A stretch of 63,765 bases of DNA, counting the filler, from Ministeria vibrans ATCC 50519 (taxonomy: Eukaryota; Protista; Filasterea): assembly GCA_943704425.1 (NCBI GenBank). It is 5 parts of 5 records of this genome, joined end to end, with 100 filler letters (N's around TTAATTAATTAA, not from the genome) between each part and the next. Parts side by side here need not be neighbours in the genome. Positions count along the whole stretch, not along the records: positions 26,949 to 49,962 come from CALSCP010000986.1; 4 more parts are not named here. One strand, written 5' to 3'. Both the position numbers and the translations under genes were made by a program. Shown here piece after piece: positions 1-63,765 of the stretch; within the stretch, counting starts at the first letter, position 1, and the number at the start of each line of letters is the position of its first letter. Below the pieces are notes generated by a model, which was not told the origin of the DNA, searched no databases, and saw nothing but the letters and a program-made list of their open reading frames with translations.

Positions 1-96
<96 letters not shown>

Positions 97-100
97 ACCA

Positions 101-130
<30 letters not shown>
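1..130. repeat. (CA)n microsatellite at scaffold start
   Basis: Direct CA run. Confidence 0.95.
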
Positions 131-132
<2 letters not shown>

Positions 133-360
133 CCGCAGCTAACACACTCTACTCTTCCTAGACGAGTGTTCCAGCGTGTGCGAATGGGCCGCTTCAACTC
201 AAACAAGCCCCCTGCGTCTCTTCCCTCGGTCTGTAAGCGTCCCGACAACGCACTGTGGTCTAATTCCCACGTTGTACCGCCAAATTCAATTGTATAACTG
301 TCGAGTAAAATAATATTATAGTGAATCAAAATTGCAACAAACTGTAATGGGGGAGTGCAA

Positions 361-3308
361 TCACTTGCGCTTGCGGCGGTTCTTGCGGTTGTCGGCTTCG
401 CCTCCGCCCATGCGCAGCGCCTGCATCTTCTTGAGGATTGGCTGGTACACCTCAGCAACGGCCTTCTGCAGACGGTCCGCAGCGTCGTTGGTGAAGTTGT
501 CGCCAAGGCTCTGCACCTCACTACATGGACGCGTTGGAATAACGTCAGAAACTCAAACATTCACACCACACACAGCACACACACACACACTTACGTGACT
601 GTGTTGTCGACGGTCTCTTGCAGATGCATAACCTCCATCTGCGAGATACCAGCATCGGCTGTGTAGAGAAGAAACCAAGAAAAAAAAAAGTGTTATGACT
701 CGCAATGGCGTTTCAATTCCTTCCTTACGCATCGTCTTAAGAGCGTCGCGCACTTCGTAGAGGAAGGCGTCGAGGTCGTTGCGCGCACGCTGGGCAGCGC
801 GGATCTTCTCGTCAATCTTGTTAAACTTCTCAGCGTCCTGGAGCATCCTCTGGATCTCGTCCGATGAGAGACGGCCACGGTTGTCCGAGATGGTCACGCC
901 CGACGAGCGGCCCTATACAGTAATACAAAATAATAGAGTAAACACAAAATATAATTGAACTGTTTTTTCGTCTTCTTTTTCAACTTACGGAGGCCTCGTC
1001 CTTGGCGGTAACGCTGAGGATGCCGTTAGCGTCGATGGACATGCTGACGGTGAGCTTAGGGACACCACGCTTGCACGGGGGGATTCCGGTTAGCTCGAAT
1101 TGACCGAGGAGATGGTTGTCGGCCGTGTTTGGTCGTTCGCCCTCGAAGATCTTGAAGTCAACCGACGTCTGGAAGTCCTCCATGGTGGTGAAGCCGTCAG
1201 TCTTGACGCAAGGGATGGTCGAGTTGCGCTTGATGATGACGGACATGATGCGGCCCTCGGTCTCAATGCCGATGGAGAGGGGAGTCACGTCGAGGAGCAG
1301 GAGGTCCTTGGTGGCGTCGCTCGACTGGCCAGTGAGGATGGCGCCCTGGACGGCCGCACCGTACGCGACAGCCTCGTCGGGGTTGATCGACTTGCACGGC
1401 TCCTTGCCGTCAAAGAGATCGCGGAGAAGCGACTGGATCTTGGGCACGCGAGTGGAGCCGCCCACGAGGACAACCTCGTCGACTTGCGTCTTCTCGAGCT
1501 TCGAGTCCTTGAGCACCTTGCGCACGGGCTCCATGCACGAAGTGAAGTACTCGGCGCACAGCTGCTCGAACTTGCTGCGAGTAATCTTGCTGTTGAAGTC
1601 CTGGCCGTCGTAGAGCGAGTCGATGGAGATGGACGCCTCGGTGGCGACGGAGAGAGAGCGCTTCGCGCGCTCGCAAGCGGAGCGCAGACGACGGAGCGCG
1701 CGCGCGTTGTCGCTAATGTCAACCTTTTGCTTGAGCTTGAGCTCAGCAACAAAGTGGTTCACCAGCTGGTTGTCGAAGTCTTCGCCACCGAGATGCGAGT
1801 CACCGGCCGTCGCCAGGACGTTGAAGATGCCGCCCTCAATGCGGAGAAGCGACACGTCAAAGGTGCCACCACCGAGATCGAAGATGAGAATGTGCTGCTG
1901 GGCAGCAGTGTTGGCCTTGGCCTTGTCGCCGAGACCGTAGGCGATGGCCGCCGCAGTAGGCTCGTTGATGATGCGAAGAACATCAAGACCGGCAATGGCA
2001 CCGGCGTCCTTGGTCGCCTGCTTCTGCTGGTCGTTAAAGTAGGCCGGAACGGTCACAACGGCCTTCTTGACGGCGTGGCCCAGGTAAGCCTCGGCGGTAC
2101 GCTGTAAACAACAGGAAGCATCAGTTTGATGTTGTTGGAAAGAAGAACAACTATAAATGTGTTTTTTTTACCTTCATCTCGAGGAGAACCATGGAGCTAA
2201 TCTCTTCGGGCGAGTAGAGCTTGGACTCGTCACCATTGTCGATCTTGATCGAGGGACGGTCCGAGCCGGTCTCGACAACCTGGAAGGGCCACACTGCAAA
2301 AGCAAAATAGGACAATCAGGAGATGGCTTGGCAAGAGACAAAGCAAAAACAGCATCGTACGGGAAATGTCCTTGGTGACAGTGCTGTCGGAAAAGTTGCG
2401 TCCAATGAGACGCTTGGCGTCGAAGACGGTGTTCTTCGGGTTGCTGGCAGCCTGCTGCTTGGCGGGCTCACCGATGAGGCGCTCAGAGGGCTTGCCATCC
2501 TCGCTGGGGAGGAAAGCAACTGAAAAAAAAAGAAGGGGGGGGGAGTCGTGTCAAAAAAAACTTCATCCCATTACACGTGTAAAGACAAAAGCAACAAATT
2601 CCGTTGCACTTTGCCAGAAACTAGTACAATAAAAGGATTTGGTGACGTTTGAAACAAAAGGTTTCAGGCAAAACAAACGGCCCAAGTGTCAAACGACAAA
2701 CGAAAAAAAAAGTTGAGTTTGGGAAAAAAAACGCAAAAGCGTGGACAGACAAAAGCGATGCGGGACGCCACCGGTTCGCTACCACAGCGTGTGTACACAA
2801 GCGTGTGTGCAAATGAGAAGAATAGAGACCCACAAGAAAGTTGTGCAGTGGGTGGAGCGCGCAAAGGGAGCAGAAAAAAAAAAGTCGCGTGGAACGCCAA
2901 AGCGACAATTAGCAAGAAGCAATGCGCATGCTATCTGTCCCAGTGCCACTGGTGTTGCACTAAGTTATGAGTGCTTCAAAAGGCGCGGCTCCAGAGCCAC
3001 TACAGTGGGCTGGGTCGAGAGGAACAGTCGATCGACAAAAAAAAAAAAAAAAAAAAAAAAACGGGACAAGGACCACGAGGCAGACTTACCGTATGAGGGG
3101 GTCGTTCTCGCGCCGACAGAGTTGGCGATGACCTCAACCTAGAGTGTGGGTGGCAACAGGATAAGAAAGGGCCGCTTGCTTGGCGAGATGTCGGCAAGGC
3201 TTTCGAAGCGTGTACCTTTCCGTGCTGGAAGACAGCGACGCAGCTGTAGGTGGTACCGAGATCGATACCGATGCAGACGTCCTCGTTCTTGACAGTTTCT
3301 TCAGACAT
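361..3308 (-). CDS. Cytosolic Hsp70, Ssb-like (no EEVD); about 8 exons
   Basis: [32 protein letters not shown] and [12 protein letters not shown] motifs. Manual splicing gives C-terminus ...[25 protein letters not shown] with stop at 361-363. Confidence 0.93.
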
Positions 3309-3488
3309 ATTTACGATGAATCAATAAAAAGAGTGACTAGAAATTCTTATTTTCAGTTCTGGATTAATTCTACTTTACTAGATTGATCATTGACCATGAT
3401 ACCCACCTCATTCACTGTCACTCGGCCATTTCTTCATTTTCGCTGGAGGAATATATCGAGGAGAGTAAAATTAAAGAAGAAAGACTGA

Positions 3489-5016
3489 TTACATGTGTAC
3501 AAGGGGGGTCTTGTGTTGCAGGTGAGCAATGAAAAAGACAATGTCTTTGTTGTCATTGCGACAGACAGTGACGAGAGCACGGCAGACGGGGGGTGGATCG
3601 GTCGACTTGACAGAGGCAAGCAACCAAGTGGACTCGTACGACTCAATGCCAAGGATTTCGGCGCCCGTCTCCATCAGCATCATGCCGGGGACACTGGGGG
3701 GAGCAAGAAGGTCGTAGACATAAAGACGGTCGGCGGGAGGATGAAGAGGCGCAACGAGCGGTGAGAAGCGCAGAAGACGTTGCAGAGGCTTGCCAATAAG
3801 AAGAAGGGCACCAAGGCTGTCCCAGGCGCAGCAGCAGTCGTTGGCATACCGCTTGAGAGCACTGTCGCGAGCAGAGGAGACGAGAGGCTCGGCGCGCGGA
3901 GTGTACTCGTCGAGGGGCACGCGCGACATGCTCGTCTGCTCATAGCGATCCCACAGCGCCTTGAGCTTAAATCGCTGCAAAATGAGAGTCTCGGACGCAG
4001 TTGAGTCGTCGACACCCCCCCCAAGTACTCCCACGATGGTCTGAGAGGCCTGCTGGAGCTCAGGAAAGAGCGCGTGCTGCGGAAAGCTCGTGCTGGTCCA
4101 TTCACCCATCACAGCCCACACATGACCAGAGGCTGAAACAGAAAAACAGTATATAAATAATGTGTGTGGGCGTGTGACTACGTGTAGTTACGTCGTGTAT
4201 GTCGTGGTATGACGATAAGATCACGGTCCCGCGAGCGCAAGTCGGAAATGTGGGCAAGACAAGTTGAGTTCTGCACAAAGCCTACACAACAATATTAGAT
4301 CATATGCGTGCGGTTTGCTAGGAATGGTTGATTACCTTCGGTGTCATACATGTCGTCGTCGTAAAGGGGAGGAACGCTGGTGGCAGAGAGGGTTGCGAGA
4401 GAGGACATGCTGGCGTTGCCAAGACGGGAGAGAAGAGAAGAGTGTGCAACGGGGACCATATGCATGGGAGATGCAGCTGCAGGGGTGGCACCGGCGGTGG
4501 TTGAAAGGGTGTCTGAGGTGCGAGGGCTATGAGGGTGGCCTGGAGTGGTGGTGCTGAAGTCAAAGTGGACAGAGCGGAGTCGCAGATCATGGGCACCGAG
4601 TTCACCGCCACTGGTGCTGCCGGGCATAGTAGTGGTGGTAGTCGTAGTAGTGGTGGTGCCGGCGGAGGCGGTGCGTTTGCGTGGAGAGGGTTTAGCGCGA
4701 CGCAGAGCAGGAGCATTGGAGGGGGAAGAGTCGGAGGAGGGACGCTTGCGGGATGGCTGTGGTAGTGGAAGGGAAAGAGGGGGAGGGGTGACGGGGGTGC
4801 TGAAGGGAAGAGAGGAAGAGAACGACGAGGATGAGGGGAGCTCAGAGCTGGCTGTCGATGGCTGTGGCTGTGACTGTGGCTGCGACTGATGTTGTTGCTG
4901 TTGGGAGTGAAAGGCGGAGGAGGGGGTGGAATTGGGCTGTTGTAGAGGGAGAAGAACTTGCTGGTAGAAGTTGGAGAGGGACGACCCAAGTGGAGGACCC
5001 AATGAGGAGAGGAAGG

Positions 5017-5054
<38 letters not shown>

Positions 5055-6710
5055 GATTGCTGTTGCGACTGCTGTTGTTGGGGAAGAAAGGACGATTGGT
5101 GCTGCAGTAGAAATAGCTGTTGTTGAAGTGAGTGGGTGGATTGCTGCTGCTGCTGTTGCTGAAGAAATTGCTGTGGGGTCCAGGCGGAGGAGGAGTCCGG
5201 CGCAGTGTTGTCAAACCGAGTATGCTCATGTTGCGGCTGTTGGTGGGTTTGTTGTTGCACTCCAGACACAGGTGTGTTGTCGTTGTCAGAGGTCGCAGCA
5301 GCAGCAGCAGCGGCAGCGGCAGCGGCAGCAATGTCGCGCTGACGCATTGTCTGTTGTGCCCTCTCGCGACGTTGCTGTCGACGTGCCATCTCCTTCTCCT
5401 TCTGCTGAACTTTGAGTGCCTCCTGCTTTTGTTTGCGCTCCAGTACATTTTGATGTCGTTTTTTCTGATCGGCTGAGCGAGATGTGACCTGTGGCTCGGC
5501 GACTGGCGCAACTCTCTTCTTGCGCTTGGGCACACTCGCACTCTTCTTGGGTGCGGCAGCCTTCAAGACGCCCATAGAGTGACTCTCTTCTTCCGTCTGG
5601 TGTTCCAATTGGTGTAGCAACAAATCTACGTGCATCTGTGCCGTACGACGGTGCCCTGCTTCCTTGTTCCATGACGGCTGAGCAATTGACGCTCCTTCTT
5701 CTTCTGTCTCGCCTTCTGCCGTCATCGCTGCTGTTGTCGCCAATGCTGCTGTTGTTGTTGTTGTTGCTGCTGTTGCTGCTGTTGTTGTTGTTGTTGTTGA
5801 TGTTATCGCTGCTGCTGTTGGTGTTGCTGTTATTGCTGTTGAGGCTGCTACGGCCGAGGCGGAGACTGGCGCAGACGTGGATATTGCCGTTTGTGACGGT
5901 ACAAGCGTCGCTGACTCGGAAGCGCCCAGCACAGAAGCGAGTCCCAACGGTACGACAAAAGCGTCGTCTTTAGCCGTGCCGTCCATGTCGTTTCCCGCAC
6001 CGCCCTCCAACCTGTCGTCGCAAGACCCGCTCGGATCGACATGCTTCTCGCGTGCGTTATCCGCAAACCCTAAAGAAGAGTATAATAGCATAAAAAAATT
6101 TAAAAGTTACGTTTACGACGGAAGTCCTTTGCAAAACCCACTTTCATCCCAGAGATATACAATAATTATGCTGAAACGCTAGATACGAGGCGGTCCGGAA
6201 GAGAAAGTAGTGCGCTGAGTGAACCTCTGAGCGAACAATCAACACACACAAAAAAAAGGGTTGTTGGGAGATTGACGGAGAGGACGAAAGACGCGGGGGT
6301 TGGCACATGGGTGGATGCCGTGAAGAAAAATCGGACGCTTCCATGGAAATGCGAGGCAGTTGGAGCGCGAAGACAGCCGCAAAGGTCCGATGAGTGAAAA
6401 CAGGACAAAAGAGAAGAAGAAAAAAAAAAAAAAAAAAAAAAAAAAAAGGAAAAGAAGTGAGTGTGGACATACCGGATTGGTCGCAAGAGAGAGCAGGGTC
6501 GGCAGTGGGGTCAACAGAGCCCTTGCGCGGGCGGCCGCGGCGGCGCAGGGGCAGTGTGGCGCACTCCTGCGTCAACCCCACCCGGACGCACCGCAGACAC
6601 GGCCGGGCCCCGTCACACGCACGGTGCGCATTCTTGCACACGGAGCAGGCAGACGGCGAGGGGCTTGCGGCGCCACAAGCGCCCTCTTCGGCGTGAGCTC
6701 CATTGTGCAT
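3489..6710 (-). CDS. Zn(II)2Cys6 transcription factor with AT-hook, Q/S-rich linker and C-terminal PAS-like domain (Ert1/Rds2/AcuK-like)
   Basis: ACSVCKNAHRACDGARPCLRCVRVGLTQEC followed by RRRGRPRK. Phase-1 GT..AG introns (about 6472-6070 and 4335-4133) join ORFs 6144..6710, 4295..6091 and 3489..4121 in frame. Confidence 0.72.
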
Positions 6711-6951
6711 CTTCTCCTTCTCACTGTGCTGACTCCAGTCCAGCGAAAATCAGTCCCCGCTGCGTGGCGTGCGTGGCTGTCAGTCCTGAAGACTTTTTTC
6801 GTTCCAAAGGGAAAGGGTGTTGAGTCAATTTTGATTGTTGAATGACTGAATCTTCTCAATGTGTTGACCGACTGTATTAATTTATTTTTTATTCAATAAT
6901 CAATACAAAATCTGAAAATCAGTGAGTTATCACTCAAAAATCAAAATTATC

Positions 6952-8307
6952 ATGCTGTTTGGTAGTGGAAGATGGGCGTCTGCACTGGCTGCAGCCTCGT
7001 CAGCGACTGGATATGTGCCAACGTTGGCTTCGGCACGAGAATTGCTTGGAAAAGACGTCAGGAATTGAAACATTTCAAGTCGACACACTGACATGATCGG
7101 CGCTTAGGTCATCGGGCTGTTTGCGCGTGTCCGCAGTGCGTCGCACCCCCATCTGAGTGCGGTCGTGGGCCGGGTGCATGGCCAAATGCAATACAGACCG
7201 CGTGGGCAGGCGCTCCTTCTCGCGGCGGCCGCAGCCCTTCCAGAGCAGCGAGGGAAACCAAGTGCGTCGGCGTGTCAGCACACTCTCACTCTCGCTCATC
7301 CCCCCCCCTTTCCCCCTTCGCCCTTTTTCTCTCTTAGGCGCGCGCTTACGATCCCTTGCAGATCTTGTTGAGGTGGTCTATGCAGCAACACTGATTCACG
7401 ATGGACTCGCAGAAATCGATCGCCTCGAAGCAGGCGACACCAAAGACGGTATGTGTGTGCAACGCTCCATCTGTTTCAGACACCCAACTGTAACACTCAC
7501 CCCTTTACTTAGCGACCATTGATGCAAACAAGTTGTCAGTGCTGACAGGCGACTTGCTCCTGGCGCACGCTTCGAACCGGCTGGCATCGCTGCACCACGC
7601 ACCGACCGTGGCACACATTTCAAGTGCGATTGCCGACACGGTTGAGGGACGCTTTATGCGCCTAAACACAGGCGCACTGGACGCCACTATGGCGTTGTGT
7701 GAGCGTGCCATGGAGAAACGCACTGTCTCTTTGCTACAACACGCGTGCTCGGCGGGCGTCGAGCTTGCGTACGCAGAAGCCGCCCTGGGCACACCGCAGC
7801 CCAACGTGCTCGCCTCCATTGTCGAGTATGCCAGTTGTCTGGGACGTATTCTCGACCTCAAGGAGGATCTCGCTCGCTTCACACGCCCCTTTGACACCAT
7901 AGCGGCGACCAACACTGCACCAGCTTGCGGCAGCACCCAAGAAGAAGTGTTTGCCACATTGCCATACTATGCCCCTCAACTTTCGGTCGCAGTTACTCTT
8001 GCCTGCGAGTCCTCCTCCGCCACCCAATCGCTCTTTGCCGACCCGCATCCCAACCAAAAGCAAGTAAGTTTTCTTCCTCCCTTCCCAACAAACCAAGTGA
8101 GAAAATGCTCTGATTGTGTTGGCTCTTCTGCGCAAATAGCTGTACGCTGCTGTGCGCTCGAGTGTTGCGCCTGAGCGCATTGCTCAGCTGTGCCAGGGAC
8201 ACGCCTCAAAGGCCGTCGATGCACTCGCTGCCTTTCCGCCGTCGCGCGCTCTCAGTGCCATGACTGAGCTGGTGCGTGCTGCTGCTGACAAGACGGACGC
8301 AGAGTAG
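6952..8307 (+). CDS. PDSS2: Polyprenyl-diphosphate synthase subunit 2 (PDSS2/Dlp1-like, DDxxD-less)
   Basis: Spliced RSLADLVEVVYAATLIHDGL...NKLSVLTGDLLLAHASNRLASL...SLLQHACSAGVELA matches the trans-prenyltransferase fold without Asp-rich motifs. N-terminus looks like a mitochondrial presequence. Confidence 0.72.
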
Positions 8308-8372
8308 TCGTATGATAATTGGAATGAAGAGAGATCTGATTTGTATGTTGTAAAGATACATAAACGTAAATG

Positions 8373-11300
8373 TTAGGCAACGGTGAAAGTATCTTCGCTG
8401 TCGTGCTGGTGTAACTCTCTGCGGCCCACAATAGGCGCAGAAGGGGAGTCGATGGGCGGAAGAGGGGTGCGACCCACGCTGGTGGTGGAGGAGGAAGGGA
8501 TGGCGGCAGCGAGGCGCGCCATGACGTGCTGTGGCGCACTCGTGTATTCCGTGTACTCGGGCGAAGCAAAGTAGTGTGGCACAAGGTACTTCTCGTGGCG
8601 CAGTAGACATGATTCTGCGTCTTGCTGTCGCACAATAGCGTCTCGCTCGCGTTTGCGAGCGACTTCAGCTTGCTCCTTTGCCTCTTGCGCTTCAAATTGT
8701 CGCTGTCGCTCAGAACGCATCTGCTGCACTTGCGCAAACTGCTCAGCCGCCCTGGCAATCTCGTGACCAATAGCATCGAGTGATGCACCACTAGACTGTG
8801 GTTGTTGCTGTTGCTGGTGGTGTGCGTGCTGTTTGCACCAATCAGTGTACTTGTCGTAGGCTAAACTGGCGTGAGTGCGTGCTGCGTCGCTGATGGGAGC
8901 CCGTTGGATGTGCTCGTGGTACACGACGGTCGCCTGTGGACGTGCACTCGCGGCCTGCTCAACCGTATCGCGACTGCGCAGTGCGGAGGGCAGCAGGGAG
9001 GGCAGTCGTCCACTTACTGCTGTTGCCGGTGTGGTGAGGGTGTGGAAGGAGATGTGTGCTTCGCTGTCGTCGCTGAGCTGCGTCGTGTTGCTTGACGTCG
9101 CGATGGACCCTGTCGACGTCGGTGGTGGTGCGGAAGTCCACTCTTCGCCGCCCAAACCATCGTCGCGCACCACAAACAGAAGGGGAGCTAGTGGGTCAAT
9201 GTTTGTTCCTGCCTTTGTGTCGATACGACCGTCACGCGCGGTCACATTGTCAGTATGAGAGATGCACATCGGGAGAGGATTGCATGAGAAGGTGAACTGG
9301 TCCTTGTGCGGGAACAACAGCTGTGCCGAGGACGCACTGAAGTCAATCGAGAGCGCCACTGGCGCCTGCTCAACATGCACCATCGGAGAGGCTCCGCAAG
9401 TGTACACGACAGTGATGCCATTGGCAGAAGAATGCACACGCGCAACAGAGCTGTCGTCGGCTACGGTGCAGACACAGTCGAGTGTGGGACTCTCGAGTTG
9501 GGTGTACTCTGTGCCCGAGCGACTAAGACGCACTCCGTCGCTGTACTCGGCACTGACAGCAACACCGTCGCGCTGCACCACAGTCGTGCCATCGACGCGG
9601 TACACGACCGTCTGCGAACCCACATGCATCACCACCCTCTGTAGCAGCTTGCCTTCTGTTTCTGGCAAGGGCTCCTCCTCCGCCAGGCGATGTGCCTCGA
9701 CACGCGCTTCGTCTGCACATGCACGTTCCACCGCAGTCCAGTCCACTGTGTGTGTGGAACTTGAGGACGATTGTACAGTGGCACTCACAGTCGTACTGCG
9801 TCGCGGACGCCGGTTCTTTGTCGCACTTGGTACTACTGGTGGTGCTGGGGTCGACTGAGTCTGCGTTGCAGCTGCTGCTGCTGCTGTTACTGCATCGGTG
9901 GCGACGGCGACAGCACTGAATTGCTCTTGGCGCGCCTGCTCAAGACGACGCTCGAGAACACTTGGGTACAGCTGATCGGCGCGGGTCAAGCGAAAGTGCG
10001 CCACCTCGTCGCTTGTCCAGGCTTTGCGGTGCACGCCCTCCGCATCCGTGTACGACTCAGCGCCCGTCTGCACGTCGCGGCTAAAGATGCGTCCATGGTA
10101 GTCGCGCACTGTGATTGCAACGGGAGTGTGCTGCACCAAGAGACCGCCAGGCAGAAACACAAAAGGATGGGACTCGGCGAGCACAGTGAGAGAGCCATCG
10201 CGTGCAAGACGCACAGGAGTGGTGGTGTCAGGGGTAGACACAGTGAGGGTGTGCGAGAGAAGGCAAGCGCAGATATGGGTGCCGTCGAGGAAGGCGGAGA
10301 AGGTAAGTGAGGCGGGAGGTGACTGTGAGTGCGGTGCAACGTTGGTGGAGAATGACTGGACGCGACGGTCAAGCGAGAAGCGATGTATCGCGTGGAAGTC
10401 AGAAGTGGTGTCGAGGGACACGCGAGAACACAGCGAGCCCCACTGCGACTGTGACGTGCGTGATTGCAACAAGAGACAGTTGGCAGCGTGACCGACGGGA
10501 ACAGAGCGCGACTCGGTCTGCCTCTGGTGCACAATCACATCACATAGATCGTATGTACGCGTCGCACTGACTCGCTGCGACTGCACTTGTTGCCATCGAA
10601 GATGGTTTCTGAGTTGAAGTGGAGTTGCCAAGTGCATAGTAGAGGAGTGCGATGTCTCCGTTGTGGGCTGCTCGTGGAGGGCAACCAGTGTGGCACTGAG
10701 AGAGGGCGAGCGAGCAGTGAGGACACGTGGATGGGTGGTGGACTGGGCGCAAGCCATGCGACGCAAGAGGGCAGCTGGAGAGCCACGGTAGACGGTAGCG
10801 TAGAGAGCACCGCTGTCGAGCATGGCGCGAGGCACATCCAGATGCTGTTCGAAGGTTAGTGCGTTGAGAATGTGGGGATAGTTGTGGACGCTGGAGCTGG
10901 AGTGAGGCTGTGCGTTGATAAAGTGGCGCAGTTGGTAGTGTCGCATGCGCTCGTTGGGCGCTGGGGCGAGCGAGAAGCGAGCAAAAAGAGCGCGCACAAT
11001 GAGGTCGCGGTGAAGACGCAAGATGTGTGCTGGCGCAACGTGAAGGTGCTGCTTGTGACGGGCGAGCAACAGTGCCGTGGAGTCGGTGCCTGAGATGAAC
11101 GTGAGGTCGTTGTCATCTGTGTCAGCGTGGTCCGTGCTAGAGTGCACGTTGAGTGAACTGGCAGTAGCGTCAAGGACAAGTGAAACGGCTGCTGAAGGAG
11201 ATGCGTGTGTGGGAGATAAAGAGGAGAAAGACGCAGAATGGTGAGCGGGAAAGCCGCTGGGGGCATTGCAGACGGAGTTTTGCTCGACGTGAGTGAGAAT

Positions 11301-12436
11301 GGCAGCAAGCACGTGTGCTGCTGTGGTGGCTTGAAGAGGAATGTTTTCGAGTGTTTTGATGTAAGTGGTAGCGGGAATGCGGGAAGCACTGGGGAGTGAG
11401 CCAACCGCGATGGGAGGACACGACTGAGCGATGAGACGACGCTCTATGTCGGCGCGACATGTGGCGTAAATGGGCTTGACAACTTGATCGAAAAAGCGCA
11501 GGTCGGCATCAGGAGCAGAGAGGGTCGCTTTAGAGGGAATGGCGTCGAGAACAAGGATGTTCCAGAGGGACGGTGTGCTGCCTGGGGTGTCTTGAGCAGC
11601 GAGTTGCTCGAGCAAATCGATCTTGCGCTGCCACTCTGTGGCAGACTTGGCATTTGTGTCGTCACCGTTGCCGTCGACAGCATCTTTGGTGCTGGTGCCA
11701 TGAGACACCGTCACAACTACTGCATCTACTGAAATGTCGTTCACAACCAGCGCTTGCAGTGCCTCGACCGAGTCAAAGCCTTCGAGCAAAATGTAGAGAT
11801 CCGGACCGTCGGCGGGCCAGTCTTGACGAGCACGCACGTCAATCAGAGATCGTCTCCCGCGTAAAATGGTAGGAGGTGGAGGCGCGCGTTGTTTAGATGA
11901 TGTTTCTTCCTTGGACTTCCACGCATTGCAGGGCAGAAACCCCGGAGGCGCGCTCGCTTTGTTGTTGATGTTGTTGCCTTTCGACTTCTTTCTTGCTGTA
12001 CCCACTGCCCTTGACGGCTCTGCTAACGACTGTTGTGATGGCTTTGACTGCGACGGCTCGGCAAGACGCTGTGTGACATCATCAAGGCTCAGTTTGAGCA
12101 ATTTGGCGATAGTGTCGTGAGAAATGAGACCATCGGTTTTCGAGTGTTCCTCACGAGCGAGAGCACAGATGTCATTTGCTGGCTTTTTGTCTCTGAGCGC
12201 CTGGAGGAAGAGCAAAAAATTACATGAAAAGTAGCAATGGAGAGAGGGGAGAGGGAGGAGGCGAATAGATGGTAAGAGAGATGGTTGTCAAGGGCAACGG
12301 TACGTACGAAGGCGACGAGAGCACTGTGAGAGGCAAGAACAAACCTCTCGCGGATATTGTTGGAAACTGCTTTGCCAAGTAGCTCGTGGCCAGGCCAAAG
12401 GGCAGCGACGTAGACGCGTGGAAGGGAATGAGTCAT
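8373..12436 (-). CDS. SPAG17: Flagellar central-pair protein SPAG17/PF6-like
   Basis: WPADGPDLYILLEGF (cf. EPDDGAQYYIIVVGF), VYRVDGTTVV...EYSDGVRL, PLLFVVRDDGLG and LVPHYFAS match recalled SPAG17 blocks in order. 1280-aa exon plus a short first exon. Confidence 0.68.
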
Positions 12437-12459
12437 GCAAAGGAATAATTTTTATAACG

Positions 12460-12883
12460 AATAGAATCAAGAGCTGTACTCAATGACAGGCAATGTCAAA
12501 ACAAGACAATATACAAAACAAAGAGCAGCACAATACTTCCGCTGTTCCGCTGTAGTCTGTAGACTTCCAAACAAAAATGTCCCGAAAGAAGCCCATAGAC
12601 CCACTGTATTATTCTTAAGAGTATTCATATTTGGGTTCTATTCAAAATCCATCGATTTTTCAGCATCTATAAAAATCCCCCATATTTCAAAATCCATCCC
12701 CATCTATTCAAAATCCTCCATCTTATTTGCAGCTGCCGAGGAAGCCCACGGCCTCGTCGACGTGTTAGATGATAATCTCGTCAAAATGAACACGACTTTA
12801 AAAGATTTTTTAATTTTTTTAATTATTATTATTATTAATGAAAGAGAACAAAAGCGATGATGTACAGCTCTCGACTCTCTATT
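12460..12883. mobile_element. MITE-like element, about 420 bp, with about 25-bp imperfect TIRs
   Basis: Left end ATAGAATCAAGAGCTGTACTCA, right end TGATGTACAGCTCTCGACTCTCTATT. The left 70 bp recur at 20996-21066 and 48964-49035. Confidence 0.55.
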
Positions 12884-12926
12884 AAATAAATATCGTATTA
12901 AAAATAATACACGACGTCATTAACGT

Positions 12927-14781
12927 CTAGTTAAGGTAAGTGCGCCACTCGGTCGGAGATTTGCGCGAGAGGGGGAGACAGCGGCGGATAGCGTCCAGGG
13001 AAGGTAAATGGTGGTTGAAATACATGTTGAAGATGAGCAAAGACCACTTCCAGTTGGATGTCAGGCGGTAGCGTACGGCCAAGTCCCAGTTGGCGCGGTT
13101 CCAGGGTTTGGCCCAGCCCGTCACTGGAAGAGACAAGGTGGTGAGTGGGAGTGAGTGTAAAATGCAGCGTGAGGAGGACAGTGTGTAGACAGTATCAGAG
13201 ACAGTGTTGGTTTTGAGTAGGGCGTACCGTGCAGAATCCCAATGGTGGGTGAGATGACACGCGGGTCGTGTCCAACATACGACGTTTCGCGACGGAGCTC
13301 GCTCGGATACATATTCCATACGTAGTCAGTGATAATGCGCGCACGGCCATACACCACCAGCTTAGCAGAAAGAAAATGAGCACACATACACAGAAATATA
13401 AAGTACGCGTGTGTGTCTCACCTGCATCACTACTTGCGAGCCAAAGCGCGACCACAAATACTCTCCACCCTGACGGTTTTGTGTGTCGATCCAATAGTCA
13501 GCTTCCTTGTCCAGCTGTTGTGCACGCCACTCCTTCAGGTTCATCCGAAGCACTCCCGCATTAAATCCTCTCTTTGAGTTATCANNNNNNNACGGTTTTG
13601 TGTGTCGATCCAATAGTCAGCTTCCTTGTCCAGCTGTTGTGCACGCCACTCCTTCAGGTTCATCCGAAGCACTCCCGCATTAAATCCTCTCTTTGAGTTA
13701 TCAAAGTCCTATCCCACATGTGTTAGCTCCCAGTGCGAGACTCGATCTTTCTCTTTCTATCACTTTGGTTCTTTTCTCTCTCACTCCAACTCTCTTTGCA
13801 TGTAACGTTTGTCTGTCGACGCTTACGATATTTCGTCGCTCCTGTAGAATAGATGTGACACGGTCCGTACGTAGTGCGGAGTTCTCCTGGGACAGCTCCA
13901 TCCGCACTGCCGACAGCACTTGGCCCGGTGCCATGACAGTGGCTGCCAGAAACTCACGCAGGTCGCGCACGACCAGCGTGTCGGAATCAAGGTAGATGAT
14001 GTCGTCGATCGACGCAGGGAGCAGCTTGTGGATGTGGAATCGCAGGTAGTTGCCGGCTTTGGCAAGTTCGGGGCGGATGGGTACGAAGACACTAGAGGGA
14101 TATTTAGAGTTGGGTATTTTCGGCAAGGGTCCGCTTGTCCTTCTTACGTTTTGATCGCCGAACCGTCGAAATGGTGAAATTCAACGGCAGCACGCCGGCG
14201 AACCGAGTTAATGTGTTGGTCGGCACTTCCAATGAACGCAGCGGATGGGATGACGCCTACGAGTCGTTGTGCGATCAGAGAAGACCAAAAAAAAAAAAAA
14301 AGAGACGAGAAAAGAAATGGGTACCGGTGCAGCGCAAAACGGCTTCTGGCATGCGAACATCGCCCTCGGTGAAGACGTGGAAGCGCACAGGGACCTTGGT
14401 GTTCTCGACGGTGGAGTTGATGAGGACCGGCAGGCCGTCGGTGGAGCCCTTGTCAACGGCAACGACAATGTGGATTTCGCGGCCGCTCTCCACATTGTAG
14501 ACGGTGTCCTTGGCGTATCCGTCCAGGTGTTCGCGCTGCTTTCGTAGAGTATACTCCTCGTTCATGGACCTGGGCATGAATGGGAGGTGAGATCGCGGCG
14601 CAAACAGAGAGCAAAGAGCAAAGAGCATTTTCTAATTTTACACGACCATGCCAATCTGGTTGTAGTCGTTGAAAACGATGAAGAGGACAAACAGCAGGCT
14701 CAGAGCCACTATGAACAGTGCCGAGTAGCGCATTTTCGGGCATTGCCGCCACGATGGACACGGTAGCTTGAGAGCCGCCAT
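12927..14781 (-). CDS. Glycosyltransferase family 8 (GATL/GLT8D-like), type II membrane; paralogue 1
   Basis: N-terminal TM helix, NYLRFHIHKLLP..IIYLDSDTLV (DxD), FNAGVLRMNLKEWR, ILHGT-GWAKPW. Small N gap inside. Confidence 0.85.
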
Positions 14782-15083
14782 CGAAATCAAAAATAATAAT
14801 AATAATAATATTATAATAATAATAATAATAATAGATAATAGCTACTTAGCTAGGCCCTTTCTATTTCAAATTCCGATTAGGATATTTTGGGTGAAAAATG
14901 CTGATTTGGCCTCTGTGGTTGTGCGTGTGAGCGAAAGCGTGGTCTGCATGGAGCATGGGTGCATTATTAGCGCAAAAGTGAAAGCAGCGCCAGGCGAGAC
15001 AGATTGTGGTTGGTGTTGTACTTGTACATGGAGACGGAAGGATGGGAAGGGAATTCGCTGGAGGCGGGTGAGGGAGGGAGGTG

Positions 15084-16271
15084 CTATTCAAGAACGGATG
15101 CTTCGCTGGCGTCGTCGGGGAGAATGACGTACTCGCGCGAAGAGAAGCCAAAGCGCAGTGCATCGCCACTCTTGAGCTCGACATAGCAACGCGCTTTTAT
15201 CTTCTCGCCGTTAAGGATCGTGCCATTAGAGCTTTCCAAGTCAATGATGTACGGTCTAAAGAAGAAAAAGAGATAGAGGGGAGGGGAAAAGAAACAAAGT
15301 GATAGAAAGAGAGAGACAAAGTGATAGAGAGAGAGAAATAAAGCGATAGAGAGAGAGAAGCAAAGTGATAGAAAGAGAGAAGCAAAGTGATAGAAAGAGA
15401 GAAGCAAAGTGATAGAGAGAGAGAAACAAGGTGATAGAAAGAGAGAGAAAGTGATAAAGAGAAAAGGGTGTCAGATGCGTCGAGAGGGAAGGAATGAAAT
15501 GCGCACTTGACACGACGGACCATGACACCGTCGTCGCGCTCACACTCAATTGAACGGAACTGTAAGACTGCGTGTTGGCCGGAGCAGCTTGGATGTGCCA
15601 GAACAATGTCGGCTACGCGCGCTTCGCGGCCGGCAAGGTACGCTGACTGGCGATGTAGGTGGAGTGGCGCAAGGTTGTCGGTGCCCTCCTTGAAGGGGTA
15701 CAGGCGCCAGTGACGCTGCGGCATTCGCGCCTCGTCCGGCTCTGTGTATTTCAGTACCACTCCATTGACCGTGTTCGTTTCCGCCGTGAGCAATCCCGAC
15801 GTCTTAAAGTCGGTCTTTTCCTTTTCAACAGGCTCTATAATTATATTCGAACACATATTCAAAAAACCCCCCCAATGCCCCTCTCCTGTGTGCCCTACCT
15901 CCGTCTTCGGTCTCCTCAGGCTTGCCATAGGCTCTGTCAACACTGTTTGAGCGGGAGCGACGAGCTTTGCGTTCACTGCGCACCCGAGGGCCGTCGTTCG
16001 CGCGTCCCCCCCGATCGTCGCGTCTTCTGCGCTCGTCCCAATCGCTTGAACGCTCAACTTTACTGCCACTCCCTCCGCCGCCACTACTGCCGCCGCCTCC
16101 TCCTCTTGGTGGGCTACGACTGCGGTGTCTTCGTCGGTAATGGTCGTCGCGATCTCTGTCGTCGCGCGAACGACGATGCGAGTCGTCGCGACGTGAACTG
16201 CGATATGACGATCGATCATTCCGAGGAGGGGATCGAGACTCTCTTCTGTAATGGTCTCGTCGGTCGCTCAT
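15084..16271 (-). CDS. SNIP1: SNIP1/Pml1 FHA-domain splicing factor (RES complex)
   Basis: RS-rich N-terminus, VLKYTEPDEARMP..WRLYPFK, HPSCSGQHAVLQFR, PYIIDLESSNGT, FGFSSREYV. Confidence 0.92.
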
Positions 16272-16350
16272 CTAAACTGGTTGAACTTTGAAGACGGAAT
16301 AAGTTTAATCTCAAATTCGCGTGAATTTAACTATTACAATATTTTGCCAA

Positions 16351-16749
16351 ATGCCCCGTGAGAATGACAAGTTTCAGTTGTTAGGGGAGGGGGATGGGGA
16401 TGAGGAGGAACTGGCGGCCATGACTGCGCCGCCTCGCACAGATTCGAGCATCGCGTTTCCTGCCGCCGAAGCATCACGGGCCACACCGTCCAATCGAGGG
16501 CGTGCCGAACTTCGCATGTACTGGAAGACTGTGCTGTTTGCAGTGGTGCTGTTCTTGGGCGGCGCGGGACTCCTGATAGCCGGGGCGCTGCTTGCGGCGC
16601 TCTCGTCGCCAAAGCAATCCATCGTCTTCTTTGTCATTGGCGCCTTGGCCTTCCTCCCTGGCCTCTACTACATCTTCTTTACGGTCCAGGCTGCACGCGG
16701 CGCACGCGGCTACTCGATGTCCCAGATTGCTATTGCAGGGAGACTATGA
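16351..16749 (+). CDS. TMEM230/TMEM134 family (DUF872) two-TM protein
   Basis: WKTVLFAVVLFLGG...IGALAFLPGLYY...AARGARGYS. Confidence 0.8.
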   Translation: MPRENDKFQLLGEGDGDEEELAAMTAPPRTDSSIAFPAAEASRATPSNRGRAELRMYWKTVLFAVVLFLGGAGLLIAGALLAALSSPKQSIVFFVIGALAFLPGLYYIFFTVQAARGARGYSMSQIAIAGRL

Positions 16750-16791
16750 CAATGAGTTTGTACAATGTAACAGTGATAATAAACATAATTA

Positions 16792-17720
16792 TTATACTAT
16801 CACGAGTGGTCGCCACTCAAGGATAGGATGTACAACCCGCTGAGCGCCTCCAAGTACTTGAGCAAGATGCCAAAGAGGTCGGGACAAGTGCTGCTGCTGC
16901 TGCGCTGCTACACACTCATCACGGGCACCACCTGCATCCGCCGTGGCATGATGGGCCCAGCCTTTGCTCGCTGTAAGATTCCCGCCGGTGCGACGGCCAA
17001 TACGTTCAGGTGTCGCGCGTGCGCAGCCATCCCACAGCCACAGCAGCAACAACAACAACAACAAAAACAACAACTGTCTACAGTTACCCCTGGAAAGTCC
17101 AGAACACTTCTTGCTCCACTGTGCTCACCCAGCGGTGTACCGACACCAACACGACTCACTGGTTGGCAAGACCCTTGCCGAGACACTGAGCGCGACTAAC
17201 AACATGCACTATAACGACATGCACTATGAAGAGTTTCATCCCCTGGGGGAGATGTACAGATGCTCGTCGTATACTAGCTTGGATGCTTCATCGCCGATTC
17301 ACCCTCCGTTTGTTTCATTCCACCTATCCATTCATATCTGTGTCCTCATAATCTAACACACAGTCATGACAACAAGCACGCCAGCCGCCTTGCAGCCGAC
17401 CCGCTCCGTCTGTGTACCACGGGAGCGCCCCGCAGCCACCTGGACTTGCGGCCGCCGACCACCGATCTGATTGCCTCGACCACGACTTCGACTTTACACT
17501 CCTTGCCGACAGACACCTCCATGGTGTCAGAGCCCTAAGCCCCCACTGGGGGTATGGCATATTAACCATTGCAATTGCCTCACTGGATAGCGACGACACA
17601 GCACTATGACCTGCCACTGTTCTCCCATGTTACCTCTAGAGTTTCGGTTGACGGTCTGCTGGCTGTGTGTCTTTGCGTGGTGATTGTATCAATAACAAAT
17701 AGATTATGTTCTGGATTCAT
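16792..17720 (-). CDS. Hypothetical multi-exon protein
   Basis: GC-rich coding-like blocks on the minus strand between AT-rich spacers. No family recognised and boundaries are uncertain. Confidence 0.3.
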
Positions 17721-17753
17721 ATAAATTTCAGACACAAGAGAAAACAGTGAAGC

Positions 17754-20092
<2,339 letters not shown>

Positions 20093-20520
20093 AGTCGGCA
20101 AACCCCACTTAAGCGAGGCCAAGACTACGGTTGGACTACTTGGAAGTTAATAGCCTGTGGTCTCCAACTATAGTGTCTGAATTAAGTGAAGTGAATCTGT
20201 GAATATGGTCTAGTCGGCTTCGGCGCCAGTAGTGTACTGGTTGGTGGTGTTGAGCACAAAAAACTTCCAACTGAACCATCTTCGTCTCGCTCGGTCGCAA
20301 TCTCGTCTGCGCCCGCCCGCCTCTGCGGACGCGACGCTGAAGACTAGACTCGCTGCCATCCTCAAGGAGCAGCAGGTCAGCTTTTTTTTCTTTTTTTTTT
20401 TCTCTTTTAACTTTTTTTTTTTCGATGCGTCAACTCGTGCGACTGTGAGTGTTTTATTCGCAATCTGTCTCTGCCACGTTACCAAACAACTCTTCCAACA
20501 CGAATGAATTCGCCGCGTGT

Positions 20521-20637
20521 GTCGTATTTTCACCCGATATTTGTTCGAGATGAAAAAGTGAAAAGACAGATATTGACTGTTCAATTTGATATCCCATTCC
20601 TCACCACGGAATGTATGATATACTGCAACAGTTAACT
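20521..20637 (+). ncRNA. Candidate intronic two-hairpin (H/ACA-like) RNA
   Basis: Stems TTTTCAC/GTGAAAA, TGACTGTT/AACAGTTA, ATATC/GATAT and CATTCC/GGAATG. Boxes are non-canonical. Confidence 0.3.
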
Positions 20638-20995
20638 CGTTTGCTTTATTCTACTTGAATCTTGATCCCTTACTCTTTTGGCTCCCGCGCGCGGCTCGAT
20701 CCTCACACACGCGCAGCTCACCGTCACGACTGATGCATGATATTACTTTTATCAATTCCTCGTCTTTTTCTTGCCGCACACTGCTGCTGCACGTTTGCTT
20801 GGTGTCTCGTCCGTCGAGGCGTTGGCTTGACCCTGAACGAGTGTGCTGCAGCTTCTTTGTGCGGTGGAGTTAGTTCGTGATTCTGCTACTGGGAACGGAA
20901 GTGGGCAGTTGTTCGGCGGTTTATTTTGGTGGCCATCAATGGGGCTATTCTGAAGGCAGGTGCACTCTCTCAGGCGTCAGGGTCTATGCCGTCAG

Positions 20996-21066
20996 TTATT
21001 GATGCTCTTTGTTTCGTTTTGTGTAGTGTCTTGTTTGACATTGAGTACACCTCTCTATTCTCTATT
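20996..21066 (-). repeat. Solo end of the MITE-like family
   Basis: Reverse complement AATAGAGAATAGAGAGGTGTACTCAATGTCAAACAAGACACT... is nearly identical to 48964-49035. Confidence 0.8.
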
Positions 21067-21102
21067 AAAAATTCTTATTATTAATACTATTAATTGTGTT
21101 GT

Positions 21103-23894
21103 TTATTGTGACTGAGACTGAATCTGACTCCAGCGGGCCTCAGCAGCCATCCTTGCAGTGTGGTAGGAATTAAGGGGCAAGCGAGTGATTTGCGAGTGGT
21201 AGTAAAGGGGAAGATTGGCAAGGGTGCTCTCAAGGGAGTTGACAGTGGACGCCTCAATGAAGACACCAATGTTGTTGAGACCCAGCTTGACGGCCGTCGA
21301 CATGATCGCCTGCGAGCTGTACAATGTACCCAGTCCCTCGAGCGACGGCCATTCAAACGAAACCAAGTAGTTTTCCAGCGTTCCAAAGGTTTGCTCGTTT
21401 GTCAAGTAGCTCATCGCAAAGTCGACATAGTACAGCTGAGGCTGGCTCACTACCAAAAAAACCGCAAAAAAAATTAATCACGATGCGTGTCAAACTCATT
21501 TCGATTAAGACAACGTTGACTTACCAACAACGGCATTGACCGTGGGAGAGTCAGTGCAGAGGGGACTTTGACCCGCAGCAATGGCACAGGCGGTGATCAT
21601 GATAGTGCCGCCGTTGTTGAGGTCGACAATGGACGGGTCGATGACGCAGGCGAGGATGGAAGGCGAGAAGCGCGGGTTGACATCGCAATTGACAGTGTAG
21701 CCAAAAAGGGTCGCCGTGTAGAGTGGGTCGGTGCTGCCTGGGTTAATAGGCGGGAGAAACTCGAGACGCGCCGAGGAGGCGCCCGACAGGGTCACTTGCG
21801 GGGTAAATGCGGTCGGGCTCTGCCAGACGGGCTGCGACACAGCAGTGACCAACGTCTGTTCGTCGCCGTGCCACGCGTACGACTCGTCAGCAAGAAAGGT
21901 CGACAGATGAAAGGAGAACTCCTGGCCGGCCGGCACACCCGTAATGTCCAGAGTAAATGTCTTCTCGACAAAAAAGGCATGGAGGGCGTCGCCCGTCATC
22001 TGGTGCGTGAAGTTCTTCTTGACGCTGCACTGACACCACTGCTGGAAGTACTGCACCTCGACAAGGTAGGTACGCACTTGGCCCGTCGCGTCGTTGGCAT
22101 AGTGGATAGTAAGCTGTGCGCCGTCAGCGGTCACCACAGAGGTGAGCGTTGTGGGCTGGGGCGGGCCCAGGGGCGGACACTCAGACGTGAGGTCCAGCAG
22201 CTCGGCATTGTTGGCAAAGTTGCTCTCCGACATGGTGCCCATGTTGGCCATGGTGTACGCGTTGCTGGTGACGTAGCACAGTTGCGGGTTGCTGTAGAGC
22301 ACCACGGCAGCCGACTCGCTGGCAAGCCAGCCTTGACCTTCGCCCCAAAACGACAAAAACTGCGTGGGTCGGTGACTGAAGAAGGCGAGATCGGTGGCGT
22401 CGAGCGATGTGTTGGCAACGTAGAGGAAGCCGGCAATGTCAAGCGAGAGTCCTGTCGAACCCTGCAGAGTCTCCAAGAGCGGGCACAAGGAGATGGTAAA
22501 GCCCTGGTTCATCATATTGAGGCCGTTGAGGGTGAGCGTCACCAGGTCGGGAAGGTTGTCAAAAGTGACCGAATCGAGCTCGACGGGCATGGTCAGCGCG
22601 ACGCTCGTGACGCCCTTGACGTTAGACAGCAGGATAGTCTCCGTTGTGGCAAAGCTGACGTGAAAGTTGGTGTTGTCAACAAAAACAACGTCGGAGACGC
22701 TGAAGCCCAGAGGCGCGTTCGAATTGGGGTCCTGGTAGAGCGCTGTGGAAGGGAAGGTCATAGCAACGCCAGTCTGCGACTTGCTTCCAAGACTGTGGAG
22801 CGACACCGAGACAATGCTGGCAAGAGAGCCAATGTCAAACAGAGCCAGGCTAGGCATGTTGGTGATGGTCATGGTGTTGGCGGTCGTCAGCAAGGGGAAG
22901 TTGATCGTCGAGATGACGGCGCCCGTCACAAAGATGCTTCCCTCGACCGATGTGAGCACGGGGAATCCCAGCGTTGCCTTGCAGTAGCACACGACCGTCG
23001 GCGTCTCCGCATACACTCGAATGTCTCCGCCAATAGTCGTCAGTGCCGGGAAAATCGCGTTAAGCATGCTGTCTGTGCCGTCAATGTGAAGTGATCCATC
23101 AATCTATTAAAGAAAAATAGACAAACATGACGTATAATTTAAATTATTATTATACTAATAACTAGTATTATTATTATTAACCTGTGTGGTAGATCCCATG
23201 CTGTAGGGAAAGGACACTGAGCCCATCTCTGTAAAGAGAACGCTACTCGATTGAAAACCGATTTGAGACACAAGAAATAAAATCCAAAAAGAAATCTCTT
23301 ACTATACGTTTCCTTTGACTTTGGTGCAACCGCTCGAAAGCCAACCATTGACCTGTCCCGGAGTCAGAAAGCAATGGGTGGGCGACTCGGGGTGGGGACA
23401 GTCGGTCGGTACGCACTCTATAATGAGAGAGTGTCAGTCACGTCGAGAGAAAAAAAAAATTGCGGGAAATCAGAAAATAACTATATAATAAAAGGATATC
23501 GCCTCAACACTGAGGAGAGCTTCACAACTGCCATCGAAAAACATATTTAAAGAAATAGTGGTGGCGGGGTGGTGGCGAACAGGTACACAAGAAGCGATAT
23601 CAGACAGGGCGACACCCAGAATCGGATATTTCACTGGCGACGCTGACACGCCAAGGTCTGCATGGTGCACACAATGCACTTGCAACTGTCATGGAGTAAA
23701 GGAAGCGGAAGGGGAAGTCGCCAAAACGGAGAAGAGTGTGGCAAACACAAGGAAAGAGAAGAAGAAAAAAAATTACCTCCATTGGCGCCAAGCGTCATGC
23801 TTTGGCAGCATGCGTCTGAGATGGAAAGAGCTGTGGCGCGTCCGGCAAACGAGAGGAACGCAACGGCAGCGGCGAAGAGAAAAGCTTTTGCCAT
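21103..23894 (-). CDS. Secreted protein with receptor-L/Ecm33-like beta-helix repeats and FN3-like domains
   Basis: Signal peptide MAKAFLFAAAVAFLSFAGRATA; FPALTTIGGDIRV, FPVLTSVEGSIFV, FPLLTTA and NPQLCY repeats, then FN3-like beta strands. Confidence 0.65.
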
Positions 23895-24288
23895 TGTGGA
23901 TGAGTTTTGGACTGATTGAAACGAAATAGATGATTCGCAACAACTGAAGATAGTGAAAGGGTGTTGTACGCAAGCACACACAAAAACAGTGCTGTTAGCA
24001 ACGAATAGTGGGGCAGAAGCAAAGGAAAAGAGTGTAGAAAAGACGAGAGGCGAGGCAAATGTTGTTTGGCGTGACGCGACTCAACCATTTGAAAATCGAG
24101 CAGACCAAACAATCGCTAGAGTCATGTGACAAGGAAAAACATGTGTGGTCAATGGATTTTGCTAAGAATCAATCTATAGGGTGTAGGGAAGGCCTGCGAG
24201 AGGACATGGGCGACGAAAGACAGGGTGTTTTGAGGAGCAACGGCGTTTTCACATTGCCACACTTTTTCCTCTTTTTCTCACCTTGAAC

Positions 24289-26258
24289 ATGCGATTGTTG
24301 GTGGCTCTCACACTTGCCTGTGTGACCATTGCACATGTTGGCGCCGAAGAGCCTCCCATTGAAATTATTCACGTTGGCCACAATGGTACCCTTGGATTGC
24401 TGTTCGCTTTTTTGCAAACTTTCCCTCGTCTCCCTCTCACGGCTGTTTCTCTGCTTAGAATGCCAGCTTTCCAGCGGTCCTGGTGGTGTACTGGTATTGA
24501 AACAGGATTCCGGCAACCCATTGGTGCTTAGCAATGATACGTAAGAATTCTCGCTTGTGCGCTTTTGTGTTGTTGCGCGACTTTCAAAAAAAAAAAACGA
24601 GGCATTGCTACCCCAACGGTGAAGGATGCTACATGATCGCAAACGGCGCCTTTTCGCCTTTCACACGCACTCGTGGGTTGAATGAGACCACTTGCGATTG
24701 TAAATGTTGGGAAACATCAAAGGGGGCAGTGACGGCGATGCTTTGTGGGTTTGTTGACCGATTGCCAGGCGATCGGGGCGTTGCAATAATCCCTCTTTCG
24801 TGACGTTCTGTTGCCCGGGGCGTCTGGGGTGGGCCATTGGAGTCTTGAAGTGTGTGAAAAACCACTTTGAACGAAATGGTTCGCTTCTTTTTTTTGCGTC
24901 TCTTTTAAAGTCTGTTTTTGGTGGATAGACGAAGAGCGCGAGAAACGGACAATGGAGTCCATTGGGTTGTTTTAACTTTGCGTGTTTGGCGTGTGTGGTG
25001 GTGGGCAAGGGATCGGTGGATGTGAAGAGCAACGCGAACTGGGGTGATTGTACTTATTTATGTTTTTGATTTTTTTATTTATATTCAGAGTGTGCACCGT
25101 ATTTCACGGATCCATTCAGATTGTCGACAACAACAGCACGGAACAAATTACCTATCTGAACCGTACAAACCCAAAATCGAATTAAAAAAATACAATTGAT
25201 TCACCTTTTTTGTTTTAGATATTGACGGCGATTTGTCGATCATCGACGAAGGATTTGGAGGCATCAAGTCTGTTGATTTGCCTCATTTGCTTTCAGTGGC
25301 AGGACTCTTTTGGGTGCTGGGCGTGAATGGGACGCACATTGACGCGTCCGAGTTGTTGGCGGTCGACGACAACGTGGTGCTGGAGCGAGTGACGCTCAAC
25401 GGCTGCGTAAACATGCCGCTGCTGAGCTCGGTTGGCGGAAGCCTGAAGATTATCCACTCGGAGATTGACGAGTGTCTCTCGTTTTCGAGCCTGTATCAGG
25501 TCATTGGCACGATTGTGATGGTGAACAACCGTCGTCTTCCGACTTTGTCGCTGCCCAGCTGGAACGAAGCCTCTAAGCCGCTGGTCGAGCCCACGACGTC
25601 CTACCTTATTAAGATCTCGCCCAACGCAGAGGAGGTGAACATCCTGACGAACGAGGCGCACTTCTACAGCGAGTACCTGATGCCGGTGTTTGAGGCAACG
25701 GACTCCATTCCCACGACAGCCATTGGCGTCACGTCCAACAACACGTTTGTGCTCACGGCGACCGTGACCAACCGCAACGAAATTGACGGTGCACTCATGG
25801 TTCTGTCCCCCGCCGCTGTGGTGGAAGTTACGCCGCTGACGGAGTGGTACGAGCGCATCGAATGGCAGGCACATGAACTCGAGATGCACATGTACGAAAA
25901 TGGTGGAGAGGGTGAGGGTGGTGAAGGAGGTGGAGGTGAGGGTGAAGAAGGTGAAGGTGAGGGGGAAGGTGGGTCGCGACGATCAGTCGAGGAGAAGACG
26001 ACGAAGAAGACCATGACGGAGTACGAGCGACTGCGCAAGCGTGCAATGCGTGAGATCAAAACACGCGCAGCCACAAGACGATCCGAGAGATACACATCGA
26101 ACCAGACGCACGCAACGGTGACCAGTCAAAATGCGCGTCTGGCGGCTCTGTTCAAGAAGCAGCTGCGCAAGGAGAGCCCCAACAAGACACCAAAGCGCCT
26201 TTTCGACGCCCAGACCCAGCCGTCGCTGGCCACCCGCGATGCCACGCTTTCCCAGTAG
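24289..26258 (+). CDS. Secreted protein with Cys-rich N-terminus, receptor-L/Ecm33-like repeats, GE-rich linker and basic tail
   Basis: Signal peptide MRLLVALTLACVTIAHVGA; LPHLLSVAG, MPLLSSVGGSLKI, FSSLYQVIGTIVMVNN repeats. Confidence 0.62.
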
Positions 26259-26575
26259 TAAACAAAGAATAAACAAACCGAAATTAATCAGTATCATAAT
26301 CTTAACTATTTTGGCCGAGAGACGAAGAAAAGTGCAAAATGTATCGGTTTTTGTTTTGTTTTTTTCAGGTAATATATATTTTTGCCAGCGCAACTGTGTT
26401 GAGAATTGTTATTATTGTGTGAGTATGAGGAAGAAGAAAAAAGCAGGTACAACTACAGAGAGGTCGAGGTGAAGAGTCTGCTGGCCTAGTGGAAATAATA
26501 AATCACTAATAATATTATCACACTGCTTTGAGAATTGTTATTATTGTGAGTGTAAGGAAGAAAGAAAAAAGGAGG

Positions 26576-26730
26576 TACAACTACAGAGAGGTCGAGGTGG
26601 AGCGTCTGCTGGCCTCGGGGGGGCGCGGGGTGGTCGCCAGGTAGTACGCATAGGCGGCAGAGAAGAGCAGGATCAGCATGGTAGGCACGAGCGTCGCTGC
26701 ACACGATGTGCCGTTCTGGTTGAGGAGGGA
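26576..26730 (-). CDS. Last exon of a membrane protein truncated by the gap
   Basis: After a tatag acceptor: SLLNQNGTSCAATLVPTMLILLFSAAYAYYLATTPRPPEASRRSTSTSL* (one TM helix). Confidence 0.35.
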
Positions 26731-26784
26731 CTATAGAGAGACGAGGTGAGTCGGTGTGAGTTGGATCCGAGTCGGTGTGGGGAG

Positions 26785-26848
26785 GGGGCTTCTCAATATT
26801 CCATTCCTTGAAGTCCTGTGAAGATTATTCCTAATCCTATTGTTCAGA
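26785..26848 (-). pseudogene. cox3: Mitochondrial cox3 fragment (NUMT or chimeric contig end)
   Basis: TGA ACA ATA GGA TTA GGA ATA ATC TTC ACA GGA CTT CAA GGA ATG GAA TAT TGA GAA GCC reads W T I G L G I I F T G L Q G M E Y W E A P under code 4 (cf. plant cox3 FTGFQGMEYYQAP). Confidence 0.75.
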
Positions 26849-26948
26849 NNNNNNNNNNNNNNNNNNNNNNNNNNNNNNNNNNNNNNNNNNNNTTAATTAA
26901 TTAANNNNNNNNNNNNNNNNNNNNNNNNNNNNNNNNNNNNNNNNNNNN
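26849..26948. other. Artificial scaffold linker N-TTAATTAATTAA-N
   Basis: Six-frame stop linker at 26893-26904. Confidence 0.95.
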
Positions 26949-27019
26949 CACCTTTTTTTAAAAAAAAAAGGTGCAAATCGCAAAAAAAGAAGAAAAAAAA
27001 CCGCAGGGACCACACTGTG

Positions 27020-27511
27020 CCTACCTTGATATTGTCTGTCTGTCCCTTGACGCACGCCTTGTGGAGCGGAGTTTCGTCGCGGTCGTTGCGTGAATTTACG
27101 TCTGCGCCTCCCTCGAGAAGTTCCTTTAAACGCTGAGCCGAGGGCAGCGACGCAGCATCCTGCAAGCACACAGCAGCAAGGGGGAGTCAGAGGCGGTGCG
27201 CTGGTCACTGGCTGGGCCCACATGCAGCATCGGTTGCGGCGAGGAGAGAAAGTCCAAAAGGAAAATTCCAGTTTTAGGCGAACTTGCACGACTCAACGGA
27301 CACGGCCGATCGCCAGCTGCGGAAGGGCGCAACAGGGACGGCCGGCACGCTCCAGTGGGGTACAAGACGTGATCGATGGGGGCCGATGAAGCGGAGAGGG
27401 AATGGGATGCTTTTTGGATGGAGTGGCGGAAACGGGGACTGACTGCTTACGTGAATGGTCATGCCCTTGGTCGTCATGATGTTGATGAGGAGAGGACGAA
27501 AAAGAACTCAA
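27020..27511 (-). CDS. Ankyrin-repeat protein, 5' part (truncated at scaffold edge)
   Basis: LKELLEGGADVNSRNDRDETPLHKACVKGQTDNIK. Confidence 0.7.
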
Positions 27512-27681
27512 GAAGGGCAGAAAATTTGTGATTTGTGAAAATATTTTAAAAGATCACGATCAGAGCTCGGACGGAGCGTTTACCTCGCTGGCACACACCA
27601 AACACACACACACACACACACACTTTGATCAGACGATTGCAGGAACAATAAGAGTTAAGCCACAGTGGAGCTTTAATGAAG

Positions 27682-29321
27682 TTAAATCTCATACTTCTTG
27701 GGGACCATCGAGTCTGGGGGCTGGGGCACGACCTCCTTCGCGCCCACTTCATTCCAATTGGTCGACAGCACAGTCCCGTTGCTCTGCTGAAACGACTGCA
27801 ACGACAAAAATGGACGTGAGCGTGTGCTTAGTGTGCGTGTGTGATGTATTACCTTGTTCATCGCCCTCTTGGTCTCGTCACTGGCGTTCTTGTAGATGTC
27901 CTGGAAGAGCTTGTTGAGTGCCGCATCGCCCTCGAGCTTCTCACTGGCCTCCTGTTCCTCCACTTCCTAACAGCCACAAAAAAGCAGTCAGAACAACACA
28001 CGCACACAACAGTGTGCAACACAAGTACCTTTGCGAGTTTATCCCAGTCCTTGGCCTTGGCACCACTAGTAGCACTAGCACTGCCACTTGTGCCTGTCGC
28101 AGTCGTCGTCGAGGGAGTGGGAAGAGCACTGGCAGTGGGTCCGTCCGTCGAAGCCATTGAAATTGGCGGATGTGTTGCTTCTCCGCTCAGCGCGCTCCAC
28201 CGAATTCCTTTATCTATTCATTCCATCATAAATCATCTCTCTCTCTAAAATGTTCTGCTTTTTGTTCTTTTTCTTTTTTCTACCTGTTTTCTCTAGTTTG
28301 ATTTCGACTTTGGTTGTGAGTACACGAGTCACTGTCTGCTCAGGAACAATACAGCCTTGAAGATCAAGATCAAGCGCAAATGTGTGCCCCGAACCCAAGT
28401 CAATTGACACAGAAAGCTAGAGAGCAAAATAAAATTACTACGTCTTTCTCTCACTCACTCTCTTTCTCCGTTATACTGATTTGCTGTGAGATTCGACTGT
28501 CACTGCATCTTTGGTCAGCTTCTTAATGAGAATGGTCACCACTACGGCGCTCTCTGTCTGGTACCAATCGTATCTATAAAGAATTCGTAGGGTCAAGACG
28601 TGCCTTTTCGTCTGCGCAACTCCTCACTTGATTTTGGGCTTTTTAGCGGCGTGGCAGCGCTGCACCCAATCCGTAAGTTCCTACCCGACAGAAAGCACAA
28701 CAATATATTTTAGATGATGATTGGAAAGTTCTGTGGTCCGGTACAGTTTTGTCGTCGGTGAGCGTTAGTGCGGCGCTGAAGGCCACGCAAGCCTCGTCAA
28801 ACCTGCCCTGGTGAAACAGACTGGATCTGGGACGGAAGAAGAAGCACACTCTCAGTCATCGTGGAGGGAGTAATGCTTTACAATGGTGCAGTGGTACCCT
28901 TTCAGCGTGCCCGCCTTCACATTGGCTGCGTCTGCGTCGAGAGCGGCCGTGGCGTCCAAGCCGCACTCTGTCGGACAAAACCCCTTTTGATGAGCACACA
29001 CGCGCACAAAACGAACGACGACGGCGTCAGCTGCCCTCACCTGCATGTTTCCCAAGACCCTCGTACGCAGTGGCGCGCTGGACCAGGAGCGTCGCATTGG
29101 AAGGATCTCCTTTGAGTTGTTCCGTCGCCAATTGCACTGTTGGAAGTTGCGAGAAAAACACACATTCGACTCATTTGCGCCATTGGGACTTGCCACAGAA
29201 ACAACACAAGCAGGCCAGAGACGGCGATATCAAGCGGGACGCACGAGGACACGACACAGGCGCGCGAGACAGCCTTACCCGCTTCACTCCACTTGTGCTC
29301 TTTGATCGCCTGTTCAACCAT
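27682..29321 (-). CDS. SGT1: SGT1 co-chaperone (TPR-CS-SGS)
   Basis: RYDWYQT CS start, [53 protein letters not shown]. Confidence 0.93.
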
Positions 29322-29534
29322 TCTGTGTCTGCCTGTCTACGTCCCACTGTCACCGTGTCAAGTCACGCAAGTATCAACAGCAAGAGTCAAGTCACAACTC
29401 ACAAGTGCAAGTAAGTGTTGAAGTGTCAACTGTCAACTTGCGAGGAGAGAGTGAATAAAAAAATGATGAAATTTGATGAATTATTTGAGATTTGAGATTT
29501 CTTATTATTCAATTATCAATATTTTTTCTCAAAA

Positions 29535-30382
29535 ATGCCTGGCAACCAGTCTGAAACTGCCGATCCTGTGGTTCATTCGACTTACTACACTCCAAGTGAA
29601 ATAGCGGAGCACTCAACGTACTGCTCTTCGGTTTGTGTTTATTTTCTCAAACGATCTATAGAACGGATGATTTGTGGCTATCTTACCTTGGGCGTGTGGT
29701 CAACTTGACGCCACTTGCGCATGCACACCGCGGTACGATGACGATGACGATGAGCATATCATCGGTATTCTTTGGTTGCCTTGGAAACGTAAACGACGTT
29801 TACTTTTCCTGGTAGGAAGCGTCTTGCTACAGCCCATTCAGAGCATGGGCGGCAAAGACATTTCGCATTGGTTTGATGCAAAGACCGGTGACGTAAGAAA
29901 GACACGCCAGACACACTCCGAATTGTTATTCATAATTTGTTTAAGATTCGAACTTGCATCAGCAAAACGACGGGCTGTCGAGTACCTTTCTGTCCACAAG
30001 GAAGGTACATTGGTGTGCCAATAAGTGATCCTTCAACAGGTGAGGATACAAATCAAAGAGGGAGAGGGAGAGAGATAGATAGATAGAAAGAGAGAGGGAG
30101 AGAGAGATAATAATAATAATAATTAATTAATTAATTATTATTTTAGACAGTCCAACGGAGGACCAACTCCCGTGGTGGAAAAACGACGTGTACTTTGTGG
30201 GCAAGGTGACCACACGACCACTGAAAATTCGCGTGATCAACACAACAGCATCGGTCGAGCACACTCTTGAGTGTTGCATCGAAGAGACTCTCAATGAGAT
30301 TCTCTTTCGATACCTAAAGTATAACAGTCACGCACGCAGCTACACATGGTAAAAGAAAGTAATTAGCAAGAAGAGAGAAAAT

Positions 30383-30461
<79 letters not shown>

Positions 30462-30480
30462 GGGAGAAAGAAACAAAGTA

Positions 30481-30528
<48 letters not shown>

Positions 30529-30547
30529 GGGAGAAAGAAACAAAGTA

Positions 30548-30587
<40 letters not shown>

Positions 30588-30971
30588 GGGAGAAAGAAAC
30601 AAAGTAATAGAGAGAGAGAGAGAGAATGGACGAAGAAGAAACTTCGAAGAAACAAAGTGGAAAAAAACCTCGAAAAACAAAGAGGAGATAGAACAAAGTG
30701 ATTGATTGAACGAAGGGGAGAGAGATTCACGCGAACAACTGCTTGTGCGTAGGAAATTTCACAGAAGAAAGCTGGACATGACAAAGACACTGACAGAGAA
30801 TGATGTTGACGAAAACACAGAGCAATTTGAGCGACATGGTCAGAAAGAATGATAAATATAAGTATAATTATTGATGTAAATAAAAATTTATTGTACATGA
30901 TAGGAATCGACAGCGACAAGTGGATTCCGGCATTGCACGTTTATTTCAACGATGACCTCACAGCGGAATGA
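29535..30971 (+). CDS. CYB5D1: Cytochrome b5 domain-containing protein 1 (radial spoke FAP198)
   Basis: YYTPSEIAEH, DLWLSYLGRVVNLTPL, GGKDISHWFD, PWWKND, EETLNEILFRYLKYNSHARSYTW, PALHVYFNDDLT. Confidence 0.9.
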
Positions 30972-31010
30972 ATTGAAGAGAAGAAAAAGTACAATTCAGT
31001 TATTGACAGT

Positions 31011-33096
31011 TTATGGAGAAGAACAAGTGCCCCAGACGGGCAGACGAGACGCCGGAAGGAGAGTGGCGTCGGTGGCAAAGTCTTGAGGAAGAGAGGGCAC
31101 GAGAGGAACGCACCAAGAGGAAAGAGACTGGGAAAAGGAGACGGCAAGGTGGAAGAGAGAGCGAAGGCCTGCAGTGGGAACATTGGGAGTGCGCCAGGTG
31201 GACACATCACCATTGAAGGTAGTGGCACGGAAAAACATGAAGGACAGGTCAGTGGCCGCAGAGACATTCCATGAGCTGAGCGGCTGATTGAACATCTGAG
31301 CGTCCTGGAACATATTTGCAAAGTTGGTTCCGCGCGACACATCAAAACCCGTCAGATTCGCATTGAATTTCGAGTTGTAGAACATCAGAGAGAAGTCGGC
31401 GCACTCGTGTGTCGCCCAGTCATTCATCGGCTGAGAATACGCACCAGTGCTATCAAACATCTGTCGTACTGTTTCAACGCGAACGGGTCGCCAGTGTACA
31501 AGAGACTGATTGAACAACGGACACTGATAAAACATTTGGCGCATCGTCGTCACTTGCTCCACATTCCAATTTCCAATTGGTTGATTAAACTCCCTGCCAT
31601 TTAACAATAATAATAAAAAACAATATAAATAATATTAATATTATTGATATTATTATTGAGATAGTTGTTCTTGATTTGTTGTGTACAGTGCGTTGTTGAA
31701 TGTGTAGTCCATTTGTTCGACATTCGACGTGTCCCAATGGCCAATAATTCCATTGAATTTTCGCGCAGAAGAGAACATTGAACCGAAATTGGTCACCTGA
31801 AATGCACCCAACAAAACTTTTATTGAGTCACTTGGAATTTCAAGTCTTACTTTTGAGGTGTCAAATGAACTGATATTCCCATTAAATGCATAAGCTTGTT
31901 GGAACATTTGGCTCATATCGTTCACAGAAGAAGTCTAAAAAATGAAGGATTAGTACGTTTTCAATGGAAGTCGATAGGATTGTCTCGTACGTTCCATTGG
32001 GAAAGATCCTGATTGAACAGGCGAGCGTCGTAGAACATTTGTGCCATAGTGGTCACCTGAGTGTGCGTGTGTGAGAGAGAAAAAAGAAAAAGAAAAAACG
32101 ATGATCGCACACCTTTGAGACGTCCCATGCGTCGAGAGGCTGGTTGAAGAGACGCGCGGCGTAAAATGCACTTTTGAGAGACAGTGCTCCGGTTATGTCC
32201 CAGTTGTTGAGATTGCCCTGTGAACCAATGCTTGTGCCGCGGAAGAGCTCGTCAAAGTCCGTGACGTCGCGCAGGTCTGGGGAGTCTGTGGTGCGGAGGG
32301 TCATGAAGGAGAGATTTTTGAATTTGCCTTTGGCGTTGCCCATGCGAAAGCTGCCCCACTGTGTGATGGCAGTGAGTTTGTTGCGCTGGGCGGCGGTCAG
32401 GGTGGAGAGGGGCAGGCCGTTGATGATGCCTGTCATGCTGACTGTGTAGGTCCCTGTGCTCGCGTATTGGTGTGTGAGGGGGCTGGCAAGCGGTGAAGTG
32501 ACGTGCTCGGAGGCGGCACCATCGCCCCACGTAACGGTGAAGTTGTAGGCGTTGGAGGGGAACAGAGGAATGGAAATGTCACGAGAGGAGCTGCTGGACA
32601 GAGTCCATTCCATGACAAACGGCACGTAGCCACTGCAGTCTGCCCCGGTGTACTGGCTGAGACACGCACAGGTGTACGAAGTGCCCGCTGCCCCGGTGCA
32701 CGTGCCGCCATTGGCACAGGGCGACGAGAGACACGCGTCGTACTGGCAGGAGTGAGTGCCGTATGCATCGTGGCAGACTTCGCTGGCGCTGCACGGCGAA
32801 GAGGCACACGGCCGATTCACAAACGCCCCAAAATCAAGCAGCGTCTGCAGCAAATCAAACTTCTCGGCGACGCGCGTCACCGAGTCGGCCAGCGAGCTCG
32901 CCAGCGACTGCTTGAGCGTCGTCAGCTCCGCGACCACCGCCACGCCGCCCACCACCACCGCACCGTGCGCCGCGCTGTCCAGGTGCAGGTTGCCATCTTG
33001 AGAGCGCACGCGCGGCCCCGGCGGCGTGGGGGTCGTCGCGTGGGAGGCAGAGGCGAGTGCGAGCGCAACGACGATCAACAGGTTCTTGTTGATCAT
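31011..33096 (-). CDS. Secreted chimera: cubilin-N-like coiled coil + 2 EGF + PKD-like + BspA/DUF285 repeats
   Basis: Signal peptide; PRVRSQDGNLHL; CLSSPCANGGTC..YTCAC..YTGADC; FTVTWGDG..THQYASTGTYTV; multiple FNQPxxxWDVSxVTxMxxMF repeats; SWCV...PVWGTC end. Confidence 0.85.
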
Positions 33097-33818
33097 CGAA
33101 CAGAGAAAAAAAAAAAAAAAAAAAAAAAAAGAATCGCCGTGGCGTTGGCCACGAAAAGGAAGTCTACGGCCTCTGTGAGAGTCTGCTATTCAGGAGTATC
33201 GACCGAACGGCGAAGGACTGTTGATTATTTTGTGAACACGAGACGAAAAAAGTTTGTATAATAATTTTGGGCTCTGCGGTCGGACACGCCTCAATGCTGG
33301 ATCTACAAAGTACAGAGGAGTTAGGATGTATCAAAAAACCCGCCGAATGGCATGCGAACAGTCGCGATCGCCGACAAAGTTTGAGTTTTGGCAGATTTGA
33401 TGAGATTGTTCTTGCAAGAAATATAGGAAGCTTGAGTTACACGTGGGGGTGTTCGTGTCTCAGCTGTTGGAGTAGATTTGCGTAGAGGGGGTTGTGGGGC
33501 AGGGGGCGGTGGGTGGGTGGCGGTGGGGGGTTTCCTTACTCTAGGATGAAAAAAAAGTGATCAAGATTCGAGAATTATTCGAGATCGGATATTCGATCAA
33601 TGAAACTCGAAAGTGATCGAATTAATATAATAATTATTCAATATTCATTGCTCGAAAACCAAAAAAATAACTTACCAACTCAAAAGTAAAATTCGGTATA
33701 ACAAAACGTATCGCTGAGTATTCATATGAGTACATCAATTTCAAATTTGTTGATCAATGATCATTTAAGTTGACCTTTTCACTCTTCCGTCTCTTCGGAA
33801 CTATTTTGAACTTTCACT

Positions 33819-35211
33819 TTACAGGGCACTTGAGAGAAGAGAAAGACTTGCTCCAATGCGAGAAATGTCATCCATATCCGTCAGATTCTTAGGCGTTCCA
33901 CCAATGCAAAAAAGAATCTTTTCGCCCCCCATTTGTGAGGGATAGTTTGCCGGCAATTTATCCGCAGTCAACTTTTGTCCTTGTGCACTCGTGTAGTACA
34001 ACACAAGCGCCGCAGGACCACTGCCAGCCTCTGCAAACAAAGAAAAACCATACGTTTGAACATTCCTTTTTGTTTCGTTGTCTGACTTGTGTAGCTTTGA
34101 GCCCTTTCGAGTGTGGCAGTGTGGAGTGATTCACCAAAATTAATGCGCGTGTCCATTCGATACTAAAACGAGCGATTTAATGTCTTGTGTCCCTGCATCT
34201 TGTTTTTTCGTACCAGATAAAGAGCCGCCAAGTAATCGTTTCGAAGTGTCTAATAAAAACAAAGCGGTGCAATGCAGGCAAATATGAACAAATCGTAGTG
34301 GTGTTCGGTTTGGTTTGCTTCTGTTGTACCTCCAACGCGAAATCTCCACCGACACAATCAAACTCGACGGAGAAAATAGTGTCCTGTGGAGCAGTCAACA
34401 GAGGACCAAGAGTATTTTTGAAGGTCTCAATGACGTTATTGTCCAGGTTGCCTCGCACAACAATCAAAATGTGGGCGACAACCTGCAATTTCATGCAAAA
34501 TCAAAACGTAAATTCAGCGTTTTAGTCCACTGCAACTTACTTGTCTTGGGGGAGGGGGCACAGAAACGGTGACGGGTGGCGCTGGGAAGTACGTATAAGA
34601 CTGTAGTTGTTCGGTCGGACTTGTCTGCTCTCTTGGAAGCTGTTCTATTGCCGTAGCAATGGATCCTCGCGCTTGAAGGAACCTCTACAGTTACAGAAAG
34701 GTGGAATTTCAAGTTGGACAGAAGTGGAAAAAAAAATGCCTGTGGGGGAGTGTGTAACGCACCGGAACACACGAGGCAAGAATGGAGTCGATTTCACGGA
34801 GACGCTGGTGAGTGCTTGTCGGGATCGGTGCAGAATTCGAAGTTGAAGCGGACATTGCGAGCAGATCCAAAGACAGTCGTTGGCACTCCTTGACCCGCCG
34901 CAGGGTGTCCGCAACCTGGAGAGGAAAGAAGTGTTGGACAGTGCGTCATGGAGAGTGTCAATGGTGCGTTCTACGTCGCTCATGTCCGACAAGATCAGCA
35001 AATGAAGTTGTCAGCACCTCTCGCTCTAAGCAGCGCAGCTTGTAGTCACCGCTACCATAGGTTGTCGATGATGACATTCCCAAATTTCCCATTCTATTGT
35101 GCCTGATTGATGGAGGCGAGAGAGAGAGGAACAGAGAAAAAATNNNNNNNNGCGCAGCTTGTAGTCACCGCTACCATAGGTTGTCGATGATGACATTCCC
35201 AAATTTCCCAT
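33819..35211 (-). CDS. Hypothetical multi-exon protein, possibly N-myristoylated (MGNLGMS)
   Basis: Chain of minus-strand exons with GT-AG boundaries. No family recognised. Confidence 0.45.
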
Positions 35212-35607
35212 TCTATTGTGCCTGATTGATGGAGGCGAGAGAGAGAGGAACAGAGAAAAAATTAACTTTTTAGTTTTCTGCAGTTGATCTCGACCGAAGT
35301 CGGATGGAGATGATCAATAAAATTCTTTTTCTTCAATTAGTAGAGTGGTTTGTTTAGTGTACCATGGTTGATAATGTCATACATTAATCCTTATCGAACG
35401 ATTGAATCTGAGTGACCATAAGTCGAGGGGAAAATATTGAAAAGGGTATTGGATTTGGATTAATTTTGATTCTACGCGCTGTAATGAGGGGGTTTCTTTT
35501 TAATTTCATCACATCCAGCATTTACTTATGCCTTTACTTCTTTCTTTTGATCAATACTATTATTATTATTGTTTTTTCGTTCTGGGTTTCTGTTTTCAAT
35601 TTCAACT

Positions 35608-37067
35608 TTAAAAAAAACCCGCAACAAAGCCTTTCTCCTTGGCCTCGTAAGGAGGAGGGGCGCTACTGGACGATGAGCTGGGAATCGTGCGACGTCCCTT
35701 TTGGATCTCTCGATCGAGTGAGTCCTCTGCCGCACAGAGCGCCTTGAGCAGAGCAAAGAGTGCGTGTCCCTCCAGCGAATAGTGTCGACCAATCTCCTCT
35801 CGATAGTTCACCAATGGAAAAACCTAGAGAAAATTCAAAATAAGTCTTTTAAAAGAATACTTTGCCATGGATTACTCCCTAGCACTCTTCTCTCTTACTT
35901 GTGACGGGGCAAATCCCGATTTTTCCGCCACGACTTGGCGCGCCTGCGAAATTTGTTCGCTTGTCCACATTGAAGCGGGCGCAACGCGGACAGTCTCGTC
36001 AAGTTTGTCCACTTGACTCAGTACCACAATGGCTGGAACGCCTAGACAGCAATAATAATAATAACAATATTATTATTATTAATAACATATATTTTTATAG
36101 TAATATTTTTTGCGTATACTTACGGTGCTCTCGCGCTGCCGATACAAAAACTTTCATTCGTGAGTAGTACTCGTCGTTGTCGTATGCATTTGCCGGCTGA
36201 AAAAAAAGGTGTACACCGATGGTTAAATGAGTTGTTTGTACGTGTGCGCGTGCGACTCACCACAAGGAACATGATGGCATGGATGCGACGCGTCTCTGGA
36301 GCTTGCGAGAGATGTTCCGATCTCACGACCGTGTGCGTGCACTCCCAATCTTCGGGAAGGCGTCCTTCCAAAATGAACTGAAATTGACCTACATTATAGT
36401 GTAATAGGCTTAGAAAGAAAGTGGTTCTGAGCTGCTTGCGCTGTAGCTGATTGAAAAGAGGAAGAAGAACACCCCTCCATGTAATATTATACTGTGTTCT
36501 TTTCTTCGATTAAACAATAACATAATACACTATCTCGTCTTGCCAAGGATATCACGAGATCTTATCATCCACTTACCTCCTTCATAGTTCTCGGCGGACC
36601 AGCCCCAGCTGTCGAAAAGGCGGATATTCTCCGTCAGCGGATAGCTTTCGTACGTGCGGGTGACACCTTCGCCTGCCGCGTCGCCTGCCGCTTTTGCAAT
36701 GTGACGGTAGCCTCGACGACCATCGTCCTCTTGCAGCGCAGTAAACAGCGTGTTCACCGTGCTCGACTGGAAAACGGAGTTTTATCTTGTCGATTATGAA
36801 CGACACCTCAAAGACACACACGTCGTCTACCTTTCCCGCACCAAACGAGCCAAACAGAAGAATGTTCATGCTTCCTCCCTCCACGCCGCACTTGCGGGAG
36901 CAAGAGCTTGCAAACGAATGGATCTCTTGGGGGGTCGCGACATACGGAAGAGCTTTCGCTTCATCGTGGTCGCCACAGGACGCCCAGTCGTCGTCGTCGT
37001 TTCCGCTGGTCGCTTCTGCGCTGCCTTTGTGCTTTGGTGTCCGGACTCTTTGCTTAGCGTGGGACAT
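35608..37067 (-). CDS. IFI44-like P-loop GTPase, GTPase domain only (6 exons)
   Basis: NILLFGSFGAGKSSTVNT (G1), VTRTYESY, LFDSWG (G3), FILEGRLPEDW, RRIHAIMFLV, VVLSQVD (G4), KSGFAPSQVFPLVNY, ALLKALCAAEDSL; all collinear with IFI44/IFI44L. Confidence 0.82.
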
Positions 37068-37443
37068 TTGAATACGAGAAGTAAGAAAATTAAATGAATC
37101 CGAATGACTCAAACTGAGAGCCAGACGGACGGAAAAAAAATGTGGAGTTGACGAGGACCAAAAACGGTCATGTCCAATTCTCACGCTTTGGACGCCTGAG
37201 AGAACACCTCGCTACAAGACAGGAGGTCTATAAGGGTTTCATAGTTGGCCTCACCGAACTAGCTGAATGGAAACCGCCCTTTCGGAGCTCTACCGGGTAA
37301 AACAAACGAATTCTTGGCGAAAAAAAATTAAAGTCAACTACTGTTTTTTCCGTCCTTATAAAATTCAATCTGTACTCTCTCCCCTAGTCACTTTTCTTCT
37401 TCTTTTCCTCATAACTTGTTAGTTACCACTTCCCACCACCTTC

Positions 37444-38798
37444 ATGAGCAAAGCGACGACGGATACCTGCGTGGACGAAACGCAACTTGAGGTGCAAGGC
37501 AATGGATCGTTTCAGGCCACGCTCACGGTCCACGGACTGGCGAAGAAGCCCGATGGCTTTGAGATCGGGGTCTTAAGCCACACGACAGGGCAGCAGTGGG
37601 TGCAAAAGTTCACCGTATCTCAGCTGCAAAAGGTTTGCGCACTTTGTAGTTTGCAGAGTCGAAGACGGTGCCTTACACTGCTTTTTCCCCTTCGATTAAG
37701 ATATCGTGTGGCGAGCTCAGCGTCTCTCGTCTCGTAAAACTTGCGCGACAAGCTGTCATGTCACCCAGCCAAGTGTCTCATTACGCCTTTTCCTTTATTT
37801 CTGGCAAGGTATACAGTAGCGGCACAAGAGAGGTTGATTTTCCCCCTTTCAATATGGTTCTTCCGTAGAATGTTGACGCATTGACTGCGCCCGAGGGATG
37901 CGAACGCCACCGATCACCAGGTACAAACACACACACATGCAGGGCATGTAGAAGAGCATCTACTCACCCGGGTTTCGTCTTTCCTCCCAGGCAGCGGCGA
38001 TGTCCTCGCCCTCTCCATTGTGGATGGCGACGGCGATGGTGACGAGCAGCGATTCTGGTTCCCGCTGCCGCAAACACGACCTCCCATGTCTACGACGAGT
38101 GCATCAACACCACGCGCATCGAGCAGGGGCTCATGCGCCTCTTGCACAGCGCTTGGTGCCGAAATGAAGCAGNNNNNNNNNNNNNNNNNNNNNNNNNNNN
38201 NNNNNNNNNNNNNNNNNNNNNNNNNNNNNNNNNNNNNNNNNNNNNNNNNNNNNNNNNNNNNNNNNNNNNNNNNNNNNNNNNNNNNNNNNNNNNNNNNNNN
38301 NNNNNNNNNNNNNNNNNNNNNNNNNNNNNNNNNNNNNNNNNNNNNNNNNNNNNNNNNNNNNNNNNNNNNNNNNNNNNNNNNNNNNNNNNNNNNNNTTGAA
38401 TTGTCCGCACGAAGAGGGGGAGCATTTTTGGTAAGGTGTCCGTTTGTTTAGATTATTATTCATTCTAATATCATTGTACAGGTGCGTATACATCCACGTC
38501 GTGGACCAGTTCAGGAGGTTACAAACCGGACCCCAATGCGTTCTTGTTTGCTCTGGGGCCAAAACCAGGGAAGATGACGCGCAGGGGAACGAACCAAGAA
38601 ATGTACGACCATCCGAGCTACGGTCCGAGCTTTGGGGCCAATCAAGACTTGCTCTTGCATCCCAATTGCATGACACAAGCGTCAGCTACCAGCCATGTTG
38701 GCAGCGCATTCGCGCCAATCCCTGAAATTGGTGCACATCTTGACCAAGGCACTCAAGCATTCCAGGTTGATGCCCTTGAGGTGTTCAGTGTCAATTGA
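37444..38798 (+). CDS. TLDc-domain protein with an unassigned N-terminal beta-head; N gap inside
   Basis: GGAFGAYTSTSW..DPNAFLFAL..HPSYGPSFG..DL..FQVDALEVFSV. Confidence 0.82.
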
Positions 38799-39539
38799 AT
38801 ACAATAATCAATAATCTGTGTGAAGAAAAGAGGAACTTTTTGTTTCAAAACAATACTGCTGCTCGTTTATTCGACAGGCGGATTAGAAAGATTGATCAAT
38901 GATCATATATATCTCTGTCAGTTCGAGCTCGTTTTACTACTTGAGACATTCTATAATCTATCTAAGAAGGAAGGACGGGAGGATCGTTTCGCTGGATGTT
39001 TCGCTTTTCGTTCACAATCTATTTTTTTTATTCTATTCAGTCATTAAGTCATTATTAAGTATTACTATTGTTAATTTCACTCAGAGAATAATACATTTTT
39101 CTCTACAAATAATTATTATTGATTTTCCAAAACGCAAAAGTTTAAAAAGGAACTTTTTTTTTACCCACACACACAATAAACAATTTTTTACATAGACTCG
39201 CAGCTTCGATTGTTGCACCGAACGGATATTTGGTTACTAATACGTGTTCAGGAGAAATCACAATGTCTAACCGGTTTCCGGGAATGGTCCGAAATGCGAT
39301 TTCACAGGCAAATCGGTTTGCCTCTTTTGTCCATATTCAACGTAGAGAAAAAAAAGAAGAAGAAACAAAAGAATTTAAGATGTTTTTAGATGCGGCTCCT
39401 GATCATTCGTTGAACCCGTGGGCGCCTGAGATTGGAAACTATTTGACTTGTATTATTGCCAAAATGCACGATTGAATGTATGCAATATCATTACTAGCTA
39501 CAGTATGATAATAATAATTTGAAGAAGAAGAATACAACC

Positions 39540-39582
39540 CATTTATTAATAGATGGGGGATTTTGAATAGAACCCCCATTGG
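39540..39582 (-). repeat. Copy of a MITE-internal motif
   Basis: Reverse complement GGGGTTCTATTCAAAATCCCCCATCTATT matches motifs at 12632-12720. Confidence 0.55.
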
Positions 39583-39711
39583 TTCATAAATACATCCACC
39601 ACAATTCAAAAGAAGAACGCATTGGCTGTTAACTTGTTATGACTCGACTTCATTCTTTTTGTCTTTTCTCTCTCTCTCACACACACACGCACACCCAATT
39701 TCAAAAGAAAG

Positions 39712-40048
39712 TCAGTGCTCCATTGCAACAACCTCCCCTTGGATCTTTTCAACCAAATGCTCTGCAGTAATCAGCCTACGCTGAACAACCGCCAACTGTC
39801 GCTCAAGACCTCTCTTCTCCTTCGTTAACTCGCGCACTTTCCTCTGGCCAGCCTGAAGTAGGTCCTTCTTCTTCGCTAACCTGGCCTTTTCGCGCTCTTC
39901 CTTCTTCCGCTGCTGTTCCGCCGCATCCGCTGCCGTCCGCATCTTCTTCCGTGGGCTTTCACCGTTCTTGGACTTGGCCGCAGCCGTCTCCTCTTCCTCT
40001 TCCTCCTCCTCCTCTTCCTCTTCCTCCTGCTCCTCCTCCTCCTCCTCC

Positions 40049-40080
<32 letters not shown>

Positions 40081-42032
40081 CTCCTCTTCTTCTTCTTCTT
40101 CATCGCCGCGAAGACGCTTCGTTGACACCTTTTGCACTTGAACTCGCACCTTCTCCTCAAGGCGATTGTATGATGCACGCAGTCGCACCCCAACCACCAG
40201 AGACGGAACAGGACTCGCACCAACCCACGTCAACACACACGGCAGCGACACCTTCAGTGGCTCTTGCGAAATTCGATCCGACATCCGCGTCACCGTGCGC
40301 GGAGGGGACACTTGCAGCGCCCAAGAGCGCTCCTGTCCCGCATCCAGCTCCAGCTTAAACAGTCGGCGGTCCTCCTTGTACACCTGTGCACCATCCGCAT
40401 TCGTCACATCCAATGCCACCGTAAACTCTCGGCCAATCGGCAGTGGCTGGGTGTCTAGAATTTCGAGCGAGAGCCGGTTGGGCCGCACATGAAGCGGGCG
40501 CTCGGCCGTGAGTAGCTGCTCGTCATCGGTGTCTTCGCCAGTGTTGAGGTTGAGAGAGCAGCGCAGGGTGAGAGCTTGTTCGTTCAAGTAGTCTGCGGGA
40601 CCGGCAATACCCCAGAGCTGAGTAGCATTCACAGTATAAAATCGACCTTGCGCCACTCCCGATGTTTTGATCGGCACGCTGCGGTAGGGCGCGTCGAACT
40701 CGTCCACAACAGCAAGCTCGTCTCCCTCCACGCTCAGCTCAAAGAATGCATGGGGGTACTTGTCGTTTAGAGCGTGAGGGGGCAAAAAGTTACCCTTGGC
40801 GTCAATGGCACGCACATGGAGCGCACGGCCACCGCGTTTGTTGAGAGTAATTTCACAAGGTGTCGAGTCGGAGCAGTTGGTGGCGGGGTCGCAAAATTGA
40901 AGGGTCACGGGAGGTCCATAGGAGGGCGCGACGTTGTACGTGACAGATATGGGTCGGATTTGTTGGCAACATTTCTTCAGTGGGGCGCCTGCAGCAGGCG
41001 CAATGGAGAAGGTGAGCTTGTGCTCGCCAACCTGTTCGGTGGGCACTCTGTACGAGTAGTACACCTCCGTCATGTCGGGGACACCACCTAAAATGATAAT
41101 TAATGAGGACTTGAAAGCGATAGAATACGTTCACACTACACTGACCATTTTCGTTGGGCGTGAACTGCTTGAGCGTACAGTCGCGAGGCAGCGGTACGCT
41201 CTGGTTCTTGATGAGCACCTCGGTGATGGTGACTTTGGTGGCGAGGGAGGTACCGTTGGCGAGGCGCGGGTTCTTGGGGACTACCGTGCCCGTGTGCATG
41301 CTATCCACTTGCACCGCAAGGTACTTGGTCTCTGTGATACAAAAAACGGCCACCGTTTAGAAGGGTCCTTTGCTGTGCATGACTGTATATAATCATATAA
41401 TATATTAGGCATGTACCGTTCTGTTCAAGTCGGTCAGGAAAAGACAATGGTCGAAAGGCGCTTGGAATGAGACGGTCAACAGAGCGCTTTCCCACCGCGG
41501 GCGCCTTTTTGCTTGAGGTGCTGTCGTCCACTAGCTGGTACTTGGTCGGCGTGTCCAGATGGGCCTCATCAATGATCACGTCGATGGCACCGTCAGTCGT
41601 AGACGAGCGAGTGAAGTACTTCACTTTGCCAATGGGCACGACGCTGTCGCGCGAGCGTGCGCTCTCCCCGTGTACACGGATGACTTCCCCCATTTCGATA
41701 GTCTTTGAGCCATTGTGCACGCGACCGTACTGCGCCATGGTCATCTCACTGCGTACCTCGTTGTGACCGAGTGCCAGTTGAGAAGTCACGTCAATGACCC
41801 ACTATACAATGTGGAAAAGAAGAATAAGGAAGAGGCTAAAATAAAGGGTCAATGATTGACCTTGGTGTCGTTATTTGTGACGTTCTTCATCCAACGTCCG
41901 AAGAGCCTGGCAACATTATCCTTCTCTCCGCGTTGCAGATGGCCATTCTGAGCCGCCTGAAGGTACGTTGTCTGGTAAATGCCCACGTGAATGTAGAGAG
42001 AGAGAGAGTTCAAGAGAGAGAGAGAGAGAGTT

Positions 42033-42089
<57 letters not shown>

Positions 42090-42142
42090 AACAAAGCGAT
42101 AGAGAGAAAAAAGAAAGAAAAAAAAGTGATAGAGAGAGAGAG

Positions 42143-42182
<40 letters not shown>

Positions 42183-43590
42183 AAGAGAGAGAGAGAGTTC
42201 AAGAGAGAGAGAGAGAGAGAGAGGAGTCAGTGGCTATATATGCGAAGAGAGCGACAGACAAGGTACTCACATCAATGGGAATTTCGCGCTTGTGAGCGGA
42301 CGGGAAGATCTCAGGTTCAGTGTTGGTGGGCAGGAAGAGGATGGCCGACACTCGTTGACAACGGGTCTGCAGGAGAGCGCCAGTTGCGCTCTTCTCTTTC
42401 TTGAGCGAGGTGACGAGGAAGTCGAGTCTGCGTGTGTGTATGTGTGTGGTGTAAGTAATGGAATCTGAGCTTGTGGAACTGAAAATCCTTACAGTTTGTG
42501 AAGCTGTTCGCTGTTGCCTGCAGCACTGAGATCGAGACCATGCCAGAAGACGCGCATGGTGTTAGTACTCTGGTTGGGCAGCTCAGGGTCGTCGAGGGTC
42601 ACCGGGCGGTAGGTTAGGTAGAGCAGCGCTTGGGCGGTCTGGCGGCCCTGTGAATCTGACTCGTGGCCCGGGACGAGGATAGGCAGAGGCAAGCAAGTCG
42701 TGAGGCTGCTTCCAGAAGAGCGACTGGGAGACGGAGAGGCAGAGGCAGAGGCAGAGGCAGCAGTGGCAGCCGAGTCCGCGGATGCATGTGTAAAGGCAAA
42801 CGCTTGGTAGTTGCGGTCGTAGCAGTTGAGTTGCTCAAGGTCGCTCGTGTCCCAATCTTTGAACTGGATCGAGAATGGACCGCGTTTAAACTGGACCTTG
42901 CACGCCTTGAAGACTTTCTCGTGCTTCTTGAACAGATTGCAGTTGAGGTAGGCGGGACCGTCGCGCAGGATGAAGGTCATCTTGGTCGCGACATAGCCCT
43001 TCATGCGCTCAATGACATCCTCGTCAAGAACGTCCTCTTGGAGGGCGGAGCACGTAAAGATGGTGTACGACTCGTCGGTCAGCGACGGGTTCGCCAACTC
43101 GACGGGGTGAGACCCAGCAAGTTTGTCTTGTTCAATCATCGCTTCCTATAAACAACGGTCAGCCTTCCTCTCTCTCTCTCTCTCTCTCTCTGTCCCACAC
43201 CCACTCACTCATTTGCTCTTACTCGATCAAGGACCATCGAGTGCGCGGGCTCGCCCTGGCTCTTGCTCTCGATGACGACGTGTCCGGCGATGCGCATGAG
43301 CGCAGTGAAGCCCACACCGTACCGCCCAACCTGATGCGCTCGTCCGGCGCTGTCGCGTCGCGTCGTCCCGCCAAGCCGCACAAACATGTTGAGCACCTCG
43401 TTGGTCATGCCCCCGCCGTTGTCGCGGATCACAATCCGCTCGTTGTCGTTGCTGACGGTGAAGGAGAGTCTGGTTGCGCCAGCCTCAAGCGCATTCTCAG
43501 CAATCTCCGTCACGGCGTCGCCAAGCGTCATGTCGCTGATGATGCCTTCAAGCACCTGGGGCGATGGCGTTTGGCCATTGAGCACTAGAT
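39712..43590 (-). CDS. GHKL ATPase, MORC/SMCHD1-like, with Ig-like stalk, poly-E tract and C-terminal coiled coil (start exon uncertain)
   Basis: DAVTEIAENALEAGA (I), IRDNGGGM (II), GRYGVG (III), VVIESK (IV); YLTYRP..MRVFWHG transducer-like block; YGRVHNGSKTIEMGEVIR BAH-like block. Confidence 0.75.
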
Positions 43591-44142
43591 AGATAGTCAA
43601 GAAAAAAAATATGAATAATTCATCGGATTGATCATTGAGCCGTCACGAAATGAACGTGCTCTCCAAAGTCCATAGGGACATGTACTCGTGACTTAGCAAA
43701 GACCAGAGCACACTCAGCTCACTGAGCTCAGGGGGTTTGTGATAGGGGGAGGAGACAAAAAAAGCCGACAAGACAAACATTGTGTACATTGTCACATTGT
43801 CACATTGTGACTCATTGTCACATCATTGGGCGATTCTTTTTAGAAGAGATTTCACAAGCGGTGGTGTGACTGTGTCTAACACTGTGTATATATGTGTTGG
43901 TATGTAGGAGTGTAGGAGTGTTGGGGAGCAGGAGGGATTGAAGTAGTTCCAATACCGGTTGTGTTCTCTTCGGTTGTTGTCATTGGAATCGTCTCAAGCT
44001 CTTAACAAGCAAGATTGGTGGGGTGTAGTGTGAGTGGAGTGTTGAGGGGTGAAAGTGAAGAATAAAAGTGACCGAAAATTGATTGATTTTCCGCTTTTAT
44101 ACCAACAGTCGAGAAAAGATTTCGGGCGGAAAAAGTTTCAGG

Positions 44143-45203
44143 CCTGAATTTTTTCGCTTGCGAATTTTGTTTCGTTTGCCCAACCGACACAATCAAAATT
44201 CCCAAAGCAACACTCCACATGCGCCTATACGGATGTCATTATCATGGTTCACGGTGTGGGTTAGGGGTCAAAGGAAGCGATGATTTCCGTCAGAATGGGC
44301 GGGGGAGGGGGGAGATGGAGAGTTTTAAGTACGCATGTTGACATGTAGCGTAGGCACCGTGTTGCGGCTCAATACGCCGAGTAGACATGTGGTACTACAA
44401 ATCAAGAAAGATGGCAATGGGCCGCGATGGCCGATGGCTGTTGCGGCGTTGTTTCTGCCACCACACGCAAGACTGGCCTTTGCAATATAAACCTCGATTT
44501 TTTTGTTGTGAATCATTTTCGGTTGGTATATAAATTTTTATTAGGTTCAATTAGAGTTACCAGATTGCCAGGGCTTTGTACAGTTATTGTAACACAACTT
44601 CCTCTCTGCAGTACTTCCACAGGGTGCAGAGTCTTTCTCCACGGCGGTACGAGACGTTCCAAGAGGACCCTAACTACCTCTGATATACTGTTTATGACGA
44701 AGAATGTGTTACATAGACTTACACGATCATATATTTTTCATTCATGCCTAATAAATTATTATATTTTAATACTATTATCATTTCATTATTGACAGTCGTG
44801 TGGAACCGCAAAATAACTATTAACCCGCGATGGTTGCAGCGCGAGCAATCAAAGCCAGAGGAAGGTCTTTTTTAGGCTGAGCAACACTCTGAAACACAAC
44901 AACGCGGATGTACCAAACGCGATGCGCTCGAGTTTTCCATCCCGCAGTTTGGGCACCACGCTTCACACACAAAAAAAACGAGACTGGCAGTGCCAATACG
45001 CCAGGGCAGATCCTGGCCTGCGTAGACTCCGTGTGAGCAGCAAGCGGTATGCCCCCCCCCAAAAAAAAAAAAAAAAAAAAAAAAAAAANNNNNNNNNAGG
45101 TGATTGAGAGCCACCGCTGGCATGTCCATCGAAGCTGGAGTGTTGTTTGAACAGAGCAGCAGCATACAATTCCCACAAGCAGTTCGTCCGGCAAGTTGAG
45201 CAT
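44143..45203 (-). CDS. F-box protein (multi-exon, possibly degenerate)
   Basis: MLNLPDELLVGIVCCCSVQTTLQLRWTCQRW F-box signature; downstream exons have GT-AG boundaries. Confidence 0.55.
44197..44310 (+). repeat. Direct repeat copy A (about 110 bp)
   Basis: Near-identical to 49849-49962. Confidence 0.92.
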
Positions 45204-45524
45204 GAAAGATTCCAAAGTTTTTCGGTTTTACCATAATAAATAAATAAAATAAATGATTATAATGTAACAGTCTATTATCTTTTCTCTGTATCATGAATAA
45301 ATGGGTTGTATTCTTCTTCTATTATCTTTTCTCCCCCTTTTCTATTTTCCTTCTCTCCTTAAGCTTTTCTTCCACGTCTAACTGCCCCTCTCACTTCTCA
45401 GCTCTTAAAAGAAAAAAGAGAAGTTTTTAAACTTTGTCGACGGAGCTCCGCGAAAAATAAGAAAATACAGTGTTCACATTGTTTTGTTAATAAGTGGTAC
45501 ATTCTTACTCAGCAATTGTTGACA

Positions 45525-48500
45525 ATGAGCTCTCGCGGCGGAAGGGAGAGTGAAATCCAAGCGAGCAAAGGAACCAAGTCAGACCGTTCTGCTCCCAACC
45601 CCGCTGACGGTGGAAGGACAAGCAAAAGATCCAAAAGACCTTTGGAGGAGAGTGGTAAAGGTGATCTCGGTGTTTGGAATGTATGGTGGGAGGCGCTGAG
45701 TCTTGTCTTGTGCAGAAGAACCAAAAGAGCCGTCTGGAAAAAAGCAAAGAACGGGCGCGCTGTCCGTAAACTCACCAGGTAATGCCGGCAAGTGTCTGGT
45801 TATGTTCTAATGGTTCATACAGGCCCTGGAAGCTCGACGAAGGGCAAAGGCGCCGCGAACACTGTAAGTTTTTCTTCAATGGATCACTTCTGGTTCACGT
45901 TGATATTTCGCTCGCGCCTTGCTTGCATGCTTCCGTTGACCTATCCATTGCCCTATGCGATGGAAAGCACGTCCTGTAAAGACGCTTGTGTCTTGCTTCG
46001 TGGTATTTGTCGCCCTCCCAGGGAGATTGAACAAACTTTCCTTCTTTTGTTTTTTTGACAGCTTGTCGACCCGACCTTTCTTGTTGACCGATGTTTTAGC
46101 AAGACGCCAAGAGAATGTCAATCGCGCTTACCTTCTCGCCTTTGTATTGTCGTTTTATCAAGACACCAAAAGAATGTCTTGTGTAATGTGTTGACATTCT
46201 TGCCTTTTTATGTTTTCTTTCTTTCCCTCTTTGTCGTTTTGTTTTTCCCTCTTTCTTTCCCTCTTTTTTTTTTTTGTAAATGAGTGAACCTTGATGCGTG
46301 CAGGTTCCGATACTTGGGACTTTGGACTCTTCCCGCTGGGGTTCTTCTTAAACTGGATCAACCCAAAACTGACCATCAATCTCTGTAGGCGTCCACCAGC
46401 ACGTCAACTCCTACAAACACGACTGTCGCAGCCAATGCGCGCACTGCCACCTGGAAGATGCGTAAGTGAAAGACTAGAGCTACGCACGCTCAAGTCGTAA
46501 CCCGAAACTGTTGTAGTGAACGATGCTATGACCTCGACACGTCTTCGTGATGTGCTTCTTCTGCCCCCCTTTTTCGATGCGGCCGATGAAGAGATCGTGG
46601 CCATGTTGGACGAGTTCCTGCAGCTGCCTGGCCTGGCCTCTGGCACCAGATTCATCAAGGCGTACGGCGAGCCCGAAAAGCAGCTTAACGTCGACCAAAC
46701 ACACGAATTCTTCAACAAGCTGTTTCTTGAAGAGGACCGACCAAAAAACTATCGACCGCACCAACCCACGATGGAACTCATTGAGGAAGGAATGTGGAAG
46801 CTCCGTAAGACTAAGATACAATGAATAGAGTGATACGATTTAACCCTTTATAACATAACATTCCCTAATTTGTAGTGCAGGCCAAGCGAGCGAGTGCCAA
46901 AGACGACGACAGGCGTATCATCCCCCCTGGTAAGCACAAAATTAATATACAACCCTCTCATTCCCACAGTGTATGGCGATTCTCCACTTCTCTCTCATTT
47001 GTTTCTTTCTCCCTCTTTTCTCTCTTTGTCTATCCCTCTCTCTGTCTCTCCCTCTCTCTGTCTCTCCCTCTCTCTGTCTCTCTCTGTCTCTCTGTCTCCC
47101 CCTCTCTCTCTGTCTCTCTCTCTGTCTCTCTCTGTCTCTCTCTCTGTCTATTCCTCTCTCTGTCTCTCCCTCTCTCTGTCTCTCCCTCTCTCTGTCTCTC
47201 TCTCTCTCTGTCTCTCCCTCTCTATCTCTCTCTATCACTTTGTTTCTATCTCCCTCCTCTTTCTGCATTCGTGCAAAATACGTCCCCGTGAATAGATTTT
47301 AATCATGTTGTCATTTGTTGAGAACGCCTTTTGTCGCTCATAACGTTTTCTCATTGCATTTGCGATTGTTCGTTTCTTTTTTCCAGGTCCATATGCCTTC
47401 CTCCCGCATGCCAAGGTTGATGTCAGCACTCTGTTCTCCCTCACCGACGAGATCTCCCAGTGGCCATTTAGCATGGTGAACAGCCGTGCTCTGTACGTCC
47501 GCCCTTGCTATGGCGATCTTTACAACCTCGCTTACAGCACGCTCATGGACTCACCACCTCATACCACTCGTGTTCTCCTCATTGGCAGTCCCGGCACTGG
47601 CAAAAGCGCTTTTCTCAACTACGTCCTCTGCCGACTTCTCCACAAAGGCATTCCCGTGGTCATCAGTCGGCCCGTTCTCGACGATGAAAGGCCAAGTTTC
47701 CTTCTGCTCAAAGTTGATGCTGGGGATCGTCTCGTCGTCAGTGCGGCTCATCCAACGAAGCCTGACACCGTCCCTGACAACTGCGTCGTTCTCCATGATC
47801 CGTGTGACGGTGGTCGGGTACCCCCCTTGCATTGTCGCGTCCTTGTCGCTTCCTCGCCCGAGCTTGCCAACTACAAAGAGTTTGCGAAACTTCATGTTTT
47901 AAGGCTCTACATGCCGCCGTGGTCTCTCGACGAAGTCTTGGCGATGCAGCTCCAGCTGTCCGACGCGGACGTTCGCAACCGGTTTGAGCTCTACGGGGGG
48001 ATTATTCGTCACATCAAAGACCATGAGCAACAGCAACTTGAGGTAGCGCGAAAGAGGGCCATCAACACCGTCGAACTCGAACGTCTCCGTCACGTCCTTC
48101 TCTCCGGTGTGGTTGCAAAGGAACACGGCAATCTCCCGTCGCACATGGTGCTTCACTACGTGCCCAATGAGGACTTTACTTCCTTCTCACTTGAGTACGC
48201 CTCGCCAGCAACCCAGCGGGCCTTGATGCGCCGATTCACCACTGAGCGTCGTGAGGAACTCTTTGCTCACTACCACGCGTCGCTTCGCGAAACAAGCCTT
48301 GCGACCGAAGCAGGGCGCGTCTGGGAGAGTCTTGCGTTGTCCAGCTTGTGCATGGCCGAGTTGAAGGACGGCTACGTGTTGAAGCCGCTGAATGACGCGG
48401 CCGTGAAGTACGAGAGGCCATCTGCGTTGTTCGCGAATGCGACGGTGTCCGAGGAGGCGAGGAAAGATAACGTCGCGGCTGTGCTTCAGGACAACAAGAT

Positions 48501-48909
48501 GTTCCTTCCGCTCGAGACCAACTTCCCCGTTGTCGACGCGCTGGTGCAGTGCGAGGTTCCTTTGAAGCGCAAGCGCACTTTGAAGCGCAAACGCACTTCG
48601 AAGGGCAAAGACGTAGCGGTGCTTGGTCTGCAAGTGACCATTGCCGACACGCACCCGCCCTCACGTGGTGGTCTTCGCAAGCTTGAGAAGATCCTGGGCC
48701 CACTCTTCGCCAAGCTACACATTGTCTTTGTGCTCGACGCGGGTAGGCTTAAGCACCCTGCCAAATTTGGTGCGCTGCCGATTGCAAAGGCGTCCAACGA
48801 ACGGTTTGTCCGTGGGGAGGAGGCGCGCTACAAGGCGATCCCACAGTGGCGCCTGGTCATTCCAACTAGCCGTTTGAAGGTAAAGCACCACTCGCGTGGT
48901 ACACTCTGA
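45525..48909 (+). CDS. Crinkler/RHS-type effector: header + P-loop NTPase + restriction-endonuclease fold
   Basis: LYVRPCY, LLIGSPGTGKS, VASSP..NYKEF, LYMPPWSLDE, RFELYGGIIR, SHMVLH, GRVWESLA, NFPVVDAL, GLQVTIADTHP. Upstream exons (46516-, 46876-, 47388-) splice in frame. Confidence 0.85.
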
Positions 48910-48963
48910 AGAACAACTCTCTGAATTCTGAATTGTTTCGAGACAGATGATGGTTAAGAAAAG

Positions 48964-49035
48964 AAATAGAGAATAGAGAGCTGTACTCAATGTCAAAACA
49001 AGACACTATACAAAACAAAGAGCAGCACAATACTT
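48964..49035 (+). repeat. Solo end of the MITE-like family
   Basis: Matches 12461-12538 and the reverse complement of 20996-21066. Confidence 0.85.
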
Positions 49036-49170
49036 CGAATCTTTTGATAATAATTAGTACGACGAGTACGAGGAGTGTTATAAAGTTTCGACTTTTAATA
49101 TTGATATTCAAATATTGATTCGACATTTGGACACACAAAGTGTTGGCCTGTTGGGAAACGGGAATCAGTT

Positions 49171-49848
49171 TCATTTGAGCGGCGTGATCATGGTAAACGC
49201 CCTCTTCTCGTGTGAGGCGGTGGGTGACACGCCGTTGGTGACAAAACATCGGCTCGCCCGTCTTCTCATCGACAATCCACTGAGGACGCTCACGACGAGA
49301 GAGGGTCTCCTGTGAGCCGTCTTGGTAGGTGATATGCTGGGCGGGTGCAGTGGCGTTCCAGTTGATACCATCAAGCGACCAGACAACGCGATAGTCACAT
49401 CCGCAGTGAAAGAGCGCTCGCAGGACACCCGAGCGTGACAGGTACACGCCCGCATCTTCACAGTCCGTGGGAATATCCATGCGACCGCCACGCCGATTGT
49501 AAGGACCGCTCCAGTGTTGAGCGAACGCTGTGCCCGTCATCATGGCGTTTTGATATTCTTTCGAGCGCCCTTTGTACACGAGAAGGACTGAGCCGTTGTT
49601 GAAGACGTGCACCAAAGGATTCGTAGTGAATAGGTCGTCCCAATGACCTGGCGATGAGGGTTCCAGAATAGGTACGTTGGGGCGCGACCAGGGCCCGTCG
49701 GGTGAGCGTGCGGTCGCAAGTCCCACACGCTGGTTGTCGGCGAGTGGCGAGAGACCCGCAACAGGTACTTTGGTAGCAGAGCAATTTTGTGCATGTGATC
49801 CGGGAGCACTTGAACCCATGTAGTACAGCAGGTAGGTACCGTCGTCGA
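49171..49848 (-). pseudogene. GH43-like five-bladed propeller glycoside hydrolase, 5'-truncated and frameshifted
   Basis: DGTYLLYYMG, QRVGLATARSPDGPWSR, WDDLFTTNP, LLVYKGR, CEDAGVY, RRERPQ. The conserved tail VTNGV lies in another frame after about 49245. Confidence 0.7.
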
Positions 49849-49962
49849 AATTACCAAAGCAACACTCCACATGCGCCTATACGGATGTCATTATCATGGT
49901 TCACGGTGTGGGTTAGGGGTCAAAGGAAGCGGTGATTTCCGTCAGAATGGGCGGGGGAGGGG
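49849..49962 (+). repeat. Direct repeat copy B, running into the scaffold end
   Basis: Near-identical to 44197-44310. Confidence 0.92.
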
Positions 49963-50062
49963 NNNNNNNNNNNNNNNNNNNNNNNNNNNNNNNNNNNNNN
50001 NNNNNNTTAATTAATTAANNNNNNNNNNNNNNNNNNNNNNNNNNNNNNNNNNNNNNNNNNNN
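49963..50062. other. Artificial scaffold linker
   Basis: TTAATTAATTAA at 50007-50018 within Ns. Confidence 0.95.
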
Positions 50063-50139
<77 letters not shown>

Positions 50140-50160
50140 ATCTTATTGTCTGTGTTCCAG

Positions 50161-50716
50161 GAACTTGCCGAAACCGCAAAACGCGAAGTTCTCGAAGAGA
50201 CGGGAATCGAAACCGACTTTGCGTCTCTCGCGGGATTTCGACACATGCACCGTTACATGTGGGACACAAGCGATATGTATTTTATTGTCATTTTGAGACC
50301 CCGCTCGAAAACTATCAAAAAATGTCCGCGTGAAATTCAAGAGTGTCGTTGGATTAAGGTACACATCTCAGATCATTTGTTTTTCACTCTTAGAATGTGT
50401 GGTTCATAGGAGTCCCTTGCGTTTCTGTTTCCCACTCAATTTTTACTCACACACACTCTCTGTTTGTTAGTTGGACGAATACATTTTTGACCCGACAGTG
50501 ACATATTTCAACAAGTTCATTGCGGTCTGTGTCAAACTGTCTCTGTTTCCCACACAATCACAATCTGTCAATCCCTCTCAATCCCCAAATCTGTTGCCCG
50601 TTTCAATTCCCTCTTTTGCTCTGGACACTCATAATTTAGTCTACACTACTCAGAGTGCTTCTGCGTTTGAATATCTCACTCAAAACGGAATATTCCCCCC
50701 AACACTACAAAAATAA
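50161..50716 (+). CDS. Nudix hydrolase, NUDT6/AtNUDT2-like (5' partial)
   Basis: TAKREVLEETGI Nudix box, FRHMH..SDMYFIVILRP..EIQECRWI. Confidence 0.85.
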
Positions 50717-50753
50717 AAACCGAAATGTAATAAAAAAAGAGAATCATATTTTT

Positions 50754-50981
50754 TTAAGCAGAAGAGAATTTAGCAGAAACGCGTTTGCGGCTCAAAGCGG
50801 CTTCACGAAGACCACAGATGACAATGAGATTGGAGTCGACGTCGGTTAGAGCAATAGCACGATCGTAGGTTGCGATGGCATCGTCAATGCGGTCCATGCC
50901 TGCGAGGGGAGCAGGAGTAGGGGAGATAAAGTGGGAGAAGAGGGAGAGTGGTGTGAGTGAGAAGTGGAAAAAGGTATGAAT

Positions 50982-51076
<95 letters not shown>

Positions 51077-52504
51077 TGCGTGAAGTGGTAATTATTTAGA
51101 GGTAATTGATGTAGCGGAGAGTTGGATGAGATTGGTTGGTCGCTGAGAGGGAATATATGGAGTGAAGAACTTACCAAGGTATTGGAGGCCGAGATTGCAC
51201 ATGGCCTCAACACACTCGGGGTCCTTTGCGAGAGCCCTCTGGTGAAGGACGAGCGCATCGTCGACGCGACGGGACTGCAGGAGGACCATTCCCTTGTGAG
51301 TGAGCGCCAGCGGACATTCTGGGGCGATTTCAAGAGCACGGTCGAAACATTCCACTGCCCTCTGAGTGTCCATTGTGGAGAGCAGAATGAACCCGAGCGT
51401 GACAAAGGCCTCGTAGCGCGACGGCTGAGACTTCATTGCGTACTCGAAGGCCTCGGTCATGGCGCGGTCGTCGCGGTCCATCGAGCTGTGCTCGGGCATA
51501 CTCTTGGCGGTCGGGTGGTCCATCATGTGCTGTGCGGCCGCAGAGAGCATTCGCTGGTAGTACGACAGTCCCAGGTGCACTCGCGCATCATAGTCCGTCT
51601 CATCTACCGCCAAGAGCCGCTCAAAGACCTCGATCGACTCACTGGCCAGCTCGCACTGCTGCAGTGCCTCTCCACAGCGCAGGTGCACCGCTGTGTCCTG
51701 CGGCGCCAGAGCACACGCCTTGCGCAGCAGCCCCAGTGCGCGCTCCCTCTGCTCTCCCGCCCGTCCCTGTGCCAGCACCACATCCGCCAGCTTACACATC
51801 GCATGGGCAGCGCTCGCTACCGCTCCTTCCCCATCGCCTTCACCGCTGCTGCCATACAGCTTGATTGCCTGCAGCAGCTCTGCCTCGGCCAGCGTCGGCT
51901 CGCGGTGCAAGTAGTGCAACATTCCCAGGTACTCGTACACTTCGGCGCGTGCAGGCGCACCGCTCTCCTCTAGCATAGTACGGACACGCTCAAACTTGAG
52001 CAGTGCCTCGGCTGGTCGTCGTTCGTCAGTGTCCGGATCGGTGCTTGTGGCGACGTACATGTCCTGCATCGCCTGCTCAATTAGAGCGTCCACCGACACG
52101 TCCTCCTCGGTCTTTGTCTCCTTCTCCAGTGTCGCCGGGCGGTAGCGACGCTCTCCACGGTTGTACGATTCAAGATAAGTGCGGATTGCCTTGCGTGGCT
52201 GCCAGGCAGGCGTGCGGGAGGCGCGCACCTCGGCGAGCGCCTCCTTGCCAAGGAAATCAATCAGTTTCTGGATGTGTTGTTGCGTTGCCTGGTCCTCTTG
52301 CATGGCAGGCTGACGAATCAACAGCGTGTAGTCGTCAAGTGCATCGCGGTGGTGGTCAAGCGCTTCGTGAGCCGCGATGCGTCGTTGCAGTGCCTAAACT
52401 CGATTAATTATATTATTATTATTATAATTAATAGACGAAGAAGAATACAACCCATTATAATTAATAAACTTTTGCACGAAAATGGACACAAAATAATAAT
52501 ACTA

Positions 52505-52538
<34 letters not shown>

Positions 52539-53307
52539 GACTGTGATCTTTTTTTTTTTTTTTCTTTTTTTGAGAGCCCTCTGAGTGTGCGGCGTACCTT
52601 GGTGTAGTTGGGGTCGACGGCGAGGGCGTGCGTGCAGTCCTCAATGGCCGCTGGATAGCGCTTGAGCTTGACATTGCATGCTGCGCGGTTGCCAAAGTAC
52701 TTGGCGCGCTCCAGGAAGTCCTTGCCGCCCGCCGAGGGGCTGAGGTCCTTGGACAGCTCAATGGCCTCGGTGTAGGCGGCAATGGCGTCCTCGTAGTGGC
52801 CCCCTTTGAACAGCGTGTTTCCGCGGTCCTTGGCAATGGACGCCGCTGAGCCCGTGGGCGCTTTCTCGGCCGCGCCAGCGCTGGCGGACTTGCCGGAGGC
52901 ATGCGGCTGTGAGAAACAACCCAAACAGGCCGCATGCAGTGTCAGTTGCGTTGAAGGGCACGTCAGGATCACAGACAGAACACTTTTTTTTTTTTTTTTT
53001 TTTTTTTTTTTGCACATGCCAAAGATGTTCACAGCGAAACAAAGGATAGAAAGGACGAACAGGCGAGAAGACGGCATGGGAACCACTTGCAGTGGATGTC
53101 GTCTGTGTCTGAGGGGGAAAGGCAGGGCGCAAGGGGCCGTCGTGGGGCTGTGGGTACCTTAGTTGTGTCAGAGGGCGCTGAGTCGGACTCAGCGGAAGGA
53201 GCCGGCTTGGGCGCACGACGGCTGCGACGCCACCACACGAACCCGACCACAGCGGTCACAGCAACGCCTCCGACAACCAGCTTCTCCCCGGTGCTCAAGG
53301 ATCTCAT
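50754..53307 (-). CDS. TOM70: Tom70-like mitochondrial import receptor (N-terminal TM anchor + TPRs)
   Basis: LVVGGVAVTAVVGFVWWRR anchor; AKDRGNTLFKGGHYEDAIAAYTEAI..FGNRAAC clamp TPR; IRTYLESY linker; further TPRs. Confidence 0.75.
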
Positions 53308-53614
53308 AAGGTGAAACGAAAATGATTTTATTGAATTATGATTATATTTTATGAATGTCAAAATGATCAACTTATATATTAGAGATATTCGTTTTGACTG
53401 AAATATTAATTTTCATCCCGACGGCAATGAGACCCAATAGTAACTTGATCTCGTACTCAGACGCATCGTCTGTACTCTGTAGCCACTAGTTACTACTTAG
53501 CCGTCAAAAATTGTGACGTTCATTCTTCTTCTTATTGAATTATTTATTCTGCTCATTCTGTCTGTGATTAATATAATATTATTGTGTGAGATACTCACTA
53601 CGAAATTGTTTATT

Positions 53615-55329
53615 TTACAGTAGCTCACAGGACCGAAACAGCCAATACCGCTCCGACTGGGCAAACACCACAAAGACGTAACTCATCGCCTGTGCACCGC
53701 AGTGCAATTCAATCCCATGCACTCCCTTTCCCTTTCCGTCACCTTTCTCATTTGCCATTTCCCTTTCGCTCTCCTTTTTGTTGCGTCTCTCTTTCCAGTG
53801 CGAAATGGGCATATTTTCAACCGCACTCACTCGTAACACTCCAAAGGGAATCCCTTCACTCGTAATCAGTCCCCTAAAACAACAAAAAATCAATGGCATT
53901 CTCTCTGACCTCTCACAGTAAACGTATATTAATACCGAATTCTGTCCAGAGTGGCAAACACAGACTGAGCACAAATCAATCCGGAAACAGACCACACCGA
54001 GACCACTCTTGAATGTCCCTCTGTCCCTCTCATTTCCCCGTTCGCTCTCTTGCTCTCTTCCTCCTTCTCTGCTCCTTCTGTCTCGCTTCCCTTTCCCCCT
54101 GTCCTTTCTTCCGGTCTCTCATACGTACTGACATACTCATTTTTCTCACTAACCCTAATGAATAAAAAAGAAAACAAAAAAAAGAAAGCAAAAAAGAAAG
54201 GTTTCGGCACTTTTTCACAATGTTTGTTTTTTTCCGTACGTGTCAATTCCGCACAAAATTGTACCGAACCACTCCAAAATGCGCTCCATCCACTCACAAT
54301 CCATCTTTTCAGACTCCAAATCTGAAGGTCCATTGATTGGCAGTGGCGCACTGACCCTTTCCGTTCGCTGAGTGACACTCAATGATTGTTCAGCGCACTC
54401 TGACAGACCCTTTGCAGCACTCTCTTGTGTTGCGTCTGATTTGGTGCGCGTGAATGCAAATCGCATTGCGTCTGTTTCTCGCGCAAAACACCATTGTACT
54501 CGGTCGTGAAACGTGCGACCCGCTCGAAATGTTTTGCTCGTCAAGTCAATGACAATAACTGCACAGCATATAAATTTAAACAGACACTACACAAAAATCA
54601 AAAACAAATTTCCGTACTAAATCGACGACGTTCGCTGTTGACAGGACGACCGTCAATGCCCAGTCGTTCGTAGACATCTTTGGCGACACTCAAAAGCAAA
54701 TGACCTGAGGGCATTAGTGCAACGACCGTTTCGTCCTGAGCCGCACAGCGCTCGACACTCACTCCGTGCAGGCGATTGTCTACCAGCAAAGTCGTTCAGA
54801 GGAGGAGAGGTAGTGATGAGGTGTACGATAACGAGTGTGGATGCATACCATGAAGAACGTTGTTCGCAAGAAATTCGGGTTCGATGAGTTGTGAGAGAGT
54901 CATCTACACACAAGTATAATAATAATAATTATAATTAATTAATGATATAATATAATACAATATAATATTATAATAATAATAATAATATTATTATTATTAA
55001 ACATAGTGCATAGGCGACAGGTTAGGTTTCATCATCACAACGACTTGTTCTCGTACGTCGCAAACGGTAAACTTGTCGCGCACAGCCCACTCGGCAAACG
55101 ATGCATACGTGTCGGTACTCACATCGGAGGGAAGGATGATCTGCATCTGCAGAGAAAGAAAGAGAGAAAGAGAGAAAGAGAGAGAGATGAGACACACAAT
55201 GAGTTGTCAAACTTCCAATACCGATCGATTCAGACACTGGTCCTTAATCACGCCTTCAAAGCCCCTCTTCTTGCTGTCAAAGTTGGCCACTGACATGATG
55301 AGCCGAGCGGGTGGGCTTGGAAGTTTCAT
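53615..55329 (-). CDS. RPP40: RNase P/MRP subunit p40
   Basis: VALMPSGHLLLSVAKDVYERLGIDG, VIDLTSKTFRAG..HDRVQWCF, VENMPISHW. Confidence 0.85.
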
Positions 55330-55479
55330 ATTCGCACACAATGGCAGAAAAAGCGAATAATAATTTTGAGTTTAACTTTCGACTTTCAGTTTTGAGTTTC
55401 GATCTTAAATCTTTTGATTTTACTTTTTCTTCTTTTCTTATTCTGTACTACTCAGTGCTCACGCTTTACACGTCTAACA

Positions 55480-55710
55480 ATGTCCACAACAAAAGAGGAG
55501 GAACGGCTTATTGAACGTTACAATTTTCTCAATGTTCAACTGAAAGTAATCTTTTGTCTCTCTCTCTTTCCTTCTGCTAAACCTCTCTCTCTCACTTTCT
55601 CTCTCGCCCTCCTTGCGCAGAAAACAGCTGCTGAAGAGAAGAAGAGAAAAGCCATTGAGATGGAGGCGCGTAAGAAGGAGGCGCTCAAGGCCAAGGCGGA
55701 ACTCAAAAAG
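55480..55710 (+). CDS. 5' exons of a coiled-coil protein (weak NELF-E-like N-terminus), truncated
   Basis: MSTTKEEERLIERYNFLNVQLK/KTAAEEKKRK. Confidence 0.4.
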
Positions 55711-55719
55711 GTACTGACT

Positions 55720-55975
55720 CAATCACTTTGTTTCTCTCTCTACCACTTTGTCTTTCTCTCTCTCTATCACTTTGTTTCTCTCTCTATCACTTTGTTTCTC
55801 TCTCTCTATCACTTTGTTTCTCTCTCTCTATCACTTTGTTTCTCTCTCTCTCTATCACTTTGTCTTTCTCTCTCTCTATCACTTTGTCTTTCTCTCTCTC
55901 TATCACTTTGTCTTTCTCTCTCTCTATCACTTTGTCTTTCTCTCTCTCTATCACTTTGTCTTTCTCTCTCTCTCT
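55720..55975. repeat. (CT)n-TATCACTTTGT minisatellite
   Basis: Roughly ten tandem units running into the gap. Confidence 0.9.
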
Positions 55976-56075
55976 NNNNNNNNNNNNNNNNNNNNNNNNN
56001 NNNNNNNNNNNNNNNNNNNTTAATTAATTAANNNNNNNNNNNNNNNNNNNNNNNNNNNNNNNNNNNNNNNNNNNN
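55976..56075. other. Artificial scaffold linker
   Basis: TTAATTAATTAA at 56020-56031. Confidence 0.95.
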
Positions 56076-56139
56076 TTCGCAGACGAGTGCGAAAGACAGC
56101 AGTGCCCCTGCTCATCCCTCTTCCGTTTGTTCCTCACAG

Positions 56140-57036
56140 GCTCGTTCTACGCGAACCCCTTGACCGACCACCCGGGCGGCTCGGACAAACTGGACGAGGC
56201 GTACGTGATGGAGCACCGGCACTTCCTGTGGCCCAACCCCTGGCCGCCGGGCGACGACTGTCCGCAGCTCGCGCCCAACTTCAAAGCATGCGGCCAGATT
56301 ATGTATGTGCGTCTCCCGCCGTTCCACTCTCTGTGTGTCGCCGCTCAACTCGCTGTGTAGGTGTGACGCGGGCAACCTCATTCTGCGCCTGTGCGACAGA
56401 TACGTCGCTCGCATGCTCAAGGAGGGTGTCACGGCCGTGTCGCTGTACGACTCGGTGGTGCCCGATAAAATGGCCAAGGGACGGCTGCTGCACTATTACT
56501 CGCGCGCCTCGGTGGTCAACGCTGACGGTGACACCGCAACAACGACCAGCGACGATCCATTGGCGGACCTGGACCGCTGGTGTGGCACGCACAACGACCA
56601 CAGCACGCTGACGTGCCTCTGCCCGGCCATCTACCACGACGATCAGGCGGACGGCAAAATCATCCCCTGTCCCGACGAGCACGCCGGCCTCTACATCTTC
56701 CCGCGCGGCACGGAAGCGCCTCTGCGTGTCAAATTCCCCGTTGCAGACGCCGTTGCTTTCCAGATTGGCGAGGCGGCACAGATCTTGACGGGTGGGCTGT
56801 TGCGCGCGACACCCCACGCTGTTCGCCCACCTGTCTCCTCGCCCCACGCCTCTCGCAGCACCTTTGCCGTCTTCATGCAGCCAACCTTCTCGCAGCCCCT
56901 CACGCCCCCCGCCGGGTTCGACCAGAGCGCTCTCTTTGAACTCCACAATTGCGTTCCGGCTCTCAACGACCGTTTCAAGCTTGGCGACGACTTTGGACAG
57001 TTCAGCGAGCGCTCTCTTTCCGCCTACGCCGTCTAA
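56140..57036 (+). CDS. 2-oxoglutarate/Fe(II) dioxygenase, IPNS-like fold (5' partial)
   Basis: GSFYANP, KGRLLHYY, WCGTHNDHSTLT (HxD), AFQIGE, LRATPHAVR, SRSTFAVFMQP. Confidence 0.88.
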
Positions 57037-57210
57037 TCCGAGCGCGGTTCTTCTTCTATGATTTTATTACACTTTCGATTGTTACACTATGATACTACAA
57101 AAGCAGGAGAAGGGAGAATCGGCGGCTGTTAATTATTTATTTGTACTATAACTATTATTTTTCAAGATCAGACTCGCCGTGGGCTTGTCTGTGAGAAACT
57201 ACACTATGTA

Positions 57211-58503
57211 TCATGAATCGTTGTCGCGCGCATTGAGAAGACTTTCGGCCACGCGACGGCGCTGAAGGTCGACGAGCGGGTGTGCGCTGGCGTAGATGCG
57301 CTCGTACACGGAGAGAGTGGTGTGGGCATGGCGGGCGGCGCTGGCCCACTGCTCCCGCACCGCACTGTCCTCACTGTCGGAGGAAAGCGCGAGCTCGTGT
57401 GCACGCTCCATGTGCAGGTTGGCAAGCGCACACGTGGTTGCAAGGGTGTCCAGATGAAGCGCGTGCAGCAGACGCGCGCGAGTCGCCTGGCAGAGCGTCA
57501 GCTGGTCAATGCTTTCGGCTACGGTATGCACCATAGAGGTGCCCCGTTCGTACAGCACTGTCGCCAGTGACAATGCCCTCTCCACGTCACTACTGCTCTC
57601 GTCGCAGGCACTGCTACTGCGCGCAACCAACAGTCGGTCGAGTGCTTCTGTGCGTGTGTCACGGCAGCGCGCACAGTCGCACGCAAAGCCGTACACGCGC
57701 TGGAGGTGCGACTGGCGGTGCTCGCGAGTGTTGCACACGTCGACAAATGCATGAACAAGCTCGTCGCCGGGCGCAATCGGCCGAAGTACATGAAGATGCT
57801 GTATAACACCATCGTACAGGAAGTAGCAGTTGGGAGCGCACGAGTGATTCAGTAGCGCCCCGCGCGGGTATACACCCGCACCACGCACGACCAGAAGTCG
57901 ATCGGCAATCCCAAAGTTGTTACAGGCCATTCGACGTAAAATCGCCTTGGCGTCCGTCTGTCCATGTGTCTCGAGCAGCTGGTGGGCCTGTTTGGGAAGA
58001 AACGCGTCGAGGAAGGGCGTAGCATCGGACGGCTCGACGCCCGCCGTGGCCTCTTCGCGACCGCCCGGCGAAAGCGAGAGAAGGTCCGCGATAGCCGCGG
58101 CCGGCTGATCGTCCGCACAGCAATGAGCGACGCAGCGTAATACCATGTCGAGCTCGTCGACAATCTCGTCGGGAAGGCCGTGCGGGAGCGAGGCATATGC
58201 ACCTGCCAACCAGCCGCACGCAATTCGGTGTCCGCTGCGCCAGCCGCTTCGCTGACACGTGCGACTGCAGTACCGCCGACGATCGCAGCCAGCACAAACT
58301 TTCAGAGGTTCCGTCGCGGCCCGCGTGAGACACACGTCGCAGAATTGATCGGCATTTCGTCGAGTGACCGCCGACACTAAAGGACGGCTGGAAAACACGC
58401 GCTCTTTGACCCCGAACGAACGTCTCGCCACAAGACACCGACCACGACCCTCTACAGTGACACATTCAAGTCCGTCCGCCTCGCTGATCAGCCGCAGGCT
58501 CAT
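57211..58503 (-). CDS. SMYD-type SET-MYND lysine methyltransferase
   Basis: GRGRCLVA, CDVC..CAGC..YCSRTCQ..H..C MYND finger, LLNHSCAPNC, YGFACDCARC post-SET. Confidence 0.9.
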   Translation of the reverse strand: MSLRLISEADGLECVTVEGRGRCLVARRSFGVKERVFSSRPLVSAVTRRNADQFCDVCLTRAATEPLKVCAGCDRRRYCSRTCQRSGWRSGHRIACGWLAGAYASLPHGLPDEIVDELDMVLRCVAHCCADDQPAAAIADLLSLSPGGREEATAGVEPSDATPFLDAFLPKQAHQLLETHGQTDAKAILRRMACNNFGIADRLLVVRGAGVYPRGALLNHSCAPNCYFLYDGVIQHLHVLRPIAPGDELVHAFVDVCNTREHRQSHLQRVYGFACDCARCRDTRTEALDRLLVARSSSACDESSSDVERALSLATVLYERGTSMVHTVAESIDQLTLCQATRARLLHALHLDTLATTCALANLHMERAHELALSSDSEDSAVREQWASAARHAHTTLSVYERIYASAHPLVDLQRRRVAESLLNARDNDS

Positions 58504-58612
58504 TTTGTTGAAGAATAGTGACAAAGTCAAAATAATACTACAAAAATAATTATAGTAGTCAACTAAAATATTGAGTATATTCACTTTATTCGCTAATATG
58601 ACACTGCAAGAG

Positions 58613-58885
58613 CTAAATTCCACTGACGAGTCTGCAGTGGCGGCTTCGTCGTTGTCGCAGTCGTCTGATGTGGAGGAGGACGACACGCTGGGACCAGCGC
58701 CGGATAAGTGGGACTTGACGGTTCTCAAAGACCGCAAAGCGATCGTCAAGATTATCTGCATCGTACGTACGCGCTCCCCACGCCCTCCACGCACGCCACA
58801 CGGGGGGAGAGGTTGCGGCACTGCCCTCTGTGGAGGTCGTTGCAGCCCCTGCCTTGCTTGTGCTTGTGCTCATTTGCTCTGCAGT

Positions 58886-58924
<39 letters not shown>

Positions 58925-59378
58925 AAAAGGGGTGTTTGGTTTGTGCTGACTCAAACCAACTGTGTAGATACTTGCGCTGGCCTCGATCATCCTCATTGCC
59001 ACCTACAGACATCCACTGTGCGCGTATGACGCAGGGACACAAAGCGTGTACGCCACGGGCGACGTACGCCACACACTCGACAAGACCTCACTATCAATCA
59101 TTGACGTTGTTGTTGTGCTCCGTAGACCATCCCCTACAGCTACCTCAAAAACAGCATCTTAAACGGTACTTTCACGGGACATCCGCGCACTCCTGCGCTC
59201 GTCTGCCCACTGGCACTAACCCCGTCTCGTCTTGATGTCGCGCAGGCGTACGCACGACTCTCGCCTTCCAGTACTGCATTGCGCTGCTTGGCGTAGTCTG
59301 GATCGTAGCCGTCATGCGTTTTCCCCACCGTCTCACCGTTGCCGTTGTGGTTCTGGTACGTTGTAGAGGGTGTGTACA

Positions 59379-59423
<45 letters not shown>

Positions 59424-59463
59424 GTGTTGAGTGTCGCTGTGACTTGTGAACGTCCGCTGCCGA

Positions 59464-59498
<35 letters not shown>

Positions 59499-60116
59499 AA
59501 TTTTATTTTTATTAATTTTATCATTATTAACTATTTTATTGTTTGCTTTCGTCAAATATGCGTGAAAAAGAGTTACCACTACTTAAACACGACTATTATA
59601 TATAATAAAATGATTATTATTATTATTGTTATTGTTCATACCATTGTTTGTTGTGCAGGATTATGGCATTGCCACAGCTCTGTCGGTTCTCCTTCTCGTG
59701 GCGACTGCACTGACAGTCCACAGCCTCAAGGACACCTCGTAAGAGCGCACCACACTCACACAGGACACCATCGCTGAACTCTCGCCCATAGGACGGCATG
59801 GGCCTTTCCCCCCCAGCAAGTCAATGGCGTCACCCAGTTTGCCTGTGATGTTTATGCGCAATCTCTTGCTGCCGGTGAGGCTGTTTCCTTTCTCTCCGCC
59901 TTGCTCCTTGCCATCAATGCTGTTATTTCTGTTATCTTTTTCCTGAGCTACAGAGCGCGGTACGAGCAAGAGCCATCTTGTCAAAACAACCCTAACCCTA
60001 ACCCTAACCATTAATTTTCTTTCTTTGTGTGCAGAGCTCACGATTTTGTTGCGGCTCGCCAGCTGCTGAGTGCCGAGGAGAACGCTACGCAGGGATTCCC
60101 TCTCGATTCGTCGCAT
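58613..60116 (-). CDS. One or more hypothetical spliced ORFs
   Basis: Coding-like minus-strand blocks with splice signals. No family recognised. Confidence 0.3.
59989..60009 (-). repeat. Interstitial (TTAGGG)3 telomere-like repeat
   Basis: ACCCTAACCCTAACCCTAACC. Confidence 0.7.
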
Positions 60117-60511
60117 GGCTTTCGCCAGCTGGAGGAATCTCCGCTCGACTCGGATGTTTGAAATTGATTGTTATTTTTGACTTTTTTTTACACGCACAAT
60201 TTTTTAATTTGACACGAGAAATTGAATGCAACCCGACGAATATAACTTATAAGTAATAAGAATTAAGATAATAAATAATAAATAAGATATTACTACGTAT
60301 AGATGACCCCTTTTAAAAAATTCACAGTTGTGAGTTGACAGAATTTGATAAAACTATGATATTTCACCAAGAAAAGAAAAAAAATACAAGATTTCACAAG
60401 TACAGCGGTGACAAGAGATAGAGTGTGATAGAGAGGACAACGGGCTACAGAGAAGGGCTACGAGAAAGAAGTGAATAAACTGAAAGACACTGAAACGGCG
60501 CATTACAAAGG

Positions 60512-60748
60512 TCACACTTTGAAGCCAGCCTCGCGCATGCACGCTTTATGGGCCTCAATCAGATCGCCACACTTCTCAGGGCCATTTTGAACAATGCTGC
60601 AAGGAAGGAGTGAGTGTGGTGCAGAGGAGAGGGACGGGAGAGACCATTCATCGCGAACGCGTTTGGTTTCGGGGCAAGCACAGCACGGCTTAAGCTTCTT
60701 CTTGGGCGCTTCCTCCTTGGAATTGGTGGTGGTGCGTGTATCGGACAT
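60512..60748 (-). CDS. COX17: Copper chaperone COX17 (2 exons)
   Basis: [41 protein letters not shown]. Confidence 0.96.
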
Positions 60749-60941
60749 TGTCAGAAAAAGAAAAGTTAAAAGAAGAGGTGAATAATGAATTTAATGATTA
60801 CTGAAATATAATTTCAGATTCAGAATTCTGAACGGGTGAATGAAGAATGCAAAAATTCAAAATAACAAAATTAATCACAAATTACACAAAATTCACAGTT
60901 TCTTTTGACCTCATTATTCTTTCCATTGCATTTGATTTGCC

Positions 60942-62113
60942 ATGACGACCGCCGCTGCAGCCGTAGGAGACAAAAAGACGGTCTCAACATTGAGATGTGT
61001 TCTTTGTAGTTTTTTGAGGTGCTGAGCCAGCCTCGATTTCGCGTACGCTCGCTGGACACGGTGCGCGCCAAAGTACAGAATATTGTTGCTGGAGGAGCAA
61101 GTAAGCTGATGGTCATTGCGGATTTCGACCAGACACTGACGCGGTAGGGAAAACGACACAAGAAACACAGAGCGGGTTTGTCTTTTGTGCGTCACTGATG
61201 CCGGCGTATGTGTGGGCGGACAGGTTTAAGCGGGCGAATGGTTCGAGGAACCTTTCGTCGCACGGTGTCGTCGAGAACTGCAACCTGCTGGGCCACGAGT
61301 ACCACGACAAAGTCCACGACTACTACGCGACGTACTATCCCGTCGAAGTCGATCCCCACCTGACGCACGCTCAGAAGCTTCCGACTATGGTTGAATGGTG
61401 GACCAAAGCACACGATGCACTGATTGAGGTAGAGCCGGCTGTGTTGGTTGTGTCTGTTACGCAGATGGTATTCAAACCCTGTAAAACGCCCTCTTTCGTT
61501 TCATAGGCTGGCATGAAGAAAAGCTTCATTGACGACATGGTGAAACGAGCGGATTTAGAAATGCGCAACGGCTGCCAAGATGTCATGGACCGTCTGGGGG
61601 CTGCCAAGGTGCCTCTGTTAATATTCAGCGCGGGACTTGGAGGTGCGAGAGATGATGAAACGAGAGAGGGGCGAGCTTATTGCCAAACCAATGTGTGTGT
61701 GTGTGTGTTTTTTAGATGTGATTGAGGGGTGTTTGAGGGCGCATGTGACGCTACCGAAGAGTGCGCATATTGTGAGCAACTTTATGGAGTTTGACAAGGA
61801 GAGCGGGGCGGCAGTGGGCTTTAAAGGGCAGCTGATGCATGTGTTCAACAAGGGTGACTTTGGGGTGGTGCAGGGCAGTGCGTTTCACGGAGAGCTGCAG
61901 GGACGCACGAATGTGGTGGTGCTCGGGGATGGGCTCGGTGACGTGCACATGGCGGACGGCGTTGATGAGGCAGAGACTGTGCTGTACATGGGTTTTCTCA
62001 ATGACCGTGTCGACGAGCGCCTTGACGCCTTCATGGACGCGTACGACATTGTCGTCCTGGGCGACGGCGGTCTTGAGCACGTCACCGCTCTTTTTGCTGC
62101 AATTCCCGCTTAG
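60942..62113 (+). CDS. NT5C3: Pyrimidine 5'-nucleotidase (cN-III / UMPH-1, HAD family)
   Basis: VIADFDQTLTR, MVEWWTKAH, PLLIFSAGLG, IVSNFMEF, MHVFNK, NVVVLGDGLGDVHMADG. Confidence 0.93.
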
Positions 62114-62347
62114 TCCGATCCAGGGCGCCCTCTCGTGTCAGCGGCTGATGAGCAGTATGTAACGAAAAGGAAGAAGAAGACGAAAAAACGAGGACGGGAG
62201 ATATTTCATAGATTACATGTGAGTGAGTGTATGTGTGTGAGCGTCTCTCACTTCTTGGAGATGAGGGGAATAACAATAATCTAAAAAAAAGAGGGGGGGC
62301 CTGTTCATTTGCTCAAATCCATCTTTGCTCCACTGACCAAAGGGAAT

Positions 62348-62446
62348 NNNNNNNNNNNNNNNNNNNNNNNNNNNNNNNNNNNNNNNNNNNNTTAATTAAT
62401 TAANNNNNNNNNNNNNNNNNNNNNNNNNNNNNNNNNNNNNNNNNNN
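62348..62446. other. Artificial scaffold linker
   Basis: TTAATTAATTAA at 62392-62403. Confidence 0.95.
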
Positions 62447-62720
62447 NGCGCCACACACTATCTCTCCGTAGCAAACAACTGTACAAGCTCATTTCAAGAA
62501 TCATACACGCAACGAACCCTATTGGAAAGTAAGCTTGGTCGACCAATCTCTCCCAACAGCAAACACAGCGCGCCAAAAAAAAAATCGTTCGACCATACAA
62601 AAATATCACAAGTCCCAATCATGTCTGTGAATTACGACACACCCCTGAACTTTGAGTGAACTACCACTGAGTACCATAGTAAGTGAAGAAAACGTGCGTG
62701 CACTTGACTCTCAAAAGTAA

Positions 62721-63600
62721 TCAGTTTGTATGTAAATAGTACGTGCGAATATCGAGAGGATCAATCGTTTGCGTCCCATTCTCACTGGCCACTTGCAGAG
62801 TTCGCGTCCGTTGGCCTTGGTCTACCGGCCAAACTCGACGCTGAATGTCAGACTCGCGTTGGTTTGCCGTGAGAGACAGTTCGGTGAGTCTCGTTGTGGA
62901 GGGAATGTTGAAGAGTGTCTGGAGATCGACACTGGCCGCGCGAGGCTCAAACTTCTTCTCGTACATGTGATGAACACGCACAAGCGATGTGTTGTGCGCA
63001 TCACCTGAGATACGAGTACACACCGGAGACAGTGTGAGCAGAGTCAGCGAGGGATCGAGTGGCGTGGCCAGAAGGGAGAAGGAGGTGGCAGAGGGTGCGT
63101 AGTGCTCATTGAATGCTTTGAGGGACATGTCCAGCGCCGTCGTGACAGGTGGATGCGCACGCTTCACAATCTGCCGTTGACGCAGCCGCTCAACCTTCAG
63201 CGGCTCACCCACACACAGCGAGAGGGTCGCAGTGACATGGGATGTGTCGTCAAGTGGCCAGGGCCCCTGTGAGTCGGGCGTGTTGAGCCGGCGCGCCAGC
63301 ATCACTTCCATCTGTGTCTCACTGGCACTGAGTGACGCCACTCCCATTGTGTACGACGACACCACCCCTAATGCAGCACGCTCCGTCTTCAACGTCGCGC
63401 TCGACACCATTGCGTGATAATTTGCAGGAATCGACTCACTCCCATTGAACTGACGTGCACTCATTTCAAAGCCACTTTCATCAATGGAGAATTCGGCAGA
63501 GGGCCAGTCGGGAAGTCGAAAGCGCGAAATGACTTCGTGTCGCTCTTTCGGAGTGCCCAAAGTGTGTGTGACACTGAGTGTTTTCTCATGTGCGTACAGA
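62721..63600 (-). CDS. GH38 alpha-mannosidase, C-terminal exon (5' partial)
   Basis: IPANYHAMVSSA, GVASL..QMEVMLARRL, LVRVHHMYE, LTELSLTANQ, IDPLDIRTY. Confidence 0.85.
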
Positions 63601-63659
63601 GTGTAACACACTCTAAATGTATACAAACAAAAAGTATGTCAAAGACACCATTCTATCTG

Positions 63660-63693
63660 TCAACGCACACACATGCACACCCACATGCACACA

Positions 63694-63765
<72 letters not shown>
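63660..63765. repeat. (CA)n microsatellite at window end
   Basis: Direct CA run. Confidence 0.95.

Follow-up and report, generated by a model that had tools for sequence, protein, structure and literature searches.

IFI44 and IFI44L rank among the antiviral genes that vertebrates induce most strongly, and in IFI44 a TLDc domain precedes the GTPase region. The locus described here raises the question of whether these two kinds of domain can also be carried by two separate proteins in a unicellular eukaryote. It lies in a window (the whole stretch of DNA analysed) of 63,765 nucleotides, filler included, from Ministeria vibrans ATCC 50519. An earlier note, made from the sequence alone, had proposed that an IFI44-like GTPase gene and a TLDc gene lying head-to-head in this window form a two-gene antiviral or antimicrobial module.

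A divergent pair of spliced, expressed genes

The locus contains two divergently transcribed nuclear genes, one for the GTPase (minus strand) and one for the TLDc protein (plus strand), and both are genuine, spliced and expressed (Table 1). The GTPase gene runs from 37067 to 35608 and encodes a 328 aa product; all six of the minus-strand exons originally proposed, and every motif then quoted, were recovered in the spliced product. The five introns (64, 188, 64, 82 and 75 nt) are all GT..AG; RNA-like contigs from the three studies X10, X15 and X17 show each of them as a joint, and the DNA run X1 shows none. Four of the five junctions lie on a single 959-nt contig (X15 record 14), which covers exons 1-3, 5 and 6, and both junctions of exon 4 are present among the X15 joints. 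As only 65 residues stand ahead of the P-loop there is no space for a TLDc domain in this protein, and the RNA contigs add no upstream exon; the claim that the GTPase lacks a TLDc domain is thus borne out.

The neighbouring gene, also of six exons, has a 458-aa product with the TLDc domain at the C-terminus. Its ATG lies exactly 376 bp from that of the GTPase gene, in agreement with the distance first estimated, and its last exon matches the Pfam TLD profile above the curated cut-off. A poly(A) loose end places poly(A) addition near 38829. All three RNA data sets contain transcripts of both genes, the contigs recording presence only and not co-regulation.

Table 1. Features of the divergent gene pair, in order along the window.
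Feature	Position	Strand	Content and evidence
GTPase exon 6 + stop codon	35608..35823	-	VFPLVNY, ALLKALCAAED, Ser/Pro-rich tail; RNA joint
GTPase exon 5	35899..36041	-	G4-like SQVD 36007-36018; RNA joints
GTPase exon 4	36124..36196	-	RNA joints
GTPase exon 3	36261..36388	-	ILEGRLP and RIHAIMFLV; RNA joints 36386/36575, 36196/36261
GTPase exon 2	36577..36766	-	residues 80-142; Ser80 completes G1; G3 DSWG 36602-36613; RNA joints
GTPase exon 1	36831..37067	-	ATG 37067; residues 1-79, ends in P-loop GSFGAGK; RNA joint 36766/36831 (X10, X15, X17)
Intergenic region, divergent, 376 bp	37068..37443	.	depth table and RNA contig pieces
Mirrored element, arm 1	37127..37152	-	GTCAACT..TTTTTTCCGTCC towards GTPase gene, 59-85 nt before its ATG
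Mirrored element, arm 2	37333..37355	+	88-111 nt before TLDc ATG; just upstream of first RNA cover (37363)
TLDc exon 1	37444..37632	+	ATG 37444; RNA joint 37632/37701
TLDc exon 2	37701..37808	+	RNA joints
TLDc exon 3	37869..37920	+	RNA joints
TLDc exon 4, first part	37991..38172	+	continues 155 nt into gap, coiled coil; loose RNA ends read on in frame
Assembly gap	38173..38399	+	N run 38173-38395 and 4 unreliable edge letters; loose ends of X1, X10, X15, X17 match L002
TLDc exon 5, end	38400..38430	+	IVRTKRGSIFG; RNA joint 38430/38482
TLDc exon 6 + stop codon	38482..38798	+	TLD profile positions 69-169 of 170; Pfam match
Hypervariable patch of TLDc domain	38583..38725	+	around conserved YGPxFG..DL..NC core

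An assembly gap conceals part of the TLDc domain

The C-terminal TLDc domain first read in this gene stood up to analysis, but a run of N's inside the gene had hidden part of it. The gap is bridged by a same-species contig of 2168 nt (L002), with identities of 99.0% and 97.8% on the two sides, and positions 706-1261 of this contig show that the true content is 556 nt, not 223, and is in frame. Exon 4 ends within it; a GT..AG intron of 57 nt and 344 nt of exon 5 (TLD profile positions 6-67) follow, and the gap hides the N-terminal 40% of the domain. The letters at 38396-38399 are wrong: two missing bases create a false in-frame TGA.

Against Pfam TLD (PF07534), the last exon scores 35.8 bits (E 9.7e-9; cut-off 24.5) and its L002 allele 41.5 bits (E 1.7e-10). 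Exon 5 adds 18.4 bits over profile positions 6-67, contiguous with positions 69-169, and the gene ends in a complete TLDc domain. The joined model matches a stand-alone TLD protein with an E value of 1.7e-20, and the domain is about 35% identical to stand-alone TLD proteins. Exon 4 gives a weak Trimer_CC match (E 0.0014). The protein consists of an N-terminal region without a recognised domain, a coiled coil and a C-terminal TLDc domain. A comparable layout, in which a coiled-coil-like stretch is followed by TLDc, occurs on an AT-rich protist contig. Another contig (L011) carries four tandem TLD segments, indicating that protists can have TLDc genes in several copies.

Family affiliation of the GTPase

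The G1 motif GSFGAGKS (residues 73-80), the G3 motif DSWG (residues 131-134, followed by Trp135) and a G4-like SQVD (residues 218-221, a variant of [NT]KxD) occur in the canonical order and spacing of a P-loop GTPase of the TRAFAC class, and the gene is predicted to encode a P-loop GTPase that stands alone and is septin/Era-like (TRAFAC). The motifs after G3 and at the C-terminus look IFI44-like: ILEGRLP, V-NY and AL..L.AA.D appear to be collinear with motifs of IFI44L. The P-loop context GKSSTVNTLF and the RIH strand motif suit septins as well as IFI44. A preprint describes for IFI44 a G1 of the form GxxxxGKS and a G3 DxxG followed by a hydrophobic residue, and both are found here, as GSFGAGKS (73-80) and DSWG-W (131-135).

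Family searches were run exon by exon, and the joined GTPase (328 aa) and TLDc (458 aa) models were compared locally only. In a language-model neighbour search with exon 6, a cluster named 'Interferon-induced protein 44-like' ranked third of 7.7 million clusters with a score of 0.78, where scores below 0.9 are treated as leads only. Because IFI44-like was the prior hypothesis, its appearance at rank 3 by chance is unlikely. The same kind of atlas search with exon 2 returned septin, MMR_HSR1, AIG1 and Dynamin_N fragments (scores 0.80-0.84, likewise leads only). When the joined GTPase model was compared with 148 E. coli ORFs by phmmer, YfjP (E 0.029) and Era (E 0.18) ranked first and second, neither significant alone.

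Single GTPase exons, which are weak queries at this size, had no match in Pfam, NCBIfam or PADLOC, and exons 2, 3, 5 and 6 had none in PDB sequence searches; the PDB search with the TLDc exon was blank or uninformative. A phmmer search of exon 2 against 1.84 billion representatives returned only low-complexity matches and P0001, which was called in prokaryote style on a metagenome scaffold of the same species. Homologous-protein searches yielded nothing for exon 6 and, for the exon 1 ORF, only a same-species genomic read-through product (P0007). No paralogue was found within the piece of the window that holds the pair, and a literature search turned up no description of IFI44-like genes from algae or protists.

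These results bear on the possibility that the GTPase is no relative of IFI44 and belongs to another septin/Era-like lineage (septin/paraseptin, AIG1/GIMAP-, IRG- or YfjP-like), its resemblance to IFI44 consisting of superfamily-wide features. The exon 2 neighbours, none of them IFI44, point in this direction, as do the best E. coli matches to YfjP and Era; the exon 6 score is that of a lead. Set against this, the septin signatures are missing from the GTPase (G3 is DSWG and not DTPG, G4 is SQVD and not AKAD), AIG1 signatures are likewise not seen at these positions, and no exon matches Pfam Septin or AIG1, although exon-sized queries are weak. Near the C-terminal exon, moreover, no named family other than IFI44-like appeared, and the apparent collinearity of the later GTPase motifs with IFI44L argues in the same sense. 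We consider membership of another lineage unlikely and regard the GTPase as a putative relative of IFI44.

The intergenic region

RNA cover of the GTPase gene ends by about 37093, and the RNA contigs leave about 37094-37335 between the two genes without cover. The 376-bp region is probably a shared promoter. A mirrored element with one arm towards each gene was considered as a significant shared promoter motif and rejected, since shuffled sequence did as well in 22 of 300 trials with exact matching and in 99 of 1000 with gaps. It was also rejected as a MITE, given a single-copy DNA depth and the absence of its 12-mer from the rest of the window.

Allelic variation is concentrated in the TLDc domain

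Within one patch of the TLDc domain, alleles differ at 13 of 114 nt; the rest of the compared gene region has 7 differences in 990 nt (Fisher p 3e-9). All 13 nucleotide differences between the window and L002 are nonsynonymous, changing 10 codons. A third haplotype adds four further nonsynonymous changes and one synonymous change in the patch, and shares with L002 an H>N change at 38694. The G domain as covered by allele L007 (GTPase exons 1-4) has zero amino-acid changes; in reads of the GTPase gene, three changes (E238K, Q239E and E296D) fall in other parts of the protein. The variation of the TLDc patch fits an arms-race surface.

Are the two genes functionally paired?

Since the genes lie head-to-head, they are not linked by a simple split or by a read-through fusion; the pair is neither the product of a simple fission nor a precursor of IFI44 that is ready to fuse. 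The suggestion of a pre-fusion ancestor or a fission product also sits poorly with the C-terminal position and the canonical TLD type of the TLDc domain. Nor was the pairing seen to recur in relatives: TLDc relatives on four metagenome contigs (1.2-3 kb long) have no GTPase alongside, and scans for related loci with GTPase exon 2 (metagenomes and viral contigs) and exon 6 (viral contigs) found no pairing.

The two genes might simply be chance neighbours, an IFI44-like GTPase gene and a real TLDc gene that are functionally unrelated and share an intergenic region in a gene-dense genome, the TLDc protein being a family of its own with a separate role. Head-to-head pairs are common in this window and in compact genomes, the pairing did not recur in our scans, and the mirrored motif is not significant versus shuffles. 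The TLDc protein, with its domain at the C-terminus, has an architecture of its own, a similar layout is present on the AT-rich protist contig, and tandem copies such as those on L011 raise the odds of chance adjacency. On the other hand, the same two domain types are fused in IFI44, both transcripts are in the same RNA data sets, and by a rough estimate, not drawn from this genome, the odds that one of two neighbours carries a given rare domain are about 0.1-1%. We regard chance adjacency as a possible but rather unlikely account.

That the GTPase and the TLDc protein work jointly, and so correspond as two proteins to what IFI44/IFI44L combine in one chain, is a reading to which we give a little less than an even chance. 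One short divergent promoter would drive both genes; the GTPase would serve as a nucleotide-dependent switch or oligomeriser; the coiled-coil TLDc protein would be an adaptor contacting a target, for example the V-ATPase or a pathogen factor; and the amino-acid-changing patch would be its arms-race surface. A two-gene antiviral or defence module is plausible, in which the pair would be coupled physically or functionally and would have a role in defence. The fuller proposal is that this is a trans-acting, two-gene pairing of IFI44 type in a protist, with one promoter and a TLDc partner under diversifying selection; cooperation of GTPase and TLDc would then be an old defence or stress module of eukaryotes, in place before animals and interferon arose. 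We put this forward as doubtful.

If the genes do act as co-transcribed partners, the separate GTPase and TLDc proteins would offer a natural split system in which their mutual need and the binding targets of each could be addressed, and the origin of the TLDc-GTPase pairing would move far outside animals. The hypervariable patch is a testable hint of host-pathogen conflict in a marine protist. Should the GTPase prove to be of another family, the locus would reduce to an ordinary neighbouring gene pair with an interesting polymorphic TLDc protein.

Comparison with known systems

The closest parallel is with IFI44/IFI44L (TLDC5). The Ministeria GTPase shares with them the G1 GxxxxGKS, the G3 DxxG followed by a hydrophobic residue and a weak or variant G4; the locus unites TLDc and GTPase domain types, and an IFI44-like cluster lies near exon 6. 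The IFI44/IFI44L layout, one polypeptide with an N-terminal TLDc domain, is not found here: there are two proteins on opposite strands, the TLDc domain belonging to the neighbour gene. In IFI44 the G1 motif occupies residues 193-201, which places the GTPase region in the C-terminal half (preprint), whereas the TLDc domain is C-terminal here, after about 290 residues that include the coiled coil. The TLDc domain of IFI44 is the most divergent member of its family, about 15% identical to the others (PMC5614904), unlike the canonical Pfam TLD type found here. In one study the GTP-binding region of IFI44 was dispensable for its antiviral effect (preprint). The host also differs from the animals that carry IFI44/IFI44L, being a protist without an interferon system.

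With septins, AIG1/GIMAP, IRG and Era/YfjP proteins (TrmE-Era-EngA-YihA-septin-like, TRAFAC), the GTPase shares the P-loop context GKS[ST]-x-[IV]-N-x-L, a hydrophobic strand with an H following G3, and the order and spacing of G1, G3 and G4; the exon 2 atlas neighbours and the E. coli ranking agree with this likeness. It differs from septins and AIG1 in having no recognised septin G3/G4, septin unique element or AIG1 conserved box.

Finally, the TLDc protein resembles the canonical TLDc proteins (OXR1, NCOA7, mEAK7/TLDC1 and TBC1D24) in carrying its TLDc domain C-terminally behind other modules. Canonical family members have been reported as V-ATPase partners (PMC8294626), OXR1 and NCOA7 among them, in a protein group that also counts IFI44 (PMC8294626; PMC5614904), and TBC1D24 couples TLDc to GTPase regulation (PMC5614904). 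Unlike these proteins, the Ministeria TLDc protein has an N-terminal region without any recognised domain except the coiled coil, its gene adjoins a GTPase gene, and its TLDc domain contains an allelic hypervariable patch.

Structure of the two divergent genes

The earlier note described a six-exon minus-strand gene with a series of motifs that it assigned to IFI44, and the gene structure holds: every motif was found, the product is 328 aa, and all five introns (64, 188, 64, 82 and 75 nt, each GT..AG) are supported by spliced joints in RNA-like contigs from X10, X15 and X17, data sets of three studies, with none of these joints in DNA run X1. A single 959-nt contig covers 35629–37059 with exons 1–3, 5 and 6, and the two joints of exon 4 appear in the joints table of the same run. 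RNA cover of the gene stops near 37093, so the ATG at 37067 is the start and no TLDc exon lies upstream, bearing out the proposal that this GTPase lacks a TLDc domain. Intron 4 is AT-rich with ATT/AAT-type simple repeats. Its depth in X1 reaches about 14,800, where the flanks have about 150, and loose ends are numerous there; the simple repeat is therefore present at many places in the genome.

The proposed divergent TLDc gene about 376 bp away was likewise confirmed. It starts at ATG 37444, exactly 376 bp from the GTPase gene, comprises six exons encoding 458 aa, has RNA support for four of five introns and is polyadenylated near 38829. The labels of the sequencing runs, which name algae, seawater and marine metagenomes, suggest a marine microalga as the source. 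The exon ending at 38430 matches positions 6–67 of the Pfam TLD profile (E 0.0022) and the last exon positions 69–169 (E 9.7e-9 for the window, 1.7e-10 for L002, a same-species contig of 2168 nt), and the domain shares 35% identity with a stand-alone TLD protein (E 1.7e-20). By sequence the TLDc domain is canonical; it lies at the C-terminus, after an N-terminal region of the gene's own and a coiled coil.

A run of N (38173–38395) is internal to this gene, and reads and contigs of four runs carry real sequence past both of its edges. Using the last TLDc exon as query we retrieved fragment P0005, whose Logan contig, L002, spans the gap with 99.0% identity to window positions 37467–38171 and 97.8% to 38400–39304. 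The true gap content is 556 nt (L002 706–1261), as against 223 N in the window. L002, read in the frame of exon 4, joins the flanks continuously and in frame, and with profile positions 6–67 and then 69–169 on the last two exons the domain is complete. Window letters 38396–38399 are an assembly-edge error (TTGA, where every run and L002 have TTGACG) that puts a spurious in-frame stop ahead of IVRTKRG.

Features in and around the gene pair, with side loci
Feature	Position	Remarks
Inverted repeat, element about 25 nt	37127–37152 and 37333–37355	upstream of each gene, same relative orientation
GTPase intron 4	36042–36123	
Gap piece 1 (L002, exon 4 frame)		155 nt more of exon 4; heptad-like stretch, weak Trimer_CC match (E 0.0014)
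Gap piece 2 (L002)		57-nt GT..AG intron, predicted from sequence, absent from RNA evidence
Gap piece 3 (L002)		344 nt of exon ending at window 38430; Pfam TLD match
Repeated stretch, about 111 nt	35033–35143 and 35152–35262	flanks 8-N run 35144–35151
Neighbour gene (minus)	39712–41073	453-aa ORF, tail-to-tail with TLDc gene; long Glu-rich tract (about 39980–40100); Pfam match none
ORF (minus)	32053–33096	347 aa; EGF, PKD, DUF285 (BspA-like repeat)
ORF (plus)	47473–48909	478 aa; weak P-loop matches only (AAA_16, RHSP)
Contigs L003–L006, 23–26% GC	e.g. L004 157–1029	166-aa TLD ORF straight after ORF with coiled-coil-like end
L011, 3-kb metagenome contig	1–2506	four consecutive TLDc-like segments

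Identity of the GTPase

Motif order and spacing are those of a TRAFAC GTPase: G1 GSFGAGKS (residues 73–80, interrupted by intron 1), G3 DSWG then Trp (131–135) and a G4 variant, SQVD (218–221). Exon-by-exon searches of Pfam, NCBIfam, PADLOC and PDB gave no match, and exon 2 against 1.84 billion representatives recovered a same-species fragment only. In a language-model atlas, whose scores of 0.78–0.84 are leads only, exon 2 neighboured N-terminal fragments of septin, MMR_HSR1, AIG1 and Dynamin_N (0.80–0.84), and exon 6 had the cluster "Interferon-induced protein 44-like family protein" at rank 3 (0.78). Chance is an unlikely source of the latter, since IFI44 was the prior hypothesis and the atlas comprises 7.7 million clusters from which this single family came up. 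The joined 328-aa model was also compared with 148 E. coli ORFs, where its two top-ranked matches were GTPases, YfjP and then Era, with non-significant E-values. We take the ILEGRLP, RIH, SQVD, V-NY and AL..L.AA.D motifs to be collinear with IFI44L. The P-loop context and RIH strand suit septins too. The protein might instead belong to another septin-superfamily lineage. We regard kinship with IFI44 as probable.

Allelic variation

The window allele differs from L002 at 13 nt within 38583–38696; these changes fall in 10 codons and are all nonsynonymous, against 7 of 990 nt that differ in the rest of the compared gene region (Fisher p 3e-9); introns are identical at 247 of 249 positions. A third haplotype (X1, X10) carries four more amino-acid changes, up to 38725, and shares H>N at 38694 with L002. 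The TLDc changes surround the conserved YGPxFG..DL..NC core. For the GTPase, a second allele covering exons 1–4 (L007) leaves the G domain without amino-acid change, and reads show E238K, Q239E and E296D outside it, versus five synonymous changes. The TLDc pattern suggests diversifying selection on one protein surface, or conversion from a paralogue, and fits a conflict-type role.

Other loci and contigs

The repeat around the 8-N run most probably arose when the assembly duplicated the stretch at a small gap, and would then be no real tandem repeat. The gene tail-to-tail with the TLDc gene probably extends upstream over an intron near 41090–41150. The EGF/PKD/DUF285 combination of the 347-aa ORF marks a type of surface protein that is common among marine protists. 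The 478-aa ORF has no sequence relation to the GTPase. In L003–L006 the alignment with the TLDc model passes through the TAA separating the two ORFs, which may form one protein of the same coiled-coil-plus-TLDc layout with TAA read as sense (ciliate-like). The L011 segments come from some protist, either as copies in a tandem array or as parts of a single multi-TLDc gene.

The gene pair and its possible relation to IFI44

Both genes share the 376-bp region, about 240 bp of it untranscribed, and each of the three RNA data sets contains mRNA of both, contig depth being no measure of co-regulation. A mirrored element (GTCAACT..TTTTTTCCGTCC) lies 59–85 nt and 88–111 nt before the two ATGs; it is conserved in L007, and its 12-mer has no further occurrence in the window. 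Shuffles of the region equalled the inverted repeat in 7–10% of trials (not significant), and we treat the element as neutral on whether the genes form a unit. For a unit we count the shared region, the joint presence of the mRNAs and the exact match of the domain types to the two fused in IFI44. The two may also be chance neighbours: no relatives with the pairing were found, and four short metagenome contigs hold TLDc relatives without a GTPase. If the genes do form a unit, one divergent promoter would drive expression of both, the GTPase acting as a nucleotide-dependent switch or oligomeriser and its partner as a coiled-coil TLDc adaptor contacting V-ATPase or a pathogen factor; OXR1 and NCOA7 are reported V-ATPase contacts (PMC8294626). 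Our literature search found nothing on IFI44-like genes in algae. If confirmed, the pair would add a new, split form to a domain pairing already known.

The N-terminal part of IFI44 is its TLDc domain. The suggestion that this pair is a pre-fusion ancestor or fission product is unlikely in simple form, because the genes lie on opposite strands, because the TLDc domain is C-terminal in a protein that has a separate N-terminal region and a coiled coil, and because it is canonical, whereas that of IFI44 is an outlier of the TLDc family (PMC5614904). In IFI44 the G1 motif occupies residues 193–201 (preprint), and the GTPase region thus follows the N-terminal part; here, in contrast, TLDc is C-terminal and on the opposite-strand neighbour gene.
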